A stretch of DNA of 64,000 nt from an uncultured delta proteobacterium (GCA_963776345.1 CAVZMH010000017.1:128001-192000); one strand, 5' to 3'. Shown: positions 1 through 64,000, counted from the stretch's first letter. The notes: a model not told the origin generated them from the letters alone. Numbers and translations are program-made.

Positions 1-1391
1 GCTTGCCGAACGTGTTCCTCCAGAACCTCGAGGGGAGCAAGGCCCTGCCCACGCCGAACCTCGAGGCCGAGCAGTTCGGCGCGCGCACCGTCCGCGACCT
101 GACCTGGAAGAACGGGCTCGACCTCTACAGCTGCACCGAGTGCGGCCGCTGCCAGACCCACTGCCCGACGTACATCACCGGGAAGCCGCTCACCCACAAG
201 GGCGTGAACCAGGACCTCAAGCACTGGATCTGGGACCACCAGGCGCAGGTGGCGAACGACCACCTGGCGCCGGGGACCGACGCCGAGCTGCCGCCGATGA
301 TCGGCAGCGCGCTGAAGGCGGAGACGGTCTGGGCCTGCACGACGTGTGGCTGGTGTGAGCGCGCCTGCCCGGTGTTCATCGAGAACGTGCCGCGCCTCAT
401 CGAGATGCGCCGCTACCAGGTGCAGGTGGAGGCGGTCTTCCCCCCCGAGATCCAGCGGGTCTTCGAGGGCATGGAGCGGCAGGGCAACCCCTGGGGCGTG
501 GGGCAGGACCGGCGCGACGAGTGGGCCGAGGACCTGTCGCTCCCGGTCTGGGACGGGCCGGGCAAGTACGAGTACCTGTTCTTCGTCGGCTGCGCCGGGA
601 GCTACGACGACCGGCAGAAGAAGGTCAGCCGGGCGCTGGTGCGCATCCTCCGCGAGGCCAAGGTCTCCTTCGCCACGCTGGGGAAGCAGGAGATGTGCAA
701 CGGGGACTCGGCCCGGCGGCTGGGGAACGAGTACCTGTACCAGACCCTGGCCAAGACCAACGTCGAGGCGTTCAACGGGCTGGGGGTCAAGGCGGTCATC
801 ACCCAGTGCCCCCACTGCTTCAACACCATCAAGAACGAGTACCCGGGGTTCGGCGGGGACTACCGGGTGATCAGCCACACCGAGCTGATCAGCGAGCTCA
901 TCCGGGAAAAGCGCATCAAGCTGTCACGGGTGATGGACGCCACGCTGACCTACCACGACCCCTGCTACCTCGGCCGGCACAACGGGGTGTACGACGCCCC
1001 CCGGCAGGCGCTGGCGGCCATCCCCGGGCTCAAGATCGTCGAGATGCAGCGGAGCAAGCGCGAGTCGTTCTGCTGCGGCGCGGGCGGCGGGCGGATGTGG
1101 ATGGAGGAGCACCTCGGGACACGCATCAACCAGAACCGGATGAACGAGGTGGCGCTCACGCTGGCGCACGCCAAGAACCCGGCGATCCCCTTCCCCTCGG
1201 CGACGGACAAGGACCGGCCCGGGAAGGTGGGCGACTACAGCGGTCCTGGCGAGGGAACGGTGGCGGTGGCCTGCCCGTTCTGCAGCACCATGCTCCGCGA
1301 CGCGGCGAACGAGACCGGCCGCGAAGCCATCGTGGTGAAGGACGTGGCCGAGCTGGTCGCCGAGTCGATGGGCCCCGCTCCGGCGAGCTGA
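1..1391 (+). CDS. Fe-S oxidoreductase (HdrD/GlpC/FadF-like), 5'-truncated
   Basis: Two CxxCxxCxxxCP motifs (CTECGRCQTHCP, CTTCGWCERACP) and CCG-type domains (YHDPCYLGR, FCCGAGGG, ACPFC). Confidence 0.9.
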   Translation, partial: LPNVFLQNLEGSKALPTPNLEAEQFGARTVRDLTWKNGLDLYSCTECGRCQTHCPTYITGKPLTHKGVNQDLKHWIWDHQAQVANDHLAPGTDAELPPMIGSALKAETVWACTTCGWCERACPVFIENVPRLIEMRRYQVQVEAVFPPEIQRVFEGMERQGNPWGVGQDRRDEWAEDLSLPVWDGPGKYEYLFFVGCAGSYDDRQKKVSRALVRILREAKVSFATLGKQEMCNGDSARRLGNEYLYQTLAKTNVEAFNGLGVKAVITQCPHCFNTIKNEYPGFGGDYRVISHTELISELIREKRIKLSRVMDATLTYHDPCYLGRHNGVYDAPRQALAAIPGLKIVEMQRSKRESFCCGAGGGRMWMEEHLGTRINQNRMNEVALTLAHAKNPAIPFPSATDKDRPGKVGDYSGPGEGTVAVACPFCSTMLRDAANETGREAIVVKDVAELVAESMGPAPAS

Positions 1392-1421
1392 GCCCGCGTG
1401 CCAATGTGCTCGAGTTCCGCT

Positions 1422-1587
1422 CCCGCGAAAGGTGTCCCGCGAAAGGTGTCCCCACGAAAGGTGTCAGACACCTCGTTTTGTCCTGTGAATCAGAGGACTT
1501 ACGAGGCGGTCGCGGGGGTGTCGGCGGTTACTTGAGGTGGTAACGAGGTGTTTGGCACCCTTCCGCAGCAGTGTTTGGCACCCTTCC
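1422..1587. repeat. REP/REPIN-like repeat cluster
   Basis: Three tandem ~14-bp units ending CGAAAGGTGT, the palindrome GGTGTCAGACACC (1460-1472), an inverted copy GGTAACGAGGTGTTTGGCACC (1539-1559), and the direct repeat GTGTTTGGCACCCTTCC (1548-1564, 1571-1587). Lies between convergent genes. Confidence 0.75.
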
Positions 1588-1622
1588 CGCCGCGTCGGGC
1601 CGCTCGACCGTCGGAATCAGGC

Positions 1623-2039
1623 TCAGGCCGGAACCGCGGCCGGCTCCTCGGTGAGCTCCTGCATCGTGCGCCAGAACGCGACCCAGCCGTCCGCCCGGCG
1701 CTCGAGCGCCCACAGCTCGACGCCGTGTGCACGCCAGTCACGGCCCCCGCGCGCATAGATCATGTCGAAGGCGATCTCCGCCATCGCGGCCAACGCTCCC
1801 CCTTCCACGCTCCGGCGGTCCTCGCGGTACGAGCGCAGCCGCGTGCTCGAGGTGAACTCGCGGTAGCTGTCCATCAACCGGTCCCGCCCGCACAGCCGCA
1901 TCCCGAACCCGGGGAAGACGAAGGTGATCTCCGGATCGAGCACCGGCGCCATGTCCTCGAGCGGCCCCTGGCGCCAGGCGAGCTGGATGCGATCGAGGAC
2001 GCGCAGCACTGCGACCTCGGTGTCCGATGGAGCGGGCAT
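1623..2039 (-). CDS. NTF2-like/DUF4440 family protein
   Basis: 138 aa with the typical NTF2 pattern (AWRQG..., GRDRLMDSYREF, ...DGWVAFWRT). Confidence 0.7.
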   Translation of the reverse strand: MPAPSDTEVAVLRVLDRIQLAWRQGPLEDMAPVLDPEITFVFPGFGMRLCGRDRLMDSYREFTSSTRLRSYREDRRSVEGGALAAMAEIAFDMIYARGGRDWRAHGVELWALERRADGWVAFWRTMQELTEEPAAVPA

Positions 2040-2153
2040 GGAAGGACCCCCGGCGAAGGGGGCGCACCGTAGCAGCGGCGCGGCGCCCGCTTCCAGAGGC
2101 CCGGGGGGCGCGCGGGGAGGACTCGCACCCGGGGAGAAGAAGGCCCGCGCTCC

Positions 2154-3008
2154 TCAGGCCTGCGGCCGCTGCACGAGCCCCCGCTCCAGAGAGGCGAGCC
2201 GGGCCATCGTCTGCGCGTACAGCGTGTCCACCTTGGCGTGGAGCTGCGTCACCTCGAGCCCCGCCTTGATGTTCGCCGCGTATTCCGAGTCGCTCCGGAT
2301 CCGGTCCCCGGCCGCCTGCCGGTTCTGCGCGATGAGCACGAAGCAGCTGAGGAAGATGCTCTCCAGCGACACCGCCATGGTGAGGAATCCGAAGGGGAAC
2401 GGGTCGAACGCCCGCACCCGCGGGAGCATGTTCACGTTCACCACGATCCACACGATGAAGAGCAGCAGGTGGAGCACCAGGAAGGGAATGCTCCCGCTGA
2501 ACTCGGCCAGCCACTCGGCCGTTCGCTGCACCCCTGTCCGGTGCTGCTCCACCTCCTGGTTGGGCGAGACGCTCGACTGCGACTGGAGAAGATGGTCCGC
2601 CTCCCGGAGCCGCCGGCCGATGACCCCGAGCACGTCCAGGGCCGCGTCCGGGTGCTTGCGGAAGAGGGCCTCGAGGGCCGCCCGATCGATCTCCACCGCC
2701 CGGGTCGCCTCGGTCGCCTGGGCATCCGCGGTCCGCTCACGGCCGTCGAGCAGGGAGAGCTCGCCGAAGAAGTCTCCCGGGCCGAGCTGGCCGAGAAGCA
2801 CCCGTCTCCCGGTGGTGGTGTCGACCGAGATCTCCACCGCGCCCTGGGCGATGACGTAGAGCGCCGCGCCCGGATCGCCGCGGCGAAAGATCCGCGACCC
2901 GGCGGGAAAGTCGCACAGGTGCATCGCCGCAGCGAGCGTCGCGCGCTCGGTGGGGTCGAGCGCCTGGAACAGCGGAACTTCGGCGAGCAGCGATTCCTCG
3001 GCAGGCAT
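2154..3008 (-). CDS. cNMP-binding domain + DUF1003 membrane protein
   Basis: Phosphate-binding cassette GDFFGELSLLDGRERTAD, then DUF1003 (FDPFPFGFL...LIAQNRQ...DRIRS). Confidence 0.9.
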   Translation of the reverse strand: MPAEESLLAEVPLFQALDPTERATLAAAMHLCDFPAGSRIFRRGDPGAALYVIAQGAVEISVDTTTGRRVLLGQLGPGDFFGELSLLDGRERTADAQATEATRAVEIDRAALEALFRKHPDAALDVLGVIGRRLREADHLLQSQSSVSPNQEVEQHRTGVQRTAEWLAEFSGSIPFLVLHLLLFIVWIVVNVNMLPRVRAFDPFPFGFLTMAVSLESIFLSCFVLIAQNRQAAGDRIRSDSEYAANIKAGLEVTQLHAKVDTLYAQTMARLASLERGLVQRPQA

Positions 3009-3052
3009 CGGGCGTCCTCCGACCCCCGTTCTGCCACGGCCCGCCTCCCGGA

Positions 3053-3370
3053 CTAGCGAGGATCCGGCGGCGACCCCGGCGAGGAGGGAGCCGTCACCCG
3101 CCCGGCCGGCATCCGCTGGCCCCGGGCATAGACGTAGGTCGCCGCCAGCGCCGTCAGGATCCCGAGGAACCCCGCCAGATCCACCCCGCTTGCATCGGCA
3201 GCGGCGGCGGCGAGGGGGATCGCCTCGGAGGGCTCGACCTCACCGCCCTCCGGCCTCGCGCTCTGGGCGCGGAGCCGGGCGGCGCGCCGGTCCTCGCGCG
3301 CGGTCCCGGCGAGGGCCGGAAGGGAAAGGAGAGCGAGACAGAGCGCGCAGCGACGGAGCGAGGGAGACAT
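3053..3370 (-). CDS. hypothetical exported/membrane-anchored protein
   Basis: Signal peptide (..LPALA), C-terminal hydrophobic helix, co-oriented with neighbours. Confidence 0.5.
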   Translation of the reverse strand: MSPSLRRCALCLALLSLPALAGTAREDRRAARLRAQSARPEGGEVEPSEAIPLAAAAADASGVDLAGFLGILTALAATYVYARGQRMPAGRVTAPSSPGSPPDPR

Positions 3371-3452
3371 CGACGGGATGCCTTCGATTCTCGCCCACGC
3401 CGGAGCGAGCCGTCACCCGTCCCGCGGCCTCATCGACGTGGGTGAGTGTCGC

Positions 3453-3977
3453 TCAACGTCCGAGCTTCACCAACTCGTTGCGGCAGATGTGGCACAGCGA
3501 CGGCTGCTGGCGGTCCACGTCGGCCAGCGAGGTCGCGGCGAACATCGCGCACCGCGCGTCCTCGCAGTAGCTCAGGCCGACGAGGTGCCCCGCCTGGTGC
3601 AGCCCCTGGATCTGCACCCGGCGCCGGAAGATTGTCTCGTCCGCCCCTTGCCGCAGCCGCGAGACGCTGAGGATCGCCACCCGGGACTCGCGGTCCGCCT
3701 CGCCGAAGACGAACGGGCTGTCGGGGACGAAGAGGTCGACGTCGGTCACGCCGAGCACCGTCCCCTCGCGGTCGAGCAGCGGGACCAGCCGCCGCATGAT
3801 GGCGTTGGAGTGGTACTGGTTCCGGTCCTTGTTGAAGGCGTAGGCCGGGGAGGCGAGGGCGGGCTTCCCGTACCCCACCGTCAGCCCGAGCTGGGTGGTC
3901 AGAGGGGCCTCGAGCTCCCGCAGCAGCGTCAGCGGGGCGTTGCCGATGGCGACCATCTGCAGCACGCGGGGAACCAC
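3453..3977 (-). CDS. archaemetzincin-like protein, probably non-proteolytic
   Basis: AmzA-like blocks (RNQYHS, GVTDVDLF, FVFGEA, C..M, LC..C). Zn motif reads HQAGHLVGLSYC. AGGAGG RBS upstream. Confidence 0.85.
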   Translation of the reverse strand: MVPRVLQMVAIGNAPLTLLRELEAPLTTQLGLTVGYGKPALASPAYAFNKDRNQYHSNAIMRRLVPLLDREGTVLGVTDVDLFVPDSPFVFGEADRESRVAILSVSRLRQGADETIFRRRVQIQGLHQAGHLVGLSYCEDARCAMFAATSLADVDRQQPSLCHICRNELVKLGR

Positions 3978-4007
3978 GGAAGGACCCTCCTACGGAAGGC
4001 AGCGAGG

Positions 4008-4078
4008 CTGGGGCGCAAGGATTCGAACCTTGATAGTCAGATCCAAAGTCTGACGTCCTGCCGTTAGACGACGCCCCA
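4008..4078 (-). tRNA. tRNA-Gln (TTG)
   Basis: TGGGGCG/CGCCCCA acceptor stem, anticodon arm TCAGA-CTTTGGA-TCTGA, T-loop GGTTCGAATCC. CCA not encoded (CCT). Confidence 0.97.
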
Positions 4079-4156
4079 GTACATTCAACGGCGTGTGGGG
4101 GGAGCATAAGGGCTTCTCTCGCCCGTCCCAACCAAAGCGAGCGGCGGCCCCGTCCG

Positions 4157-7311
<3,155 letters not shown>

Positions 7312-7399
7312 TCACAAGCGGGGCAGGCGGGCTCAACTGATTGACATTTCAGGGGAATCTGGCTCCTGGAAGCCGGGCGGAACCGGTCCCGGATCGGCC

Positions 7400-7852
7400 T
7401 CAGGCGTCGACCCGCGGAGCCCTCTCCGGACGGGCCAGGACCCGGCCCAGATCGGCGAACACGGAGGGGTCGGAGAACAGCGCCCGGGGCAGCTCGCGAC
7501 GGGTTCCGTCGGCGAGGGTGAGCACCCAGCGAGGTGCCCACCGACCGGTCTGTCGCACCGTCTCGATCTGCGGCCAGAACACGCGCTCGATGCGCCCGTC
7601 GAGCGCCCGGGCGAGATCGGCGCCGGCGAGGTCCACGCGCACGCCGTACCCCTCGCGAGGCCGGAGGCGCCAGGCGAGCCACACGAAGGCCCCACCGAGC
7701 GCCAGGCCGGCCACGCCCCGCGCCGAGGCGGTGGCGCTCCCGCGACCGGCCCGGACGAGCCCGGCCATCCCGAACGCCACGCCAACGACGGCGAAGGCGG
7801 CCAGGAGCGCGCGGAGCCGCGTGGGTCGGTAGGGAAAGAACCTGGGCGTCAT
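7400..7852 (-). CDS. hypothetical membrane protein (2 TM + small soluble domain)
   Basis: ATGA overlap with the recF stop; two hydrophobic helices. Confidence 0.7.
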   Translation of the reverse strand: MTPRFFPYRPTRLRALLAAFAVVGVAFGMAGLVRAGRGSATASARGVAGLALGGAFVWLAWRLRPREGYGVRVDLAGADLARALDGRIERVFWPQIETVRQTGRWAPRWVLTLADGTRRELPRALFSDPSVFADLGRVLARPERAPRVDA

Positions 7853-8979
7853 GCGGTCCGCGCAGGACGGAGCCGAGCATCCTCCGTGACCGCTCCCGAG
7901 TCGACGCGGAGCCAGAGCGAGTCCGGGCCCGAGGCCCGGGCGACGAGGGAGGCGTCGGTGGTGGTGAGCAACACCTGCGCCCGGCTCTCGGCGACGGTGT
8001 GCATGAGAAAGGCGTTGCGCTCCGGGTCGAGCTCGCTCGAGACGTCGTCGAGGAGGAGCAGCGGCGGCCTCCCGAATGCGGCGCGGACGTTCTCGATCTC
8101 GGCGATCTTCCAGCCAAGCACCAGCGCTCGACCCTGTCCCTGCGAGGCGTAGGCCCGCGCGCTCCGTCCTCCGAGCGTGAGCTGTAGGTCGTCGGCGTGT
8201 GGGCCCACGGAGGTGAAGCCCCGCTCGCGATCGCGCCCCAGCCGCTCGCCGAGCGCTTGACGGAGCGCGCCCTCGAGACCGTCCTCGGTCTGCGGATGGT
8301 GCGTCCCGAGGTGGAGCGCGGTGTAGCCGACGGCGACGTCGGGGAGCTGCGAGATGGCCCGCACCGCGGTGACCGCCCGGGGTCCCAGCTCGTCCAGGAG
8401 CGCGCGGCGTCGGACGAGGACCCGGGAACCCGTCCGGGCGAGCGTCTCGTCATAGGCCTCGACGTAGCTCGCCGGCGCATGCTCCTTGAGCAGCCGATTC
8501 CGGCTCTTGAGCGCCCGCTGGTAGGCCCGGTGCTCGCGGAGGTACGCCGGGAACCGGTTGAACACGGCGCGATCGAGGAACGCCCGCCGCACCTCCGGCC
8601 CGCCCTTCACCACCTCGAGGTCATCCGGGGTGAAGGCGACCACGCTCACCCCGCCGAAGTAGTCCTCGAGCCTGGCGGCCCGCTTCCCGTCGACGAAGGA
8701 CTGCCGCAGGCCGGCGGCGACCTGGACCGAGATCTCCCGCTCTGCCCCGCCGAGGGTGAAGCGGCCGGTCACCGTGGCCTGCTCCGTGCCGAAGCGCACC
8801 AGCTCCGAGAGCCGGTTGGCGCGGAGCGGCCGGAGGGTGCAGAGGAAGTAGACCGCCTCGAGCAGGCTGGTCTTGCCCTGGCCGTTGCTGCCCACCACCA
8901 CGGTCGCGTGCGGCGACGGCCGGATGGAGACCGAGCGCAGGTTGCGAAAGTCGGAAGCCTGGAGTTGCTCGAGGAGCAC
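7849..8979 (-). CDS. recF: DNA replication/repair protein RecF
   Basis: FRNL, GSNGQGKTSLLEAV, GPHADD, ASQGQ, LLLDDVSSELD. GTG start overlaps the dnaN TAG. Confidence 0.97.
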   Translation of the reverse strand: MLLEQLQASDFRNLRSVSIRPSPHATVVVGSNGQGKTSLLEAVYFLCTLRPLRANRLSELVRFGTEQATVTGRFTLGGAEREISVQVAAGLRQSFVDGKRAARLEDYFGGVSVVAFTPDDLEVVKGGPEVRRAFLDRAVFNRFPAYLREHRAYQRALKSRNRLLKEHAPASYVEAYDETLARTGSRVLVRRRALLDELGPRAVTAVRAISQLPDVAVGYTALHLGTHHPQTEDGLEGALRQALGERLGRDRERGFTSVGPHADDLQLTLGGRSARAYASQGQGRALVLGWKIAEIENVRAAFGRPPLLLLDDVSSELDPERNAFLMHTVAESRAQVLLTTTDASLVARASGPDSLWLRVDSGAVTEDARLRPARTA

Positions 8980-10085
8980 TACACCCGCATCGGCATGACC
9001 ACCGCGGTGTAGCTGCGATCGCCCGGGACGTGCAGGACGCCCGGGCTGTGGTCGTCTCCGAGCTCGAAGGCGACCTCGTCGGTGTCGAGCACGGCGAGCA
9101 CGTCGGTCAGGTAGCGGGCGTTGAAGCCGATGGTGATCTCGCCGCCGTCGTACTGGACCTCGAGGTCGTCCTTGGCCTCGCCCAGGTCCGGGTTCTGCGA
9201 GCTGATGCGCAGCTGGTTGGTGGTGAGGCCGATCTTCACCGCGTTCGACTTGTCCACGCTGAGCAGCGCGATGCGCTTGAGCGCTTCCTGGAAGCGAACG
9301 CGGGGGAGCTTCACCTTGCGCTCGCCTTCCTTGGGGATGACCCGCTGGTACTCGGGGAACTGCCCGTCGATGAGGCGCATCACCATGGTCAGCCCAGGCT
9401 TCTTGAAGAGCGCCGAGTTCTCCGCGAACCCCAGCGCGCACTCGGCGTCGGGCGCCTCGTCGAGCAGCCGGCGGAGCTCGTGAAGGCCCTTGCGCGGGAT
9501 GATGACCCCGCCCTTGAGCTTGAAGTCCCCGGCGAGCTCGCGCTCGATCAGGGCGAGCCGGTGGCCGTCGGTGGCGACCATCCGGACCTTCCCGCCCTCG
9601 CGGGGCTCGAAGAAGACGCCGTTGAGGATGTAGCGGGTCTCGTCGGTGGAGATGGCGAAGGAGGTCTTGCGGATCATCTCCAGCAGCACCGGACCCGGCA
9701 CCGCGACCAGGTGCGCGCTCTCTTCCCTGGGGAGCTTCGGGTACTCCTCGGGAGACATCCCGACGATCTTGAAATGCGCGCTGCCGCTCTGGAGCTCGGC
9801 GTACTGGTTGGGCAGCTTGCGAACGGTGACCTGCGGCTCGGGCAGGTTCTGGACGATGTCGAAGAGGGTCTTGGCCGAGAGGGTGAGGCTGCCGGGCTTG
9901 GTGACCTCGGCGGGGTGCTCGCTGACGATGCCCACGTCGAGATCGAAGGCGGTGATCTGCACGCCCGACTTGGTCGCGTTGACCAGGACGTTGGAGAGGA
10001 TGGGCATGGTGGTCTTCCGCTCCACGATGCCCTGGGCCCGGTACAGCGCTCGCTTCAGCTCCTCCGCAGCGATGCGGAATTCCAT
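8979..10085 (-). CDS. dnaN: DNA polymerase III beta clamp
   Basis: PILSNV, ATDGHRLA, RLIDGQFPEYQRVIP, VVMPMRV. Confidence 0.98.
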   Translation of the reverse strand: MEFRIAAEELKRALYRAQGIVERKTTMPILSNVLVNATKSGVQITAFDLDVGIVSEHPAEVTKPGSLTLSAKTLFDIVQNLPEPQVTVRKLPNQYAELQSGSAHFKIVGMSPEEYPKLPREESAHLVAVPGPVLLEMIRKTSFAISTDETRYILNGVFFEPREGGKVRMVATDGHRLALIERELAGDFKLKGGVIIPRKGLHELRRLLDEAPDAECALGFAENSALFKKPGLTMVMRLIDGQFPEYQRVIPKEGERKVKLPRVRFQEALKRIALLSVDKSNAVKIGLTTNQLRISSQNPDLGEAKDDLEVQYDGGEITIGFNARYLTDVLAVLDTDEVAFELGDDHSPGVLHVPGDRSYTAVVMPMRV

Positions 10086-10322
10086 GTGCCCATCGTCTCC
10101 CGCGGAGGAGACATCGCCACTCCGCCCGGCGCTCCGTGTAGCCCGCGCATGCGAGGTGCGTCAAACGCGCCGAGGGCTCCGGGAGGAAGCCATGCGTTGG
10201 CCGATCTGGACGCCGCCGAGGTCCAGACGGGCGGGAGACGCCGGTGCAGATCCGCGGAAGGACTCGGGGATATATATGGAGATTGATTTTGCGAGACGTT
10301 CTCAAGTAAGGCGTGGTCCAGC

Positions 10323-10724
10323 ATGGGCTCTCGCCTCGTCCTCGCCTTCACCGTGCTCGGAGCGGTGCTCGTTCTGGCCTGCGCGCACGCCGGCTTCGTG
10401 CCCCAGCCGACCTTGTTGGACGTGGCGCGCATCCAGCCGGTGGACCCGGGGTTGAGCCTCGAGGAGATGCAGGCGGGCCGTGCGGCGTACGTCCAGCGGT
10501 GCAGCAGCTGCCACCCCGTGCATGGGCCCGGCGAGTACCGGGGAGACCAGTGGCCAGGCCTGGTGACACGCATGCAGCGGGAGAAGAAGGTCAAGATCCC
10601 CGAGCACGACCGGGTGCTGCTGGAGCGGTACCTGGTCGCGTTCAGCTCCACGGCGCCCAAGGGGGACGCGGGCGTGATGGGTCCGGGCCTCGGAGCGAGC
10701 TCGGCTCCTTCGGCTTCACGCTGA
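10323..10724 (+). CDS. monoheme c-type cytochrome lipoprotein
   Basis: Lipobox LVLAC, CSSCH heme motif, distal W...V.RM. Confidence 0.8.
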   Translation: MGSRLVLAFTVLGAVLVLACAHAGFVPQPTLLDVARIQPVDPGLSLEEMQAGRAAYVQRCSSCHPVHGPGEYRGDQWPGLVTRMQREKKVKIPEHDRVLLERYLVAFSSTAPKGDAGVMGPGLGASSAPSASR

Positions 10725-10799
10725 TCGCGGCGCGTTGAACGCTCTTCCTAGAAGCAGGTGGGGCGAGCGCGCTGGGGTTCCGTGCACCGGCGTTCGTTG

Positions 10800-11170
10800 C
10801 GGCACCGGCTGTGGCTTCAAGAGAATTGGATCATGGATCTATGGGGTGGTGGAAGCCGGTCCCGCAGACTTGGGGAGAGCGACGCAAGATCGGGCGGGGC
10901 CTCGCGATTCCGATCTTCCCGGCTGTGGAGAAGTGATGTGGTTTTCCACGGCGACACACAACCGTTGCGCGGCGGACGTGGACTCTCCACACCTGGGCCA
11001 CTCCGGCCCCCAGGGCACTCCGGAGATTATCGACACCAGGCTTGAACAGGCTCTCCCCACAAGTTCCGGACAACATGGACAGGCAGGGGAGGTTCTCCAC
11101 TCTCGAGTGACAGGGAGCACACCGGAAACGACCAACATCTCCACATTGTGCAAGACGGTGGAGAACCTCG
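10800..11170. other. putative oriC (degenerate DnaA-box cluster)
   Basis: Between dnaA and dnaN: TGTGGAGAA 10924, TTTTCCACG 10942, CTCTCCACA 10983, TTATCGACA 11027, CTCCCCACA 11053, TTCTCCACT 11093, ATCTCCACA 11137, GGTGGAGAA 11157. AT-richer, GATC-containing tract at ~10818-10842. Confidence 0.75.
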
Positions 11171-11240
11171 GTGCCGAGCGGTCGGAGCTTCTCGCACGCC
11201 CGCACGGCCCGCCTGAACGACTCGCCGGTCGGCGGACGTC

Positions 11241-12596
11241 TCAGCCCGGACCGAGCTTGCTCTCCAGCTCGTCCAGCTCCTTCCGGATGCCGGTGTCGAG
11301 CTCGCGCTGCCGCTCGACCTTCCGGACCGAGGAGATGACGGTGGAGTGGTCCTTGTTGAAGCGGGCGGCGATCTCCGGGTACGAGCTCCGGGTCAGCTTC
11401 CGCGCGAGGTACATCGCCACCTGGCGCGCGTGGGACAGCTGCTTCGTCCGCCGGTCGGCACGCAGCTCCTCGACCGCGACCTTGTAGAACCGCGCCGTCT
11501 CGCGCTGGATGTGGTCGATGTCGATCGGTCGCTGCGCGGGGAGGATGTCCCGGAGCACCTGCGCCGCGAACTCCTCGGTCACCGGCTGCCCGGTGAGGCT
11601 GTGCACCGCGGAGATCTTGATCAGCGCCCCCTCGAGCTCGCGCACGTTCTTCTGCACGTGCTTGGCGATGAAGTGGCAGACGTTGTCCGGGAGCTCGAAC
11701 CCGTCGGCCTCGGCCTTCTTCTTGAGGATCGCCACCCGCGTCTCGTAGTTCGGCTCCTGGATGTCGGTGATCAGGCCCATCGCGAACCGGCTCCGGAGCC
11801 GGTCCTCGAGGCCGGGGATCTCCGCCGGCACCGCGTCCGAGGTGAGCACGATGGCCTTCGACATCTCGTGGAGCGCGTTGAAGGTGTAGAAGAACTCCTT
11901 CTGCGTCTCCTCGCGCTTGGCGAGGAACTGGATGTCGTCGATCAAGAGGACGTCGCACTCGTCGCGAAACTTGCGGCGGAAGTCCGTCATCTTGTGATCG
12001 CGGACGCTCTCCACGAACTCGTTGGTGAACTCCTCGGACGAGAGGTAGACGATCCGCGCCCCCGGATTCTTGGCGAAGATCGCGTTGCCCACCGCGTGGA
12101 GCAGGTGCGTCTTCCCCAGCCCCGTTCCCCCGTAGATGAAGAGCGGGTTGTAGGCCCGTCCCGGACTCTCGGCCACGGCGGCGGCGGCGGCGGCCGGGAG
12201 CTGGTTGCTCTCGGCGACCACGTAGTTCACGAAGGTGAAGCGCTCGTTCAGGCGCGGGGGGCGCGGGGCCGAGCTCGAGGCCCGTCCGGCGGTCGCGCCG
12301 CCGTCCGCGTCGGGGTGCGCGGTGCCCACCACCTCGTAGCCGATCCCCATCGGGGTGCCGTGAACGCGCGACAGCGCCTCCTCGAGCAGTGGCCGGTAGT
12401 GGTCGTCCACCCAGTCGCGAAAGAAGCGGTCAGGAACGCCCAGGATCAGCGCCCCGTCCTTCACCTCCATGGCGTACATCCGGTCGAGCCAGGTCAAGGC
12501 GTAGGACTTGCCGTCCTCGCGCAGCAGGGCGAGCGTTTTTTCCCAGAGTGCATCGGCACTTGCGGGCACGGACGACTGCTCGGGAAAAGCCGACAC
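11241..12596 (-). CDS. dnaA: chromosomal replication initiator DnaA
   Basis: YNPLFIYGGTGLGKTHL, LLIDDIQFL, RLRSRF, NVRELEGAL, RQVAMYL, KDHSTV. Confidence 0.98.
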   Translation of the reverse strand: MSAFPEQSSVPASADALWEKTLALLREDGKSYALTWLDRMYAMEVKDGALILGVPDRFFRDWVDDHYRPLLEEALSRVHGTPMGIGYEVVGTAHPDADGGATAGRASSSAPRPPRLNERFTFVNYVVAESNQLPAAAAAAVAESPGRAYNPLFIYGGTGLGKTHLLHAVGNAIFAKNPGARIVYLSSEEFTNEFVESVRDHKMTDFRRKFRDECDVLLIDDIQFLAKREETQKEFFYTFNALHEMSKAIVLTSDAVPAEIPGLEDRLRSRFAMGLITDIQEPNYETRVAILKKKAEADGFELPDNVCHFIAKHVQKNVRELEGALIKISAVHSLTGQPVTEEFAAQVLRDILPAQRPIDIDHIQRETARFYKVAVEELRADRRTKQLSHARQVAMYLARKLTRSSYPEIAARFNKDHSTVISSVRKVERQRELDTGIRKELDELESKLGPG

Positions 12597-12738
12597 GAGA
12601 ACGCGACCTCGGGAGGGGAACGACCGGTCCTGTGGAGCAGGGGGCGGGGGGCGTGTTGTACGACTTCCCGCGGTCGTTTGTGGACCAAAAAGGTGCGGGC
12701 CCGGCGTTGCCTCGACGCGCCTGTGACTCGCCGGCGCA

Positions 12739-12767
12739 TTGACTCGAACGCGGCCCCTGGGTTAAGC
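12739..12767 (+). promoter_or_regulatory. putative sigma70 promoter of rpmH operon
   Basis: TTGACT-N17-TTAAGC. DnaA-box-like TGTGGAGCA (12631) and TGTGGACCA (12679) lie in the same divergent gap. Confidence 0.4.
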
Positions 12768-12816
12768 GCGCGGCCCTCCTCTCAGTCAGTCGTAGACCTT
12801 CTCGGAGCATCGCCCC

Positions 12817-12969
12817 GTGTCGAAGCGCACGTACCAGCCGTCCAAAGTGAAGCGGAACCGCACCCACGGCTTCCGGAAGCGGAACAGCACCCGCGCGGGG
12901 CAGGACGTCCTCCGTCGGCGCCGGGCGAAGGGGCGCAAGCGCCTGGCCGTGTCCGCGGCCAAGAAGTAG
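12817..12969 (+). CDS. rpmH: 50S ribosomal protein L34
   Basis: Read directly, absent from the ORF track: GTG start, [21 protein letters not shown]...[11 protein letters not shown]. Confidence 0.97.
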
Positions 12970-12971
12970 GG

Positions 12972-13322
12972 TTGCCAGAGGCGTTTCCCAGGGAGGCTCG
13001 CCTCCTGAAGCGCCGCGACTTCCTGGAGGTCCAGGAGCGGGGAAAGAAAGTGACCGCCGGGCCGCTGGTGGGCCTGGTGGCGCCGAGCCCGGACGGTGCG
13101 TCCAGGCTCGGACTCACGGTGTCGAGCAAGGTGGGGACGGCGGTGGTCCGGAATGCCGTCCGACGTCGGCTGCGCGAGCTGTTTCGCAAGCGGCGCGACC
13201 GATGGCCAGGAGGAATGTACCTGGTGGTGGTGGCCCGTCCGAGTGCCAGGGAAGCCAGCTACGCGGCGCTGGAGCGCGCCGCGGATGCCCTGCTCGCCGC
13301 ATTGGAGAACCGTCTCCGTTGA
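12972..13322 (+). CDS. rnpA: ribonuclease P protein component
   Basis: [36 protein letters not shown] start. Confidence 0.95.
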
Positions 13323-13555
13323 AGCTGCTCACCTTCCTGCTCTCCCTGCCCATCCACCTCTACCGGTGGATCCTCTCGCCGCTGCTGCCGCGGGCGTGCC
13401 GGTTCCATCCGTCGTGCTCGGCGTACGCGCTCGGGGCGTTGCATGAGCACGGGCCGTTCCGTGGCTTCCTGCTCGCCCTTCGCCGGCTCGGCCGGTGCAA
13501 TCCCTTCAACCCCGGGGGGCTCGACCCCGTCCCGCCCCGCCCAGGGAGGATCTGA
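13319..13555 (+). CDS. yidD: membrane protein insertion efficiency factor
   Basis: [22 protein letters not shown]...[18 protein letters not shown] overlap with rnpA. Confidence 0.95.
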
Positions 13556-13560
13556 ATCCC

Positions 13561-15321
13561 GTGGAGAACGATTCCCAGAAGCGCACGTTCGTGGCCTTCG
13601 GGCTCATCTTCCTGCTGACCGCCGCGTACATGACCTGGTTCGCGCCGAGCCCGGTGCCGCCGCACGCGGACGCGAGCGCGGCCGACGCGGGGACGGTGGC
13701 CACGAGCCCGGCTCCGGTGGCGCCCTCGCCGGGCGCCGTCGAGCCGACGCCGCCCACGCCGCCGTCCAGTGGCGCGCCGCCGGCGGGTCCCGCGGTCCGC
13801 ACGATCGAGGTGGCGCGGAAGCAGATCCACTACGTCTTCTCCACCGAGGGTGCCGGGCTGGTCTCGGCGCGGCTCCAGGGAGACAGGACCCGCGACCAGC
13901 ATCCCCTGACGATTGCCGAGGGCTGGGCGCAGCTCTTCGGCAAGGCCGTTCCCAAGGGGCCGCAGATGAACCTGGCACAGCCCGTACCGGGTGCGGCGCT
14001 GCCGGTCTCGGTGGAGCTGGCCGGTGAGGCCGCCGTCCCGGCGACGCTGCGCTACTCGGTCGAGGAGGGCGATCATCGCCTCACCTTCGTCGGGCGCACC
14101 GAGAGCTGGGAGGTGAGGAAGGAGGTCTCCTGGATCGACGACGGCTTCGAGCTGTCGACCAAGGTGACCCTGCGAAACCTCACCGCGCGCCCGCTCTCCG
14201 GTGAGCTGGTGCTCCCGTACTCCCGGGCGATCGACCCGGCGCACGAGGAGAAGCCGAGCTTCTTCGGCGGGGTGGGCAACGTCTCCGACTCGGCGTGCTT
14301 CGTGAAGGACGCCTACGAGCACGAGACGGTGAAGGACAAGAGCGAGACCAAGGAGCTCACCGGTCCGGTCCGCTGGGTGGGCATCAACCAGCAGTACTTC
14401 GTCTCGGCCATCTTCCCGGTGGGCACGGCGGTCGAGGGGAAGTGCGTCCTCACCACCTCGCCGACCGAGCGGATCGCGACGGCGCGCTTCCCGGTCCAGG
14501 TCGCGCCCGGCCAGTCGGTGACCCGGGCCTTCGGCGCGTTCCTCGGCCCGAAGGAGACCGATGCGCTGGCCGAGGTGCCCAAGCTTGCGGCGAACCGCGC
14601 TCCGGACACCAACGCTCCGGTGCACCTCGAGCGCGCGGTCGACTACGGGATCTGGGCCGCGCTCTGCAAGCCGATGCTGTGGTTCCTCAAGTTGATCCAC
14701 GGGGTCGTCGGCAACTGGGGCGTGGCGATCATCCTCCTCACCGTGGTGGTGAAGGTGCTCCTCATCCCGCTGACCCACCGGGCGATGGTGGGCCAGGAGG
14801 CGATGAAGAAGCTCCAGCCGAAGATCGAGGAGCTGAAGAAGAAGTTCCCGGGGGACAAGGAACGGCAGCAGATGGAGATGATGAAGGCCTACCAGGAGGC
14901 GGGCGTGAACCCCTTCGGGTCGTGCCTGATGCTCCTGGTCCAGCTGCCGGTGTGGGCCGCGCTCTTCACCACGCTGCGGAACACCTACGAGCTGTACGGC
15001 GCGCCGTTCACCTCGCACTTCCTCACCGACCTGACGATCAGGGACCCGACCTATCTGCTCCCCGTCCTGCTGGGCGTGTCGCAGATCATCACCAGCCGCC
15101 TCATGCCGCCGGCCCTCGATGCGGCGCAGCAGCGGATGATGGTGTGGTTCATGCCGATCTTCTTCACCGTCATCATGCTGAACTACCCGGCGGGGCTCCT
15201 GCTCTACATCTTCACCAACAACATCCTGACGGTGGCGCAGCAGGCGGTGTTGCGGAGGATGGTTCAACGCGGAGGCCCCTCCGCCGCGCCGCTGAAGCCC
15301 GCGCTGGAGAAGCGGAAGTGA
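13561..15321 (+). CDS. yidC: membrane protein insertase YidC
   Basis: GNWGVAIILLTVVVK, MKKLQPK, GVNPFGSC, DPTYLLP, PAGLLLY. Confidence 0.97.
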   Translation: MENDSQKRTFVAFGLIFLLTAAYMTWFAPSPVPPHADASAADAGTVATSPAPVAPSPGAVEPTPPTPPSSGAPPAGPAVRTIEVARKQIHYVFSTEGAGLVSARLQGDRTRDQHPLTIAEGWAQLFGKAVPKGPQMNLAQPVPGAALPVSVELAGEAAVPATLRYSVEEGDHRLTFVGRTESWEVRKEVSWIDDGFELSTKVTLRNLTARPLSGELVLPYSRAIDPAHEEKPSFFGGVGNVSDSACFVKDAYEHETVKDKSETKELTGPVRWVGINQQYFVSAIFPVGTAVEGKCVLTTSPTERIATARFPVQVAPGQSVTRAFGAFLGPKETDALAEVPKLAANRAPDTNAPVHLERAVDYGIWAALCKPMLWFLKLIHGVVGNWGVAIILLTVVVKVLLIPLTHRAMVGQEAMKKLQPKIEELKKKFPGDKERQQMEMMKAYQEAGVNPFGSCLMLLVQLPVWAALFTTLRNTYELYGAPFTSHFLTDLTIRDPTYLLPVLLGVSQIITSRLMPPALDAAQQRMMVWFMPIFFTVIMLNYPAGLLLYIFTNNILTVAQQAVLRRMVQRGGPSAAPLKPALEKRK

Positions 15322-16022
15322 CCGACTCGCAGGTGGCGGTGGCGGTGGGAGCCGTGGACGAACGACGGGCGCAGGCGGTGTCGGTGCTGGAGCAGCTGCT
15401 CCGGGCCATGGATCTGCCGGCGACGCTGGAGGCGAAGGACCTCCCGGACGGGAGCGTGAGCATCGCGGTGACGCCGACGGTGGAGCTGCCGGGCGTGGCG
15501 CTCGGACGCCGCTCGCCGCTGGGGGACGCGCTGCAGTACCTGGTGAACAAGCTGGTGAACAAGCCGGGCCAGGAGCGGCGGTGGATCGCGGTGGGCCTCG
15601 GAGGGCATCCGGAGCCGCGCGGGTCGAAGCCGGCGCGTGCGCCCGTGGTGGCTGCTGCTCCGGTGAGCAACGGGAGCGCCTCGGCGCCGCCGGTCCATCT
15701 CTCTGCGCCGCCTCGACCCGCCCCCGTCGCTCGTGGGTCCGAGGCGGACGAGCGGACGCTGGTCGCGGAGGAGGACCCGGGGTTCGACTCCGCCGCCCGT
15801 GAGCTCGCGGCGCGGTCCGCGAGCTCGGGCCGCGTCTACGCGGTGGTGGCGCTGGGTGCGATGGAGCGCGGAAGGCTGCTGAAGGCCGCCGACGCCGTGC
15901 CGGGCGTGAGCGCCCGTGCCGAGGGCGAGGGGCGCCTCCGGCGCCTGGTGCTGACGCCGGACAAGCTGGTGCCGATGCCGCGGCAGCGGCTCCCGGTGGA
16001 CGACCATCCGGACGAGGACTGA
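15318..16022 (+). CDS. jag: Jag/KhpB-like (KH + R3H-derived) protein, degenerate
   Basis: Synteny after yidC (GTGA overlap); DALQYLVN and AEGEGRLRRLV blocks. Confidence 0.7.
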   Translation: MTDSQVAVAVGAVDERRAQAVSVLEQLLRAMDLPATLEAKDLPDGSVSIAVTPTVELPGVALGRRSPLGDALQYLVNKLVNKPGQERRWIAVGLGGHPEPRGSKPARAPVVAAAPVSNGSASAPPVHLSAPPRPAPVARGSEADERTLVAEEDPGFDSAARELAARSASSGRVYAVVALGAMERGRLLKAADAVPGVSARAEGEGRLRRLVLTPDKLVPMPRQRLPVDDHPDED

Positions 16023-16026
16023 GCTC

Positions 16027-16257
16027 GTGGGAGGACCCGGGTTGGGAAAACCGAAGGGGCTCAAGGACCGGCTGTTCGGAGCCGCGGTGCTGAAGATGAG
16101 CTTCCGCCTCCGTGGCGACGAGCAGTCGCCGGCGTTCAAGGGCATCTACCCAGGCGTGCTGCGGGATCTCGAGCTCGAGGACGAGGCGGTCGAGAAGTAC
16201 ATCGAGGAGCACCGGGGCGCGGTGGAGGCGGCCGCGCGCGGCAAGCCGGCGCCCTGA
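16027..16257 (+). CDS. small hypothetical protein
   Basis: 76 aa with good GC3 codon bias, 4 bp after jag. Confidence 0.65.
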   Translation: MGGPGLGKPKGLKDRLFGAAVLKMSFRLRGDEQSPAFKGIYPGVLRDLELEDEAVEKYIEEHRGAVEAAARGKPAP

Positions 16258-16515
16258 CCGCCCGAGCCGTCTCGGCCGGTGCGTCGCGGAGGCTGGCCGA
16301 GACCTCGACAGCGTTCGAGCTCGCCCCGCATGACTCGTCTCGCGCGCCGGAGATTCCAGGCTCGCGGCCCGTGGCCAGGAGCTGAGCCGTCGGGTCGCCG
16401 GTGGTGCATCCGTCCCAAGTCCGGGAGGGTCTTCCCACGGGCGGGACGTCTCGTGTGGCGCTCCTCGCCTTCTACGGGTGTCGTCGCTGGCACGGATCTG
16501 GCGTGACCGGGTGGC

Positions 16516-18939
16516 ATGACCGGCTGGCTCGCAGACGTTCGTATTGCCCTCCGCCTTCTCCGTCGACGCCCGGGCTGGACCGCGTCGGTGCTCTGCACCC
16601 TCGCCCTGGCGATCGGCGCGAACTCGGCGCTGTTCAGCGTGCTGGACTCGGCGCTGCTGCAGCCGCTGCCGTACCCCTCGCCGGAGCGGCTGGTGCTCAT
16701 CGAGGAGACCGCGCCGTCCTTCGACCGGTTGTCGGTCAGCTATCCGGACTACCTCGACTGGCGGGTCCGGACCCGGTCGTTCGAGCAGATGGGGGTCTAC
16801 CGGGGCGCGGAGGTCAACCTGACCGGCGTCGGCGCTCCTCGGCGGGCGCGGTCGATCGAGGCCTCGGGCACCTACTTCACCGCGCTGGGCGTCCCGCCCC
16901 TCGTCGGGCGCACCTTCGACGAGGAGGAGGATCGGCCCGGAGGAGCGCCGGTCGCCGTGCTCGGGGAGGACCTGGCCCGGCGGCTCTTCGGAGGCCCCAC
17001 CGAGGCGCTCGGCCGGTCGCTCCAGGTCGACGGCAGACCGTCGACCATCGTCGGGGTGATGCCCCGCCACTTCCGGGTCGATGGACGCCCCGAGATCTGG
17101 GTCCCGGTCGGCCAGCAGATGGTGGGTCGCACGGCCGAGCGCGGGAACCACCCCGGGCTCACCGCGGTCGCGCGCCTGAAGAAGGGCGTCCCGTACGGCG
17201 AGGCCCGCCTGGAGCTCGATGCCGTCGGTCGGGCGCTCCAGGCCGAATATGCGCAGAACCGCGCGACGCTCCCGCGGCCCAACCCCATGCATCAGCTGAT
17301 CACCCAGGACGTCCGGGGCTCGCTGTGGCTCCTGATGGGGGCGGTGATCCTGGTGCTGCTCATTGCCGCGGCCAACGTCGGCAGCCTCCTGCTCGCCCGG
17401 GGCACCGGTCGGCTGCGCGAGCTGGCGATCCGCGGAGCGCTCGGTGCGGGGCGGGCCCGCCTCGTCCGGCAGCTCCTGGTGGAGAGCCTGGTGCTGGCGA
17501 TCTTCGGAGGGGCGCTCGGGCTCGTCCTCGCCGGCGTGGCGATGCAGGTCCTGGAGGCACACCGGCCGTCGTCGCTCCCCGACCACGTGGCCCTCGCCCT
17601 GAACCTCCGGGTGCTGGCGTTCACGCTCGGGGCCTCGGTGGTCTGCGCCCTCCTGTTCGGGCTGGTCCCGGCGCTCATCGGGGCGCGGACCGAGCTCCAC
17701 GAGGCGATGCGGCAGGGGGACGCCCGCATGTCCGGAGGCCAGCACCGGCTCCGGGTGGTGCTGGTGGTGGCCGAGGTGGCGCTGGCGCTGGTGCTGGTCG
17801 TCGCGGCGGGGCTCACCTCCCGCGCGCTGGCGAGCCTGCTCCGCGTCGACACGGGCTTCGACGGGCGCGGCGTGCTCACCTTCCGGCTCTCGGTCCCCGA
17901 GGCGCGGCAGCGGACGCCCGCCGACCTGAGGAACTTCTACCAGCGGCTGGTGGAGGAGCTCCGGGCGGTGCAGGGAGTCGAGGAGGCGAGCTACTCGGCC
18001 ATCCTGCCGCTCGACTGGCACTGGGAGACCTCGTTCCGGAGCGATGTCCAGCCCGAGCTGCCGCCGGAGAAGACGCAGTTCGCCTCGTTCGGCATCGTCT
18101 CGCCCACCTATGGCCGCACGCTGGGGCTCGACCTCGTCGCGGGCCGGTGGTTCGAGCAACGCGACGACCGGGAGCATCCGAATGTGACGGTGATCGACGA
18201 GCGGCTGTCGCGCGAGTTCTACCCGGAGGGTGCCGTCGGACGACGCCTGCTCTCCGGTGACGGAAAGACAGTTCGTGAAATCATCGGCGTGGTTCGCCAC
18301 GTGGCGGCCTACGGCGTGGTGGGCCCGGAGCCCGCCCGGCACCAGTTCTACGTGACCTCCGAGCAGCTGCCGGAGGACGCCTACGTGCGGAATCTTCGCT
18401 CGGTGAACGTGGCGGTCCGGAGCCGGCTGACGCCCGAGGTGCTCCGCCCGCTACTCGTGCGGACCGTCGCCCGGCTCGACCCGGAGCTTCCGGTGTACGA
18501 GATGCGGACGGTGGAGCAGCTCCTCGGCGATTCGGTGGACGCGCAGCGGTTCGCGACGCTGCAGCTGGTGCTCTTCGCGCTCCTGGCCCTGGTGCTCGCG
18601 GTGGTCGGGCTCTACGCGGTGCTCTCCTACAGCGTGGCGCAGCGTACCCACGAGATCGGGATTCGGATGGCGCTGGGGGCGGCGCCGAACGCCGTGCTCC
18701 GCGAGGTGGTGGGGCAGGGTCTCGCCTGGGCTGGTCTGGGACTCGGGGTCGGGCTGGTCGGCGCGTTGGCGACGGCCCGGCTGCTCCGGAGCGTGGTGGA
18801 GGGTGTGCGCCCGCTGGACCCGGCGGTGTATGCGGTGACGGTGCTGGGCTTGCTGGTCTGCGCGGCCTTCGCCTCGTGGATTCCCGCGCGTCGAGCCGTC
18901 CGGGTGGATGCCTCGGTCGCCCTGCGGGACGAGGGCTAA
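16516..18939 (+). CDS. ADOP-family duplicated ABC permease (MacB-PCD/FtsX x2)
   Basis: LAIGANSALFS, LLIAAANV, RELAIRGALGAGR, EVALALVL, RTHEIGIRMALGA, IPARRA..D....LR. Confidence 0.92.
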   Translation: MTGWLADVRIALRLLRRRPGWTASVLCTLALAIGANSALFSVLDSALLQPLPYPSPERLVLIEETAPSFDRLSVSYPDYLDWRVRTRSFEQMGVYRGAEVNLTGVGAPRRARSIEASGTYFTALGVPPLVGRTFDEEEDRPGGAPVAVLGEDLARRLFGGPTEALGRSLQVDGRPSTIVGVMPRHFRVDGRPEIWVPVGQQMVGRTAERGNHPGLTAVARLKKGVPYGEARLELDAVGRALQAEYAQNRATLPRPNPMHQLITQDVRGSLWLLMGAVILVLLIAAANVGSLLLARGTGRLRELAIRGALGAGRARLVRQLLVESLVLAIFGGALGLVLAGVAMQVLEAHRPSSLPDHVALALNLRVLAFTLGASVVCALLFGLVPALIGARTELHEAMRQGDARMSGGQHRLRVVLVVAEVALALVLVVAAGLTSRALASLLRVDTGFDGRGVLTFRLSVPEARQRTPADLRNFYQRLVEELRAVQGVEEASYSAILPLDWHWETSFRSDVQPELPPEKTQFASFGIVSPTYGRTLGLDLVAGRWFEQRDDREHPNVTVIDERLSREFYPEGAVGRRLLSGDGKTVREIIGVVRHVAAYGVVGPEPARHQFYVTSEQLPEDAYVRNLRSVNVAVRSRLTPEVLRPLLVRTVARLDPELPVYEMRTVEQLLGDSVDAQRFATLQLVLFALLALVLAVVGLYAVLSYSVAQRTHEIGIRMALGAAPNAVLREVVGQGLAWAGLGLGVGLVGALATARLLRSVVEGVRPLDPAVYAVTVLGLLVCAAFASWIPARRAVRVDASVALRDEG

Positions 18940-19583
18940 ACGCCGGATTTCCGGTAGGTCAGCAGCGTCCGGCCGGCCCCGGTGAGGGGGAGTCGCAGAC
19001 GGTCGACGGAGGGCCCTGTCCATCCGGGAAGCAGGGCTCCAGGCGCGTCGGTGCCGCCCATCACGACCAGGGTGCCCCCGGGGCGTACATACGGCGTCGC
19101 AAGGGCGGCCCATCGGGTGGGCTCGGTGAGGGCGCGCGACACCGCCACGTCGAAAGGCGCGAGGCCCTCGGCCACCGGATTCCCCTGGAGCGTCAGGTGG
19201 ATGGCCCGGACGCGCGGCGCGAGCCCGAGCTGGGCGATGGCGTGCTTCAGGAAGCCGACCTTCTTGGCGACGGCGTCGACCAGGGTGACGGACAGGTCGT
19301 CGCGGACGATGGCGAGCGGGAGGCCCGGGAAGCCGGCGCCAGACCCTGCGTCGAGCAGCGTCAGGGGTCCGGGGTCGAGGGCCCGGAGGACGGTGAGGGA
19401 GTCGAGAATGTGCTTGTCCGCCATCTCGATCGGATCGAGGATGGCGGTGAGGTTGATGCGGGAGCTCCACCGACCGAGCTCGCCTGCCAGCCATGACAGC
19501 GCGTCCGCCTGGGCGGCCGAGAGAGGCAGCCCGAGAGCGCGGCTCCCCTCCAGCAGCATTCCAGAAATCGCTGGTTTCTCCAC
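18936..19583 (-). CDS. rsmG: 16S rRNA m7G527 methyltransferase RsmG (GidB)
   Basis: INLTAI, KHILDSL, DAGSGAGFPGLPLAI, VSRAL. Start uncertain (19559-19643). Confidence 0.95.
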   Translation of the reverse strand: MEKPAISGMLLEGSRALGLPLSAAQADALSWLAGELGRWSSRINLTAILDPIEMADKHILDSLTVLRALDPGPLTLLDAGSGAGFPGLPLAIVRDDLSVTLVDAVAKKVGFLKHAIAQLGLAPRVRAIHLTLQGNPVAEGLAPFDVAVSRALTEPTRWAALATPYVRPGGTLVVMGGTDAPGALLPGWTGPSVDRLRLPLTGAGRTLLTYRKSGV

Positions 19584-19897
19584 AGGCACGGGTAGACCCA
19601 CCGTCTCCAACTCCATGAAAGCACTTGGGGAAGCCGCTGGCACGTTGTTTTCCCCAGGTCTCCCACAGCGCGCGCTGCGGCGCCCTCAGGGCGGTGCTGC
19701 AGGTCGCGGCGGGCTGGCGAGCGGTCGGCCACTTGCACGCCCCTGTCGTGACGGACCCGGTATCCCCCCAAACGGCCGGTCGGATTCTCTGCCACGAGTC
19801 GCCACGAAATGCCAGTGGCCCTGTTGGGTCGGAGAGACACGCGCAGGCGCTCCCGGTGCCCCGATCCCGCTACCGGACAGCGAAAGGCGAGAGTCCC

Positions 19898-19913
19898 CGT
19901 TCCACGTGAAACA
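19898..19913. promoter_or_regulatory. parS centromere-like site
   Basis: CGTTCCACGTGAAACA matches the parS consensus, ~105 bp upstream of parA. Confidence 0.9.
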
Positions 19914-20019
19914 CCCCGGCACCACGCCCAAGCAGGCGACCGGCCGGGCCCGAAGTTGCCCTGTCATCCCGCCGTGCTACGCCCGCATCCAGTCGCACTG
20001 AACGCGTGGAGGGCGACCC

Positions 20020-20808
20020 GTGGGACGTGTCATCTGCATCTCGAACCAGAAAGGCGGGGTCGGCAAGACCACCACCGCCATCAACCTCGCGGCGAGCCTG
20101 GCCTCGGCCGAGCGCAAGGTCTTGCTGGTCGACATGGACCCCCAGGGCAACGCCGGCAGTGGCCTGGGCCTCAAGCGGGAGGCGATGAACGGGACGGTGT
20201 ACGACGCGCTCCTGGGCGACCGGCCAATGGCCGAGCTGGTCCATCCGACCGAGCTCCGGTTCCTGCAGGTCGTCCCCTCCACCCCCGACCTGACTGGCGC
20301 CGAGATCGAGCTGGTCACCCAGCCGCGGCGGGAGTTCCGGCTCCGCGAGGCGCTGCGCCCGCTGGTGCCCGACTACGACTACATCATCCTCGACTGCCCC
20401 CCGTCGCTCGGTCTCCTGACCTTGAACGCCCTCACGGCCGCTGATTCGGTCCTGATTCCGCTCCAGTGCGAGTACTACGCGCTCGAGGGGCTCTCCCAGC
20501 TCATGCAGACCGTCGAGCTGGTTCGGCGGGGGCTGAACCCCTCGCTGACGACCGAGGGCATCCTCCTGACGATGTTCGACGGCCGGGCGAACATCGCCCA
20601 CCAGGTGGCCAGCGACGTCCGGGAGTACTTCAAGGACCTGGTGTTCGAGTCCGTGGTTCCCCGGAACGTTCGCCTCTCGGAGTGCCCCAGCTTCGGAAAG
20701 CCGATTCTCCTGTACGACATCAAGTCGAAGGGCTGCGAGAGCTACCTCGCCCTGGGACATGAGATTCTGCGCCGCAACCAGGGTCCGACCGATTGGCGGG
20801 CCGCCTGA
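20020..20808 (+). CDS. parA: chromosome partitioning ATPase ParA/Soj
   Basis: [41 protein letters not shown]. Confidence 0.97.
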
Positions 20809-21701
20809 TGACCGCTCCTGTCATGCCCGGCCCCTCCGACCGCACCCCGAAGCGCGCGCTCGGCCGCGGGCTTTCGGCCCTGATTCCGCAGGCCTCCGTC
20901 CCCGTCCAGGGGGACCTGCCGTCGTCCACCGGCATCGTGCGCATCCCCGTGGAGCGCATCGTGCGAGACCCGGCACAGCCCCGGAAGACGTTCGACGAGG
21001 CCAAGCTCCGGGAGCTTGCTGAGTCAATCAAGACCCAGGGCGTCATCCAGCCGGTCCTCGTCCGGCGCGACGGAGCGGACTACCGGCTCATCGCGGGCGA
21101 GCGGCGCTGGCGGGCCGCCCAGCTCGCGGGGCTCCACGAGGTTCCCGCGGTCATCCGTGACGTCTCGGCGGCCGAGGCGTTCGAGCTGGCGCTGGTGGAG
21201 AACCTCCAGCGCACCGACCTCAACCCGCTCGAGGAGGCCGAGGGCTACCGGCGGCTCATCCAGGAGTTCGGGCTCACGCAGGACCAGGTCGGCGAGCGCG
21301 TGGGCCGCGACCGGACCAGCGTGGCCAACGCGCTCCGGCTGCTGCAGCTGCCCGACGGGGTGAAGGAGCTCCTCGCCTCGGGAGCGCTGGGGATGGGCCA
21401 CGCGCGAGCGCTTCTCGGGATGGGCACGGGGCCCGAGCTGGTGACGGCGGCGGAGCGCATCGTCCGCGAGCAGCTCTCGGTGCGAGAGACCGAGCGCATC
21501 GTCCGCACCACGCGTGCTCCGTCGCGCACCTCGTCGCGCCCGACGGCGGGCAGCACCGCCGCCCGGGCCGTGGTGGAGGACCTGCAGCGACGGCTGGGGA
21601 CCAAGGTGCGACTCCACGACCGCAGCGGCAAGGGGACGCTGGAGATCGACTTCTTCTCGTACGAGGACCTGGAGCGTATTCTCGCGCTGCTGCGGCGGTA
21701 G
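20808..21701 (+). CDS. parB: chromosome partitioning protein ParB
   Basis: [46 protein letters not shown] overlap with parA. Confidence 0.97.
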
Positions 21702-21788
21702 GCCGCGGAGCAGAAGGAGCCCGCGCCGCCGCTCGTCGCACGAGCGTCATCCCGGGCTTGGCCTCCAGGACACGGAACGAGGAACCCG

Positions 21789-22217
21789 ATGGCGGTGCTG
21801 AAGCGCGAGGAGGAGAACGTGGTCGTTCGCGGTGGTGAGGTGCACACGCTGCTCGGCAAGGGAAGCGAGTTCGAGGGGAAGCTCACCTTCGAAGGCCAGG
21901 TCCGGATCGACGGGAAGTTCTCCGGGCAGATCTTCACCAAGGACACGCTGGTCATCGGCGAGGGCGCGCGGGTGAACGCCGAGATCAACGCCGGCACGGT
22001 CATCGTCAACGGTCTGGTGGAAGGGAACATCCGGGCCACGCAGCTCATCGAGCTCCACACGCCGGGCCGGGTGAAGGGCAATCTCGAGACTCCGGCGCTC
22101 AGCGTCGACAAGGGCGTGATGTTCGAGGGTTCGTGCAAGATGGAGAGCATGGGGAAGGGCAGCTCCACGCCGACCCCGCTCGCGTCGGCCACTCTTCCCG
22201 AGCTACCGAAGCGGTGA
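21789..22217 (+). CDS. bacM: bactofilin BacM
   Basis: VHTLLGKGSEFEGKLTFEGQVRIDG beta-helix, directly after parB as in myxobacteria. Confidence 0.9.
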   Translation: MAVLKREEENVVVRGGEVHTLLGKGSEFEGKLTFEGQVRIDGKFSGQIFTKDTLVIGEGARVNAEINAGTVIVNGLVEGNIRATQLIELHTPGRVKGNLETPALSVDKGVMFEGSCKMESMGKGSSTPTPLASATLPELPKR

Positions 22218-22221
22218 ATCG

Positions 22222-22740
22222 GTGCCGGGTCGCCGCGGGGCGCTGATCTGCTGCGCCGTGGCCGCCGGGGTCCTCGGCGGCTGTTCGCGCACCCCGCCCC
22301 CGGTCACCGTGCGCGAGGACGGTGGCGTCGCCGCGGTCCGGCCATCGGGGCTCCTGCAAGTGCCTCAGGGCTGGTCCGTCGTCACCGGTGGAGACGGGAC
22401 GCTCCGCGTGCTGGACACGCCGGGGCACGCGGTGCTCCGGGCCGAGATCCGCAGCGGGATGGGTGTCCCGACGCCCGAGACGCTCCGGAGCGGCTTCACC
22501 GAGGGGCTACGCCGCTGGCGCGTGCGCAAGGCGCAGGCGGTGGAGGAGCCCGGCTACGTCGCCGTCCGGCTGCTCGTCGTCGAGCCGGGCGATGCAGGCA
22601 CCGAGCAGGAAGTCTTCCTCTCGGCGACGGCGCTCGGGACGGACACGCTGCTCTGCGCCTCCCTCCGCGGCGCCTCGGCGGCGACCCTGGAAGTGATCGA
22701 GCAGGTGTGCCGCGGCGCCGGGGAGCCTGACGGCGGCTGA
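22222..22740 (+). CDS. hypothetical lipoprotein
   Basis: Lipobox LGGC; 4 bp after bacM. Confidence 0.65.
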   Translation: MPGRRGALICCAVAAGVLGGCSRTPPPVTVREDGGVAAVRPSGLLQVPQGWSVVTGGDGTLRVLDTPGHAVLRAEIRSGMGVPTPETLRSGFTEGLRRWRVRKAQAVEEPGYVAVRLLVVEPGDAGTEQEVFLSATALGTDTLLCASLRGASAATLEVIEQVCRGAGEPDGG

Positions 22741-22835
22741 CGGAGGAGGCCGGGGTGCCGAGCCCGATTGCTCCCGGCGGTGAGCCTCGCCCGGGGCGCG
22801 CGGAGGGTCGAAGTGCCCGCAGTCACGACGCTTTT

Positions 22836-22876
22836 CGAGGTGTCAAACACCTCGTTACCCAAACACCTCGTTACCC
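22836..22876. repeat. REP-like palindrome with 16-bp tandem duplication
   Basis: Palindrome CGAGGTGTCAAACACCTCG; CAAACACCTCGTTACC x2; same family as 1460/1539. Confidence 0.75.
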
Positions 22877-23884
22877 TCAGACCCGGACTGCGAGGGTGAC
22901 CGCGAAGTCGCCGGCGCGGTCGGTCCAGCGCGCCTCGGTCCGCATCCCGGCCGTCTCGAGCTCCTGGTCGACCTGGCTCGGCGTGAACTTGGCGCTGATC
23001 TCCGTCCGGAGCAGCTCGCCCTCGCCAAACTCCACCCGGAGGTCGAGGTCGGCCACCGTGACCGTGTGCCGCACCGACGAGCGGAGCAGCATCTCGATCC
23101 ACCCCTGCCGTGCGTCGTAGCGGGCGAGGTGCTCGAAGCGGTCGAGGACGAAGTCGGCGTTCAGCTCCGCGTTCAGCACCGAGAGCACGTTCTTGTTGAA
23201 CTCGGCGGTCACGCCCTGCGCGTCGTTGTACGCGGCCTCGAGCCGCGGGATGTCCTTCACCAGGTCGGTTCCGAGGAGGAACGCGTCGGCGGGCCCGAGC
23301 TGCGCGGCGATGTCCGCGAGGAAGCGTGCCCGCGGCCTCGGCGCGAGGTTCCCGATGGTGCCGCCGAGGAAGCCGATCAGCCGCCGCCCCCCACGCGGGA
23401 GCAGCGGCACATGGCGCTCGAAGTCGCCCACCACCGCGTGCACGGCGAGCGAGGGGAACTCGGCCGCGATGCGCAGCGCCGACCCGCGCAGGGTCACCGC
23501 GTCCACGTCGAACGGCACGAAGCGCCGCAGCGTCCCGCCGGCGGAGAGCGCCCGCAGCAAGAGCCGCGTCTTGTCCGAGGTGCCGCTGCCGAGCTCCACC
23601 AGCGTGTCCGCGCCGGTCCGTGCGGCGATCTCCGGGGCCCGCGCGCCGAGGATCTCCCGCTCGCGTCGCGTCGGGTAGTACTCGGGCAGCCGGGTGATGG
23701 CGTCGAACAGCCGCGAGCCGTGCGCGTCGTAGAAGTACTTCGGCGGCAGCTCGCGCGGGCGGTGGCCGAGGCCCTGCCGCACGTCGTGCTCCAGCGCCCG
23801 GCGGAGGTCGCGGGGCCCGAGCAGCACGTCCCAGGTCACCCGTGGATGCGGGCGCCAGTCCAGCGAGAGGGGGTCGACGAGCAT
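22877..23884 (-). CDS. egtD: L-histidine N-alpha-methyltransferase
   Basis: LPPKYFYD, LPEYYPTR.E, VELGSGTSDKT, FLGGTIGN, AYNDAQGVTAEFN, TEISAKF. Confidence 0.96.
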   Translation of the reverse strand: MLVDPLSLDWRPHPRVTWDVLLGPRDLRRALEHDVRQGLGHRPRELPPKYFYDAHGSRLFDAITRLPEYYPTRREREILGARAPEIAARTGADTLVELGSGTSDKTRLLLRALSAGGTLRRFVPFDVDAVTLRGSALRIAAEFPSLAVHAVVGDFERHVPLLPRGGRRLIGFLGGTIGNLAPRPRARFLADIAAQLGPADAFLLGTDLVKDIPRLEAAYNDAQGVTAEFNKNVLSVLNAELNADFVLDRFEHLARYDARQGWIEMLLRSSVRHTVTVADLDLRVEFGEGELLRTEISAKFTPSQVDQELETAGMRTEARWTDRAGDFAVTLAVRV

Positions 23885-23911
23885 GGTCGGCTCCAGACTC
23901 CGTGGGCTCGC

Positions 23912-25234
23912 TCAGGCGTCCCGAGCGCACCGAAAGCCGGCGAAGATCTGCCGGCGGATGGGGTAATCCCAGTTCCGGAAGGTGTTCCGGCTCGCGTCGG
24001 GCGCGACGGCCCAGGACCCGCCGCGTAGGACCTTGTACTCCGGGCCGAAGAAGACGGCCGAATACTCCGGATAGGGGAACGGGCGAAACCCCGGATACGG
24101 CAGGAAGTCGGACGCCGTCCACTCCCAGACGTCCCCGAGGAGCTGCTCGACCCCCCACGCGCTCGCCCCGGCCGGGAACGCGCCCACGGGCGCCGGGTGA
24201 GCCCCGGTGGGCCAGAGGTTCGCCCGCGTGACGTCCGGCGGGGTGTCACCCCAGGGATGCCGTCGCACCCGGCCCTCGGGCGTCGCCGCGGCGGCCTTCT
24301 CCCACTCGGCCTCGGTGGGAAGTCGCCGGCCGGCCCAGCGGGCGTAGGCATCGGCCTCGTACCAGCAGACGTGGCAGACCGGCTCGTCGAGCGGGAGCGG
24401 CTCCCGGAGGCCGAAGCGCCGTCGCTCCCAGCCATTCTCCGCGCGCCTCCAGAAGAGCGGGTGCTCGAGCTGCTCCGCTTTCCGGAACGCCCATCCCGCA
24501 TCGAGCCAGAGCGCGCGGCGCCGGTAGCCGCCGTCCTCGATGAAGGCCAGGAAGTCGCGATTGCTCACCGGGAGGCGGTCGATGAAGAACCCGGGGACCT
24601 CCACCACGTGCCGGGGCCGCTCGTTGTCGTAGGCCCAGGCCTCGTCGCTCCCCATCTCGAATGGCCCGCCGGGCACGCGCACCTCGCGCGGAAGCCTCAC
24701 CCGCTCCGGCAGGGGCACGGCGCCCGGGAGCGGCTCGAGCACCGCGGACGTCACCAGCTGGAGCGTCGCCACCAGGGTCTCGACGTGCTGCTGCTCGTGC
24801 TGCGCGACCATGCCGTAGACGAAGCCGCCGTCCAGGAGCGCTCCGGCCCGGGCGACCCCGTCCCCGTCCAGCGAATCGAGATGGTGGAGCACCCGCCCCC
24901 GCACCTCCTCGGCGTAGGCGAAGGCCTCGGCCACCCCGAAGAGCGGAAGCGACCCCCGCTCCCGTCTCGGGTTCCGGAACGCGTCGTACAGCCGGTCGGC
25001 GTCGGCGCCGGTCACGCCCGGCTGTCCGAGTGCGCGCAGGAGCCATTGCTCCTCGTAGTTCGCCACGTGCGCGACGTCCCACACGGGTGGGGACATGAGC
25101 TCCGAGTGCTGGGCGGTCAGGACCTCGGGCGGGAGGGGGCGCAGGAGCTCCAGCAGGCGCCGGCGGGAGGTCCCGAGCGCCTCCCGCGCGCGATGTCTCC
25201 AGGCGAGGGCTCCCCCGAACTCGCGCGCGTCCAT
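23912..25234 (-). CDS. egtB: ergothioneine sulfoxide synthase
   Basis: DinB domain (MSPPVWDVAH, QHEQQHVE) plus FGE domain (RLPTEAEWEKAA, FRNWDYPIRRQIFAGFRCA). Confidence 0.95.
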   Translation of the reverse strand: MDAREFGGALAWRHRAREALGTSRRRLLELLRPLPPEVLTAQHSELMSPPVWDVAHVANYEEQWLLRALGQPGVTGADADRLYDAFRNPRRERGSLPLFGVAEAFAYAEEVRGRVLHHLDSLDGDGVARAGALLDGGFVYGMVAQHEQQHVETLVATLQLVTSAVLEPLPGAVPLPERVRLPREVRVPGGPFEMGSDEAWAYDNERPRHVVEVPGFFIDRLPVSNRDFLAFIEDGGYRRRALWLDAGWAFRKAEQLEHPLFWRRAENGWERRRFGLREPLPLDEPVCHVCWYEADAYARWAGRRLPTEAEWEKAAAATPEGRVRRHPWGDTPPDVTRANLWPTGAHPAPVGAFPAGASAWGVEQLLGDVWEWTASDFLPYPGFRPFPYPEYSAVFFGPEYKVLRGGSWAVAPDASRNTFRNWDYPIRRQIFAGFRCARDA

Positions 25235-25292
25235 GGACCATGTCATTCCTCGGGCCGCCGCCCGGCGCAACCCCCGGGCGCACCCTGAACGC

Positions 25293-26144
25293 ATGGCCAA
25301 CATCCGGACCCCGGACCCCGGGCTGAAGCTCGACCTCGCCGGGAAGACGACCTACGGCGATTACTTGAGGCTGGACCGGCTGCTCTCCGCGCAGGAGCCG
25401 CGCAGCCAGCCCGAGCACCACGACGAGCTGCTCTTCATCATCCAGCACCAGACGTCCGAGCTGTGGATGAAGCTGCTCATCCACGAGCTGGCGGCGGCGC
25501 GCGCGCTCGTCCGCGAGGACCGGCTCGAGCCGGCGTTCAAGATCCTCGCCCGGGCGGGGCAGATCCAGCGGATGCTCTTCGAGCAGTGGAGCGTGCTCGA
25601 GACGCTCACCCCCTCGGAGTACCTCGAGTTCCGCGCCGTGCTCGGGCCCGCCAGCGGGTTCCAGTCCGCCCAGTACCGCGCGCTGGAGTTCCTGCTCGGC
25701 AACAAGGACGCGCAGGCGCTCCTGGTGCACCGACAGAGCCCGGAGGTGCATGCCTGGCTCGATCGCTTCCTCCACGAGCCGAGCCTGTACGACGAGTTCC
25801 TCCGGCACCTGGCCCGCCGGGGTCTGCCGGTGCCCAAGGAGCGCCTGGATCGAGACTTCTCGGGCCCTTACGAGCCACACCCGGGGGTCGTGGCGGTGTT
25901 CCGGACCGTCTACGACGACCCCGAGCGCTGGTGGGATGGCTACGAGATGGCCGAGAAGCTGGTGGACGTGGAGGAGCGGTTCCAGCTCTGGCGGTTCCGC
26001 CACATGATGACGGTGCACCGCATCATCGGGTTCAAGACGGGGACGGGGGGCAGCTCGGGGGTGCCGTTCCTCAGGCGGGCCCTCGACGTCCGTTTCTTTC
26101 CTGAACTGTGGGACGTCCGAACCGAGCTGGAACCCCACCGCTGA
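25293..26144 (+). CDS. kynA: tryptophan 2,3-dioxygenase
   Basis: YGDYL.LD.LLSAQ, HDELLFIIQHQTSELW, SGFQSAQYR, WRFRH, GTGGSSG, FFPELW. Confidence 0.96.
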   Translation: MANIRTPDPGLKLDLAGKTTYGDYLRLDRLLSAQEPRSQPEHHDELLFIIQHQTSELWMKLLIHELAAARALVREDRLEPAFKILARAGQIQRMLFEQWSVLETLTPSEYLEFRAVLGPASGFQSAQYRALEFLLGNKDAQALLVHRQSPEVHAWLDRFLHEPSLYDEFLRHLARRGLPVPKERLDRDFSGPYEPHPGVVAVFRTVYDDPERWWDGYEMAEKLVDVEERFQLWRFRHMMTVHRIIGFKTGTGGSSGVPFLRRALDVRFFPELWDVRTELEPHR

Positions 26145-26215
26145 CGCCCCGAACGTCCGCCTTCGCGCATACACTGCTCCCGAGCGAGCCCGTGCTCCCT
26201 CGAGGGGTGCCCACC

Positions 26216-26872
26216 TTGGACGCACCGACGTATGCGGAGTCGGAGCTGATCTTGAACCGCGCCCCGGTGCTGCTGTGGGGGGGCGCACCACAGGATCGGG
26301 CAGGGTGGGCCCAGGAAGCCGCGGAGATCGGCAGCCGGCCCCTGGTCACGGTGACCCGTCCCGACCAGCTCGGGGCGGCGCTGATGGTCCGCAATGCGGT
26401 GCTCTTCGTCCCGGACGTCCTGACGCTCGGGGACGGCGGGCAGCAGCTCCTGGTGCGCACCCTCACCTCGCTCGACGAGCGCCCGAAGCTGGTGCTCGGG
26501 CTCAGCCGGTCAGAGTCGAGCGCGCGCCAGGCCGGAGCGCTCCGCGAGGACCTTCACTACCGCGTTCGGATGGGCCTCCTGAACCTGGACGCGCCTGGGC
26601 TCCGCGAGGCCATCGCCGCGCGGCGTGCACAGGCGGCCAGGCGTGCCGCCGCGCCACCCCCGCGCGCCGCGGCGCCCCCTCGGAAGTCGGGACCGGCGAC
26701 CGTCGCCGCGCGGGTCGCGCCGGCCCGTGCTCCCTCGCCGGCCCGGCCCCGCCCGAAGCCGAAGGCCCGTCCGGCGCGGCGAAGCCGGTCGGCACCGCGG
26801 CTGAAGTCGGCGCGCACGGCCAAGTCGACGAAGCAGGCCCGCTCGAAGAAGAAGGGGTCGAAGCGCCGGTGA
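26216..26872 (+). CDS. degenerate sigma54-activator-like domain with histone-like basic tail
   Basis: PVLLWG, LREDLHYR remnants; no Walker A or GAFTGA; K/R/A/P-rich tail. Start uncertain. Confidence 0.6.
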   Translation: MDAPTYAESELILNRAPVLLWGGAPQDRAGWAQEAAEIGSRPLVTVTRPDQLGAALMVRNAVLFVPDVLTLGDGGQQLLVRTLTSLDERPKLVLGLSRSESSARQAGALREDLHYRVRMGLLNLDAPGLREAIAARRAQAARRAAAPPPRAAAPPRKSGPATVAARVAPARAPSPARPRPKPKARPARRSRSAPRLKSARTAKSTKQARSKKKGSKRR

Positions 26873-26957
26873 GCCCCGGCGGGAGGCGCTCATCGCGAGC
26901 GGCTCCTCTGACCCGGAGACGTCGGGCCCACGGCGTGCCGTGCGCGCCGCGCCGGCC

Positions 26958-27596
26958 TCAGGCGCCCGGCCTGGCCGCGAGGCGGCGGGCATCCGAGACC
27001 AGCCGCTCGAGCGCGTCAGCGTCGTTCGAGTCGTAGTAGCCGCGGATCCGCCCGCGGCCGTCCACCAGCACCACGTGAACGCCGTGGGTGATGCTCGCGA
27101 TGTCGTCCGAGTCCCGGCTGAAGGCGATCTTGAACCCGCGGAGGACCGAATCTTGGAAGCGCCGGCTGTCCCCGGTGAGGAAGTGCCACCGAGGCGACTC
27201 GGCGCCGTGCGCGCGTGCGAAGTCGGCGAGCCGCTGGGGCGTGTCGTACGCGGGGTCGACGCTCACCGAGACCAGGTCCGCCTGCTCGCCGAGCGCGCGC
27301 TGCACGCCGGCGAGGCGCTCGGTCATGCGGGGACACACGTCCGGACAGCGGGTGAACACGAAGTCGGCCACCCAGACGCGGCCCGCGAGGCGCGCGGGCC
27401 CGAATGGCGCGCCGGTCTGGTCGACGAGCCGGAAATCCGGCACCGTGCCGAGCACCGGCGGGAGGGGGACGGGGGCCGGGAGCGCGGTGCGAAGCACGGG
27501 GAGCGCCATCACCAGGGCCAGAAAGCCGGTCCAGAGCCAGGGCTGGAGGCTGGGGCGAGCAACGGGAGCGGATGCGGGACGTGCGTCCATGACCAT
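26958..27596 (-). CDS. SCO1/SenC copper chaperone
   Basis: FTRCPDVCP, SVDPAYDTP, conserved His (ITHG), LVDGRGRIRGYY. Confidence 0.92.
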   Translation of the reverse strand: MVMDARPASAPVARPSLQPWLWTGFLALVMALPVLRTALPAPVPLPPVLGTVPDFRLVDQTGAPFGPARLAGRVWVADFVFTRCPDVCPRMTERLAGVQRALGEQADLVSVSVDPAYDTPQRLADFARAHGAESPRWHFLTGDSRRFQDSVLRGFKIAFSRDSDDIASITHGVHVVLVDGRGRIRGYYDSNDADALERLVSDARRLAARPGA

Positions 27597-27716
27597 GACC
27601 GGCGGGAGTGCTAACTCGCCCCGCCGAGGAGTTCATCCGATGTCCGGGAAGCCGACGCATCACCGCCGTCGTGCGCCGCGCCCGCCTCCGACCCGACGGC
27701 CCCGGGCCGGGCCGCG

Positions 27717-28175
27717 ATGCGCAGGGCGCTGAGGAACGGTCCACGCCGCGAGGTGGTCGTCGCCGCGACCGGGGCGGCACTGTTCACGGTGCTGCTCGTG
27801 CTCCGAGTGGTGCTCCAGCTGGCGGATCCGTCGCCGGGCGCTCCGCTCGGCTGGCTGCGGCTCGGCGCGGTGCTGGTGCTCGCGCTGCTGGTGTCCGCGT
27901 CGGCCCTCGGCAGGCGGGCGCCAGGGCTCGGCCGGGTCGTGCTCCGCGTGGAGCAGGCGGCAGTCTTCATCGCCGTCACCCGGCTTCTCGGGCTCGGGGC
28001 GCAGCCGGATCCGGGGCGCCCGGGGCAGGTCCTCATCGCGCTCCTGGGTCTCCACGCGGTCGGTGCCATCGTCGTCTCGGAGGAGCTCCCGAGCGGGACG
28101 CCCCCCTGGCGAGCGGGCCTGTGGGGGCTGGCCCTTAGCTTCGGGGCGTTGACAGCCACCCTGTTTGCCCCTTGA
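27717..28175 (+). CDS. hypothetical integral membrane protein
   Basis: About 5 hydrophobic segments; fills the gap between genes. Confidence 0.5.
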   Translation: MRRALRNGPRREVVVAATGAALFTVLLVLRVVLQLADPSPGAPLGWLRLGAVLVLALLVSASALGRRAPGLGRVVLRVEQAAVFIAVTRLLGLGAQPDPGRPGQVLIALLGLHAVGAIVVSEELPSGTPPWRAGLWGLALSFGALTATLFAP

Positions 28176-28264
28176 TGACTACACTTTTGACGCACTGCGC
28201 GCTTGCAGTTGACTTGAGGCCTCGTGGGCAGCAAAAACACGCGGAAGCGGAAGGGGAGTCGCGA

Positions 28265-28927
28265 ATGAAGCTCGAGTACAACCGCCACGCCCGGGCCCGG
28301 ATGTTCGAGAACGATTTCCTCGAGTTCGCCTCGAACATCCATCCGGCCGTTCCGTTCGTGGTCTACATCCCGGTGGTCGTCGGGCTGCTGGCCTGGGGAC
28401 TGATCCAGGGGCTCACCTCCTGGGCCGCGGTGGCGGTGTGCTTCCCGCTCGGCTGGGTGGCGTGGGACCTCGCCGAGTACGGCATCCACCGGTGGTGGTT
28501 CCACTGGGAGGGCAGCGGTCCCTTCACCCGGAAGTTCCACGAGATCATTCACGGTTACCACCACAAGTACCCGGACGATTCGCTCCGGCTGGTGATGCCG
28601 CTGGGCGCGAGCATCCCGCTCGCCCTGCTCATCGGCTGGGCTCTGTCCCTGGTCGGCGCCCCGGCGGTCACCATCCCTGGCTTCGCCGGTTTCGTCTCCG
28701 GCTACCTGTTCTACGACTTCACCCACTGGTCGACGCACGCCCGGACGCCGGTGACGGCGTGGGGCAAGGCGATCCGCGGCCACCACATGGCGCACCACTT
28801 CGCCGACCCGACCAAGAACTTCGGGATCAGCCACCGGTGGATCGACGCGGTGGTGGGGACGCTTCGCCGCCGCGACCAGCGCGACCAGCGCGACGCGGAC
28901 GCGCCGGCGTCTCGCGAGGTGGCGTAA
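28265..28927 (+). CDS. fatty acid hydroxylase/sterol desaturase family (FA2H-like)
   Basis: His boxes HRWWFH, HGYHH, HWSTH, HHMAHH; RLVMP; NFGIS. Confidence 0.9.
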   Translation: MKLEYNRHARARMFENDFLEFASNIHPAVPFVVYIPVVVGLLAWGLIQGLTSWAAVAVCFPLGWVAWDLAEYGIHRWWFHWEGSGPFTRKFHEIIHGYHHKYPDDSLRLVMPLGASIPLALLIGWALSLVGAPAVTIPGFAGFVSGYLFYDFTHWSTHARTPVTAWGKAIRGHHMAHHFADPTKNFGISHRWIDAVVGTLRRRDQRDQRDADAPASREVA

Positions 28928-28949
28928 AGCTCCGCGGGTCCTTGGCCGC

Positions 28950-29468
28950 TCAGGGCTCTCGAACGCGCGCGTAGAGGCGCTGGTCGATGATCCGCCCCTC
29001 CTTGACCGCCGAGCGCCGGAGCGTCGCCTCGAGCGTGAACCCGGCCTTCTCCAGCGCCCGGCACGACGCGGCGTTGAAGGCGAACGGCAGGGCGAAGATG
29101 CGGGTCAGCGAGAAGCGGTCGAACGCGTCGTCGGTGAAGGCGCGGATCGCCTCGCTCATGACGCCGCGCCCCCGGAACGGCGCACCCAGCCAGTAGCCCA
29201 GCTCGGCCGAGACGCGCTCCACGTCCCCTCCGAGCTTCAGGCCGATGCTCCCCACCGCCTGCCCGTCCACCACGATGGCCAGGTGGCACCCGGGCGTGCG
29301 CGTCTGCACGTGCTCCAGGAACTCCACCGCGTGCTCGAGCGTGTAGGGGTGCGGAAAGGCGTCGCGCAGGTTCCGCCACACCGTGACGTCGTTGGCGAGG
29401 CGGGCGAGCGACGGCGCGTCCTCGGTGGTGAAGGGCCGCAGCTCGCAGTGCTCGAGCACGCGTCGCAT
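28950..29468 (-). CDS. GNAT N-acetyltransferase (RimJ/RimL)
   Basis: FPHPYT, AELGYWLG..FRGRG, N.AS.R.LEKAGF. Confidence 0.9.
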   Translation of the reverse strand: MRRVLEHCELRPFTTEDAPSLARLANDVTVWRNLRDAFPHPYTLEHAVEFLEHVQTRTPGCHLAIVVDGQAVGSIGLKLGGDVERVSAELGYWLGAPFRGRGVMSEAIRAFTDDAFDRFSLTRIFALPFAFNAASCRALEKAGFTLEATLRRSAVKEGRIIDQRLYARVREP

Positions 29469-29497
29469 CCCGCCCATCCTACCGCCGCCGGCGTGGG

Positions 29498-31042
<1,545 letters not shown>

Positions 31043-31150
31043 GGGCGGCGGGGCTCTACCATCGGGCCCGGGCGCTCGCAACGCTCGCGCGAGCGCCGTC
31101 AGGGCTCCTGATGGACTCCCCCGGCTCCCCCTGTTCCCTGGCCGGGCCGG

Positions 31151-33181
31151 CTACCTGGGCAGGGTCAGGCGGACCGAGAAGTTGTACCCCACCGACACCG
31201 GCTTGCCCTGGTAGCTGACCGGCTGGAACCGCTGGGACTGGAGGTGCTCGATCACCGGCTGGTCCATGAAGGGCAGCGGCTTGATCACCTTGCAGCGCTC
31301 CACCGCGCCCTCGGCGGTGATCACGCAGCGGACGATGCTCACCCCCTCCACCCGCGCGGCGAGCGCCTCCCGGGTGTAGGTGATGGGTTTGCCCGGCTGG
31401 ATCAGCACCGGCCGGGTCATCCCCTCGCCGAACGGCACCACGTCGCGCGGTGCCTCGGGAATCGGGGCGGTGGCGGCAGCCGGCTTGGGCGCGGTCGAGC
31501 CGAGCGAGGCGGGCTGGACCTGGGGCTGCGCGGTCGCGGACCGGGCCACCGCCGCGACGGCCTCGGTCCGCACCGGCAGCGGGGTCGCCTTGCCCTCCTC
31601 GCGCTCGCGGTCCTCCTCGCGCCTGCTGAGCGGGACGGGCTTCTCGATCCGCATCACGACCTTCTTCTGCAGCCGGGCGTTCACCATCACGTCGCCCGAG
31701 CCGCCCGAGGTGATGGCTTGCGTCGGGTACCCCTCGAGGACCAGCACCATCTCGGCGTTGGCCATGCCGTCCGCGCCGGCCGGCACCTCGAAGACCGTGG
31801 GCGTGGCGCCCATGTCATGCCGGCCGATGAAGACGTGCGCGCCGGCGGGCTCGGTGGAGACGTGGAACCGGACGAGCTTCTTCTCCGGCGCAGGCGCCGG
31901 CTCCGGCGTGGGCGGCGCCACCACCACCGGGGCCGGCGCGGGCTGCGGGGGAGGCGTCGCGACCACCTGTGCCTGCTCTCCCTTCGGGAGGAGCAGCCAG
32001 ACCACCACGAAGCCGAGGAGCACCGCGCTGATGAAGAGGAGCGCCGGGAGCAGCTTGCCGCCCTTCCTGCCCTCGCCCGCGTCCTCGATCTCGATCTCCC
32101 GCTCCACCTGCGCGCGCGGCGCGGTGACCGGACCGGAGATGGCGCGGGAGTGCAGCCCGGAGGTGGACATCGGCCCGGAGCCGGGACGGGAGTGCAGCCC
32201 CGAGGTCGAGATGGGGCCCGAGCCGGTGGTGGTCCTCCGGTCGGGGAAGATGCCGCCGGCGCCGGTGAGCTGGGCCGCCTCGCGCAGGGCCTCCAGTACC
32301 TCGTCCATCGACTGGAAACGCGCGACCGGGTCCTTCTGGAGGCAGCGGGCCACCACCGCCTCGACCTCGTGCGGCACCTCCGCGCCCGGGTTCACGTCGC
32401 GCACCGGGCGGGCGGCCTCCTTCATGTGCTGGAAGATGACCTCCAGGTAGTCCTTGCCCTGGAACGGCGGCCGGCCGGAGAGCATCTGGTAGACCAGGAT
32501 CCCGAGCGAGTAGACGTCGCTCCGCGGGTCGGCCACGTTCCGGGCCTGCTCCGGGGCCATGTACTGGGGGCTCCCCAGGAAGACGCCGTTCTGGGTCACC
32601 TCGGGATCGCTGGCCTGCGAGTCCGCGGCGAGGAACGACTTCACCAGCCCGAAGTCGAGGACCTTGACCACGTCGTGGTCGGCCTCGTTGAGCAGCATCA
32701 CGTTCGCCGGCTTGAGGTCGCGATGGATGACGCCCAGCTTGTGCGCCTCGCGCAGCGAGCGGCAGATCTGCTGGGCGATGTCGAGCACCCGCCGCCAGGG
32801 GAGGGTCTTCTCGTGCGCCAGCACCTCGGCCAGCGTCTGCCCCTCCATGTACTCCATGGCGATGAAGTAGATGCCGTCCTCGGTCTGGCCGTAGTCGATG
32901 ACGGTGACCGTGTTCGGGTGCCGGAGCTTCGAGGTGAGGCTCGCCTCGAGGAAGAAGCGCCGCTTGAACGCTGGATCCTTCTCCGCCGGGAAGTTGGGGT
33001 TGAGGATCTTGAGCGCGACCACCCGGTCCAGCGGCGTCTGCACAGCCTTGTAGACCTTCCCCATTCCTCCCGAGCCGAGCGGCGCGAGGATTCGGAAGCG
33101 GTCGTTGAGCACGCGGCCGATGAGCGGATCGGTGGTGCCGACGACGGACGGAATGGGGCCCTGTGGGTCGCCCTCGAGCAT
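31151..33181 (-). CDS. Hanks-type Ser/Thr kinase with TM, PEGA-like and TonB C-terminal domains
   Basis: LGSGGMGKVY, HRDLKPAN, DFGL, YMAPE; TM helix; STEPAGA.V..G; YTREALAARVEG...F.P....GKPV. Confidence 0.92.
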   Translation of the reverse strand: MLEGDPQGPIPSVVGTTDPLIGRVLNDRFRILAPLGSGGMGKVYKAVQTPLDRVVALKILNPNFPAEKDPAFKRRFFLEASLTSKLRHPNTVTVIDYGQTEDGIYFIAMEYMEGQTLAEVLAHEKTLPWRRVLDIAQQICRSLREAHKLGVIHRDLKPANVMLLNEADHDVVKVLDFGLVKSFLAADSQASDPEVTQNGVFLGSPQYMAPEQARNVADPRSDVYSLGILVYQMLSGRPPFQGKDYLEVIFQHMKEAARPVRDVNPGAEVPHEVEAVVARCLQKDPVARFQSMDEVLEALREAAQLTGAGGIFPDRRTTTGSGPISTSGLHSRPGSGPMSTSGLHSRAISGPVTAPRAQVEREIEIEDAGEGRKGGKLLPALLFISAVLLGFVVVWLLLPKGEQAQVVATPPPQPAPAPVVVAPPTPEPAPAPEKKLVRFHVSTEPAGAHVFIGRHDMGATPTVFEVPAGADGMANAEMVLVLEGYPTQAITSGGSGDVMVNARLQKKVVMRIEKPVPLSRREEDREREEGKATPLPVRTEAVAAVARSATAQPQVQPASLGSTAPKPAAATAPIPEAPRDVVPFGEGMTRPVLIQPGKPITYTREALAARVEGVSIVRCVITAEGAVERCKVIKPLPFMDQPVIEHLQSQRFQPVSYQGKPVSVGYNFSVRLTLPR
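32145..32226. repeat. 42-bp in-frame tandem duplication in kinase linker
   Basis: Encodes GSGP(I/M)STSGLHSR twice. Confidence 0.85.
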
Positions 33182-33296
33182 TCGCACGCGCTCCGGGAGG
33201 AGAGGTCCGGACTGCGCGGACGATGAAACCACAACTACGCGCACCCGCGGCAACCGTGCGCCCCGGAAAAAACGGGCTGCCTACATCGGCGCCGAC

Positions 33297-33836
33297 CTAG
33301 CTCTGGAGTGCGCGCTTCAGATCGTCGAGCTGCGACCGCAGCGTGCCGTCGAAGACCACCGAGCCGACCTGGGTGCTGACCCCGCCGAGGACCGTGCCGT
33401 CGATGCGGGTGTCCAGCACCACTTGCTTCCCGACCACCTGGGACAGGGTCTGCTCTAGCTGGCGGATGGACTGCGGATCCAGGGGGACGGCGCTGACCAC
33501 GGTGCCCCGGATGCGCCCGGCCTTCTCGTCGGCCATGTCCCGGAAGAGCCGGGCGACGTCGGGCAGCATCCCGAGCCGGTGCCGGTCCACCATCAGGCGG
33601 AGGAAGTTGGGGAGGGTCTCGGACTCGGGCTGGACGAGCTTGATCAGCCCCTCCACCACGCCGTGCCGCTGTAGGCGGGAGTAGGCGGGATTCCCGATGA
33701 CGTCGGCCAGCTCGGGGTTCGAGGTCACCAGCCCCGCCAGGGCCTCGAGCCGATCGGCGACGCCCGCCACGGTGCCGGGCGCGCTCGCCGCGAGCAACGC
33801 GCGGGCGTAACGGCGGGCGACGGACACGTTCACCAT
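33297..33836 (-). CDS. atpH: F1 ATP synthase subunit delta
   Basis: [38 protein letters not shown]. Upstream TTGCGG-N17-TAAGCG. Confidence 0.95.
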
Positions 33837-33936
33837 GACGGGCGGGGCGCTTAGCACCCGGTCCGGAGGCCCGCAACGTCCATGCGCGCCCTTGCACCCA
33901 CCGGCCGTGCGCGTGGGACCCTTTTCCATCTCTCCC

Positions 33937-35823
33937 ATGCGCGAACCGGTGGTGGGCATCGACCTCGGCACCTCGACGAGCGCCGTGGCCACGGTGGAGA
34001 ACGGCAAGCCGCGGGTGCTGTCGAACCGGGGCGGACGCTCCCTCACCCCGTCCCTGGTGGGGTTCACGCCCGAGGGGGTCCGGGTGGTGGGCGAGGAGGC
34101 CCGGCTGCTCGCGGTGTCGCGCCCGGCCGACGTGGCCGCCGCCACCAAGCGCTTCATCGGGCGGCGCTGGAGCCCCAGGATGGTCCACGAGGCGCGGTCG
34201 CTGGTGCCGTATTCGCTGGTGGAGGGGCCGAGCGGCGAGGTGCGAGCGCGGATCGCCGGGCGGGTGCTGCCGGTCACGCAGATCTCGGCCATGGTGCTCG
34301 GGGAGCTCAAGCTCGACGCCGAGGCCCACTTCGGCCGGCCGGTGCACAAGTGCGTGATCACCGTGCCCGCCAACTTCGACGACAACCAGCGGGCGGCGAC
34401 GAAGCAGGCGGCGCAGATCGCCGGGCTGCACGTGCTCCGCATCGTCAACGAGCCGACCGCGGCGGCGGTGGCCTACGGGCTGACCTCGAAGTTCGAGGGC
34501 AAGGCGCTGGTGTTCGACCTGGGCGGCGGCACGTTCGACGTGTCGATCCTCGAGGTCGAGTCGGGCGTGTTCCAGGTCCAGGCGACGGGCGGCGACCCGG
34601 TGCTCGGCGGCGAGGACTTCGACGCGGCGGTGGTTCGCTGGTTGCTCGAGCGGCTGCCCGAGCCACAGCGAACCACGGCGTCACGGGACACGCTGTCGAT
34701 GCAGCGCCTCAAGATCTCCGCCGAGCAGGCCAAGCGCGAGCTCTCCCAGAGCGACGAGGCGCGGGTCACGGCCTCCGGCCTCGGCGACCACGAGCCGGGC
34801 GGCTCGCTGGTGGACCTGGACGTTCGCCTGTCGCGCGCCGAGTTCGAGCGCCTGGTGGAGCCGCTGGTCACCCGGTGCCTCGACGTGACCCGGGAGATGA
34901 TGGACGAGGCGAAGGCGCCGCCGAAGGACATCCAGATCATCCTCCTGGTCGGCGGGATGACGCGGGTGCCGCTGGTCCGGAAGCGGGTCGCCGAGCTGTT
35001 CGGGAAGCAGCCGGTGGTCGGCGTGAACCCGGACGAGGTGGTGGCGCTCGGGGCGGCGGTGCACGCCTCGGAGATCGTGGCCCAGGACGGGGAGACGCTG
35101 CTGATCGACGTGGCGAGCCACTCGCTCGGGGTGGGCGTCTACGGGGGCGGCGTCCGGACGGTGGTGACGAAGAACACCGCGATCCCGGTGGTGGCCCGCG
35201 AGGTCTTCCTGCCCTCGAGCGAAGGGCAGAACAAGGCGCGCATCGTCATCTACCAGGGCGAGTCGGACCAGACCGAGGAGAACGTGAAGCTCGGCGAGGT
35301 GCTGCTCAGCGATCTCCGGGTCAAGCACCGGGCGGACACGCCGCTGGAGGTGACGTTCGAGCTGTCCAGCGAGGGCACGGTGAGCGTCCGCTGCATGGAT
35401 CTGACCACCGGGCTCTCGGAGGCGCTGCGGATCACCCAGCGGACCGAGCTGTCGGCGGCGGAGGTGAAGGCGCTCCGGGCCGAGCAGGCCGCGTACCATG
35501 CCGACCAGGCCGCCCCCGAGACGCGGGAGATCGCGGAGTTCGAGACGCTGCTCGAGCAGGGCGACACGCTTCGCCGTGCGCTCGAGGCGGGTGCGCGCCG
35601 GAGCGACGACGAGCGCGAGCGCGCCGCGACGGTGCACCTGGTCGACGACCTGCGGGCCCTGGTGCACCTCGGCCGGACCGCCGCGCTGGCGAAGAACCGC
35701 GCGCAGATGGCGGACGTGACCATCCGCCTGGGAACGCTGGTCGCCGAGGCCACCGCGGGCGGCGCCGCGCCGTCCCGGATGACCTCGCCCGAGGGCGCCG
35801 GCGAATCGAGCCCGGCCGGCTGA
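33937..35823 (+). CDS. Hsp70-family protein (DnaK paralog)
   Basis: [37 protein letters not shown], linker LLIDV; divergent C-terminus. Confidence 0.92.
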
Positions 35824-35896
35824 GCGAATCACCCGGAAGTCGCGCAGGACGCTCGTGCGCCCGTCCTACGTTTCGCGAGATCACGGCGCTGATCGA

Positions 35897-37294
35897 TCAA
35901 GAACCGGGAGGGCGCTGCGGCGCGTTCTCGACCGGCTCGGGCGCCGTGCCCTCCGGCTCGGGCTCCACGCCGGGCGGCTCGAGCAGCTTGTAGAGCGTCT
36001 TGCGGTCCACCTCGAGCAGCCGCGCGGCCTCGGACTTGTTCCCGCCCACCATGGTCAGCACGTGCTGGGCGTAGCGCCGGTTCAGCTCGGCCAGGGCGGG
36101 CATGTCCGCGGCCAGGCCGGCGAGCTTCTTCGGCGCGTCGCCGATCGGCGCCGGGAAGTCGGCCGGCCCGAGCACGCCGGTGGTGTTGAGCGCCAGCGCC
36201 CGCGCGACCACGTTCTCCAGCTGCCGCACGTTCCCCGGCCAGTCGTACGCGACGAGCCGCGCCATCGCCTCCTCGGTCACCACCGGCCGCGCCCCGCCGC
36301 GGGCGTGCAGCGCCGCGAAGTGGTCCACCAGCGCCGGGACGTCCTCCCGCCGCTCGCGCAGCGGCGGCAGGTGGAGGTGCACGACGTCGAGCCGGTAGAG
36401 GAGATCCTCGCGGAACTTCCCCTCGGACACCCGCTGCTTCAGATCCTTGTTGGTCGCGGCGACGATGCGGACGTCGACCTTGATCGGCGTGCTCTCGCCC
36501 ACGCGGCGGATCTCGCCCTCCTGGAGCGCCCGCAGGAGCTGGCTCTGGATCTTCGGCCCGATGTCGCCGATCTCGTCGAGGAACATCGTCCCGCCGGTGG
36601 CCTCCTCGAAGAGGCCCCGTCGGGCGCCCGACGCTCCGGTGAACGCCCCGCGGGCGTGTCCGAAGAGCTCGCTCTCCATCAGCGACTCGGCGATGGCGCC
36701 GCAGTCGACGGCCACGAACCGGCCGGCGCTCCGGGGCGAGCGCTGGTGGAGGCTCCGCGCCACCTGCTCCTTCCCGGTGCCGGTCTCGCCGGTGATCAGC
36801 ACCGGCACGTTGGTCGCCGCCGCCCGGGCCACCTGCTTGTAGACCTCGAGGATGGCCGCGCTCCGGCCGACCAATTCTTGCGGTTTCACCCGGGCGCGGA
36901 GGCTCTTGTTCTCCTCGACCAGCCGCCGCTGCTCGAGCGCCCGCCGCACCACCCGGACGATGGCGTCCACGTCGAACGGCTTGGTCAGGTAGTCGAAGGC
37001 GCCCTTCTGGATGGTGTCCAGCGCGCCCTCGATGTTGCCGAACGCCGTCAGGACGATGACCGGCGTGTCCGGATTCCTGGCGATCGCCGCGTGGAGGACC
37101 CGGAGTCCGTCGTCGGGGTCCGGCATCGCCATGTCGGTGAGGACCACGTCCACCGGGGGCCCGCCCTTCAGCAGCTCCTCGGCCTCGGGCGCCGAGGCGG
37201 CCTCCGAGACCTGTCCCAGCGGTCCGAGCAGTCGCCGCAGCAGTCCGCGGGCGTGCGGGTCGTCGTCGACGACGAGGATGCCGGGGAGGCTCAT
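35897..37294 (-). CDS. sigma54-dependent response regulator (NtrC family)
   Basis: REC domain, GETGTGKE, ESELFGH..GAFTGA, WPGNVRQLEN, Fis-type HTH. Confidence 0.96.
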   Translation of the reverse strand: MSLPGILVVDDDPHARGLLRRLLGPLGQVSEAASAPEAEELLKGGPPVDVVLTDMAMPDPDDGLRVLHAAIARNPDTPVIVLTAFGNIEGALDTIQKGAFDYLTKPFDVDAIVRVVRRALEQRRLVEENKSLRARVKPQELVGRSAAILEVYKQVARAAATNVPVLITGETGTGKEQVARSLHQRSPRSAGRFVAVDCGAIAESLMESELFGHARGAFTGASGARRGLFEEATGGTMFLDEIGDIGPKIQSQLLRALQEGEIRRVGESTPIKVDVRIVAATNKDLKQRVSEGKFREDLLYRLDVVHLHLPPLRERREDVPALVDHFAALHARGGARPVVTEEAMARLVAYDWPGNVRQLENVVARALALNTTGVLGPADFPAPIGDAPKKLAGLAADMPALAELNRRYAQHVLTMVGGNKSEAARLLEVDRKTLYKLLEPPGVEPEPEGTAPEPVENAPQRPPGS

Positions 37295-38727
37295 CGCGCT
37301 GAGGCCAGGGCTCCGGGTGCCTGTGGGACGCGGGTGGCCGAGGCCGCCGGTCCGGTGTCCGCGCGCGGGCGGTCCACGCTCCGGAACCGCACCGTGGCGG
37401 TGGTGCCGGTCCCGGGCGCGCTGCGGATCCGGAGCGTGCCCCCGTGCGCCTCGACCAGCCGCTTGGTGGTGGCCAGGCCCAGGCCCTGCCCGGGCAGCCG
37501 GCGGGCCTCGGGCGCGCGGAAGAACGGCTGGTAGATCTGCGCCAGCACCGCCTCGGTCATCCCCGGCCCGTTGTCGGTCACCTCGAGCACCGCCTCGTCG
37601 CCCTCACGCCCGGCGTACACCACCACCCGCGCTCCCGGCTTTCCTGCCGAGTACTTCACCGCGTTGGAGATGAGGTTCTGGGCGATGGACTGCACCAGCT
37701 GGGCTGGCACGTCCACGCTCACCTGCCGCGTCAGCTTCCGCTCGATGACCACCCCGTTGAGCGCGGCCACCTGGTCCTGCTCGAGGAGGATCGCGCTCAC
37801 CGCGGTGTCGAGCTCGCAGGGCGGTCCCTCGCTGCGCTTGCCGGCGCGGCAGAAGCGGAGGAGCGCCTCGACCAGCTCAGCCATGCGGGTGGCGCTCGAC
37901 TCGGCATCGGCGAGCATCTCCCTCACGTCCGGGTCGGTCACCGACTCGGAGCGACGGATCAGCGTCAGGTAGCCCCGGAGCGGACTGAGCGGGGAGACCA
38001 GATCGTGCGCCACGCGGCTGGCGAACGCGTCGAGCTCGTGGTTGCGCCGGTCGAGCTCCGCGAGCTGCTCCTGGATGGTGTGCTCCTGCCGCCGGAGCAC
38101 CCGGACCATCGAGGTGCCGACGGCGACCGCGAGTGCGACGGCGGAGAGCGCCACCAGGGCGCCGACGAAGGTGGTCTTGGTCCGGAGGCTCTCCCGCTGG
38201 TGGAGGATGGCCCGTGTCTCCTGGGCGTCCTTGTGGGCCAGCTCGGTGGCCAGTCCGTTGAGCTGCTCGGCGATGGGCCGCAGCTCGGCCTCCAGGTGTT
38301 GCCGGGCCCGCTCCGCCTCGCGGCGATTGCTGAACCGCAGGGCCACGCGCGCGGACTGGGCGAGCGCGCGGGCTGTCTCGTCGAAGCGCTTCCAGAGTTC
38401 CTTCTCGCCCTCGGGCAGCCCTTGCGTGTACGCCAGGCGGGCCTCCTTCGCGTCGGCGAGCGTCTCCTCCATGCGCGCGTCGGCGAGCTGGCGCGCGTCG
38501 TCGTTGGTGGCCCGGATGTGGTCGTCGACCGTGTTCTCCAGCACCGCGGCGTCCACCCGGATCCGGGCGATGAGCGCCTCGCGCTCCAGCGCTGCGCCGA
38601 AGAGCTCGTCGATGCGCGCGTTGGTCCGCAGCTCGTTCCAGAGCGTGAACGCGGTCACCGCGGCCAGCAGGGCGACCACGAAGAAGAAGGCCGCGCGGTA
38701 GCGGCGGAAGAACAGCGGTTCGTTCAC
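37291..38727 (-). CDS. membrane sensor histidine kinase
   Basis: 2 TM around a helical sensor, AHDLVSPL, NAVKY, DNGPG, GLGL; ATGA overlap with the regulator. Confidence 0.94.
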   Translation of the reverse strand: MNEPLFFRRYRAAFFFVVALLAAVTAFTLWNELRTNARIDELFGAALEREALIARIRVDAAVLENTVDDHIRATNDDARQLADARMEETLADAKEARLAYTQGLPEGEKELWKRFDETARALAQSARVALRFSNRREAERARQHLEAELRPIAEQLNGLATELAHKDAQETRAILHQRESLRTKTTFVGALVALSAVALAVAVGTSMVRVLRRQEHTIQEQLAELDRRNHELDAFASRVAHDLVSPLSPLRGYLTLIRRSESVTDPDVREMLADAESSATRMAELVEALLRFCRAGKRSEGPPCELDTAVSAILLEQDQVAALNGVVIERKLTRQVSVDVPAQLVQSIAQNLISNAVKYSAGKPGARVVVYAGREGDEAVLEVTDNGPGMTEAVLAQIYQPFFRAPEARRLPGQGLGLATTKRLVEAHGGTLRIRSAPGTGTTATVRFRSVDRPRADTGPAASATRVPQAPGALASAR

Positions 38728-38800
38728 GGCGGGGGGCGGAATCCTCTCACAGCCGAGGGGCATCCCGGCCGTGGTTGCAAGCGGACTGTAACGAGGCCGG

Positions 38801-38850
38801 TGGGGAAAAACTCCCCAACTCGCCATCCGGTGCTGCGGAGCCCTTCCCCA
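38801..38850. promoter_or_regulatory. tandem enhancer (bEBP UAS) sites
   Basis: TGGGGAAAAACTCCCCA (38801-38817) and TGCGGAGCCCTTCCCCA (38834-38850), 33 bp apart. Confidence 0.65.
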
Positions 38851-38893
38851 TGGTCCGCCGGCGGATCCGAGGAACGAGTGCGGTTGCGCGTTG

Positions 38894-38909
38894 TGGCACG
38901 GCGGGTGCT
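38894..38909 (+). promoter_or_regulatory. sigma54 -24/-12 promoter
   Basis: TGGCACGGCGGGTGCT (GG-N10-GC). Confidence 0.8.
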
Positions 38910-38951
38910 GTGCACCCACTCGCAGTTCTCAAACCCCCAAGGAGCAACTCC

Positions 38952-39140
38952 ATGAAGAAGCTCATCGCCGCCCTCGTTCTCGCCACCTCTTTCGCGGCCC
39001 TGGCTGACGACGCTGCCAAGACCACTGCTCCGGCTCCGGCGAAGACCGAGAAGAAGTCCACCGAGAAGAAGACCACCGAGACCAAGACCGAGACCAAGAG
39101 CGAGACCGCGAAGCCGGCGCCCGCTCCCGAGAAGAAGTAA
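38952..39140 (+). CDS. small secreted Lys/Thr/Glu-rich disordered protein 1
   Basis: AAGGAG RBS, signal peptide MKKLIAALVLATSFAALA, 62 aa. Confidence 0.85.
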   Translation: MKKLIAALVLATSFAALADDAAKTTAPAPAKTEKKSTEKKTTETKTETKSETAKPAPAPEKK

Positions 39141-39164
39141 GCCTTTTCGCAGCTCTGTTGCATT

Positions 39165-39202
39165 CGGCGGGGTGGGTTGGCGTGAGCCGGCTCACCCCGC
39201 TG
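39165..39202 (+). terminator. 17-bp hairpin with GNRA loop
   Basis: CGGCGGGGTGGGTTGGC-GTGA-GCCGGCTCACCCCGCTG (with G-U pairs); no U-tract. Confidence 0.5.
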
Positions 39203-39216
39203 GCACGTTCGGTGCT
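39201..39216 (+). promoter_or_regulatory. second sigma54 -24/-12 promoter
   Basis: TGGCACGTTCGGTGCT (GG-N10-GC). Confidence 0.75.
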
Positions 39217-39282
39217 CTCATGTCGGATCGACGCAGCATCTTGCTGTCGTCCCGACGCCGTCACCCAGGAGTTCCAACAACC

Positions 39283-39453
39283 ATGAAGAAGCTGATCGCC
39301 GCGCTGGTCCTCGCCACCTCGTTCGCCGCCTTCGCTGACGACGCTGCCAAGATGGACGCGCCGAAGACCACCCAGAAGAAGGCCAAGAAGGCCAAGAAGT
39401 CGGCCTCCAAGGAGGCCCCGGCCGCCGAGAAGGCCGCCGAGCCCGCGAAGTAA
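39283..39453 (+). CDS. small secreted Lys/Ala-rich disordered protein 2 (paralog)
   Basis: AGGAG RBS; first 23 aa nearly identical to protein 1; 56 aa. Confidence 0.85.
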   Translation: MKKLIAALVLATSFAAFADDAAKMDAPKTTQKKAKKAKKSASKEAPAAEKAAEPAK

Positions 39454-39460
39454 GTCCTCG

Positions 39461-39480
39461 GCGGTCCCTTCAGGGACCGC
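39461..39480 (+). terminator. GC hairpin
   Basis: GCGGTCCCT-TC-AGGGACCGC, 7 bp after the stop codon. Confidence 0.5.
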
Positions 39481-39666
39481 GCAGGAGAGCGACGGGGCGT
39501 GTTGCACGCGAGAAGGCGTGCGGCACGCCCCGTCGTCGTCTCGGGGCCGGGGCCGGTCCGGCGTCCCGGACGCCACTCGGCCCCGGCGCGAGACGCTTCG
39601 CGGATGGTGGGCCGCGGCCCGTGGCCAGACGAGGTCAGGGCGCAGTCGCGCCGGCGTCGATCGGGC

Positions 39667-40275
39667 TCAGCCGGCCAGGGGGCTGGCGGCCGGGAGCGGC
39701 GGCCTGGGATGCACCCACGCGTCCACCACCGCCAGCGGCCGGGCCAGGAGCTCGCGCCAGACGTAGGGCGCCCGCCACCGGCCCCCGCCCGCGCGGACGC
39801 CCACCGCGTCGATGCCCGCGGCCCGGGCGAGGTAGACGGCGCGGGGCAGGTGGAACGCCTGGGTCACGAGGATGGCCCGCTGCACGCCGAAGACGCCCCG
39901 CGCGCGCCAGCAGCTGTCGAAGGTCGAGATGCCCTCCAGGTCGCCCGAGATGGCCTGCTCGGGGACCCCGCCCTTGGTCAGGTAGCGGCGCATCGAGCGG
40001 ATCTCGTCGTGGTAGGGGTCCGCGTTGCCGGTGAGGAGCAGCCGCTCCACCCGGCCGGTGCGCCAGAGGGCCAGCGCCATGTCCAGCCGCTCGGCGAGGA
40101 TGGGTGAGGGCTCTCCGCCGGGGGCCAGGCCGGCGCCGAAGACGATGCCCCAGGGAACGGCGGGAGCGGTCTCGGGCGCGACCATGTGCCGGCGGGTGGC
40201 CAGCTCGATGTACGTGGTCGGCACCGCCACCGCCGCGAGCAGCAGGGCGAATCCGAGGGCCGCGGTTCTCCTCAT
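39667..40275 (-). CDS. SanA/YdcF/ElyC (DUF218) family protein
   Basis: [37 protein letters not shown]. Confidence 0.9.
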
Positions 40276-40353
40276 CTTCCGCAGGGCCGCCTCCGGAGTG
40301 CGCAGTGGTTGATTCTGCGGCCATCGGGCTGTAAGGGGCCCCCCCGACCTCCC

Positions 40354-41232
40354 ATGGCCAGCCTTCGAGACATCAGGAAGCGCATCCGGTCCGTGAAGAG
40401 CACCCAGCAGATCACCAAGGCGATGAAGATGGTTTCCGCGGCCAAGCTTCGCCGGGCCCAGGATGCCATCGTCGCCGCGCGGCCGTACGCGCGCGCCCTG
40501 GACCAGATGATCGCGGATCTCGTGTCCCGGAGCGAGGGGCTCTCGCAGCCGTTGCTCACCTCCCGGCCGGTGCGCCGGGTGGAGATCCTCGCCCTCACCT
40601 CTGACCGCGGGCTCGCCGGGGGCTTCAACGCCAACGTGATCCGCCGCGTGGTGCGCTATGCGTACGAGCGAGACCGCTCCACCACCCTGCGGCTCAACAC
40701 CGTGGGCCGCAAGGGCCTGGAGGCGTTCCGGCGCCGGCACCTCGACGTCCGCAAGGACCACGCGGGGCTGTACGCGCGGCTGTCCTACGACACGGCGCGG
40801 ATGCTCGCCGAGGAGCTGACCACCGAGTTTCTCGAGGACCGGGTGGACCAGGTGCTGCTGGTCTACAACGAGTTCGTCTCGGCCATCACCCAGCGGGTGG
40901 TGCTCACCCCGCTCCTGCCGTTCGAGCGTCCCCCGGCCGAGGAGGGCGAGGCGTCCGGCGGTCCCCGGGCGATGGTGGACTTCGAGTACGAGCCGTCGAA
41001 GGAGGCGGTGCTCGACAGGCTGGTGCCGCAGGCGGTGACCACCCGCGTGTACCGGGCGCTGCTCGAGTCGGTGGCCTCCGAGCACGGCGCGCGGATGAGC
41101 GCCATGGAGAACGCGACCAGCAACGCCTCCGACGCCATCTCCAGGCTGACCCTGACCTACAACCGTACCCGCCAGGCGGCGATCACCAAGGAACTCATGG
41201 AGATCGTCTCCGGCGCCGAGGCGCTCAAGTAG
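40354..41232 (+). CDS. atpG: F1 ATP synthase subunit gamma
   Basis: [45 protein letters not shown]. Confidence 0.98.
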
Positions 41233-42714
<1,482 letters not shown>

Positions 42715-42738
42715 CGCCGCCGCCCCCCGCGCGCGCCA

Positions 42739-43332
42739 GTGAGGATCGCCCGGTGCGAGACCACGCTGCTTCTTCTGATGCTCGCCGCGCCGGCGTCCGC
42801 CGAGGAGCTCGGGCAGAGTCGGGGGCGCGCCTCGTCCAACGCCGAGTACGGAATCGTGATGCGCGTCGAAGAGCCCGGGAAGTGCCGGGTGGAGGTGACG
42901 CGGGACACCGACGTGGCCTGGACGCTGCCCAGGTGCGTGGGGGCGGTGGACGACCTGTACTTCGTGAGCAACTCCGGCGAGCGCTTCTGGGTGCTCACCT
43001 CGCTCCCCAAGTCGGTCCCCCCGCCTCCGGGCGCCGCGCCGGTGGGCGAGGCGCAGAAGCGGGCGGCGAAGAAGAAGAAGCCCTTCGATGGGTACGGCCC
43101 GGTGGTGGTCGCGGTTCTGTACGACCGGCTGGGCGAGGTGATCGCCGAGCGGAAGCTGTCGGAGCTGCTCCCCAGGAGCGGCCACCGAAAGCTCCGGGCG
43201 CTGGACCGGCGCTTCGCGTGGCTCGAGGGCGTGCTCGGCGTCCCCGGCAAGGAGCCCCGGGTGAACGACCGGAACCAGGTGGAGTTCGAGACCGTCGAGC
43301 CGCGGACCTGGCGGCTCGACTTCCAGGAGTGA
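42739..43332 (+). CDS. hypothetical exported protein between atpD and atpC
   Basis: Signal peptide (..APASA), good codon bias, its 3' end contains the atpC RBS. Confidence 0.7.
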   Translation: MRIARCETTLLLLMLAAPASAEELGQSRGRASSNAEYGIVMRVEEPGKCRVEVTRDTDVAWTLPRCVGAVDDLYFVSNSGERFWVLTSLPKSVPPPPGAAPVGEAQKRAAKKKKPFDGYGPVVVAVLYDRLGEVIAERKLSELLPRSGHRKLRALDRRFAWLEGVLGVPGKEPRVNDRNQVEFETVEPRTWRLDFQE

Positions 43333-43339
43333 GCGCCCG

Positions 43340-43750
43340 ATGGCCAAGCTGAAGGTCGACATCGTCACCCCGGAGCGGCGGCTGGTCTCCATGCACGCCG
43401 ACGAGGTGGTGGCTCCCGCCGCCGAGGGTCTCTACGGCGTCCGGCCGGGTCACAGCCCGTTCCTCTCCTCGCTGTCGCCCGGGCCGCTCACCGTGCGCGA
43501 GGGGGGCACCACCCAGGCGTGGTTCGTCGCCGGAGGGTTCGTCTCGGTGCAGGGTGACACGGTGCTGGTGCTGGCCGACCAGGCGGAGCCGGCGGCGTCC
43601 ATCGACCTCGAGACGGCGACCACCACGCTGCGCGAGGCGGAGCAGCGGCTGGCCGCGCTCGGCCCCGGGGACCCCAAGACCGCGGCCGAGACCGCCCGCG
43701 TGCAGCGCGAGCGCGCCCGGGTGGCGGCGGCCCGTGCCGGGGGCCGCTGA
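43340..43750 (+). CDS. atpC: F1 ATP synthase subunit epsilon
   Basis: IVTPER, G.YGVRPGH.P, AGGF, VLADQAE. Confidence 0.95.
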   Translation: MAKLKVDIVTPERRLVSMHADEVVAPAAEGLYGVRPGHSPFLSSLSPGPLTVREGGTTQAWFVAGGFVSVQGDTVLVLADQAEPAASIDLETATTTLREAEQRLAALGPGDPKTAAETARVQRERARVAAARAGGR

Positions 43751-44000
43751 GGGCCCGCGGCTCGAGCTGTTCCACCGGCTCGAGGAGCCCCGCTCGGCGC
43801 GGGTGCGGCGGTGGGTCGTGGACCACGACCTCCTCGACGAGGTGCGTTTCCGGAACGTCATCTACCCCGAGGCGGCCGCCGACTTCGCAGCCCGCGGGGG
43901 AAGCGAGACGCCCGCGCTCTGGGACGGAGAGCGGCTCTTCGTCGGCGCGGAGCTGATCATCGCCCGGCTGCAGGCCGTGCTCGACCTCGGCCGCTCCTGA
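43734..44000 (+). CDS. glutaredoxin/GST-N-like small protein without CxxC
   Basis: GTG start overlaps the atpC end; ELFH....SARVR, GG..TPALWDG. Confidence 0.6.
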   Translation: MPGAAEGPRLELFHRLEEPRSARVRRWVVDHDLLDEVRFRNVIYPEAAADFAARGGSETPALWDGERLFVGAELIIARLQAVLDLGRS

Positions 44001-44022
44001 GCTCGCCGGGCTCGCCCGGCGC

Positions 44023-44496
44023 TCAGGGGCCGGTCCGCGCCTCGGGCGCGCGGGTCGAGGCGAGCGCCCGGAGCTCCCAGCCGCGGGTTCCGCGCTCCCA
44101 GGTCTCGAGCCAGGCGAACACCGTGCGGTCGATGGACCCGTCGGCGACGCTCCGGGTGACGACCTCCTTGCGGACCGCGACGGAGCCCCAGGTCCCGTCT
44201 GCCGAGACCCAGGTCCGTGGCGGCTCGAGATTGTCCCAGCGCTCGAACGTGACGCGGGCGAAGTACCGCGCGAAGTGCTCCCGCTGCTGGGCGACGCCGA
44301 GCGGGGAGATCTCCCCCCGGTCGACGAGCACGAAGCCCTCGGAGACGAGCGCGGCGATGCGGTCGGCGTCCCGTGCCAGGTGCGCCTCCCGCTCCAGGGC
44401 GTGCGCGGCGAGGAGTGACCGGCGTGCCTCGTCCGGCCCGCCGGCTCGCGGCGTCGTGGCACATCCCAGGAGCAGCAGCAGGGCGAGCATTCGCAT
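44023..44496 (-). CDS. NTF2-like/DUF4440 lipoprotein
   Basis: Lipobox LLGC; SADGTWG, W.....W...A C-terminus. Confidence 0.7.
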   Translation of the reverse strand: MRMLALLLLLGCATTPRAGGPDEARRSLLAAHALEREAHLARDADRIAALVSEGFVLVDRGEISPLGVAQQREHFARYFARVTFERWDNLEPPRTWVSADGTWGSVAVRKEVVTRSVADGSIDRTVFAWLETWERGTRGWELRALASTRAPEARTGP

Positions 44497-44562
44497 GTCG
44501 GGGTCGATCCTGCCCGGGCGCGCGCCGGTGCGTCGCCTCGCCCGCTGCGACGGGGCGACGGC

Positions 44563-45231
44563 TCACTGACTCGGAGGGCGGATCCCCAGCTGCCGGGCGA
44601 GCAGCGCGAGCTGCGTGCGGTTGTCCTGGCGGAGCTTGCGGTAGAGGCTCGAGACGTGGGCCTTCACCGTGCGCTCGGTGATCTGCAGGCTCGCGGCGAT
44701 GTGGCCGTTGTTCGCGCCGGCGGAGACCCAGGCCAGCACCTGCCGCTCGCGGGACGACAGCGGCCGGAGTCGCTCGTGCTCCGGGGCCCGGGTGGCCCGG
44801 AACACGGTGCCGAGCATCTGCGCCGAGATCGCGCGCTCGCCGCGGACCAGCAGCGCGAGGGTCTGGAGCACGTCGCCGCAGACGCTGGCGCGCGCGTCGA
44901 GGTACGCCGCGGCGCCGGCGGCGATGCAGCGGTCGAGGTCGCCCGGCCCGTCGCCCAGGGCGAGGACCTGGACCTGGGGATGGAATTGACGGGCCTCCGC
45001 GAGGGCGCCCACCCCCTGGTCGTCCTCGAGCGAGACGTCCACGCAGGCGAGCTGTGGCTGCTCCTGCGCCAGCGCCGAGAGGAACGCGTCGGCGCGGGTG
45101 TGCCGGCCCACCACGGCGTAGCCCGACTCGGAGAGCACCCGGGCCAGCGCATCGCCCCGGAGGCTCTGGCCATCGAGGAACGAGACCCGCACCCTCCCCT
45201 CGTGTTCCGTGGTCACCACCGTCCTCCTCAC
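44563..45231 (-). CDS. NarL/LuxR-family response regulator, atypical receiver
   Basis: LSSRERQVL...N..IA..LQITERTVKAHVSSLYRKL. Confidence 0.9.
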   Translation of the reverse strand: MRRTVVTTEHEGRVRVSFLDGQSLRGDALARVLSESGYAVVGRHTRADAFLSALAQEQPQLACVDVSLEDDQGVGALAEARQFHPQVQVLALGDGPGDLDRCIAAGAAAYLDARASVCGDVLQTLALLVRGERAISAQMLGTVFRATRAPEHERLRPLSSRERQVLAWVSAGANNGHIAASLQITERTVKAHVSSLYRKLRQDNRTQLALLARQLGIRPPSQ

Positions 45232-45407
45232 CCGGGAGACTCGTCGCCGGTCGCCGGGTCAGAAGCCCGCATGGCCGGCTCGAGGTCAACGTCAGGGCAG
45301 GGCGGTGTGTCGAGAGTCCGTCAGCAAGAGCAGGCGAGCGGCCGCCGGCCACCTGGTGATGCAACCCAGGTGGAACCGCGCCCCATCACCTCATCGGGGC
45401 GGTGCGC

Positions 45408-47132
45408 TCAGGACTCGACGAGCGCGACGAGCTGCTTCGCCGCCTCGCGCGGTCCCTGGAGCGCGCGCTCCACCTCGGCGCGCAGGTCCGCGCTCACCCC
45501 GTCGACGGCCCGGAGGAACGCCGCCTCGCCCGAGCGCGCGACGCCCGCGGACACCCCGGCCAGCGTGAGCCCGGCGATCACCGTCCCGGCCACGGTCCAC
45601 AGGAGCGCCAGCACGCCGGCGTTCAGGAAGTAGCCACCCGGCAGCCAGTGCCCCTCCCAGTAGGCGCGTGCGACGCGGTAGCCGACGTGACCGACGAGCC
45701 CGAGCAGCGGGAGCTGCACCAGCGGCACGAGCAGGAGCCGCGCCCAGCGCCACCAGGCCTGCACCGCGCCGTCGAGCATCGGTCCGGTGACCTCGCGCCA
45801 GGCGAGGCTCCTCGCGCCGGCGAGCCGGGCGAGCCACGCCGGATGCTCGGGCAGCCCGTTGACCGCCGCCGGCAGCCCGCGCTCGGCGGCGACGGCGCGC
45901 GCCGGCGCCAGCGCCTGCCGGGCGAGCGCGTCGAGTACTCCGTCCGCCGTGGCCACCACCCGCTCGGCCGCGGCCTGCCGCCCGCGCGACTGCACCTCGT
46001 CCAGCACCGCACCCGTCGCGGCGACGAGGAGCCCCGCGGGGAGGCTCGCCTGCGAGGCCAGCGCCGCGCCGGCGAGCCCGCCCGAGCCCCACCCCGAGAG
46101 GCGCAGCCCCCAGCCGATGGGCCCGGTGAGCCGCCCCGCCGCCTGCCGGCGAACGCTCTGGCGGAGGAATCCGCCCGCGCCCCCGAGCCGGACCCGGAAG
46201 TCCTCGCCGAGCGGCGTCCGGCACTCGGCGAGCCCCGCCTCGAGCGCCTTCCGCACCTCCCCCCGCGCCTCCTCCGTCGTCCGGAGCGCGTCCGACACCC
46301 GGGCGCGGATCTGCCCGAGCAGGGCCTCGGCATTGCGCCGCCTCAGCTCCGTCGCCACCCCCGCCTCGGCGAGGCTCCGCAGCGAGTGCAGTAAGACCTG
46401 CCAGTCGTCGTCGAGCGGCTCGCCGAGCCGGGCCTTCAAGGCGCTCACCACGAAGACCGGGGGCGGCTCGGTGAGCCCGAGCTCGGCCTGCAGCACCCGC
46501 CCCACCTGCTCGCGGAGCGTCTGCCGTGCCTCGGCCCCGAGCTGGTCGGCGAAGTTCACCACCCCCAGCAGGGCGCGCCGGCGGGCGAACGGCCGGAGCG
46601 CCTCCGTCGGCCTGGCCTCGGCCACCGAGCCACGGTGGAAGACGACCAGCGCCGCGTCCACCTGGTCGAGCACCGCGAGCGCCTGCTCGGCGTTCGCCCG
46701 GGCGACGCTGTTGAGGTCCGGTGTGTCGACGAACACTTGCCCCGACCAGGCGCTGCCCGCCTCGGCCATGTACCGCACGACGCGCGGGACCACCTCGCCG
46801 AGCGTGCCCAGCTCGGCGTCGGCCGGGGCGTAGGCCACGGGCTCCGAGGAGGTGGGCCGGTCCACGCCCTCGCGCGCCAGCACCGTCCCGGCGAGCGCGT
46901 TGAGCAAGGTCGACTTCCCCGCTCCCGTCGAGCCCACCAGCGCGATGCGGAGCGGACGCTCGGCGAGCGCGCGTGTGCGGGCATAGTCCCCGGCCAGGCG
47001 CTCCAGCAGCGGCCGGGCGTCGGCGAGCGCCGGGAGTCCGCACGCCTGGTCGAGCCGGGCCATCACCAGCTCGGGCTCGGGCAGCGCCGCTGGCGGAGTC
47101 TCGTCCTGCTTGGCGCGACGGAACCACCTCAT
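45408..47132 (-). CDS. dynamin-like/TRAFAC GTPase with C-terminal TM hairpin
   Basis: GSTGAGKST, RPTS, DTPD, NFAD, SAL; long helical region; ATGA overlap. Confidence 0.8.
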   Translation of the reverse strand: MRWFRRAKQDETPPAALPEPELVMARLDQACGLPALADARPLLERLAGDYARTRALAERPLRIALVGSTGAGKSTLLNALAGTVLAREGVDRPTSSEPVAYAPADAELGTLGEVVPRVVRYMAEAGSAWSGQVFVDTPDLNSVARANAEQALAVLDQVDAALVVFHRGSVAEARPTEALRPFARRRALLGVVNFADQLGAEARQTLREQVGRVLQAELGLTEPPPVFVVSALKARLGEPLDDDWQVLLHSLRSLAEAGVATELRRRNAEALLGQIRARVSDALRTTEEARGEVRKALEAGLAECRTPLGEDFRVRLGGAGGFLRQSVRRQAAGRLTGPIGWGLRLSGWGSGGLAGAALASQASLPAGLLVAATGAVLDEVQSRGRQAAAERVVATADGVLDALARQALAPARAVAAERGLPAAVNGLPEHPAWLARLAGARSLAWREVTGPMLDGAVQAWWRWARLLLVPLVQLPLLGLVGHVGYRVARAYWEGHWLPGGYFLNAGVLALLWTVAGTVIAGLTLAGVSAGVARSGEAAFLRAVDGVSADLRAEVERALQGPREAAKQLVALVES

Positions 47133-48892
47133 GCTTCGCCTCCCTCGAGCTGCTCGGCGGCCCGGGCGAACGTGCTCGCCGCTCCCCCGGCGGCGGCGAC
47201 CTGCGCATCGAGCCGTGCGAGCAGCGGCGCGAAGAGCCGTGCCTCCAGCGCGCGTCCGAGCGAGCTCCCGTGCGACCGGCTCCACGACTGCACCACCTCG
47301 GCCCGCACCCCCGCGCCGAGCAGATCCACGAAGCGCTCCATCAGCGGGGTGGTGAGCAGCGTGCTGGCCCACACCACCACGTCCTGCCCCACGCCGCCGG
47401 TGACGACGGTGACCGCGGTCGCCGCGCTCGCCGGCACCGAGTACACCAGCGTCGCCAGCGCCTGGATGGCGCCCTCCTCGAAGCCGCCGGGCAGGTGCTC
47501 CCGGACCAGCTCGCGGCAGCGGGCCAGGAGCTGCGCGCGGTCCTCGTGCAGCGACGCGTCCTCCACCAGCGGGCCCGGAGCCTGGAGGGCGGAGAGGGTC
47601 GGCAGCCCGAGCGCCTCGGCGAGCGCCTCGCGGGTGGTGCTGTCGCCTCTCCACGCGGTGAGCTCGGGCCCCAGCGCCTCGAGGAGCTGCCGCACGCCGT
47701 CGCGGAGCGCGGCGTCGGTCGCCGCCGCCGCGGTGGTGTCCAGCGCCTCGGGCTGTGGGGGGCTGAACGAGGCCCGCAGCTTTCGGCCCAGCGCGCCCAG
47801 CGCCGCGGCGAGCCCGCGGAATGGCCGGCGGATCCACCGGTGCACGGGGCTCCGCGCGTCCAGCTCGTCGCGGAAGGCCTCGACCAGCACGTCGGCGGGC
47901 ACGGCGCGGAGCGCGGCCCGGGCGCCCACCTCGCCGAGCCCGTGCCGGATGCGCGTCCGGAGCCGATCCGGCTCGCTGGCCAGGGCCCGCACCTCGGTGG
48001 CCAGCGTGTGCAGCTCGGCGGCGGCGTCGCGGAGGGCCGCGGCGCGGGCGCGGGTGCGGAGCGCTGCGCCCCGCTCGGGGTCGCCGAGGAGCTCCGCCAG
48101 CCCGGGCCCGCCGTCCACCGGCTCGACGGAAAGGCCGCGTCGGCCGGCCTCCACCTCCGGGTCATGCGGACTCCGGTACCGCGCGAAGGGCTGGGCGCCC
48201 ACGTCGGCGGCGAGCTTGTCCAGGTGCGCGCGCACCGTCTCCAGCTCGGGCGCCTCGTTGTAGACCACCACCCAGGGCCGGCCGCGTCCCACCGCCTGCT
48301 GCACCACGTCCACCAGCGCGGCGTTCTGGTAGGTGTGCCGGGAGACGACGAAGACCACCACGTCCACCGTCACCAGCAGGGCCTCGCTCCGGACCCGGTT
48401 CTCGCGCACCACGCTGTCGAAGTCCGGCGTGTCGACCAGGACCAAACCCTCGGGCAGGGTGGCGGTCGCGGTGAGGAAGAGGCGTCCCGGCGGCCCGGGC
48501 TCGGTCACGGGCGCCAAGGCGCCCGGGGGAAGGAGCACCACCTCGTAGCGCGCCGACAGCGCCTCGCGTCCCGCGCCGCTGGCCGTCCCCGGCGTCGCCG
48601 CGGCGAGGCACTGCTGGGTGAGGCCGCCCTCGGCGCGCGCCGGCGAGAGGCCTGTGCCCACCAGGGTGTTGAACAGCGTGGATTTCCCGACGTTGTTCGG
48701 ACCGGCCACGGCGACCAGGAGGAGCGGCGCCTCGCTGCCGAGCCGCGGGAGCAGGTCGCGGAGGATGCGGGTGCGTACCCGCCGGGCGAGCGCCCGGGTC
48801 TCCGCCTCCGCAGCGTCGGGCAGACGGTCAGTCGCCGCCGCCACGTCGCGGAGCGAGGCCAGGAGCGCGGGGGTCTGGGGGTCGGCCGTCAC
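47129..48892 (-). CDS. dynamin-like/TRAFAC GTPase (partner)
   Basis: GPNNVGKST, GGLT, DTPDFDS, YNEA; helical C-terminus with a hydrophobic paddle-like segment. Confidence 0.8.
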   Translation of the reverse strand: MTADPQTPALLASLRDVAAATDRLPDAAEAETRALARRVRTRILRDLLPRLGSEAPLLLVAVAGPNNVGKSTLFNTLVGTGLSPARAEGGLTQQCLAAATPGTASGAGREALSARYEVVLLPPGALAPVTEPGPPGRLFLTATATLPEGLVLVDTPDFDSVVRENRVRSEALLVTVDVVVFVVSRHTYQNAALVDVVQQAVGRGRPWVVVYNEAPELETVRAHLDKLAADVGAQPFARYRSPHDPEVEAGRRGLSVEPVDGGPGLAELLGDPERGAALRTRARAAALRDAAAELHTLATEVRALASEPDRLRTRIRHGLGEVGARAALRAVPADVLVEAFRDELDARSPVHRWIRRPFRGLAAALGALGRKLRASFSPPQPEALDTTAAAATDAALRDGVRQLLEALGPELTAWRGDSTTREALAEALGLPTLSALQAPGPLVEDASLHEDRAQLLARCRELVREHLPGGFEEGAIQALATLVYSVPASAATAVTVVTGGVGQDVVVWASTLLTTPLMERFVDLLGAGVRAEVVQSWSRSHGSSLGRALEARLFAPLLARLDAQVAAAGGAASTFARAAEQLEGGEA

Positions 48893-48919
48893 GCGCCTTT
48901 GGTGCTAGCATCCCCGAGG

Positions 48920-50908
48920 GTGTCGATGCCGTCTCGTTCGGGCCTGGTGCTCCTGCCGGACAGCTCCGGCGTGGGGGACCGGGTGACCGCGGCTCTCGTC
49001 GGGAGCGACGTCGCGCTCTGGCCCGTGGACCGGCTCGCCGAGGCGAGCTACGTCCTGATGGACCTGACGGTGCCGGGCGGCGAGGAGGCGCTGCGCTCGC
49101 TGAGCGCCGCCGGTGGGCGGCAGGCAGTGCTGGCGCTGGTGGATGCGGAGGTGCTCCGGCGGCGCTCGGCGGCGAGCGTCCCCGCGGACTCGCTGGTGGC
49201 CATCGGGCAGCTCGAGGCGGAGCTGGGCTGGCGGCTGCAGAAGGCCCGCGAGCGCCACGCCCTGGAGCTCCAGTCCCGCGTGCAGCAGCGCAACCTGGAC
49301 ATGCTGCTGGAGCTGACCGCGCGCTACGCCGAGTCGACCGACGTCGACGCGCTCCTTCACGACGTCACCCGGCGGCTCGCCGAGATGCTGGACGTCCCCC
49401 GGGCGAGCCTGCTGCTGGAGGACGGGGCCGGCTCGGCGGTGGTGGTCGCGGCGAGCGACGCGCCGGACCTCAAGAATCTACGCATCGACATGGACCGCTA
49501 CCCGGAGGTGCGCCAGTGCCTGCGCACCGGGCAGCCCACGGCGGTGGAGGACGTGCCCAGCCACCCGCTGCTCGAGGGGATGCACGAGCGCGTCGCGGCC
49601 GCCGGGGTGCGCTCCATCGCCGCGCTCCCCTTGAGCGTCCAGGGCAAGGTGCTCGGCGTCCTCCTGGTCCGAGGCTCCGGCGAGCGGCCGGCGTTCACCC
49701 CCGCCGAGGTGGACTTCCTCGCCACCGTGGCGCACGCGACGGCGGTGGCGCTGCGGAACGCCCGGCTGCTCGAGTCGGTGCGCGGCGAGTCGCGGCGCGA
49801 GAAGTCGGCCCGCCTGGTCGCCGAGCAGAAGGCGGCAGAGCTGGAGCGCTACCAGGCGTTCTTCGCCCACGTCTCGGAGGGCATCGCCATCCTGGACGGG
49901 AAGGGCCGGGTGCTGCTGCTCAACCCCGCGGGGGCGGCGATGCTCGACGTGGACGCGGCCGGCCTCGAGGGCCGCCACGTGGAGGACCTGACCGGCGCGC
50001 TCGGCGCCGAGGCGCTGACCGTGCTGCTCTGCGCGGTCGCCCGCGGCGAGGTGCAGCGGGACGTGGACGTCCAGGCCCGCACGCCCGCCGACCGGCACCT
50101 CACCCTGTCGGTCAGCGGCGCGCCGCTCCGCGAGGCGGACGCCGCCGCCATCCTCAGCTTCCGCGACGTGACCGAGCCCCGGCGCATCGAGAACGAGCTC
50201 CGGCGGACCAAGGAGTTCCTGGAGAAGCTGGTGGACAACACCGTGGACGCGGTGGTGGCCACGGACATGACGGGGCGCTTCATCCTCTTCAACAAGGGTG
50301 CGGAGGCGCTGACCGGCTACACCGCGCAGGAGGCGCTGGGAGGGCTCACCGGGGCCAGCTTCTTCGTCGGCGAGAGCGTGGCCCAGGAGCTCCTCCAGAA
50401 GATGCGCTCGTCGGACCACGGCGGTGCCGGACGGCTGGCGCTCACTCGCCAGGACATCGTCGCCAGGTCCGGGGAGAAGGTCCCGGTGAACATGACCGGG
50501 TCCATCCTGTACGAGGGGCAGCGGGAGGTGGCGATGGTGGGCATCCTCCGCGACCTGCGCGACCGGGTGCAGCTCGAGCGGAAGCTGTCCGACGCCACCC
50601 TGCGGCTGGAGCGGAGCGAGCGGAGCGCGGAGATGATCGCCCTGGCCGGCACCGCGGCGCACGAGCTGAACCAGCCGCTGACCTCGGTGCTCGGGTACGC
50701 CGAGCTCCTCAAGCGGAAGCTGGGCCCGGACGACTACGCCTGGGCCAAGGTGGACATCATCCAGAAGGAGGCCGAGCGGATGAAGGAGATCGTCCGGAAG
50801 ATCGGCCGGATCACCCGCTTCGAGACCAAGCCGTACGTGGGCGAGGCCCGCATCCTGGACCTCGAGCTGGCCTCGGACGAGGACACCACCCCCACCCCCA
50901 AGGGATAG
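48920..50908 (+). CDS. GAF-PAS-PAS-HisKA sensor lacking HATPase domain
   Basis: GAF domain, two PAS domains, AHELNQPL; ends ~80 aa later without N/G boxes. Start GTG 48920 or ATG 48926. Confidence 0.88.
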   Translation: MSMPSRSGLVLLPDSSGVGDRVTAALVGSDVALWPVDRLAEASYVLMDLTVPGGEEALRSLSAAGGRQAVLALVDAEVLRRRSAASVPADSLVAIGQLEAELGWRLQKARERHALELQSRVQQRNLDMLLELTARYAESTDVDALLHDVTRRLAEMLDVPRASLLLEDGAGSAVVVAASDAPDLKNLRIDMDRYPEVRQCLRTGQPTAVEDVPSHPLLEGMHERVAAAGVRSIAALPLSVQGKVLGVLLVRGSGERPAFTPAEVDFLATVAHATAVALRNARLLESVRGESRREKSARLVAEQKAAELERYQAFFAHVSEGIAILDGKGRVLLLNPAGAAMLDVDAAGLEGRHVEDLTGALGAEALTVLLCAVARGEVQRDVDVQARTPADRHLTLSVSGAPLREADAAAILSFRDVTEPRRIENELRRTKEFLEKLVDNTVDAVVATDMTGRFILFNKGAEALTGYTAQEALGGLTGASFFVGESVAQELLQKMRSSDHGGAGRLALTRQDIVARSGEKVPVNMTGSILYEGQREVAMVGILRDLRDRVQLERKLSDATLRLERSERSAEMIALAGTAAHELNQPLTSVLGYAELLKRKLGPDDYAWAKVDIIQKEAERMKEIVRKIGRITRFETKPYVGEARILDLELASDEDTTPTPKG

Positions 50909-50930
50909 GGCCGAGGGTGCCCCTCGGTCC
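50908..50930. terminator. hairpin
   Basis: GGGCCGAGGG-TGC-CCCTCGGTCC followed by AAAATTAT. Confidence 0.45.
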
Positions 50931-51096
50931 AAAATTATGGAGAGGTTGCGCGTACTTCCCTACCCCGGATTCTTGACAGCTCGCGCCGGCCGGGACGTAG
51001 GATGCAACTTCACGTCCAGACCCTGAACTTTGCAGGGTTCCAGCGTGACCCGCCGGTCGGCCTGGCCGCGGGCCGCTGACCAGCACGGAGGCATCG

Positions 51097-51831
51097 ATGA
51101 GCGTGGGGTTCCTGTCCCGACTGACGCTGCTCGCCGCAGAGGCGACCGCCTCGGGCAACTTCTTCGACCAGATGGCAGCCCGGTTCCGCGCCGGCAAGGG
51201 CGGGATGTACCCGATCGCCATCTGCGCGGTCGTCGCGCTGGCGATCATCATCGAGCGCATCGTGGTGCTGTTCTTCTCCGCGCCGATCAACAAGGACGGC
51301 TTCCTGCGCGGGCTGAAGAAGCACATCTACGCCGGAGACCTGGACAAGGCGATCAACTACGTGGCCGGCCAGAAGAGCACCCCGCTCACCAACGTGGTGA
51401 AGGCCGGCCTGATGAACGTCCCCAAGGGCGAGGACGAGGTCCAGGCCGCGCTGGACGAGGCCAGCCTCCGCGAGACGCCGAAGCTCGAGGCCCGCACCGG
51501 CTACCTGGCCATGCTGGGGAACGCGGCGATGCTCGCCGGGCTGCTCGGAACGGTGAACGGTCTGATCCAGTGCTTCGAGGCCGTGGCCCACGTGAACCCG
51601 GCGGACAAGGCCACCATCCTCTCGCAGGGCATCTCCGAGGCGATGAACTGCACCTTCTTCGGGCTGCTCACCGCCATCCCGGCGCTGATCATGTTCTCGG
51701 TGCTGAACGGCCGCACCCAGAGCCTGATCAACGACATCAACGAGACCAGCGTCTCGGTGCTGAACCTGGTGGTGAACAACCGGGACAAGTTCAAGAACCT
51801 CACCGTCTCCGCCGGACGCGATGACGAGTAG
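51097..51831 (+). CDS. aglR: MotA/TolQ/ExbB family gliding-motor subunit
   Basis: GLLGTV.G, ISEAMNCT..GL..AIP; closely resembles myxobacterial AglR (from recall); 1 TolQ + 2 TolR layout. Confidence 0.85.
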   Translation: MSVGFLSRLTLLAAEATASGNFFDQMAARFRAGKGGMYPIAICAVVALAIIIERIVVLFFSAPINKDGFLRGLKKHIYAGDLDKAINYVAGQKSTPLTNVVKAGLMNVPKGEDEVQAALDEASLRETPKLEARTGYLAMLGNAAMLAGLLGTVNGLIQCFEAVAHVNPADKATILSQGISEAMNCTFFGLLTAIPALIMFSVLNGRTQSLINDINETSVSVLNLVVNNRDKFKNLTVSAGRDDE

Positions 51832-51886
51832 GTCCCCGGGCCGCTTCCTCACCGCAGCCAACCTCTAGAGATCGGAGACAGCGCGC

Positions 51887-52369
51887 ATGGCCGGCGGGAT
51901 GGACCTGGGTGACAGCAAGGGCCAGAAGAAGGCCCTCGATGCCACCATCAACCTGGTTCCCTTCATCGACCTGATGGCAGTGACCATCAGCTTCCTGATC
52001 ATGACCGCGGTGTGGACGCAGATCGGCCGGCTGCAAGTCAGCGGCGGCGGCGGCGGCGACGACGCCACGCCCGACAAGGACGACAAGACCGTCCCGGTGA
52101 CCCTCCTCCTCTCGGAGAAGGACCTCCGGCTGACCGTGGGGACCAGCACCTTCGACCCCATGCCCATCATCCGGGACGCCAAGCAGCAGATCGATCTCAC
52201 CAAGCTCTCCGAGCGCTTCAAGGACGTGAAGGAAAAGCTCGGCCCCGACCAGACGGCGATCACCGTCCAGACCGAGGACTCGGTCCGCTACGAGGACCTG
52301 GTGCACGTCATCGACGTATGCATCGGCGACGGTTTCCCCTCGGTGTCCGTCGCCCCCGTGAGCACCTGA
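51887..52369 (+). CDS. aglQ: TolR/ExbD family gliding-motor subunit
   Basis: INLVPFIDLMAVTISFL with the channel Asp. Confidence 0.82.
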   Translation: MAGGMDLGDSKGQKKALDATINLVPFIDLMAVTISFLIMTAVWTQIGRLQVSGGGGGDDATPDKDDKTVPVTLLLSEKDLRLTVGTSTFDPMPIIRDAKQQIDLTKLSERFKDVKEKLGPDQTAITVQTEDSVRYEDLVHVIDVCIGDGFPSVSVAPVST

Positions 52370-52371
52370 CC

Positions 52372-52944
52372 ATGGCCATCGAGACTCCAGGCAAGCGCTT
52401 CGGGAAGCGTCTGCGGAAGTCGAAGGTCTTCGGCCACGGGCACGCCGGGCACAAGTCCACCAACGCGGATCTGCTGATCACCCCGCTGGTCGACATGTTC
52501 GTGATCATCGTGCTCTTCCTGATCGCCAACTTCTCGGCGACCGGAGAGATCCTGAACATGACCAAGGACATCCAGCTGCCCACCGCCACGCACGTGGACG
52601 AGCTGGAGCTGGCGCCGGTGGTGATGGTCAGCACCGACGACATCATCATCAACGGCATCTCGGTGGCCCGGGTGGCCGACCTGGCGCGCGACGACTACGT
52701 CACCATCCCCGCGCTGGAGGAGAAGCTCCGCGAGCAGCGCAAGGAGACCGAGGAGCTTCACCAGCTGGCCAACGACGGCACCGCCTTCAAGGGCGTGGTG
52801 AACATCCAGGGCCACAAGGACATCCCCTTCCGGATCATCAAGCGGGTGATGTTCAGCTGCTCGAACGGCGGCTACGCGAACATCAACTTCGCGGTGCTCC
52901 GCGGGTCCGGCCCCGGCGGCGAAAAGACCGCCTCCCTCCCCTAG
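52372..52944 (+). CDS. aglS: TolR/ExbD family gliding-motor subunit
   Basis: ITPLVDMFVIIVLFL; GYANINFAV. Confidence 0.82.
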   Translation: MAIETPGKRFGKRLRKSKVFGHGHAGHKSTNADLLITPLVDMFVIIVLFLIANFSATGEILNMTKDIQLPTATHVDELELAPVVMVSTDDIIINGISVARVADLARDDYVTIPALEEKLREQRKETEELHQLANDGTAFKGVVNIQGHKDIPFRIIKRVMFSCSNGGYANINFAVLRGSGPGGEKTASLP

Positions 52945-52950
52945 CCGTCG

Positions 52951-53190
52951 CTACAGCGAGCGCCAGTCGAGGCGGGTCGGACGGGGCAGCCCGTCCTGCA
53001 GCTCGGCCCGGTGGTAGGCCGTGGCGGCGGAGATCAGGTGGACGATGATCCCCAGCAGCCCGGCGCTCCCGATCCACAGCGCCGGGGTGATGATCAGCCA
53101 GAAGAGGCCCCGGAGCACCTCGCGGTTGTAGATCTGCCCGAGCCCGGGAATCAGGAACGAGAGCAGGGCGGCAACGGCGGGACGAGACAT
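52951..53190 (-). CDS. small TM2-like membrane protein
   Basis: AALLSFLIPGLGQIYN; GGAGG RBS. Confidence 0.75.
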   Translation of the reverse strand: MSRPAVAALLSFLIPGLGQIYNREVLRGLFWLIITPALWIGSAGLLGIIVHLISAATAYHRAELQDGLPRPTRLDWRSL

Positions 53191-53267
53191 GGTATCGGCA
53201 ACCTCCGACCGAGAAGACGGAAGGGGTGGCCGTCGATTGCACCCGTGCAGCGGCAGCGGAACGCCGC

Positions 53268-54062
53268 TCAGGTCTCGAGCGCCTGCGCCGCGGACGCCGG
53301 CGGGGTGTGCGCGTGGGCGTGCTTCAGGAGCCAGCCCCGGACCGGCGGCCCCCCGAACCGCGCCAGCCCCGCGGCGATGCCGAAGCGCACGAGGCGGGCC
53401 ACCGCGGCGGCGACCAGGAATGCCGGGATGGAGACGCCGACCAGCCCGCTGCCGATGGTGGCCAGCTTGAAGGCCGGTGCCACCATGCAGACCACCGCCA
53501 GCGACCACCAGTTCCGGCTGAGGAGCTCGGCGATGGTGCCGTGCACCGCGAACCACCCGGTGTGCGCGGAGGCGATGGCGAAGCAGAGCGTCAGCACGCA
53601 GGCCGCGGCGGCCCGGGCCCAGGCGAACGGGCGCTGGCGCACCCCCTGGAAGGTGGACACGGTGGTCATCACGCCGGACACGCCGGCGAGGATCAGCAGC
53701 ACGTTGCGCAGCCAGTCCGGACCGAGGTCGAGGCGGACGTTGGGGTCGATGTGGATCAGGCTCAGGCCGCCGCGCATCGCCGCGCCGATGCCGTACCCGA
53801 GGAGGCTGCCGGCGACCGAGGCCACCGTGCTCCAGATCATCAGCCGCAACCAGCGGTGCGGGGAGGCGATGACCATGGGGATGAGGAGCACGAACGGCGG
53901 CACGGGGAAGAACGCCGAGTCGATCGCCGAGATCACCATCAGCGCGCTGAACGCGGCCGGGCTGTTGGCGTACGACTCGACCCGGGCATACATCCGGCCG
54001 GACCAGGCCCGGGCCCGTCCCCACGGGCCCAAGGGGAGATGAGACGCGCTGTCGGGAGTCAT
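53268..54062 (-). CDS. DedA/YqaA-family membrane protein
   Basis: DSAFFPVPP, SVAGSLLGYGIG, P.FKLATIGSG, ARLVRF. Confidence 0.85.
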   Translation of the reverse strand: MTPDSASHLPLGPWGRARAWSGRMYARVESYANSPAAFSALMVISAIDSAFFPVPPFVLLIPMVIASPHRWLRLMIWSTVASVAGSLLGYGIGAAMRGGLSLIHIDPNVRLDLGPDWLRNVLLILAGVSGVMTTVSTFQGVRQRPFAWARAAAACVLTLCFAIASAHTGWFAVHGTIAELLSRNWWSLAVVCMVAPAFKLATIGSGLVGVSIPAFLVAAAVARLVRFGIAAGLARFGGPPVRGWLLKHAHAHTPPASAAQALET

Positions 54063-54154
54063 CGAGGAGTCGCCGGACACCCTATCAGGAACCCCCCGGA
54101 TGGAAGGGCCCGCTGTTCGTGGCACCCGGGTGCCCGGATGTTAGGTTGCCCGGC

Positions 54155-54811
54155 ATGACGGCCCTGGAACGGGTGGAGCGCGCCGCAAGCGCGCTGAAGG
54201 TGTTCCCCCTCCCCTCGGCCGTGCTCTTCCCGCACACCGTCCTCCCGCTGCACATCTTCGAGCCCCGCTACCGCTCGCTGGTGAAGTCGGCGCTCGCCGG
54301 CGACAAGGTGATGGCGATGGCGCAGCTCGAGCCGGGCTACGAAGGAAGCTACTCGGGCCGCCCGCGGATGCGGCCGATGGCCTGCGCCGGGGTCATCGCC
54401 TGGCACGAGGAGCTGGACGGCGGCCGGTACAACATCATCGTCCAGGGGACAGCGCGGGCGCGCATCCTGGAGGAGCTGCCGCCCGAGCAGCTCTACCGCG
54501 AGGTGAGGGCGGCCATCCTCCCGGACGTCGAGTACCACGGGGCGGAGGAGGAGCAGCTCCGCCAGGCGATGCTCGAGCTCGCGGCGCGCCTGCCTCCTCC
54601 GGTCGCCCAGGGACTCCTCCAGGCCTCTGCCCGGACCGCTGGCGGCGCGCTCGCCGACGTGGTGGCCTCCAGCGTGGTGGCCGACGTGGACCGCCGGCAG
54701 GAGCTGCTCTGCGAGCTGAACGTGAGCGCCCGTCTCCGGTCGGTGCTGGCCGAGGTCAGCGAGGTGCTGGCCCGTCTCGCCCCGGCGAAGCCCGACGGGC
54801 CGATGAACTGA
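54155..54811 (+). CDS. LON peptidase N-terminal (substrate-binding) domain protein
   Basis: VFPL..VLFP...LPLHIFEPRYR, DGGRYNIIVQG. Confidence 0.9.
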   Translation: MTALERVERAASALKVFPLPSAVLFPHTVLPLHIFEPRYRSLVKSALAGDKVMAMAQLEPGYEGSYSGRPRMRPMACAGVIAWHEELDGGRYNIIVQGTARARILEELPPEQLYREVRAAILPDVEYHGAEEEQLRQAMLELAARLPPPVAQGLLQASARTAGGALADVVASSVVADVDRRQELLCELNVSARLRSVLAEVSEVLARLAPAKPDGPMN

Positions 54812-54831
54812 ATGGGAGCGACGACAGCGCA

Positions 54832-56730
54832 ATGCGGCTGGTGAAGATCGGCCTCGCCTCGGTGAACACCACGGTGGGCGCCACCCACGCCAATGTGGAG
54901 CGTGCGCTGCGCTTTGCGCGCGAGATGGCCGCCGCCGGGGTGACGCTTGCCGCCTACCCCGAGCAGGTGGTGGGCGGATACCCGCCCGAGGACCTCATCC
55001 AGTGGCAGGGCTTCGTCGAGGACCAGTGGCGCGCGCTGGAGCGCTTCGCCGAGGCGACCCGCGACCAGGCCACGGTGCACGTCCTCGGGGTGGCGGTGCT
55101 GCACCAGGGGCTCCGCTACAACTGCGCGGCCATCGTGGCCGGCGGGCGCATCCGCGGGCTGGTGCCCAAGGAGAAGCTGCCGACCTACAGCATCTATTAC
55201 GAGGGCCGCACCTTCGACCGCGGGTTCCCCTACCAGCGCGACGAGCACCGGGGCGTGCCGTTCGGAGATCTCGTGTTCCGGTTCGACTTCGGGGTCGTCG
55301 CGCCGGAGGTCTGCGAGGACGCCTGGACCGCCGAGTGCCCGATGCGCCGGCGCACCTACTCGGGGGCGGAGATGGTGGTGAACATCTCCGGCTCGGCCTT
55401 CCGGGTGGGGACGGACCAGACCCGGCGGGAGATGCTCGTCACCCGCGCGGCGGACCACCAGTGCACGCTGGCCTACGTCAACCTGGTCGGCGGCAACGAC
55501 GGGCTGCTCTTCGACGGCGGGGGCTTCGTCGTCCAGAACGGCAAGCCGATGCTCGACGCGCCCAGGTGGCGGGAGGGCTGGGAGGCGACCACGGTCGACC
55601 TCGACCGCACCCTGCGGCTCCGCAGCGAGAACACCACCTGGCGTCAGGACCACGCGGCCTGGGCCACCTCGCACCGGCCGGTGCCGACCGTCGAGATCCC
55701 GGAGAGCGAGTTCCGCACCCGGCGGGAGGCGCTGACCTACCCGGTGCCGGCGCACGGAAGCTTCTTCCTCCCCGGCCCGGAGACACACGTCCCGGCCAGG
55801 ACGCGCTACTGCGAGGACGTGCTCGACGCGCTGGCGATGGGCGTCGGCGACTACTTCGAGAAGAACCGGGTCTTCCGCAACATCGGGGTGGCGCTGTCGG
55901 GCGGGCGGGACTCGCTGCTCACGCTCCTCGTCGCCCACCGCTGGGCCTCGCGCAAGAAGCCCGAGGCGCCGGGGAGCCTGCTCCGCGCCTTCTACATGCC
56001 CAGCCGCTACTCCTCGGCCGAGACGGAGAAGGCGGCGCGGACCGTCTGCGAGGAGCTCGGGGTGCCGCTCCGGGTGGTGAGCATCGACGCGGCCTTCGAG
56101 CGCGAGCTGGAGGCGGTGCGGGCCATGCTCCAGCCCGGCGAGACGGTGACCCCGCTCACCGAGCAGAACGTGCAGGCCCGCATCCGCGGGCAGCGGATGT
56201 GGAGCTGGAGCAACTCCTCGGGCGGGCTGTTCCTCCAGACCGGGAACATGAGCGAGCGGGCCGTCGGCTACACCACCGTGGGCGGCGACCTCGAGGGGGC
56301 GCTGGCGGTCATCGCCAACCTCCCCAAGACCGTGGTGATGGTGCTGCTCGACCACCTCCAGGAGGTCCACCCGCTGGAGGGCATCCGGCTGGTGCTCCAG
56401 AGTCCGCCCGGCCCGGAGCTGGCGCCGAACCAGGTGGGCGAGGAGGAGCTGATGCCCTTCCGGGTGCTGGACGCCTGCTTCCACCTCTTCGCCGACGAGA
56501 AGCTGCTGCCCGAGGAGGTCGAGCAGGTGGTGGGCGCGATGTTCCCCGACCTGTCGAAGGACACCGTGCACGGGTACGTCACCCGGTTCGTGAGGATGTT
56601 CCTCGCCAGCATCTACAAGTGGGTGCAGGCGCCGCTGTCGCTCCACATCGGCAACCTGGACCTCGACCGCGAGCGTGCGCTGCAGCTCCCGGTGGTCACC
56701 AGCTCCGAGTGGGCGCTGAAGAAGAAGTGA
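54832..56730 (+). CDS. nadE: glutamine-dependent NAD+ synthetase
   Basis: Nitrilase domain (YPE, KEKLPTY, CED) plus SGGRDS, QNVQARIR, TGNMSE. Confidence 0.95.
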   Translation: MRLVKIGLASVNTTVGATHANVERALRFAREMAAAGVTLAAYPEQVVGGYPPEDLIQWQGFVEDQWRALERFAEATRDQATVHVLGVAVLHQGLRYNCAAIVAGGRIRGLVPKEKLPTYSIYYEGRTFDRGFPYQRDEHRGVPFGDLVFRFDFGVVAPEVCEDAWTAECPMRRRTYSGAEMVVNISGSAFRVGTDQTRREMLVTRAADHQCTLAYVNLVGGNDGLLFDGGGFVVQNGKPMLDAPRWREGWEATTVDLDRTLRLRSENTTWRQDHAAWATSHRPVPTVEIPESEFRTRREALTYPVPAHGSFFLPGPETHVPARTRYCEDVLDALAMGVGDYFEKNRVFRNIGVALSGGRDSLLTLLVAHRWASRKKPEAPGSLLRAFYMPSRYSSAETEKAARTVCEELGVPLRVVSIDAAFERELEAVRAMLQPGETVTPLTEQNVQARIRGQRMWSWSNSSGGLFLQTGNMSERAVGYTTVGGDLEGALAVIANLPKTVVMVLLDHLQEVHPLEGIRLVLQSPPGPELAPNQVGEEELMPFRVLDACFHLFADEKLLPEEVEQVVGAMFPDLSKDTVHGYVTRFVRMFLASIYKWVQAPLSLHIGNLDLDRERALQLPVVTSSEWALKKK

Positions 56731-57299
56731 CCTCGACCCGGCCGGTCCCCACCACGCTGGACTGGCTGCGGGTCAACGTGGCCATCGGCACGCTGAGCTT
56801 CGGGTCGGCGAGCCGCATCGTCCTCTACGAGGACGCGGTGGTGCGCGACCACGGGTGGCTGCCGGCCGACGAGTTCGCCGAGGTGCTCACCGTGGCCCAG
56901 CTGCTCCCCGGGCCCAATCTGGTGAACCTCTCGGCGTACCTCGGATACCGGCTGGTGGGCCCGCTGGGCGCGGTGCTGGGCGTCCTCTGCCTCTGTCTGC
57001 CGGGGGCCGCGCTGGCGGTCGGCCTCTCCGGCGTGCTGGCGGTGGAAAGGCCCTGGGTGCAGGGCCCTCTCCGGGGGATGGCGGTGGCGGGCATCGTGCT
57101 GCTCGGCCCCTTCTTCCGGCGGCTCTTGCCGGGGCTGGGGAGCACCCCGGACCCGGCCGTGCCGGCACGGACGCGGGTGCGGGTGGTCCGCAGCGCGCTG
57201 CTGGCGGGCGTCGCGACGGCGACGCTCTCGGGGGCCTCGCTCTTCGCCGTGCTCGGGCTGGCCATTCCCGTGGCGCTCTTTCTGGAGTTCGCCCTGTGA
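56727..57299 (+). CDS. short-chain chromate transporter, first subunit
   Basis: SFG, AQLLPGPNLVN; GTGA overlap with nadE. Confidence 0.85.
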   Translation: MTSTRPVPTTLDWLRVNVAIGTLSFGSASRIVLYEDAVVRDHGWLPADEFAEVLTVAQLLPGPNLVNLSAYLGYRLVGPLGAVLGVLCLCLPGAALAVGLSGVLAVERPWVQGPLRGMAVAGIVLLGPFFRRLLPGLGSTPDPAVPARTRVRVVRSALLAGVATATLSGASLFAVLGLAIPVALFLEFAL

Positions 57300-58087
57300 A
57301 GCTGCTCGGGCTCTTCTGGATCTTCTTCCGGCTGGGGCTGGTCTCCTTCGGGGGAGTGTTCGCGGTCCTGCCGGAGCTGCAGCGGGCGCTGGTGGACCAG
57401 GGCTTCGTCACGTCCGAGGGGTTCGTCCAGGCCTTCGTGCTGGGGCAGGTGGTGCCCGGGCCGAACATGGCCATGTGCCCCGTGATTGGCTGGCACGTGG
57501 CCGGGCTTCCCGGCGCCGTGGTCGCCTTCGTCGGCATCTACACGGGACCGGTGGCCATCATGGGCGCGGCGTACGCCGTCTACCACCGGTGGCGGCGCGT
57601 GACCTGGGTGCGGCGGCTCGAGCTTGCGATGCGCCCGGTGGTGCTCGGACTGCTCGGGGCCTCTGCCCTGTCGCTGCTCTGGTCCTCGAGTTCGCCCTGT
57701 GAAGCTTCTGGCGCTGTTCTGGATCTTCTTCCGGCTCGGGCTGGTGAGCTTCGGGAGCGTCTTCGCCGTGCTTCCCGAGCTGCAGCGGGCGCTGGTGGAC
57801 CAGGGGTTCATCACGCCGGAGGGGTTCGTCCAGGCGTTCGTGCTCGGCCAGGTGGTGCCGGGGCCGAACATGGCGATGTGCACCGTCATCGGCTGGCACG
57901 TCGCCGGCCTCGCGGGCGCCGTGGTCGCCTTCGTCGGGATCTACAGCGGCCCGGTGGCGATCATGGGCGGGGCGTACGCCGTGTACCACCGCTGGCGGGG
58001 CGTGATCTGGGTGCGGCGGCTCGAGCTGGCGCTCCGGCCGGTGGTGCTGGGGCTGCTCGCGGCCTCGGCGGCGTCGCTCCTGTGGAC
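57285..58087. repeat. diverged 403-bp tandem duplication
   Basis: GAGTTCGCCCTGTGAAGCT at 57285 and 57688; the copies are colinear. Confidence 0.9.
57296..57684 (+). pseudogene. truncated duplicate of chromate transporter second subunit
   Basis: 129 aa with 13 differences from the next gene; lacks the last ~46 aa and runs out of frame to 58273. Confidence 0.75.
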
Positions 58088-58226
58088 CGCGGCGGGGAAG
58101 CAGCACCTGCTCGCGCTGGGCGTCGCGCTGGTGGTCGGCGTGCTCGCGGTGAGGACGCGGCTCGGAGCGCTCGCGCTTCTCTTCGTCGGCGGCCTGGCGT
58201 GGTCGCTGGGTCAGGCGGCGCTCTGA
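57699..58226 (+). CDS. short-chain chromate transporter, second subunit (intact)
   Basis: SFG, GQVVPGPN, RPVVLGLL; complete TM C-terminus. Confidence 0.85.
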   Translation: MKLLALFWIFFRLGLVSFGSVFAVLPELQRALVDQGFITPEGFVQAFVLGQVVPGPNMAMCTVIGWHVAGLAGAVVAFVGIYSGPVAIMGGAYAVYHRWRGVIWVRRLELALRPVVLGLLAASAASLLWTAAGKQHLLALGVALVVGVLAVRTRLGALALLFVGGLAWSLGQAAL

Positions 58227-58250
58227 GCGCGGACGGGGCCTGGGGGATCG

Positions 58251-58859
58251 TCAGTCCTCGACGATGGTGGTGACCTTCGCCAGGACCTCGTCGAGCACGC
58301 CGCGGAGCTTGCGCATGGTGCCGGGGGTGAGCCGACCGCGGCGGGCGGCGCGGCGGAGCACCCGGAAGAGCTGCGCGGCCCGCTGCATCAGATCGGCGAG
58401 ATCCTCGGCGCTCTCGGCCCATCCCGCCGCGCCGGAGCGCTCGTAGAATTCCTCCACCTCCGCGCGGTGCTCCTGGAGGTCCCGCTGACCCTCGGGCGTG
58501 ATGGCGTAGGTGCGCCGTCCGTCGTCCTCGGTGCCGCGGACGTGGCGCAGCTCCTCCAGCATCTGCAGCGTGGGGTAGATGACCCCGGGGCTCGGCCGGT
58601 ACGTCTGACCGCTGCGCTCCTCGATGGCCTGCATGATCTCGTAGCCGTGCCGGGGCTGCTTCTCCAGCGCGTCGAGCACCAGGTACCGGACTGCTCCTCG
58701 CTCCGCCCGCGGCGGCGGACCTCCGAACATGTCCCACCACTCGTGCCGTCCACCGGGGCCCCGTCGCCCCCACGGGCTCCGCCCCATGAACATGCCGGGG
58801 TGCCATCCCCACGGATCTCCGGGTCGCATCGCGCACTCCTTGCCGGACTCGCCGGCCAT
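58251..58859 (-). CDS. PadR-family transcriptional regulator
   Basis: PRHGYEIM..IEE, PSPGVIYPTL..LEE, Y.ITPEG; G/R/W-rich N-terminus. Confidence 0.93.
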   Translation of the reverse strand: MAGESGKECAMRPGDPWGWHPGMFMGRSPWGRRGPGGRHEWWDMFGGPPPRAERGAVRYLVLDALEKQPRHGYEIMQAIEERSGQTYRPSPGVIYPTLQMLEELRHVRGTEDDGRRTYAITPEGQRDLQEHRAEVEEFYERSGAAGWAESAEDLADLMQRAAQLFRVLRRAARRGRLTPGTMRKLRGVLDEVLAKVTTIVED

Positions 58860-58861
58860 GC

Positions 58862-58897
58862 CGACACATCGGAAGATGTGTCTTGTAGATATGTCTA
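58862..58897. promoter_or_regulatory. putative PadR autoregulatory operator
   Basis: Perfect inverted repeat GACACATC-GGAA-GATGTGTC plus TAGATATGTCTA. Confidence 0.65.
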
Positions 58898-59005
58898 TAG
58901 CAACGTTCTGTCCGCCGCGCCACGGGGAGCGCGCGGGCCGGCTCCGGCACGACGAGGCGCGCCGGAGCTACCCGGCGCTCGGCACGACGCCGTGACTCCG
59001 CAGAG

Positions 59006-60097
59006 CTAGAGGGCCAGCTCCTTCACCGGGACTTCCTTGTAGGTGAACTCCCGCGTCCAGTCGGAGCTCTGCTTTCCGTCGATCTCCACGTAGGCCTTGA
59101 CCAGGGAGTTGGCGGGCCCCTCATCTTGCGGAGGCTCGAAGACCAGATCACGCCCCGTCGACCACACCACCCGGCGCTCGTCGATGTTGCCGAAGTAGTA
59201 GTCGACCTTGCTCCGGTCCAGGCCCTTGTATCCGGTGGCGGTGGTCAGCTCGACCAGCTTCTTGTTCTTGTCGGTGATCGGGAATTCCTTGCCGTAGATG
59301 TTGGCCAGCGAGACATCGAGCGGCACCCAACCCACCCGCGGCGCGTAGAACTGGATCCAGCAGTGGTAGCTGCCGTCGACGGCGATCCCGTTCAGGGTCG
59401 GCTTCAGCAGCGACCCGTAGATCATCCTGGTGGGGATCCCGGAGGCCATCGCCAGCGAGGCGAAGAGGGAGTGGAAATCGGTGCAGTTCCCGGTCTTGGT
59501 GTTCAGGCAGTACTCGGTGCTCCCCACCGGCGACGCCTTGAGGTGGTCGGGATCCTTCACCCAGTAGTCGACGTTCTGCAGCGTCCAGTCGTAGATCTTC
59601 CGCGACGCCTTGATCGGGTTGGTCTCGTTGCCCACGATCGACGCGGCGAGCGCCTTGACCCGGTCGTTCACCACCACGTGGGTGGTGGGCTGGAGGTAGC
59701 GGGCCAGGGCGGTTCGCTCCCAGTCGGAGAGGGGCCGGGTGGCGGAGGGATCGGTCGCGGTCCGCATCTCGGTCCGCACCAGGTCGAACTCCTCGCGGAT
59801 CGACACCTTGTCCGCGGCCGGCGACTTCAGCTCGAGATAGCCGACCCGGTTCCCACCCGAGTCGTCCTCGACGGCGATCTTCCCCGCATCGGCGGTCAAG
59901 GTGAGGTTCTTGATGGTGGACCAGGCATCCTCCTGGGGCATCGCGAACCAGACCCGGACGCGCTGCGCCCCCTTGGGAACCTTCACCGTGAAGGTGTTCT
60001 TGACGTGGAATCCCGCTTGCTTCGGCGCATCGGCGGCCAGTGCCGAGGCGGCGAGCAGAACGGACGACAGCATCACCAGCCGACCCTGACGCATCAC
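59006..60097 (-). CDS. exported transglutaminase-like protein
   Basis: Signal peptide (..SALA), Cys-His-Asp triad GNCTDFH / YHCW / WVPLD. Confidence 0.88.
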   Translation of the reverse strand: MMRQGRLVMLSSVLLAASALAADAPKQAGFHVKNTFTVKVPKGAQRVRVWFAMPQEDAWSTIKNLTLTADAGKIAVEDDSGGNRVGYLELKSPAADKVSIREEFDLVRTEMRTATDPSATRPLSDWERTALARYLQPTTHVVVNDRVKALAASIVGNETNPIKASRKIYDWTLQNVDYWVKDPDHLKASPVGSTEYCLNTKTGNCTDFHSLFASLAMASGIPTRMIYGSLLKPTLNGIAVDGSYHCWIQFYAPRVGWVPLDVSLANIYGKEFPITDKNKKLVELTTATGYKGLDRSKVDYYFGNIDERRVVWSTGRDLVFEPPQDEGPANSLVKAYVEIDGKQSSDWTREFTYKEVPVKELAL

Positions 60098-61608
60098 GGT
60101 CCTCCTCCGTCACGAAGTCGCCGTGCCGCCTCGGCGATGACCCTGAGCTTCGCGGCGGCAACCGAATCCGAAGCGAGGGGATTGTCGGCAAAGGTGGCAA
60201 AGCCACAATCGGGGGTGAAGAGCACCCGGTCGCGCCCGAGCAGGTCCACCGCCCGGTTCGCCCGGGCCAGGACCTCGTCGACGCCCTCCACCCGCGACGA
60301 CTTCTGGTTCACCAGCCCCACCCCGATGCGCTTGTCGGGCGGAATTTCCCGGAGCAGCGCCATCTCTCCGGCCCGCGGCGTGGCCAGCTCGAGCAGCAGC
60401 GTCCCCACCGGGGCCTGGCGGAGGAGCGGAAGGAGCGGCCGGTAGTCGCCGGCGAGGGCCACGCTCTCGTCGGGCGTCCAGTTCCCCCGACAGACGTGCA
60501 TCGCCAGCCGCTCGCGCGGCAGCCCGCGGGTGACCGCGGTCAGCAGCTCCAGGGCGAACCCCAGCTCCTCCGCTGCGTCTCGACGGGCGCCGAGCGCTCC
60601 GCACATGAACGAGCGCTGGGCCCGGGGGGTCCCGAAGACGACCTCGCTCAGCACCGGCTCGTCGAGCTGCACCAGCGCCGCCCCGGCGTCGAGCAGCTCC
60701 ACCACCTCGGCCCGGAGCGCGTCCACCACGTCGGTGGCGAGCTCCTCCCGGGTGGCGTAGGTCCGCTCCGAGACGCACTCCAGGAACATGGTCCGGGTGA
60801 GGAGGTACGGCCCGGGCAGCGCCACCTTGACCGCGGCGCCCGGCGCCAGGGCCTGCACGAAGCGGAGCTCGTGGAGGGCCAGAGGGCGCGTCCGCCGGAT
60901 CGGACCGAAGACGGCCGGGTGACGCACGCGCTCTGCCGGGACGTCCAGGGAGCGGAGCTCCTCCCGGAACTCCTCCGGGTCGTCGACGTAGGGAAGGAGG
61001 TCGGTGATCGGAACCAGCTGGCAACCGTCGAGGAGGCCTCCGACGAAGCTGGCGTAGTTGTCGCGCCGCTGCTCCCCGTCGGTCAGCACGTCCACCCCGG
61101 CCTCCCGCTGGGCGCTCACCGCGAGGCGGACGGCGTCGTCGGCGGTCCGCTCGAACTCCTCGTCCGGGAGCCGGCGCTCGAGGTGCTCGTGGAGCGCCTG
61201 CAGCATCCACCGCGGCCGGGGCCAGCTCCCGATGCCCATCACCGCCAGCGGGGGAATGGGAGGGGCGGGGACCTTCGCCGGTGGGACGGGCGAGGGCTCC
61301 ACCGTCGCCGGACGGGCCACGGCCGGTCGCGGTTCGGGCGGGGTGACTCCAGCGCTCCGGCCGAAGGCCCCCTTGCTCACCAGGAAGCTCGATTCCTTCC
61401 CTTCCCGGAAGCGGGAGACGAGCTCGTTCCCCGTCATCCGGCACCAGGCGGGCAGCTCCTCGTCCACCGAGATCTCGCGCGAGCGGATCTCCAGCAGCTC
61501 TCCAGGCGCGAGGGGGTCGATGTGCTTGCGGATCAGGAGCAGCAGGCCGTTGCCGCAGTCGAGGTCGCCCCCGTCGAAGCTGGCCTTGGGCGGGAAGGGG
61601 TGGCCCAT
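60094..61608 (-). CDS. TusA-like domain fused to cobalamin-independent methionine synthase-like Zn domain
   Basis: N-terminal FDGGDLDCG...WCRMTG; Pro linker; GSWPRP, TDGEQRR, QLDEP, HVCRGN, LEL, PDCG. Confidence 0.88.
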   Translation of the reverse strand: MGHPFPPKASFDGGDLDCGNGLLLLIRKHIDPLAPGELLEIRSREISVDEELPAWCRMTGNELVSRFREGKESSFLVSKGAFGRSAGVTPPEPRPAVARPATVEPSPVPPAKVPAPPIPPLAVMGIGSWPRPRWMLQALHEHLERRLPDEEFERTADDAVRLAVSAQREAGVDVLTDGEQRRDNYASFVGGLLDGCQLVPITDLLPYVDDPEEFREELRSLDVPAERVRHPAVFGPIRRTRPLALHELRFVQALAPGAAVKVALPGPYLLTRTMFLECVSERTYATREELATDVVDALRAEVVELLDAGAALVQLDEPVLSEVVFGTPRAQRSFMCGALGARRDAAEELGFALELLTAVTRGLPRERLAMHVCRGNWTPDESVALAGDYRPLLPLLRQAPVGTLLLELATPRAGEMALLREIPPDKRIGVGLVNQKSSRVEGVDEVLARANRAVDLLGRDRVLFTPDCGFATFADNPLASDSVAAAKLRVIAEAARRLRDGGGP

Positions 61609-61622
61609 CGCCGTCCGGGCCC

Positions 61623-61985
61623 CTAGTAGCTCACGCAGGGACTGCCCTCGGAGAGGAACTCCACCAGCTTGGCGCCGCCCACCACCGTGGCGCCCTCGAC
61701 CAGCCTGGTCTCGTCGAGCCCGCGCTTCTTGAAGCAGGGCGAGCAGACGAAGATCTTGCCCCCCGCCTTCACGAAGTTGCCCATCAGCTCGGCGAGGGGG
61801 GCGAATCCCTGCTCGTGGATGTCCGCGGCGTAGCCCTGCTGCGAGAGCCGCACCCCCTCGATGCTGAGGAAGACCATCGTCTCCTTGTCCGAGGCGACGG
61901 CGGCGTTGGCGACCACGAAGGCCACGGTGGCCTTGTCGGTGTCGTTCTTGGCGTAGCTGAGGCTCACACAGAACCGCTTGCTCAT
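61623..61985 (-). CDS. DsrE/DsrF-like protein
   Basis: FLSIEGV, VCSPCFKKRG, GA..VGG; ATGA overlap with tusA-like gene. Confidence 0.88.
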   Translation of the reverse strand: MSKRFCVSLSYAKNDTDKATVAFVVANAAVASDKETMVFLSIEGVRLSQQGYAADIHEQGFAPLAELMGNFVKAGGKIFVCSPCFKKRGLDETRLVEGATVVGGAKLVEFLSEGSPCVSY

Positions 61986-62245
61986 GGCGTGCTCCTTCGT
62001 TCGATGAGGTAGTGGGGAGGGTTCGCCTCCAGGAGGCGATGACCGGTCATCCGGCACCAGGCCGGGAGGTCCTCCGGCGCGCCGGGGTCGTGCGCCACGA
62101 CCCGCAGACGCTGCCCCGGCGACAGCGCAGCGAGCTTGTTGCGCAGCAGGAGGACGAGCTCACCGCAGCCGGTGTGGCCGGCATCCCACTCGGCGTGGGG
62201 ACTCAGGTCTGCGGCGCGACCCGGCGCCGCATCGAGCGGAGTCAC
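61982..62245 (-). CDS. TusA-family sulfur carrier
   Basis: WDAGHTGCGEL, L.PGQ.L.V...DPGA.EDLPAWCRMTGH. Confidence 0.88.
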   Translation of the reverse strand: MTPLDAAPGRAADLSPHAEWDAGHTGCGELVLLLRNKLAALSPGQRLRVVAHDPGAPEDLPAWCRMTGHRLLEANPPHYLIERRSTP

Positions 62246-62360
62246 AACCGTCTCCGGGGCGCTCGAGGACGCATGGGAGGCGATGTTCTACCAACGCACT
62301 CGAACGAGCGGCAAGGAACACTCGCTGCCATCGCAGCGCGTCAACCGCGCCGGACCGTGG

Positions 62361-62846
62361 TCAGCGCCGGTGGACGCTGCGGTCCCGGCCGGCCTGCTTG
62401 GCGCGGATGCAGGCCGCCTCGGCCGCCTCGAGCAGGTTGCCCCACGGTTCGGACGGACGGAGCGACGCCACCCCCACGCTGACCGTCGCCATCACGCAGG
62501 GGTCCGCCCGCGCTGCCCCCCGGAGCCGGTCCGCCAGCGCGCAGGCCCGCGCGAGCGCCCACCCCGGGAGCAGGAGCGCGAAGGTGTCCGACCCCAGCCG
62601 CCCGATGGGCCCCGCCCCGCTGCACTCGGCCGAGATGCGCTGGGCGAGCGCCTCGAGGCAGCTGTCCGCGGCCAGGTCGCCCCGCACGTCCCGGAGGGCC
62701 TGGAACTCGTCCACGTCCACCACCAGCAGGCTGCACGGCTGCGCCGCCCGGCGCGCCACCTGGACCGCGAACGCCACCTCGCGCTCGAACGCCTGCCGCG
62801 TGTAGACGCCGGTCTCGAGGTCCAGCTCCACCACGCGGGCGCTCAT
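62361..62846 (-). CDS. stand-alone degenerate GGDEF domain protein
   Basis: D.ETG, VDVDEF, RLGSDTF, TVSVGVA, AKQAGRDR. Confidence 0.85.
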   Translation of the reverse strand: MSARVVELDLETGVYTRQAFEREVAFAVQVARRAAQPCSLLVVDVDEFQALRDVRGDLAADSCLEALAQRISAECSGAGPIGRLGSDTFALLLPGWALARACALADRLRGAARADPCVMATVSVGVASLRPSEPWGNLLEAAEAACIRAKQAGRDRSVHRR

Positions 62847-63466
62847 GGCGCGCTCGCTCCCGAGGCGGCCCGGGTCTTGGCCGCGGCGCGCACGAACCCG
62901 TCGTACTGCCGGAGCGCCGCCTCTCCCACCAGCTGGATGTGGTGGTTGTTGAGCCAGGCGGTGATGGGCGCGGCCACCAGCGGCATCGCCCGGCCGATCG
63001 AGGCGAACCCGCCGCGCTCGGCGAGCACCGCCGCCACCTTGCCCAGCACCCTGGGCCCGGAGCGCCGGAGCGGACCGACCCCGTTCGCCTCGCCGAGGAC
63101 GCCCAGCAGCTCGGTCCGCGCGCGCCCGAAGCGGAGATCCACCTCGTACGCGGTGGCGATGTCGGCCAGCATCCGGATCTGCAGCCAGGCCATCACCAGG
63201 AGGTCCGCCGGCACGCTCACCAGCCCGAACACGCCGCTGACCGACCCGCTGAGCGAGGCCAGGCCCTTGGTCGACTCGATGGCGTGCTGCCCCAGCTCGC
63301 GTGGGCCGGCGGACGGGTAGCGCGTCCGCAGCGCCTTCATCCGGGCCCGGGACCGCTTGGCCTCCAGCGCGACCACGTCCTCCATCCGGAGCGACCCCAG
63401 CCGCTGCAGGGCCGCGGGGCGGAGCTTCTTCAAGAAGGCGAGGCGTTCGCTGTCGAGCAGTCCCAC
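62843..63466 (-). CDS. EcsC-family protein
   Basis: G..SGVFGL..VPAD, IA.AY, GRAMPLV.A; ATGA overlap with the GGDEF gene. Confidence 0.7.
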   Translation of the reverse strand: MGLLDSERLAFLKKLRPAALQRLGSLRMEDVVALEAKRSRARMKALRTRYPSAGPRELGQHAIESTKGLASLSGSVSGVFGLVSVPADLLVMAWLQIRMLADIATAYEVDLRFGRARTELLGVLGEANGVGPLRRSGPRVLGKVAAVLAERGGFASIGRAMPLVAAPITAWLNNHHIQLVGEAALRQYDGFVRAAAKTRAASGASAP

Positions 63467-63579
63467 GGCGGGAGAATCCTGGCAGCGGCCCGGTGTCCCC
63501 CGCAACGGGCGAGCGAGCGTGCCGCGCAGATCGATGAACGCCGGAGCGGCCGGTGCGATTTCGCCCGACGTTCGCGCCT

Positions 63580-64000
63580 CTACGACTGCCCCAGGCGCGA
63601 GGCCACCCGGGTCGCCTCCTCGACTGCCCGGGCGAGGACCGAGCGGATGCGCCCGTCCTCCAGGGTGAGCAGCCCGGCGATGGTGCACCCGGCCGGCGTG
63701 GTCACCTGGTCCTTCAGCGCGGCGGGGTGCATCCCGGTCTGGAGCACCATCCGCGCCGACCCCTGGAGCATCTGGGCGGCAATTTCCATCGCCACGTCCC
63801 GGCGGAGGCCCATCATCACCCCGCCTTCTGCCAGCGCCTCGACGATGAGGTAGGCGAACGCCGGCCCGCTGCTGTTGAGGGCGGTCACCACGTCCATCGA
63901 CTTCTCCTCGAGCTCGAGGCAGCGGCCCACCGCCTGGAACAGCTTGATCGCGGTGTGTACGTGTGCGTCCGTGGCCAGCGGGCCGCGGGACACCACCGTC
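63580..64000 (-). CDS. proC: pyrroline-5-carboxylate reductase (5'-truncated)
   Basis: SGPAF, EALAEGGV..GL.R, LKDQVTTPAGCTI.GL. Confidence 0.93.
   Translation of the reverse strand, partial: TVVSRGPLATDAHVHTAIKLFQAVGRCLELEEKSMDVVTALNSSGPAFAYLIVEALAEGGVMMGLRRDVAMEIAAQMLQGSARMVLQTGMHPAALKDQVTTPAGCTIAGLLTLEDGRIRSVLARAVEEATRVASRLGQS

Follow-up and report, generated by a model that had tools for sequence, protein, structure and literature searches.

Small cysteine carriers of the TusA and DsrE families form several relays (TusA-TusBCD, DsrEFH and DsrE3-TusA), which pass persulfide or thiosulfonate sulfur in tRNA thiolation and sulfur oxidation. Both of these folds are also combined in YedF (TIGR03527), a two-domain protein with a TusA/SirA-like and a DsrE-like part, which is linked to SelD (Lin et al., 2015; PMC5322559). 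A TusA domain can also be joined to an end enzyme: the Rv1679/Rv1680/Rv1681 families (NF049984, NF049985, NF049973) comprise acyl-CoA-dehydrogenase-like, binding-protein-like and TusA::radical SAM proteins, respectively, and no paper naming two of the three was found in the literature.

Among zinc-dependent barrels, MetE carries a zinc site composed of His-x-Cys, Glu and Cys. In MetE of T. maritima, the IGS, GE..R.D and DEP stretches correspond to the homocysteine ligands Ile409/Ser411, Glu462 and Asp577, which are described together with the zinc ligands (PMC539065). Core methionine synthases of the MesD type, such as Shewanella 3RPD, consist of a single Meth_synt_2 barrel and have no folate-binding N-terminal barrel. 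The MesD-type enzyme works with MesX (DUF1852, PF08908), which is usually encoded by an adjacent gene; the available text of the same work mentions neither a fusion nor SirA or PF01206 (Price et al., 2021; PMC7857596).

Here, we describe a locus of an uncultured delta proteobacterium in which TusA- and DsrE-family genes precede a TusA::MetE-like fusion gene. Its TusA and DsrE belong to the same two Pfam families of small Cys carriers as the known sulfur relays, whereas the acceptor would be a zinc alkyltransferase-type barrel, and both proteins score far below the curated models for TusA (NF001423, 41 bits vs. a cut-off of 78) and DsrE2 (16.6 bits vs. 210), so that membership of the curated DsrE2 family was rejected. 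YedF shares a CxxC motif in the DsrE-like part (CGXC in YedF, CSPC here). However, the carriers are encoded here by separate genes, the TusA motif is CG instead of CPxP, a MetE-like enzyme invariably accompanies the pair, and neither TusA nor DsrE matched TIGR03527 at E ≤ 0.01. With MetE, the fusion has the zinc site and the IGS, GE..R.D and DEP stretches in common, but it lacks the whole N-terminal barrel and coexists with true MetE in three of five isolates. The core methionine synthase 3RPD is its best sequence match (E 1.2e-17 in the protein search, 4.2e-36 in the profile search) and shares the single barrel, the zinc ligands and the putative homocysteine-site motifs, whereas the fusion adds an N-terminal TusA domain, a linker, an obligate DsrE linkage and two inserted loops with the invariant C196 and C336, neither of which has an equivalent in the 3RPD alignment.

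Organization of the locus

The window, i.e., the whole stretch of 64,000 nucleotides that was analysed, contains the four genes listed in Table 1. The initial annotation had described them as co-oriented and closely coupled, and both the open reading frames and the junctions bear this out: the TusA stop and the DsrE start share an ATGA, 14 nt separate the TAG of DsrE from the ATG of the fusion, and a TGATG combines the stop of the fusion with the start of the transglutaminase-like gene, for which an alternative GTG start lies 3 nt upstream. A terminator-like hairpin sits between an upstream GGDEF gene and TusA and is likely the 5' limit of the four-gene unit; consensus matching found three terminator-like sites in the region compared to a mean of 1.0 in shuffled sequences. 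No rhodanese, Dsr, Hdr or tRNA-modification genes were found in the window, and its compact cassette contains no importer gene.

Table 1. Features of the locus, with positions counted from the first nucleotide of the window.
Feature	Position	Strand	Evidence
Free TusA-family carrier, 87 aa	61982-62245	minus	PF01206, 43 bits (cut-off 28.6)
DsrE-family protein, 120 aa	61623-61985	minus	PF02635, 56.2 bits (cut-off 22.7)
TusA::MetE-like fusion, 504 aa	60094-61608	minus	PF01717, 100.9 bits (barrel)
TusA-like domain of the fusion, residues 9-79	61372-61584	minus	PF01206, 26.2 bits; phmmer vs. free TusA
Ala/Pro-rich linker of the fusion, residues 80-117	61258-61371	minus	Low pLDDT, predicted flexible
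Single MetE-like (Meth_synt_2) barrel of the fusion, residues 118-504	60097-61257	minus	PF01717, 100.9 bits
Putatively exported transglutaminase-like protein, 362 aa	59006-60094	minus	PF01841, 79.9 bits (cut-off 23)
Terminator-like hairpin	62323-62338	minus	Consensus match only

Distribution of the cassette and its accessory genes

A word-index search with the fusion yielded 7685 matches at E ≤ 1e-3 among 8000 scored candidates, and the best 120 of these matches are all approximately 500 aa long and 64-90% identical. The fusion was confirmed in at least 549 species genomes (GTDB), the titles of which name Myxococcota, Planctomycetota, Burkholderiales, Alphaproteobacteria, Binatia, Acidobacteriota, Actinomycetota and Rokubacteriota, and across at least eight phyla the identity of the cassette proteins amounts to 60-68%. 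Gene order was counted only in related loci with at least 1300 bp of DNA upstream of the fusion. Conservation of the fusion and its neighborhood, which had been put forward as a test of the initial reading, proved to be strong: a DsrE gene lies upstream on the same strand in all 66 such loci, and a separate TusA is present as well in 58 of them. Such a recurrence of the gene order, in 66 of 66 loci, far exceeds what chance would produce, and TusA, DsrE and the fusion form a conserved unit. No publication on this combination was found in the literature; the first three genes constitute a very widespread, unstudied cassette.

The accessory genes are variable and all envelope- or import-related. 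In 15-16 of 80 loci, DsrE and the fusion are separated by genes for a hypophosphite-type ABC importer, with a binding protein that resembles HtxB (PDB 5ME4, E 1.4e-82) and partners of the PhnE and PhnC types, and a pair consisting of a membrane protein and a periplasmic protein occupies this position in 8-9 of 80.

The transglutaminase-like protein combines a signal-peptide-like N-terminus (judged by eye and from an N-terminal helix in the AF2 model), a beta-sandwich domain and a transglutaminase core, and all eight orthologues compared share the predicted catalytic Cys204 (59483-59485), H244 and D260 of this core. In a Foldseek search with the AF2 model, which is weak (pLDDT 63), the top match was 3ISR of Cytophaga, a putative Cys protease (E 2.3e-15), followed by the periplasmic domain of TgpA (6G49, E 4e-7). 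Both share the transglutaminase core, the Cys-His-Asp triad and the extracytoplasmic location, which is predicted for the protein described here; in contrast to them, this protein is soluble and has a signal-peptide-like N-terminus, with the beta-sandwich domain ahead of the core, and identity amounts to 13-18%. Its proposed role as a general partner of the cassette was not upheld, as its gene adjoins the cassette in only 4 of 80 loci found via the fusion, in addition to two Myxococcota loci (G159 and G075). Conversely, a search of 401 Myxococcota that started from the transglutaminase-like protein placed four of five assessable orthologues beside the cassette or its remnant. Overall, seven loci in three phyla carry this gene, which is a local add-on.

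Conserved residues of the carriers and the barrel

Free TusA carries its active-site Cys27 in a GCG motif (62165-62167) and a second Cys64 in WCRMTG, and the fused domain has the corresponding C18 in DCG and C56 in WCRMTG, both invariant in 21 of 21 fusions. The active-site Cys is therefore conserved in both forms, in a C-G motif as opposed to the classical C-P-x-P, as had been noted from the window. Of 77 TusA homologues of related loci, 76 retain C27 and all retain C64; the second Cys, initially singled out, is thus general in this set and not special. The nearest solved sequences of free TusA are those of E. coli TusA/YhhP (1DCJ and 3LVJ, E 2.4e-11). The fused domain scores just under the PF01206 cut-off of 28.6 bits and is matched to free TusA by phmmer at E 2e-12. 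DsrE, whose nearest solved sequence is the DsrE/DsrF-like 3MC3 (E 1e-9), contains C81 (61743-61745) and C84 (61734-61736) in its CSPC motif, both kept in 87 of 87 homologues. The C-terminal Cys to which attention had also been drawn is present (C117) but kept in only 36 of 87.

In the AF2 model of the fusion, an alpha/beta unit extends over residues 9-78 and residues 84-111 have a pLDDT below 50; among 21 aligned homologues, the linker measures 27-52 residues and consists of 22% Ala and 22% Pro. The initial description of the barrel, i.e., all zinc ligands kept, no N-terminal half of MetE and one extra Cys, agrees with the alignments. A two-barrel MetE was rejected, since only one barrel is present (PF08267, 17.6 bits vs. 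27). The predicted zinc ligands H371 and C373 (H-x-C), E407 and C468 (PDCG) are invariant in 21 of 21 fusions, are kept in three of three unfused relatives and align to the HICYG and PDCG/NCG motifs of 3RPD and MetE. The barrel also aligns to the IGS, GE..R.D and DEP stretches of MetE; at the motif level, its GIGSWPRP, DGEQRRDN and QLDEPVL correspond to IGSFPQT, HGEPERND and QVDEPAI of C. albicans MetE. The homocysteine site, assigned by motif alignment at approximately 20% identity, is accordingly termed putative. 3RPD is also the top Foldseek match (E 1.8e-20, TM 0.82 on target), and this nearest relative in both sequence and fold is MesD-like in its single barrel but only 22-24% identical.

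All 21 fusions compared share seven Cys residues (C18, C56, C196, C278, C336, C373 and C468). C336 (60601-60603), the clade-specific extra Cys, lies in an FMCG motif and is absent from the 3RPD alignment. Unfused relatives retain C336 and the residues of the zinc and putative homocysteine sites, whereas C196 and C278 are confined to the fused form. The AF2 model has low confidence precisely in the loops that matter most here (residues 16-21, 186-193 and 328-341).

Possible functions of the cassette

The conserved fusion, the linkage to DsrE and TusA, the coexistence with MetH and MetE, the kept site motifs and the extra Cys together make a carrier relay that feeds a zinc thiol-alkyltransferase the most economical reading. 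According to this tentative proposal, which we rate somewhat below an even chance, a Cys-carrier relay would deliver sulfur or selenium to a zinc MetE-type barrel that acts on a homocysteine-like amino acid and is not a routine methionine synthase. The relay would comprise free TusA, DsrE and the TusA domain tethered via the flexible linker. The carriers would load the chalcogen, possibly from an imported small oxyanion in lineages with the hypophosphite-type ABC importer, and C18 of the tethered domain would hand it to the C336 loop and the zinc site, where the barrel might form or alter a bond between carbon and chalcogen, or between two chalcogens, on its substrate. Alternatively, the carriers could serve the redox repair of the zinc site and not atom transfer. 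The apparently exported transglutaminase-like protein would be a lineage-specific periplasmic helper outside the core. Of the sulfur-relay and zinc-transferase reading first given for the window, the conserved fusion, carriers, site motifs and clade-specific Cys have stood, while the transglutaminase partner and a special status of the second TusA Cys and the C-terminal DsrE Cys have not.

A possible but rather improbable alternative is a selenium-handling module, in which selenium captured by the carriers, for instance from selenite taken up by the cell, would move via the barrel to SelD or into a seleno-amino acid. In 4 of 80 loci (L036, L040, L051 and L076), SelD is encoded no more than 7 kb from the fusion, in G450 the distance is 2.4 kb, and in G121 a convergent selA-selD pair lies approximately 450 bp from the operon of an unfused relative; in the remaining 76 of the 80 loci, however, SelD is absent from the vicinity. 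The TusA and CxxC-containing DsrE pair resembles the architecture of YedF, which is statistically tied to SelD (PMC5322559), and the family of the importer's binding protein includes the putative selenate binder TIGR04553, with weak matches of 77-96 bits. The genome of the window itself encodes SelD with an in-frame TGA, SelA and tRNA-Sec, but on other contigs. Although SelD occurs in 25 of 27 cassette genomes, it is common regardless (301 of 401 Myxococcota and 139 of 181 genomes of the Burkholderiales order), so that its co-occurrence says little; of six Burkholderiales genomes with the cassette, only four showed SelD, which was not found in G517 and G551, two genomes of uncertain completeness. 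Among the loci examined, none encodes a fusion with selenocysteine (TGA), and the two interrupted copies carry TAG. With no clear enrichment in co-occurrence, the selenium link of the cassette is suggestive only.

That the fusion serves as a backup methionine synthase of the core MetE (MesD-like) kind, which needs neither folate nor cobalamin, is unlikely in our view. In such a case, the TusA domain, TusA and DsrE would do no more than supply or protect a component of methyl transfer, for example by keeping the zinc thiolates reduced or by carrying the methyl donor. The best sequence and fold match to 3RPD speaks for this explanation, as do the zinc and homocysteine-site motifs, which a plain core methionine synthase would also have. 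In addition, the fusion is the only Meth_synt_2 gene of its own genome, which otherwise encodes only a full, B12-dependent MetH, and a B12-free backup would therefore make sense; in Binatia, the cassette adjoins metY-metX-metW in seven loci, a link that is, however, confined to this one lineage. On the other hand, all five cassette isolates encode MetH and three of them a MetE of 769-788 aa as well, no Rfam riboswitch, including cobalamin and SAM types, was detected in nine loci or the window, and a search of the own genome (98% complete) and three relatives gave no match to MesX (PF08908), a weak result given that the search had no positive control; MesX is also missing from the neighbor clusters that recur in three or more of the 80 loci. 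Since MetH is thus present in six of six genomes, full MetE in three, and neither riboswitch nor MesX was found, a housekeeping role in methionine synthesis is unlikely. The fusion also falls far below every curated methionine-synthase model (best NF003317, 161.9 bits vs. 406; TIGR01371 for MetE, 81.3 bits vs. 929.95), and no known methionine synthase has a role for the invariant carrier Cys or the strict DsrE linkage. The early proposal that the locus would not serve ordinary methionine synthesis is hence supported by coexistence with MetH and MetE.

Some peptide pathways involve cysteine proteases of the transglutaminase-like type, and in the G075 locus the transglutaminase-like gene is followed by TusA-DsrE and a PqqD/radical SAM/SPASM/TusA protein, a peptide-maturase domain set. 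Nevertheless, a peptide or protein modification system, in which the transglutaminase-like protein would be a protease, TusA-DsrE sulfur would reach a maturase and the barrel would alkylate a peptide Cys, is highly improbable: the transglutaminase-like gene accompanies few cassettes and its product is apparently exported while the carriers are cytoplasmic, no precursor peptide gene stood out among the genes encountered, the barrel keeps motifs predicted to bind the free amino acid homocysteine, and G075 is a deletion derivative with a remnant of the fusion gene.

For the relay that feeds a bond-forming enzyme, TusA-linked end enzymes provide a wider context. TusA is fused to radical SAM enzymes within the same gene networks, as in the TusA-DsrE-PqqD/rSAM/SPASM::TusA arrangement of G075. 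The Rv1679/Rv1680/Rv1681 cluster likewise joins a TusA domain to its end enzyme, which is however a radical SAM protein and not a zinc barrel and occurs without DsrE. Its binding-protein-like and dehydrogenase-like families (Rv1680 and Rv1679) adjoin unfused, C336-bearing MetE-like genes (L110, L111 and L098) and some fused ones (L018 and L065). Together, these end enzymes fit a carrier-fed bond-forming step. It is conceivable, if doubtful, that a single undescribed pathway can end in either the TusA-tethered barrel or a TusA-linked radical SAM enzyme; its carriers, TusA and DsrE, would take up sulfur or selenium and insert it into a homocysteine-like amino acid, with the chalcogen derived from a small oxyanion in lineages with the hypophosphite-type importer and with the transglutaminase-like protein as one of several interchangeable periplasmic front ends. 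If it exists, such a pathway would represent a novel way in biology of forming carbon-sulfur or carbon-selenium bonds. The genome from which the window derives carries a full Rv1679/Rv1680/Rv1681-family cluster on another contig, the Rv1681 member of which scores 417.7 bits (cut-off 380).

Gene organization and spread of the cassette

An ORF search combined with Pfam profiles identified four co-oriented genes within 59006-62245 of the window, coding for TusA, DsrE, a fusion of TusA to a single-barrel MetE-like domain and a transglutaminase-like protein (see table). The junctions described in the initial annotation, an ATGA overlap, a 14-nt gap and a TGATG overlap, were confirmed by reading the sequence, in which every motif named there for the four proteins was also found. 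A terminator-like hairpin separates the TusA gene from an upstream GGDEF gene, a scan for sigma-70 consensus sequences returned 0 promoter sites, and riboswitches were found neither at gathering score in nine related loci (141 kb) nor at E <= 1 in positions 58000-64000 of the window. The downstream PadR gene and the upstream GGDEF gene recur in only 0/80 and 1/80, respectively, of the best fusion-bearing loci and are therefore placed outside the unit. The G+C content of the transglutaminase-like gene (0.649) and of the DsrE gene (0.661) was found to be lower than that of the window (0.712), with a GC3 that is still high in both. Two successive ORF stretches elsewhere in the window encode near-identical membrane-protein segments of ~130 residues, an arrangement that looks like a tandem duplication.

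Coordinates of the cassette genes, related loci and further features
Feature	Location	Strand	Length	Description
TusA	window 61982-62245	minus	87 aa	PF01206, 43 bits
DsrE	window 61623-61985	minus	120 aa	PF02635, 56 bits
Fusion	window 60094-61608	minus	504 aa	TusA-like domain, residues 9-79; Ala/Pro-rich linker, 80-117; Meth_synt_2 barrel, 118-504 (PF01717, 100.9 bits)
Transglutaminase-like protein	window 59006-60094	minus	362 aa	PF01841, 79.9 bits; N-terminus signal-peptide-like
Terminator-like hairpin	window 62323-62338
Successive ORF stretches	window ~57280-58230	plus
Sister genome locus (G075)	L109 (G075:C8:140000-153000), 3114-7817			Fusion remnant joined to upstream DNA, intact transglutaminase-like gene, TusA, DsrE, protein with PqqD, radical SAM, SPASM and C-terminal TusA
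Unfused-barrel locus (G121)	L110 (G121:C15:17000-33000), 3318-9900			Operon of OsmC-like, Rv1680-like, unfused MetE-like barrel and Rv1679-like genes; selA and selD convergent to it
Rv1679/Rv1680/Rv1681-type cluster	own genome C22:595227-598501 (L112:4227-7501)	minus		Complete; on other contig than cassette
ABC importer	L006:4486-6970			Example; 14-15 more loci
Membrane/periplasmic pair	L056:4537-6919			Example; 7-8 more loci
selD of own genome	C20:109736-110665 (L081)
In-frame TAG in fusion copies	L029, 8400-8600; L046, 8560-8760			Residues 285 and 317

The TusA::MetE-like fusion, on which the sulfur relay proposed in the initial annotation depends, proved to be conserved, its full-length relatives running into the thousands. 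Of 8000 candidates scored in a word-index search, 7685 reached E <= 1e-3, and the top 120 are all ~500 aa long and 64-90% identical. In a library of representatives at 50% identity, 142 clusters, many of them fragments, matched at E <= 1e-30 and comprised three full-length fused forms (47-65% identity) as well as a series of unfused relatives of 360-395 aa (30-46%), which are MetE-like barrels without a TusA domain. At least 549 loci were confirmed when a single genome per species was scanned, and the 80 best of these derive from Myxococcota, Planctomycetota, Burkholderiales, several Alphaproteobacteria, Binatia, Acidobacteriota, Actinomycetota and Rokubacteriota. The fusion protein retains 60-68% identity over at least eight phyla, in species numbering in the hundreds. 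Among the 66 of the 80 best loci with at least 1300 bp of upstream sequence, a same-strand DsrE homologue was found upstream of the fusion in every case (66/66) and a separate TusA in 58, the latter being absent from seven Binatia loci and from L074. Forty-eight of the 80 loci are compact like the window, and 23 carry an insert of 1-2.6 kb between DsrE and the fusion.

The cassette occurs in 17 of 401 sampled Myxococcota, in two of nine genomes of the window's own genus and in six of 181 genomes from the order that includes Duganella, a patchy distribution that suggests lateral spread. Duganella, Massilia, Azospirillum, Xanthobacter and Anaeromyxobacter are cultured genera that carry it. Two metagenome-assembled fusion copies are interrupted by an in-frame TAG (see table) and may be pseudogenes or assembly errors; a TAG was also present in one of 19 Myxococcota fusion matches.

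Lineage-specific neighbors

Which genes recur next to the three core genes depends on the lineage, and all of these neighbors encode envelope or import proteins. An ABC importer is located between DsrE and the fusion in 15-16 of the 80 loci, which belong to Oxalobacteraceae and other Burkholderiales, Nitrospirillum and one Rokubacteriota MAG. Its binding protein resembles the hypophosphite binder HtxB (PDB 5ME4, E 1.4e-82), and its permease and ATPase score above the thresholds of the PhnE and PhnC models. No phosphite- or hypophosphite-oxidizing gene was found among the conserved neighbors, so that hypophosphite is only a candidate ligand of this importer. In eight to nine loci (Xanthobacteraceae, Azospirillum, Bordetella and others), the same gap holds a pair of genes coding for a membrane protein of ~214 aa with a CxxC motif and a protein of ~580 aa with a signal peptide and a C-terminal anchor. 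Neither protein has a Pfam or NCBIfam match, and the alphaproteobacterial accessory proteins yielded only a sub-threshold S-layer lead (0.86) in the protein atlas.

The transglutaminase-like protein had been put forward as a periplasmic partner of the relay. As a general role this was not sustained, since the gene adjoins the cassette in just four of the 80 loci, being located downstream in L001, as in the window, and upstream of TusA in L047, L066 and L067 (Planctomycetota and Thermoanaerobaculia). A search of 401 Myxococcota that started from the transglutaminase-like protein identified six genomes with an orthologue sharing 70% identity or more, namely G000, G242, G159, G075 (the sister genome), G303 and, with a fragment, G355. 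Four of the five assessable orthologues adjoin the cassette or a cassette remnant, and in G303 cassette genes are absent within 1.4 kb. A Cys204-His244-Asp260 triad is present in eight of eight orthologues, and the protein, in a weak model (pLDDT 63), resembles 3ISR, a putative cysteine protease of Cytophaga, and the periplasmic domain of TgpA. The transglutaminase-like protein is a genuine, lineage-restricted add-on. In the sister genome, the fusion gene survives as a remnant of 113 C-terminal residues directly upstream of an intact transglutaminase-like gene (93% identical), which is followed by a second module of the type TusA-DsrE-PqqD/radical SAM/SPASM::TusA. This locus is a deletion derivative; a clean swap of the MetE-like for the radical SAM gene is ruled out by the remnant.

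The fusion enzyme and its possible roles

In an alignment of 21 diverse fusions, C18 and C56 of the TusA domain, C196, C278 and C336, and the zinc ligands H371, C373, E407 and C468 are invariant. Profile alignment to solved structures pairs GIGSWPRP, DGEQRRDN, LPGPY, QLDEPVL and PDCGF with stretches of MetE which, according to the available text on the T. maritima enzyme, hold the homocysteine ligands Ile409/Ser411, Glu462 and Asp577 together with the zinc ligands (PMC539065). The nearest solved protein in both sequence and fold is the single-barrel core methionine synthase of Shewanella (3RPD, 22-24% identity), whose alignment contains no equivalent of the loops at ~191-226 and 325-341, which carry C196 and C336, respectively. 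Both loops are poorly predicted in the AF2 model (mean pLDDT 73.6), with values <50 at residues 16-21, 84-111, 186-193 and 328-341. Unfused relatives of 45-46% identity retain C336 together with every residue of the zinc and homocysteine sites but not C196, C278 or the TusA domain; therefore, C336 marks a wider clade, and C196 and C278 accompany the tethered carrier. The linker between the TusA domain and the barrel comprises 27-52 residues. In the carriers of related loci, the active Cys of TusA is present in 76 of 77 cases and the CSPC pair of DsrE, as initially annotated, in 87 of 87, but the C-terminal Cys also noted in DsrE is not general (36/87).

The best reading, which we hold tentatively, is a carrier relay running from TusA and DsrE via the tethered TusA to the barrel and acting on a homocysteine-like amino acid. 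The parts, their conservation and the retained motifs are observed, and from them we infer every transfer step. Free TusA and DsrE would load a chalcogen atom and hand it on to the tethered TusA domain at C18, the flexible linker would bring this domain to the barrel, and C336 and the zinc-bound thiol(ate) of the homocysteine-like substrate could then accept or react with the chalcogen. Persulfide carrier relays and zinc-activated thiol alkylation are both well-studied chemistries, and joining them in this way is not known to have been described before. A search of open-access full text found no paper on the fusion or the Rv1679-1681 cluster and none naming two of Rv1679, Rv1680 and Rv1681, and the available text of Price et al., 2021 (PMC7857596) does not mention TusA::MetE-like fusions.

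That the cassette is a selenium-specific module is doubtful. SelD lies within 7 kb of the fusion in four of the 80 loci and 2.4 kb away in genome G450, and selA-selD are convergent neighbors of an unfused-barrel operon in G121, but a selenium gene nearby is absent from most loci. TusA and a CxxC-containing DsrE are also the two domains that make up YedF, a protein associated with SelD (available text of PMC5322559), and the selenocysteine trait is present in the own genome; however, selenocysteine variants of the fusion were not seen, and both interrupted copies among the 80 loci carry TAG. The presence of SelD in 25 of 27 cassette genomes says little, because SelD is common anyway (301/401 Myxococcota and 139/181 genomes of the Burkholderiales order), and it was not detected in two of six Burkholderiales carriers; this co-occurrence is not discriminating. 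In Binatia, metY-metX-metW beside the cassette (seven loci, one lineage) and cystathionine-synthase-like neighbors point to sulfur amino-acid metabolism. In the own genome, selD has a single in-frame TGA, like the genes for SelD proteins that contain selenocysteine; this feature is common to many relatives in the order and absent from others in the family.

The initial annotation had also proposed a role other than ordinary methionine synthesis, which is supported in part. The own genome (98% complete) contains a full MetH, the fusion being its sole Meth_synt_2 gene, and MetH is present in all five cultured carriers considered (Duganella, Caballeronia, Nitrospirillum, Aquabacter and Bordetella genomosp. 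12), three of which also encode a MetE of 769-788 aa. No cobalamin or SAM riboswitch or other Rfam element was found upstream of the cassette in nine loci and the window, and every score of the fusion against curated methionine-synthase models is far under the cut-off. A profile search run without a positive control did not detect MesX (PF08908), the protein that MesD requires as its partner. The fusion may be a third, redundant methionine synthase, yet this is not the simplest reading, and we consider it improbable that it is a spare core methionine synthase. That the cassette forms a peptide-modification system appears highly improbable.

Once solved, the function of the cassette could add a new step to the sulfur or selenium amino-acid metabolism of bacteria from soil and fresh water, put right the automatic “methionine synthase” label on thousands of database entries and explain the Rv1679-Rv1681-type clusters, which are just as unstudied; the tractable cultured carrier genera leave the question open to direct test. 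New from this window are the limited transglutaminase-like accessory gene, the deletion derivative in the sister genome and the tie to Rv1679-1681-type clusters, one of which is located in the own genome.

Rv1679-Rv1681-type clusters and unfused barrels

In three genomes (G121, G252 and G319), an unfused barrel was found in one operon with genes of the Rv1680 family (binding-protein-like) and the Rv1679 family (acyl-CoA-dehydrogenase-like). Members of both families also directly follow the fused gene in locus L065, and a dehydrogenase-like gene follows it in L018. The Rv1681-family protein of the own-genome cluster is a TusA::radical SAM protein (417.7 bits vs. a cut-off of 380). A true Rv1681-family member is absent from the three genomes with an unfused barrel and present in G000 and G075, both of which are without one. 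These five genomes give only a hint that the zinc barrel and the TusA-linked radical SAM enzyme may be interchangeable.
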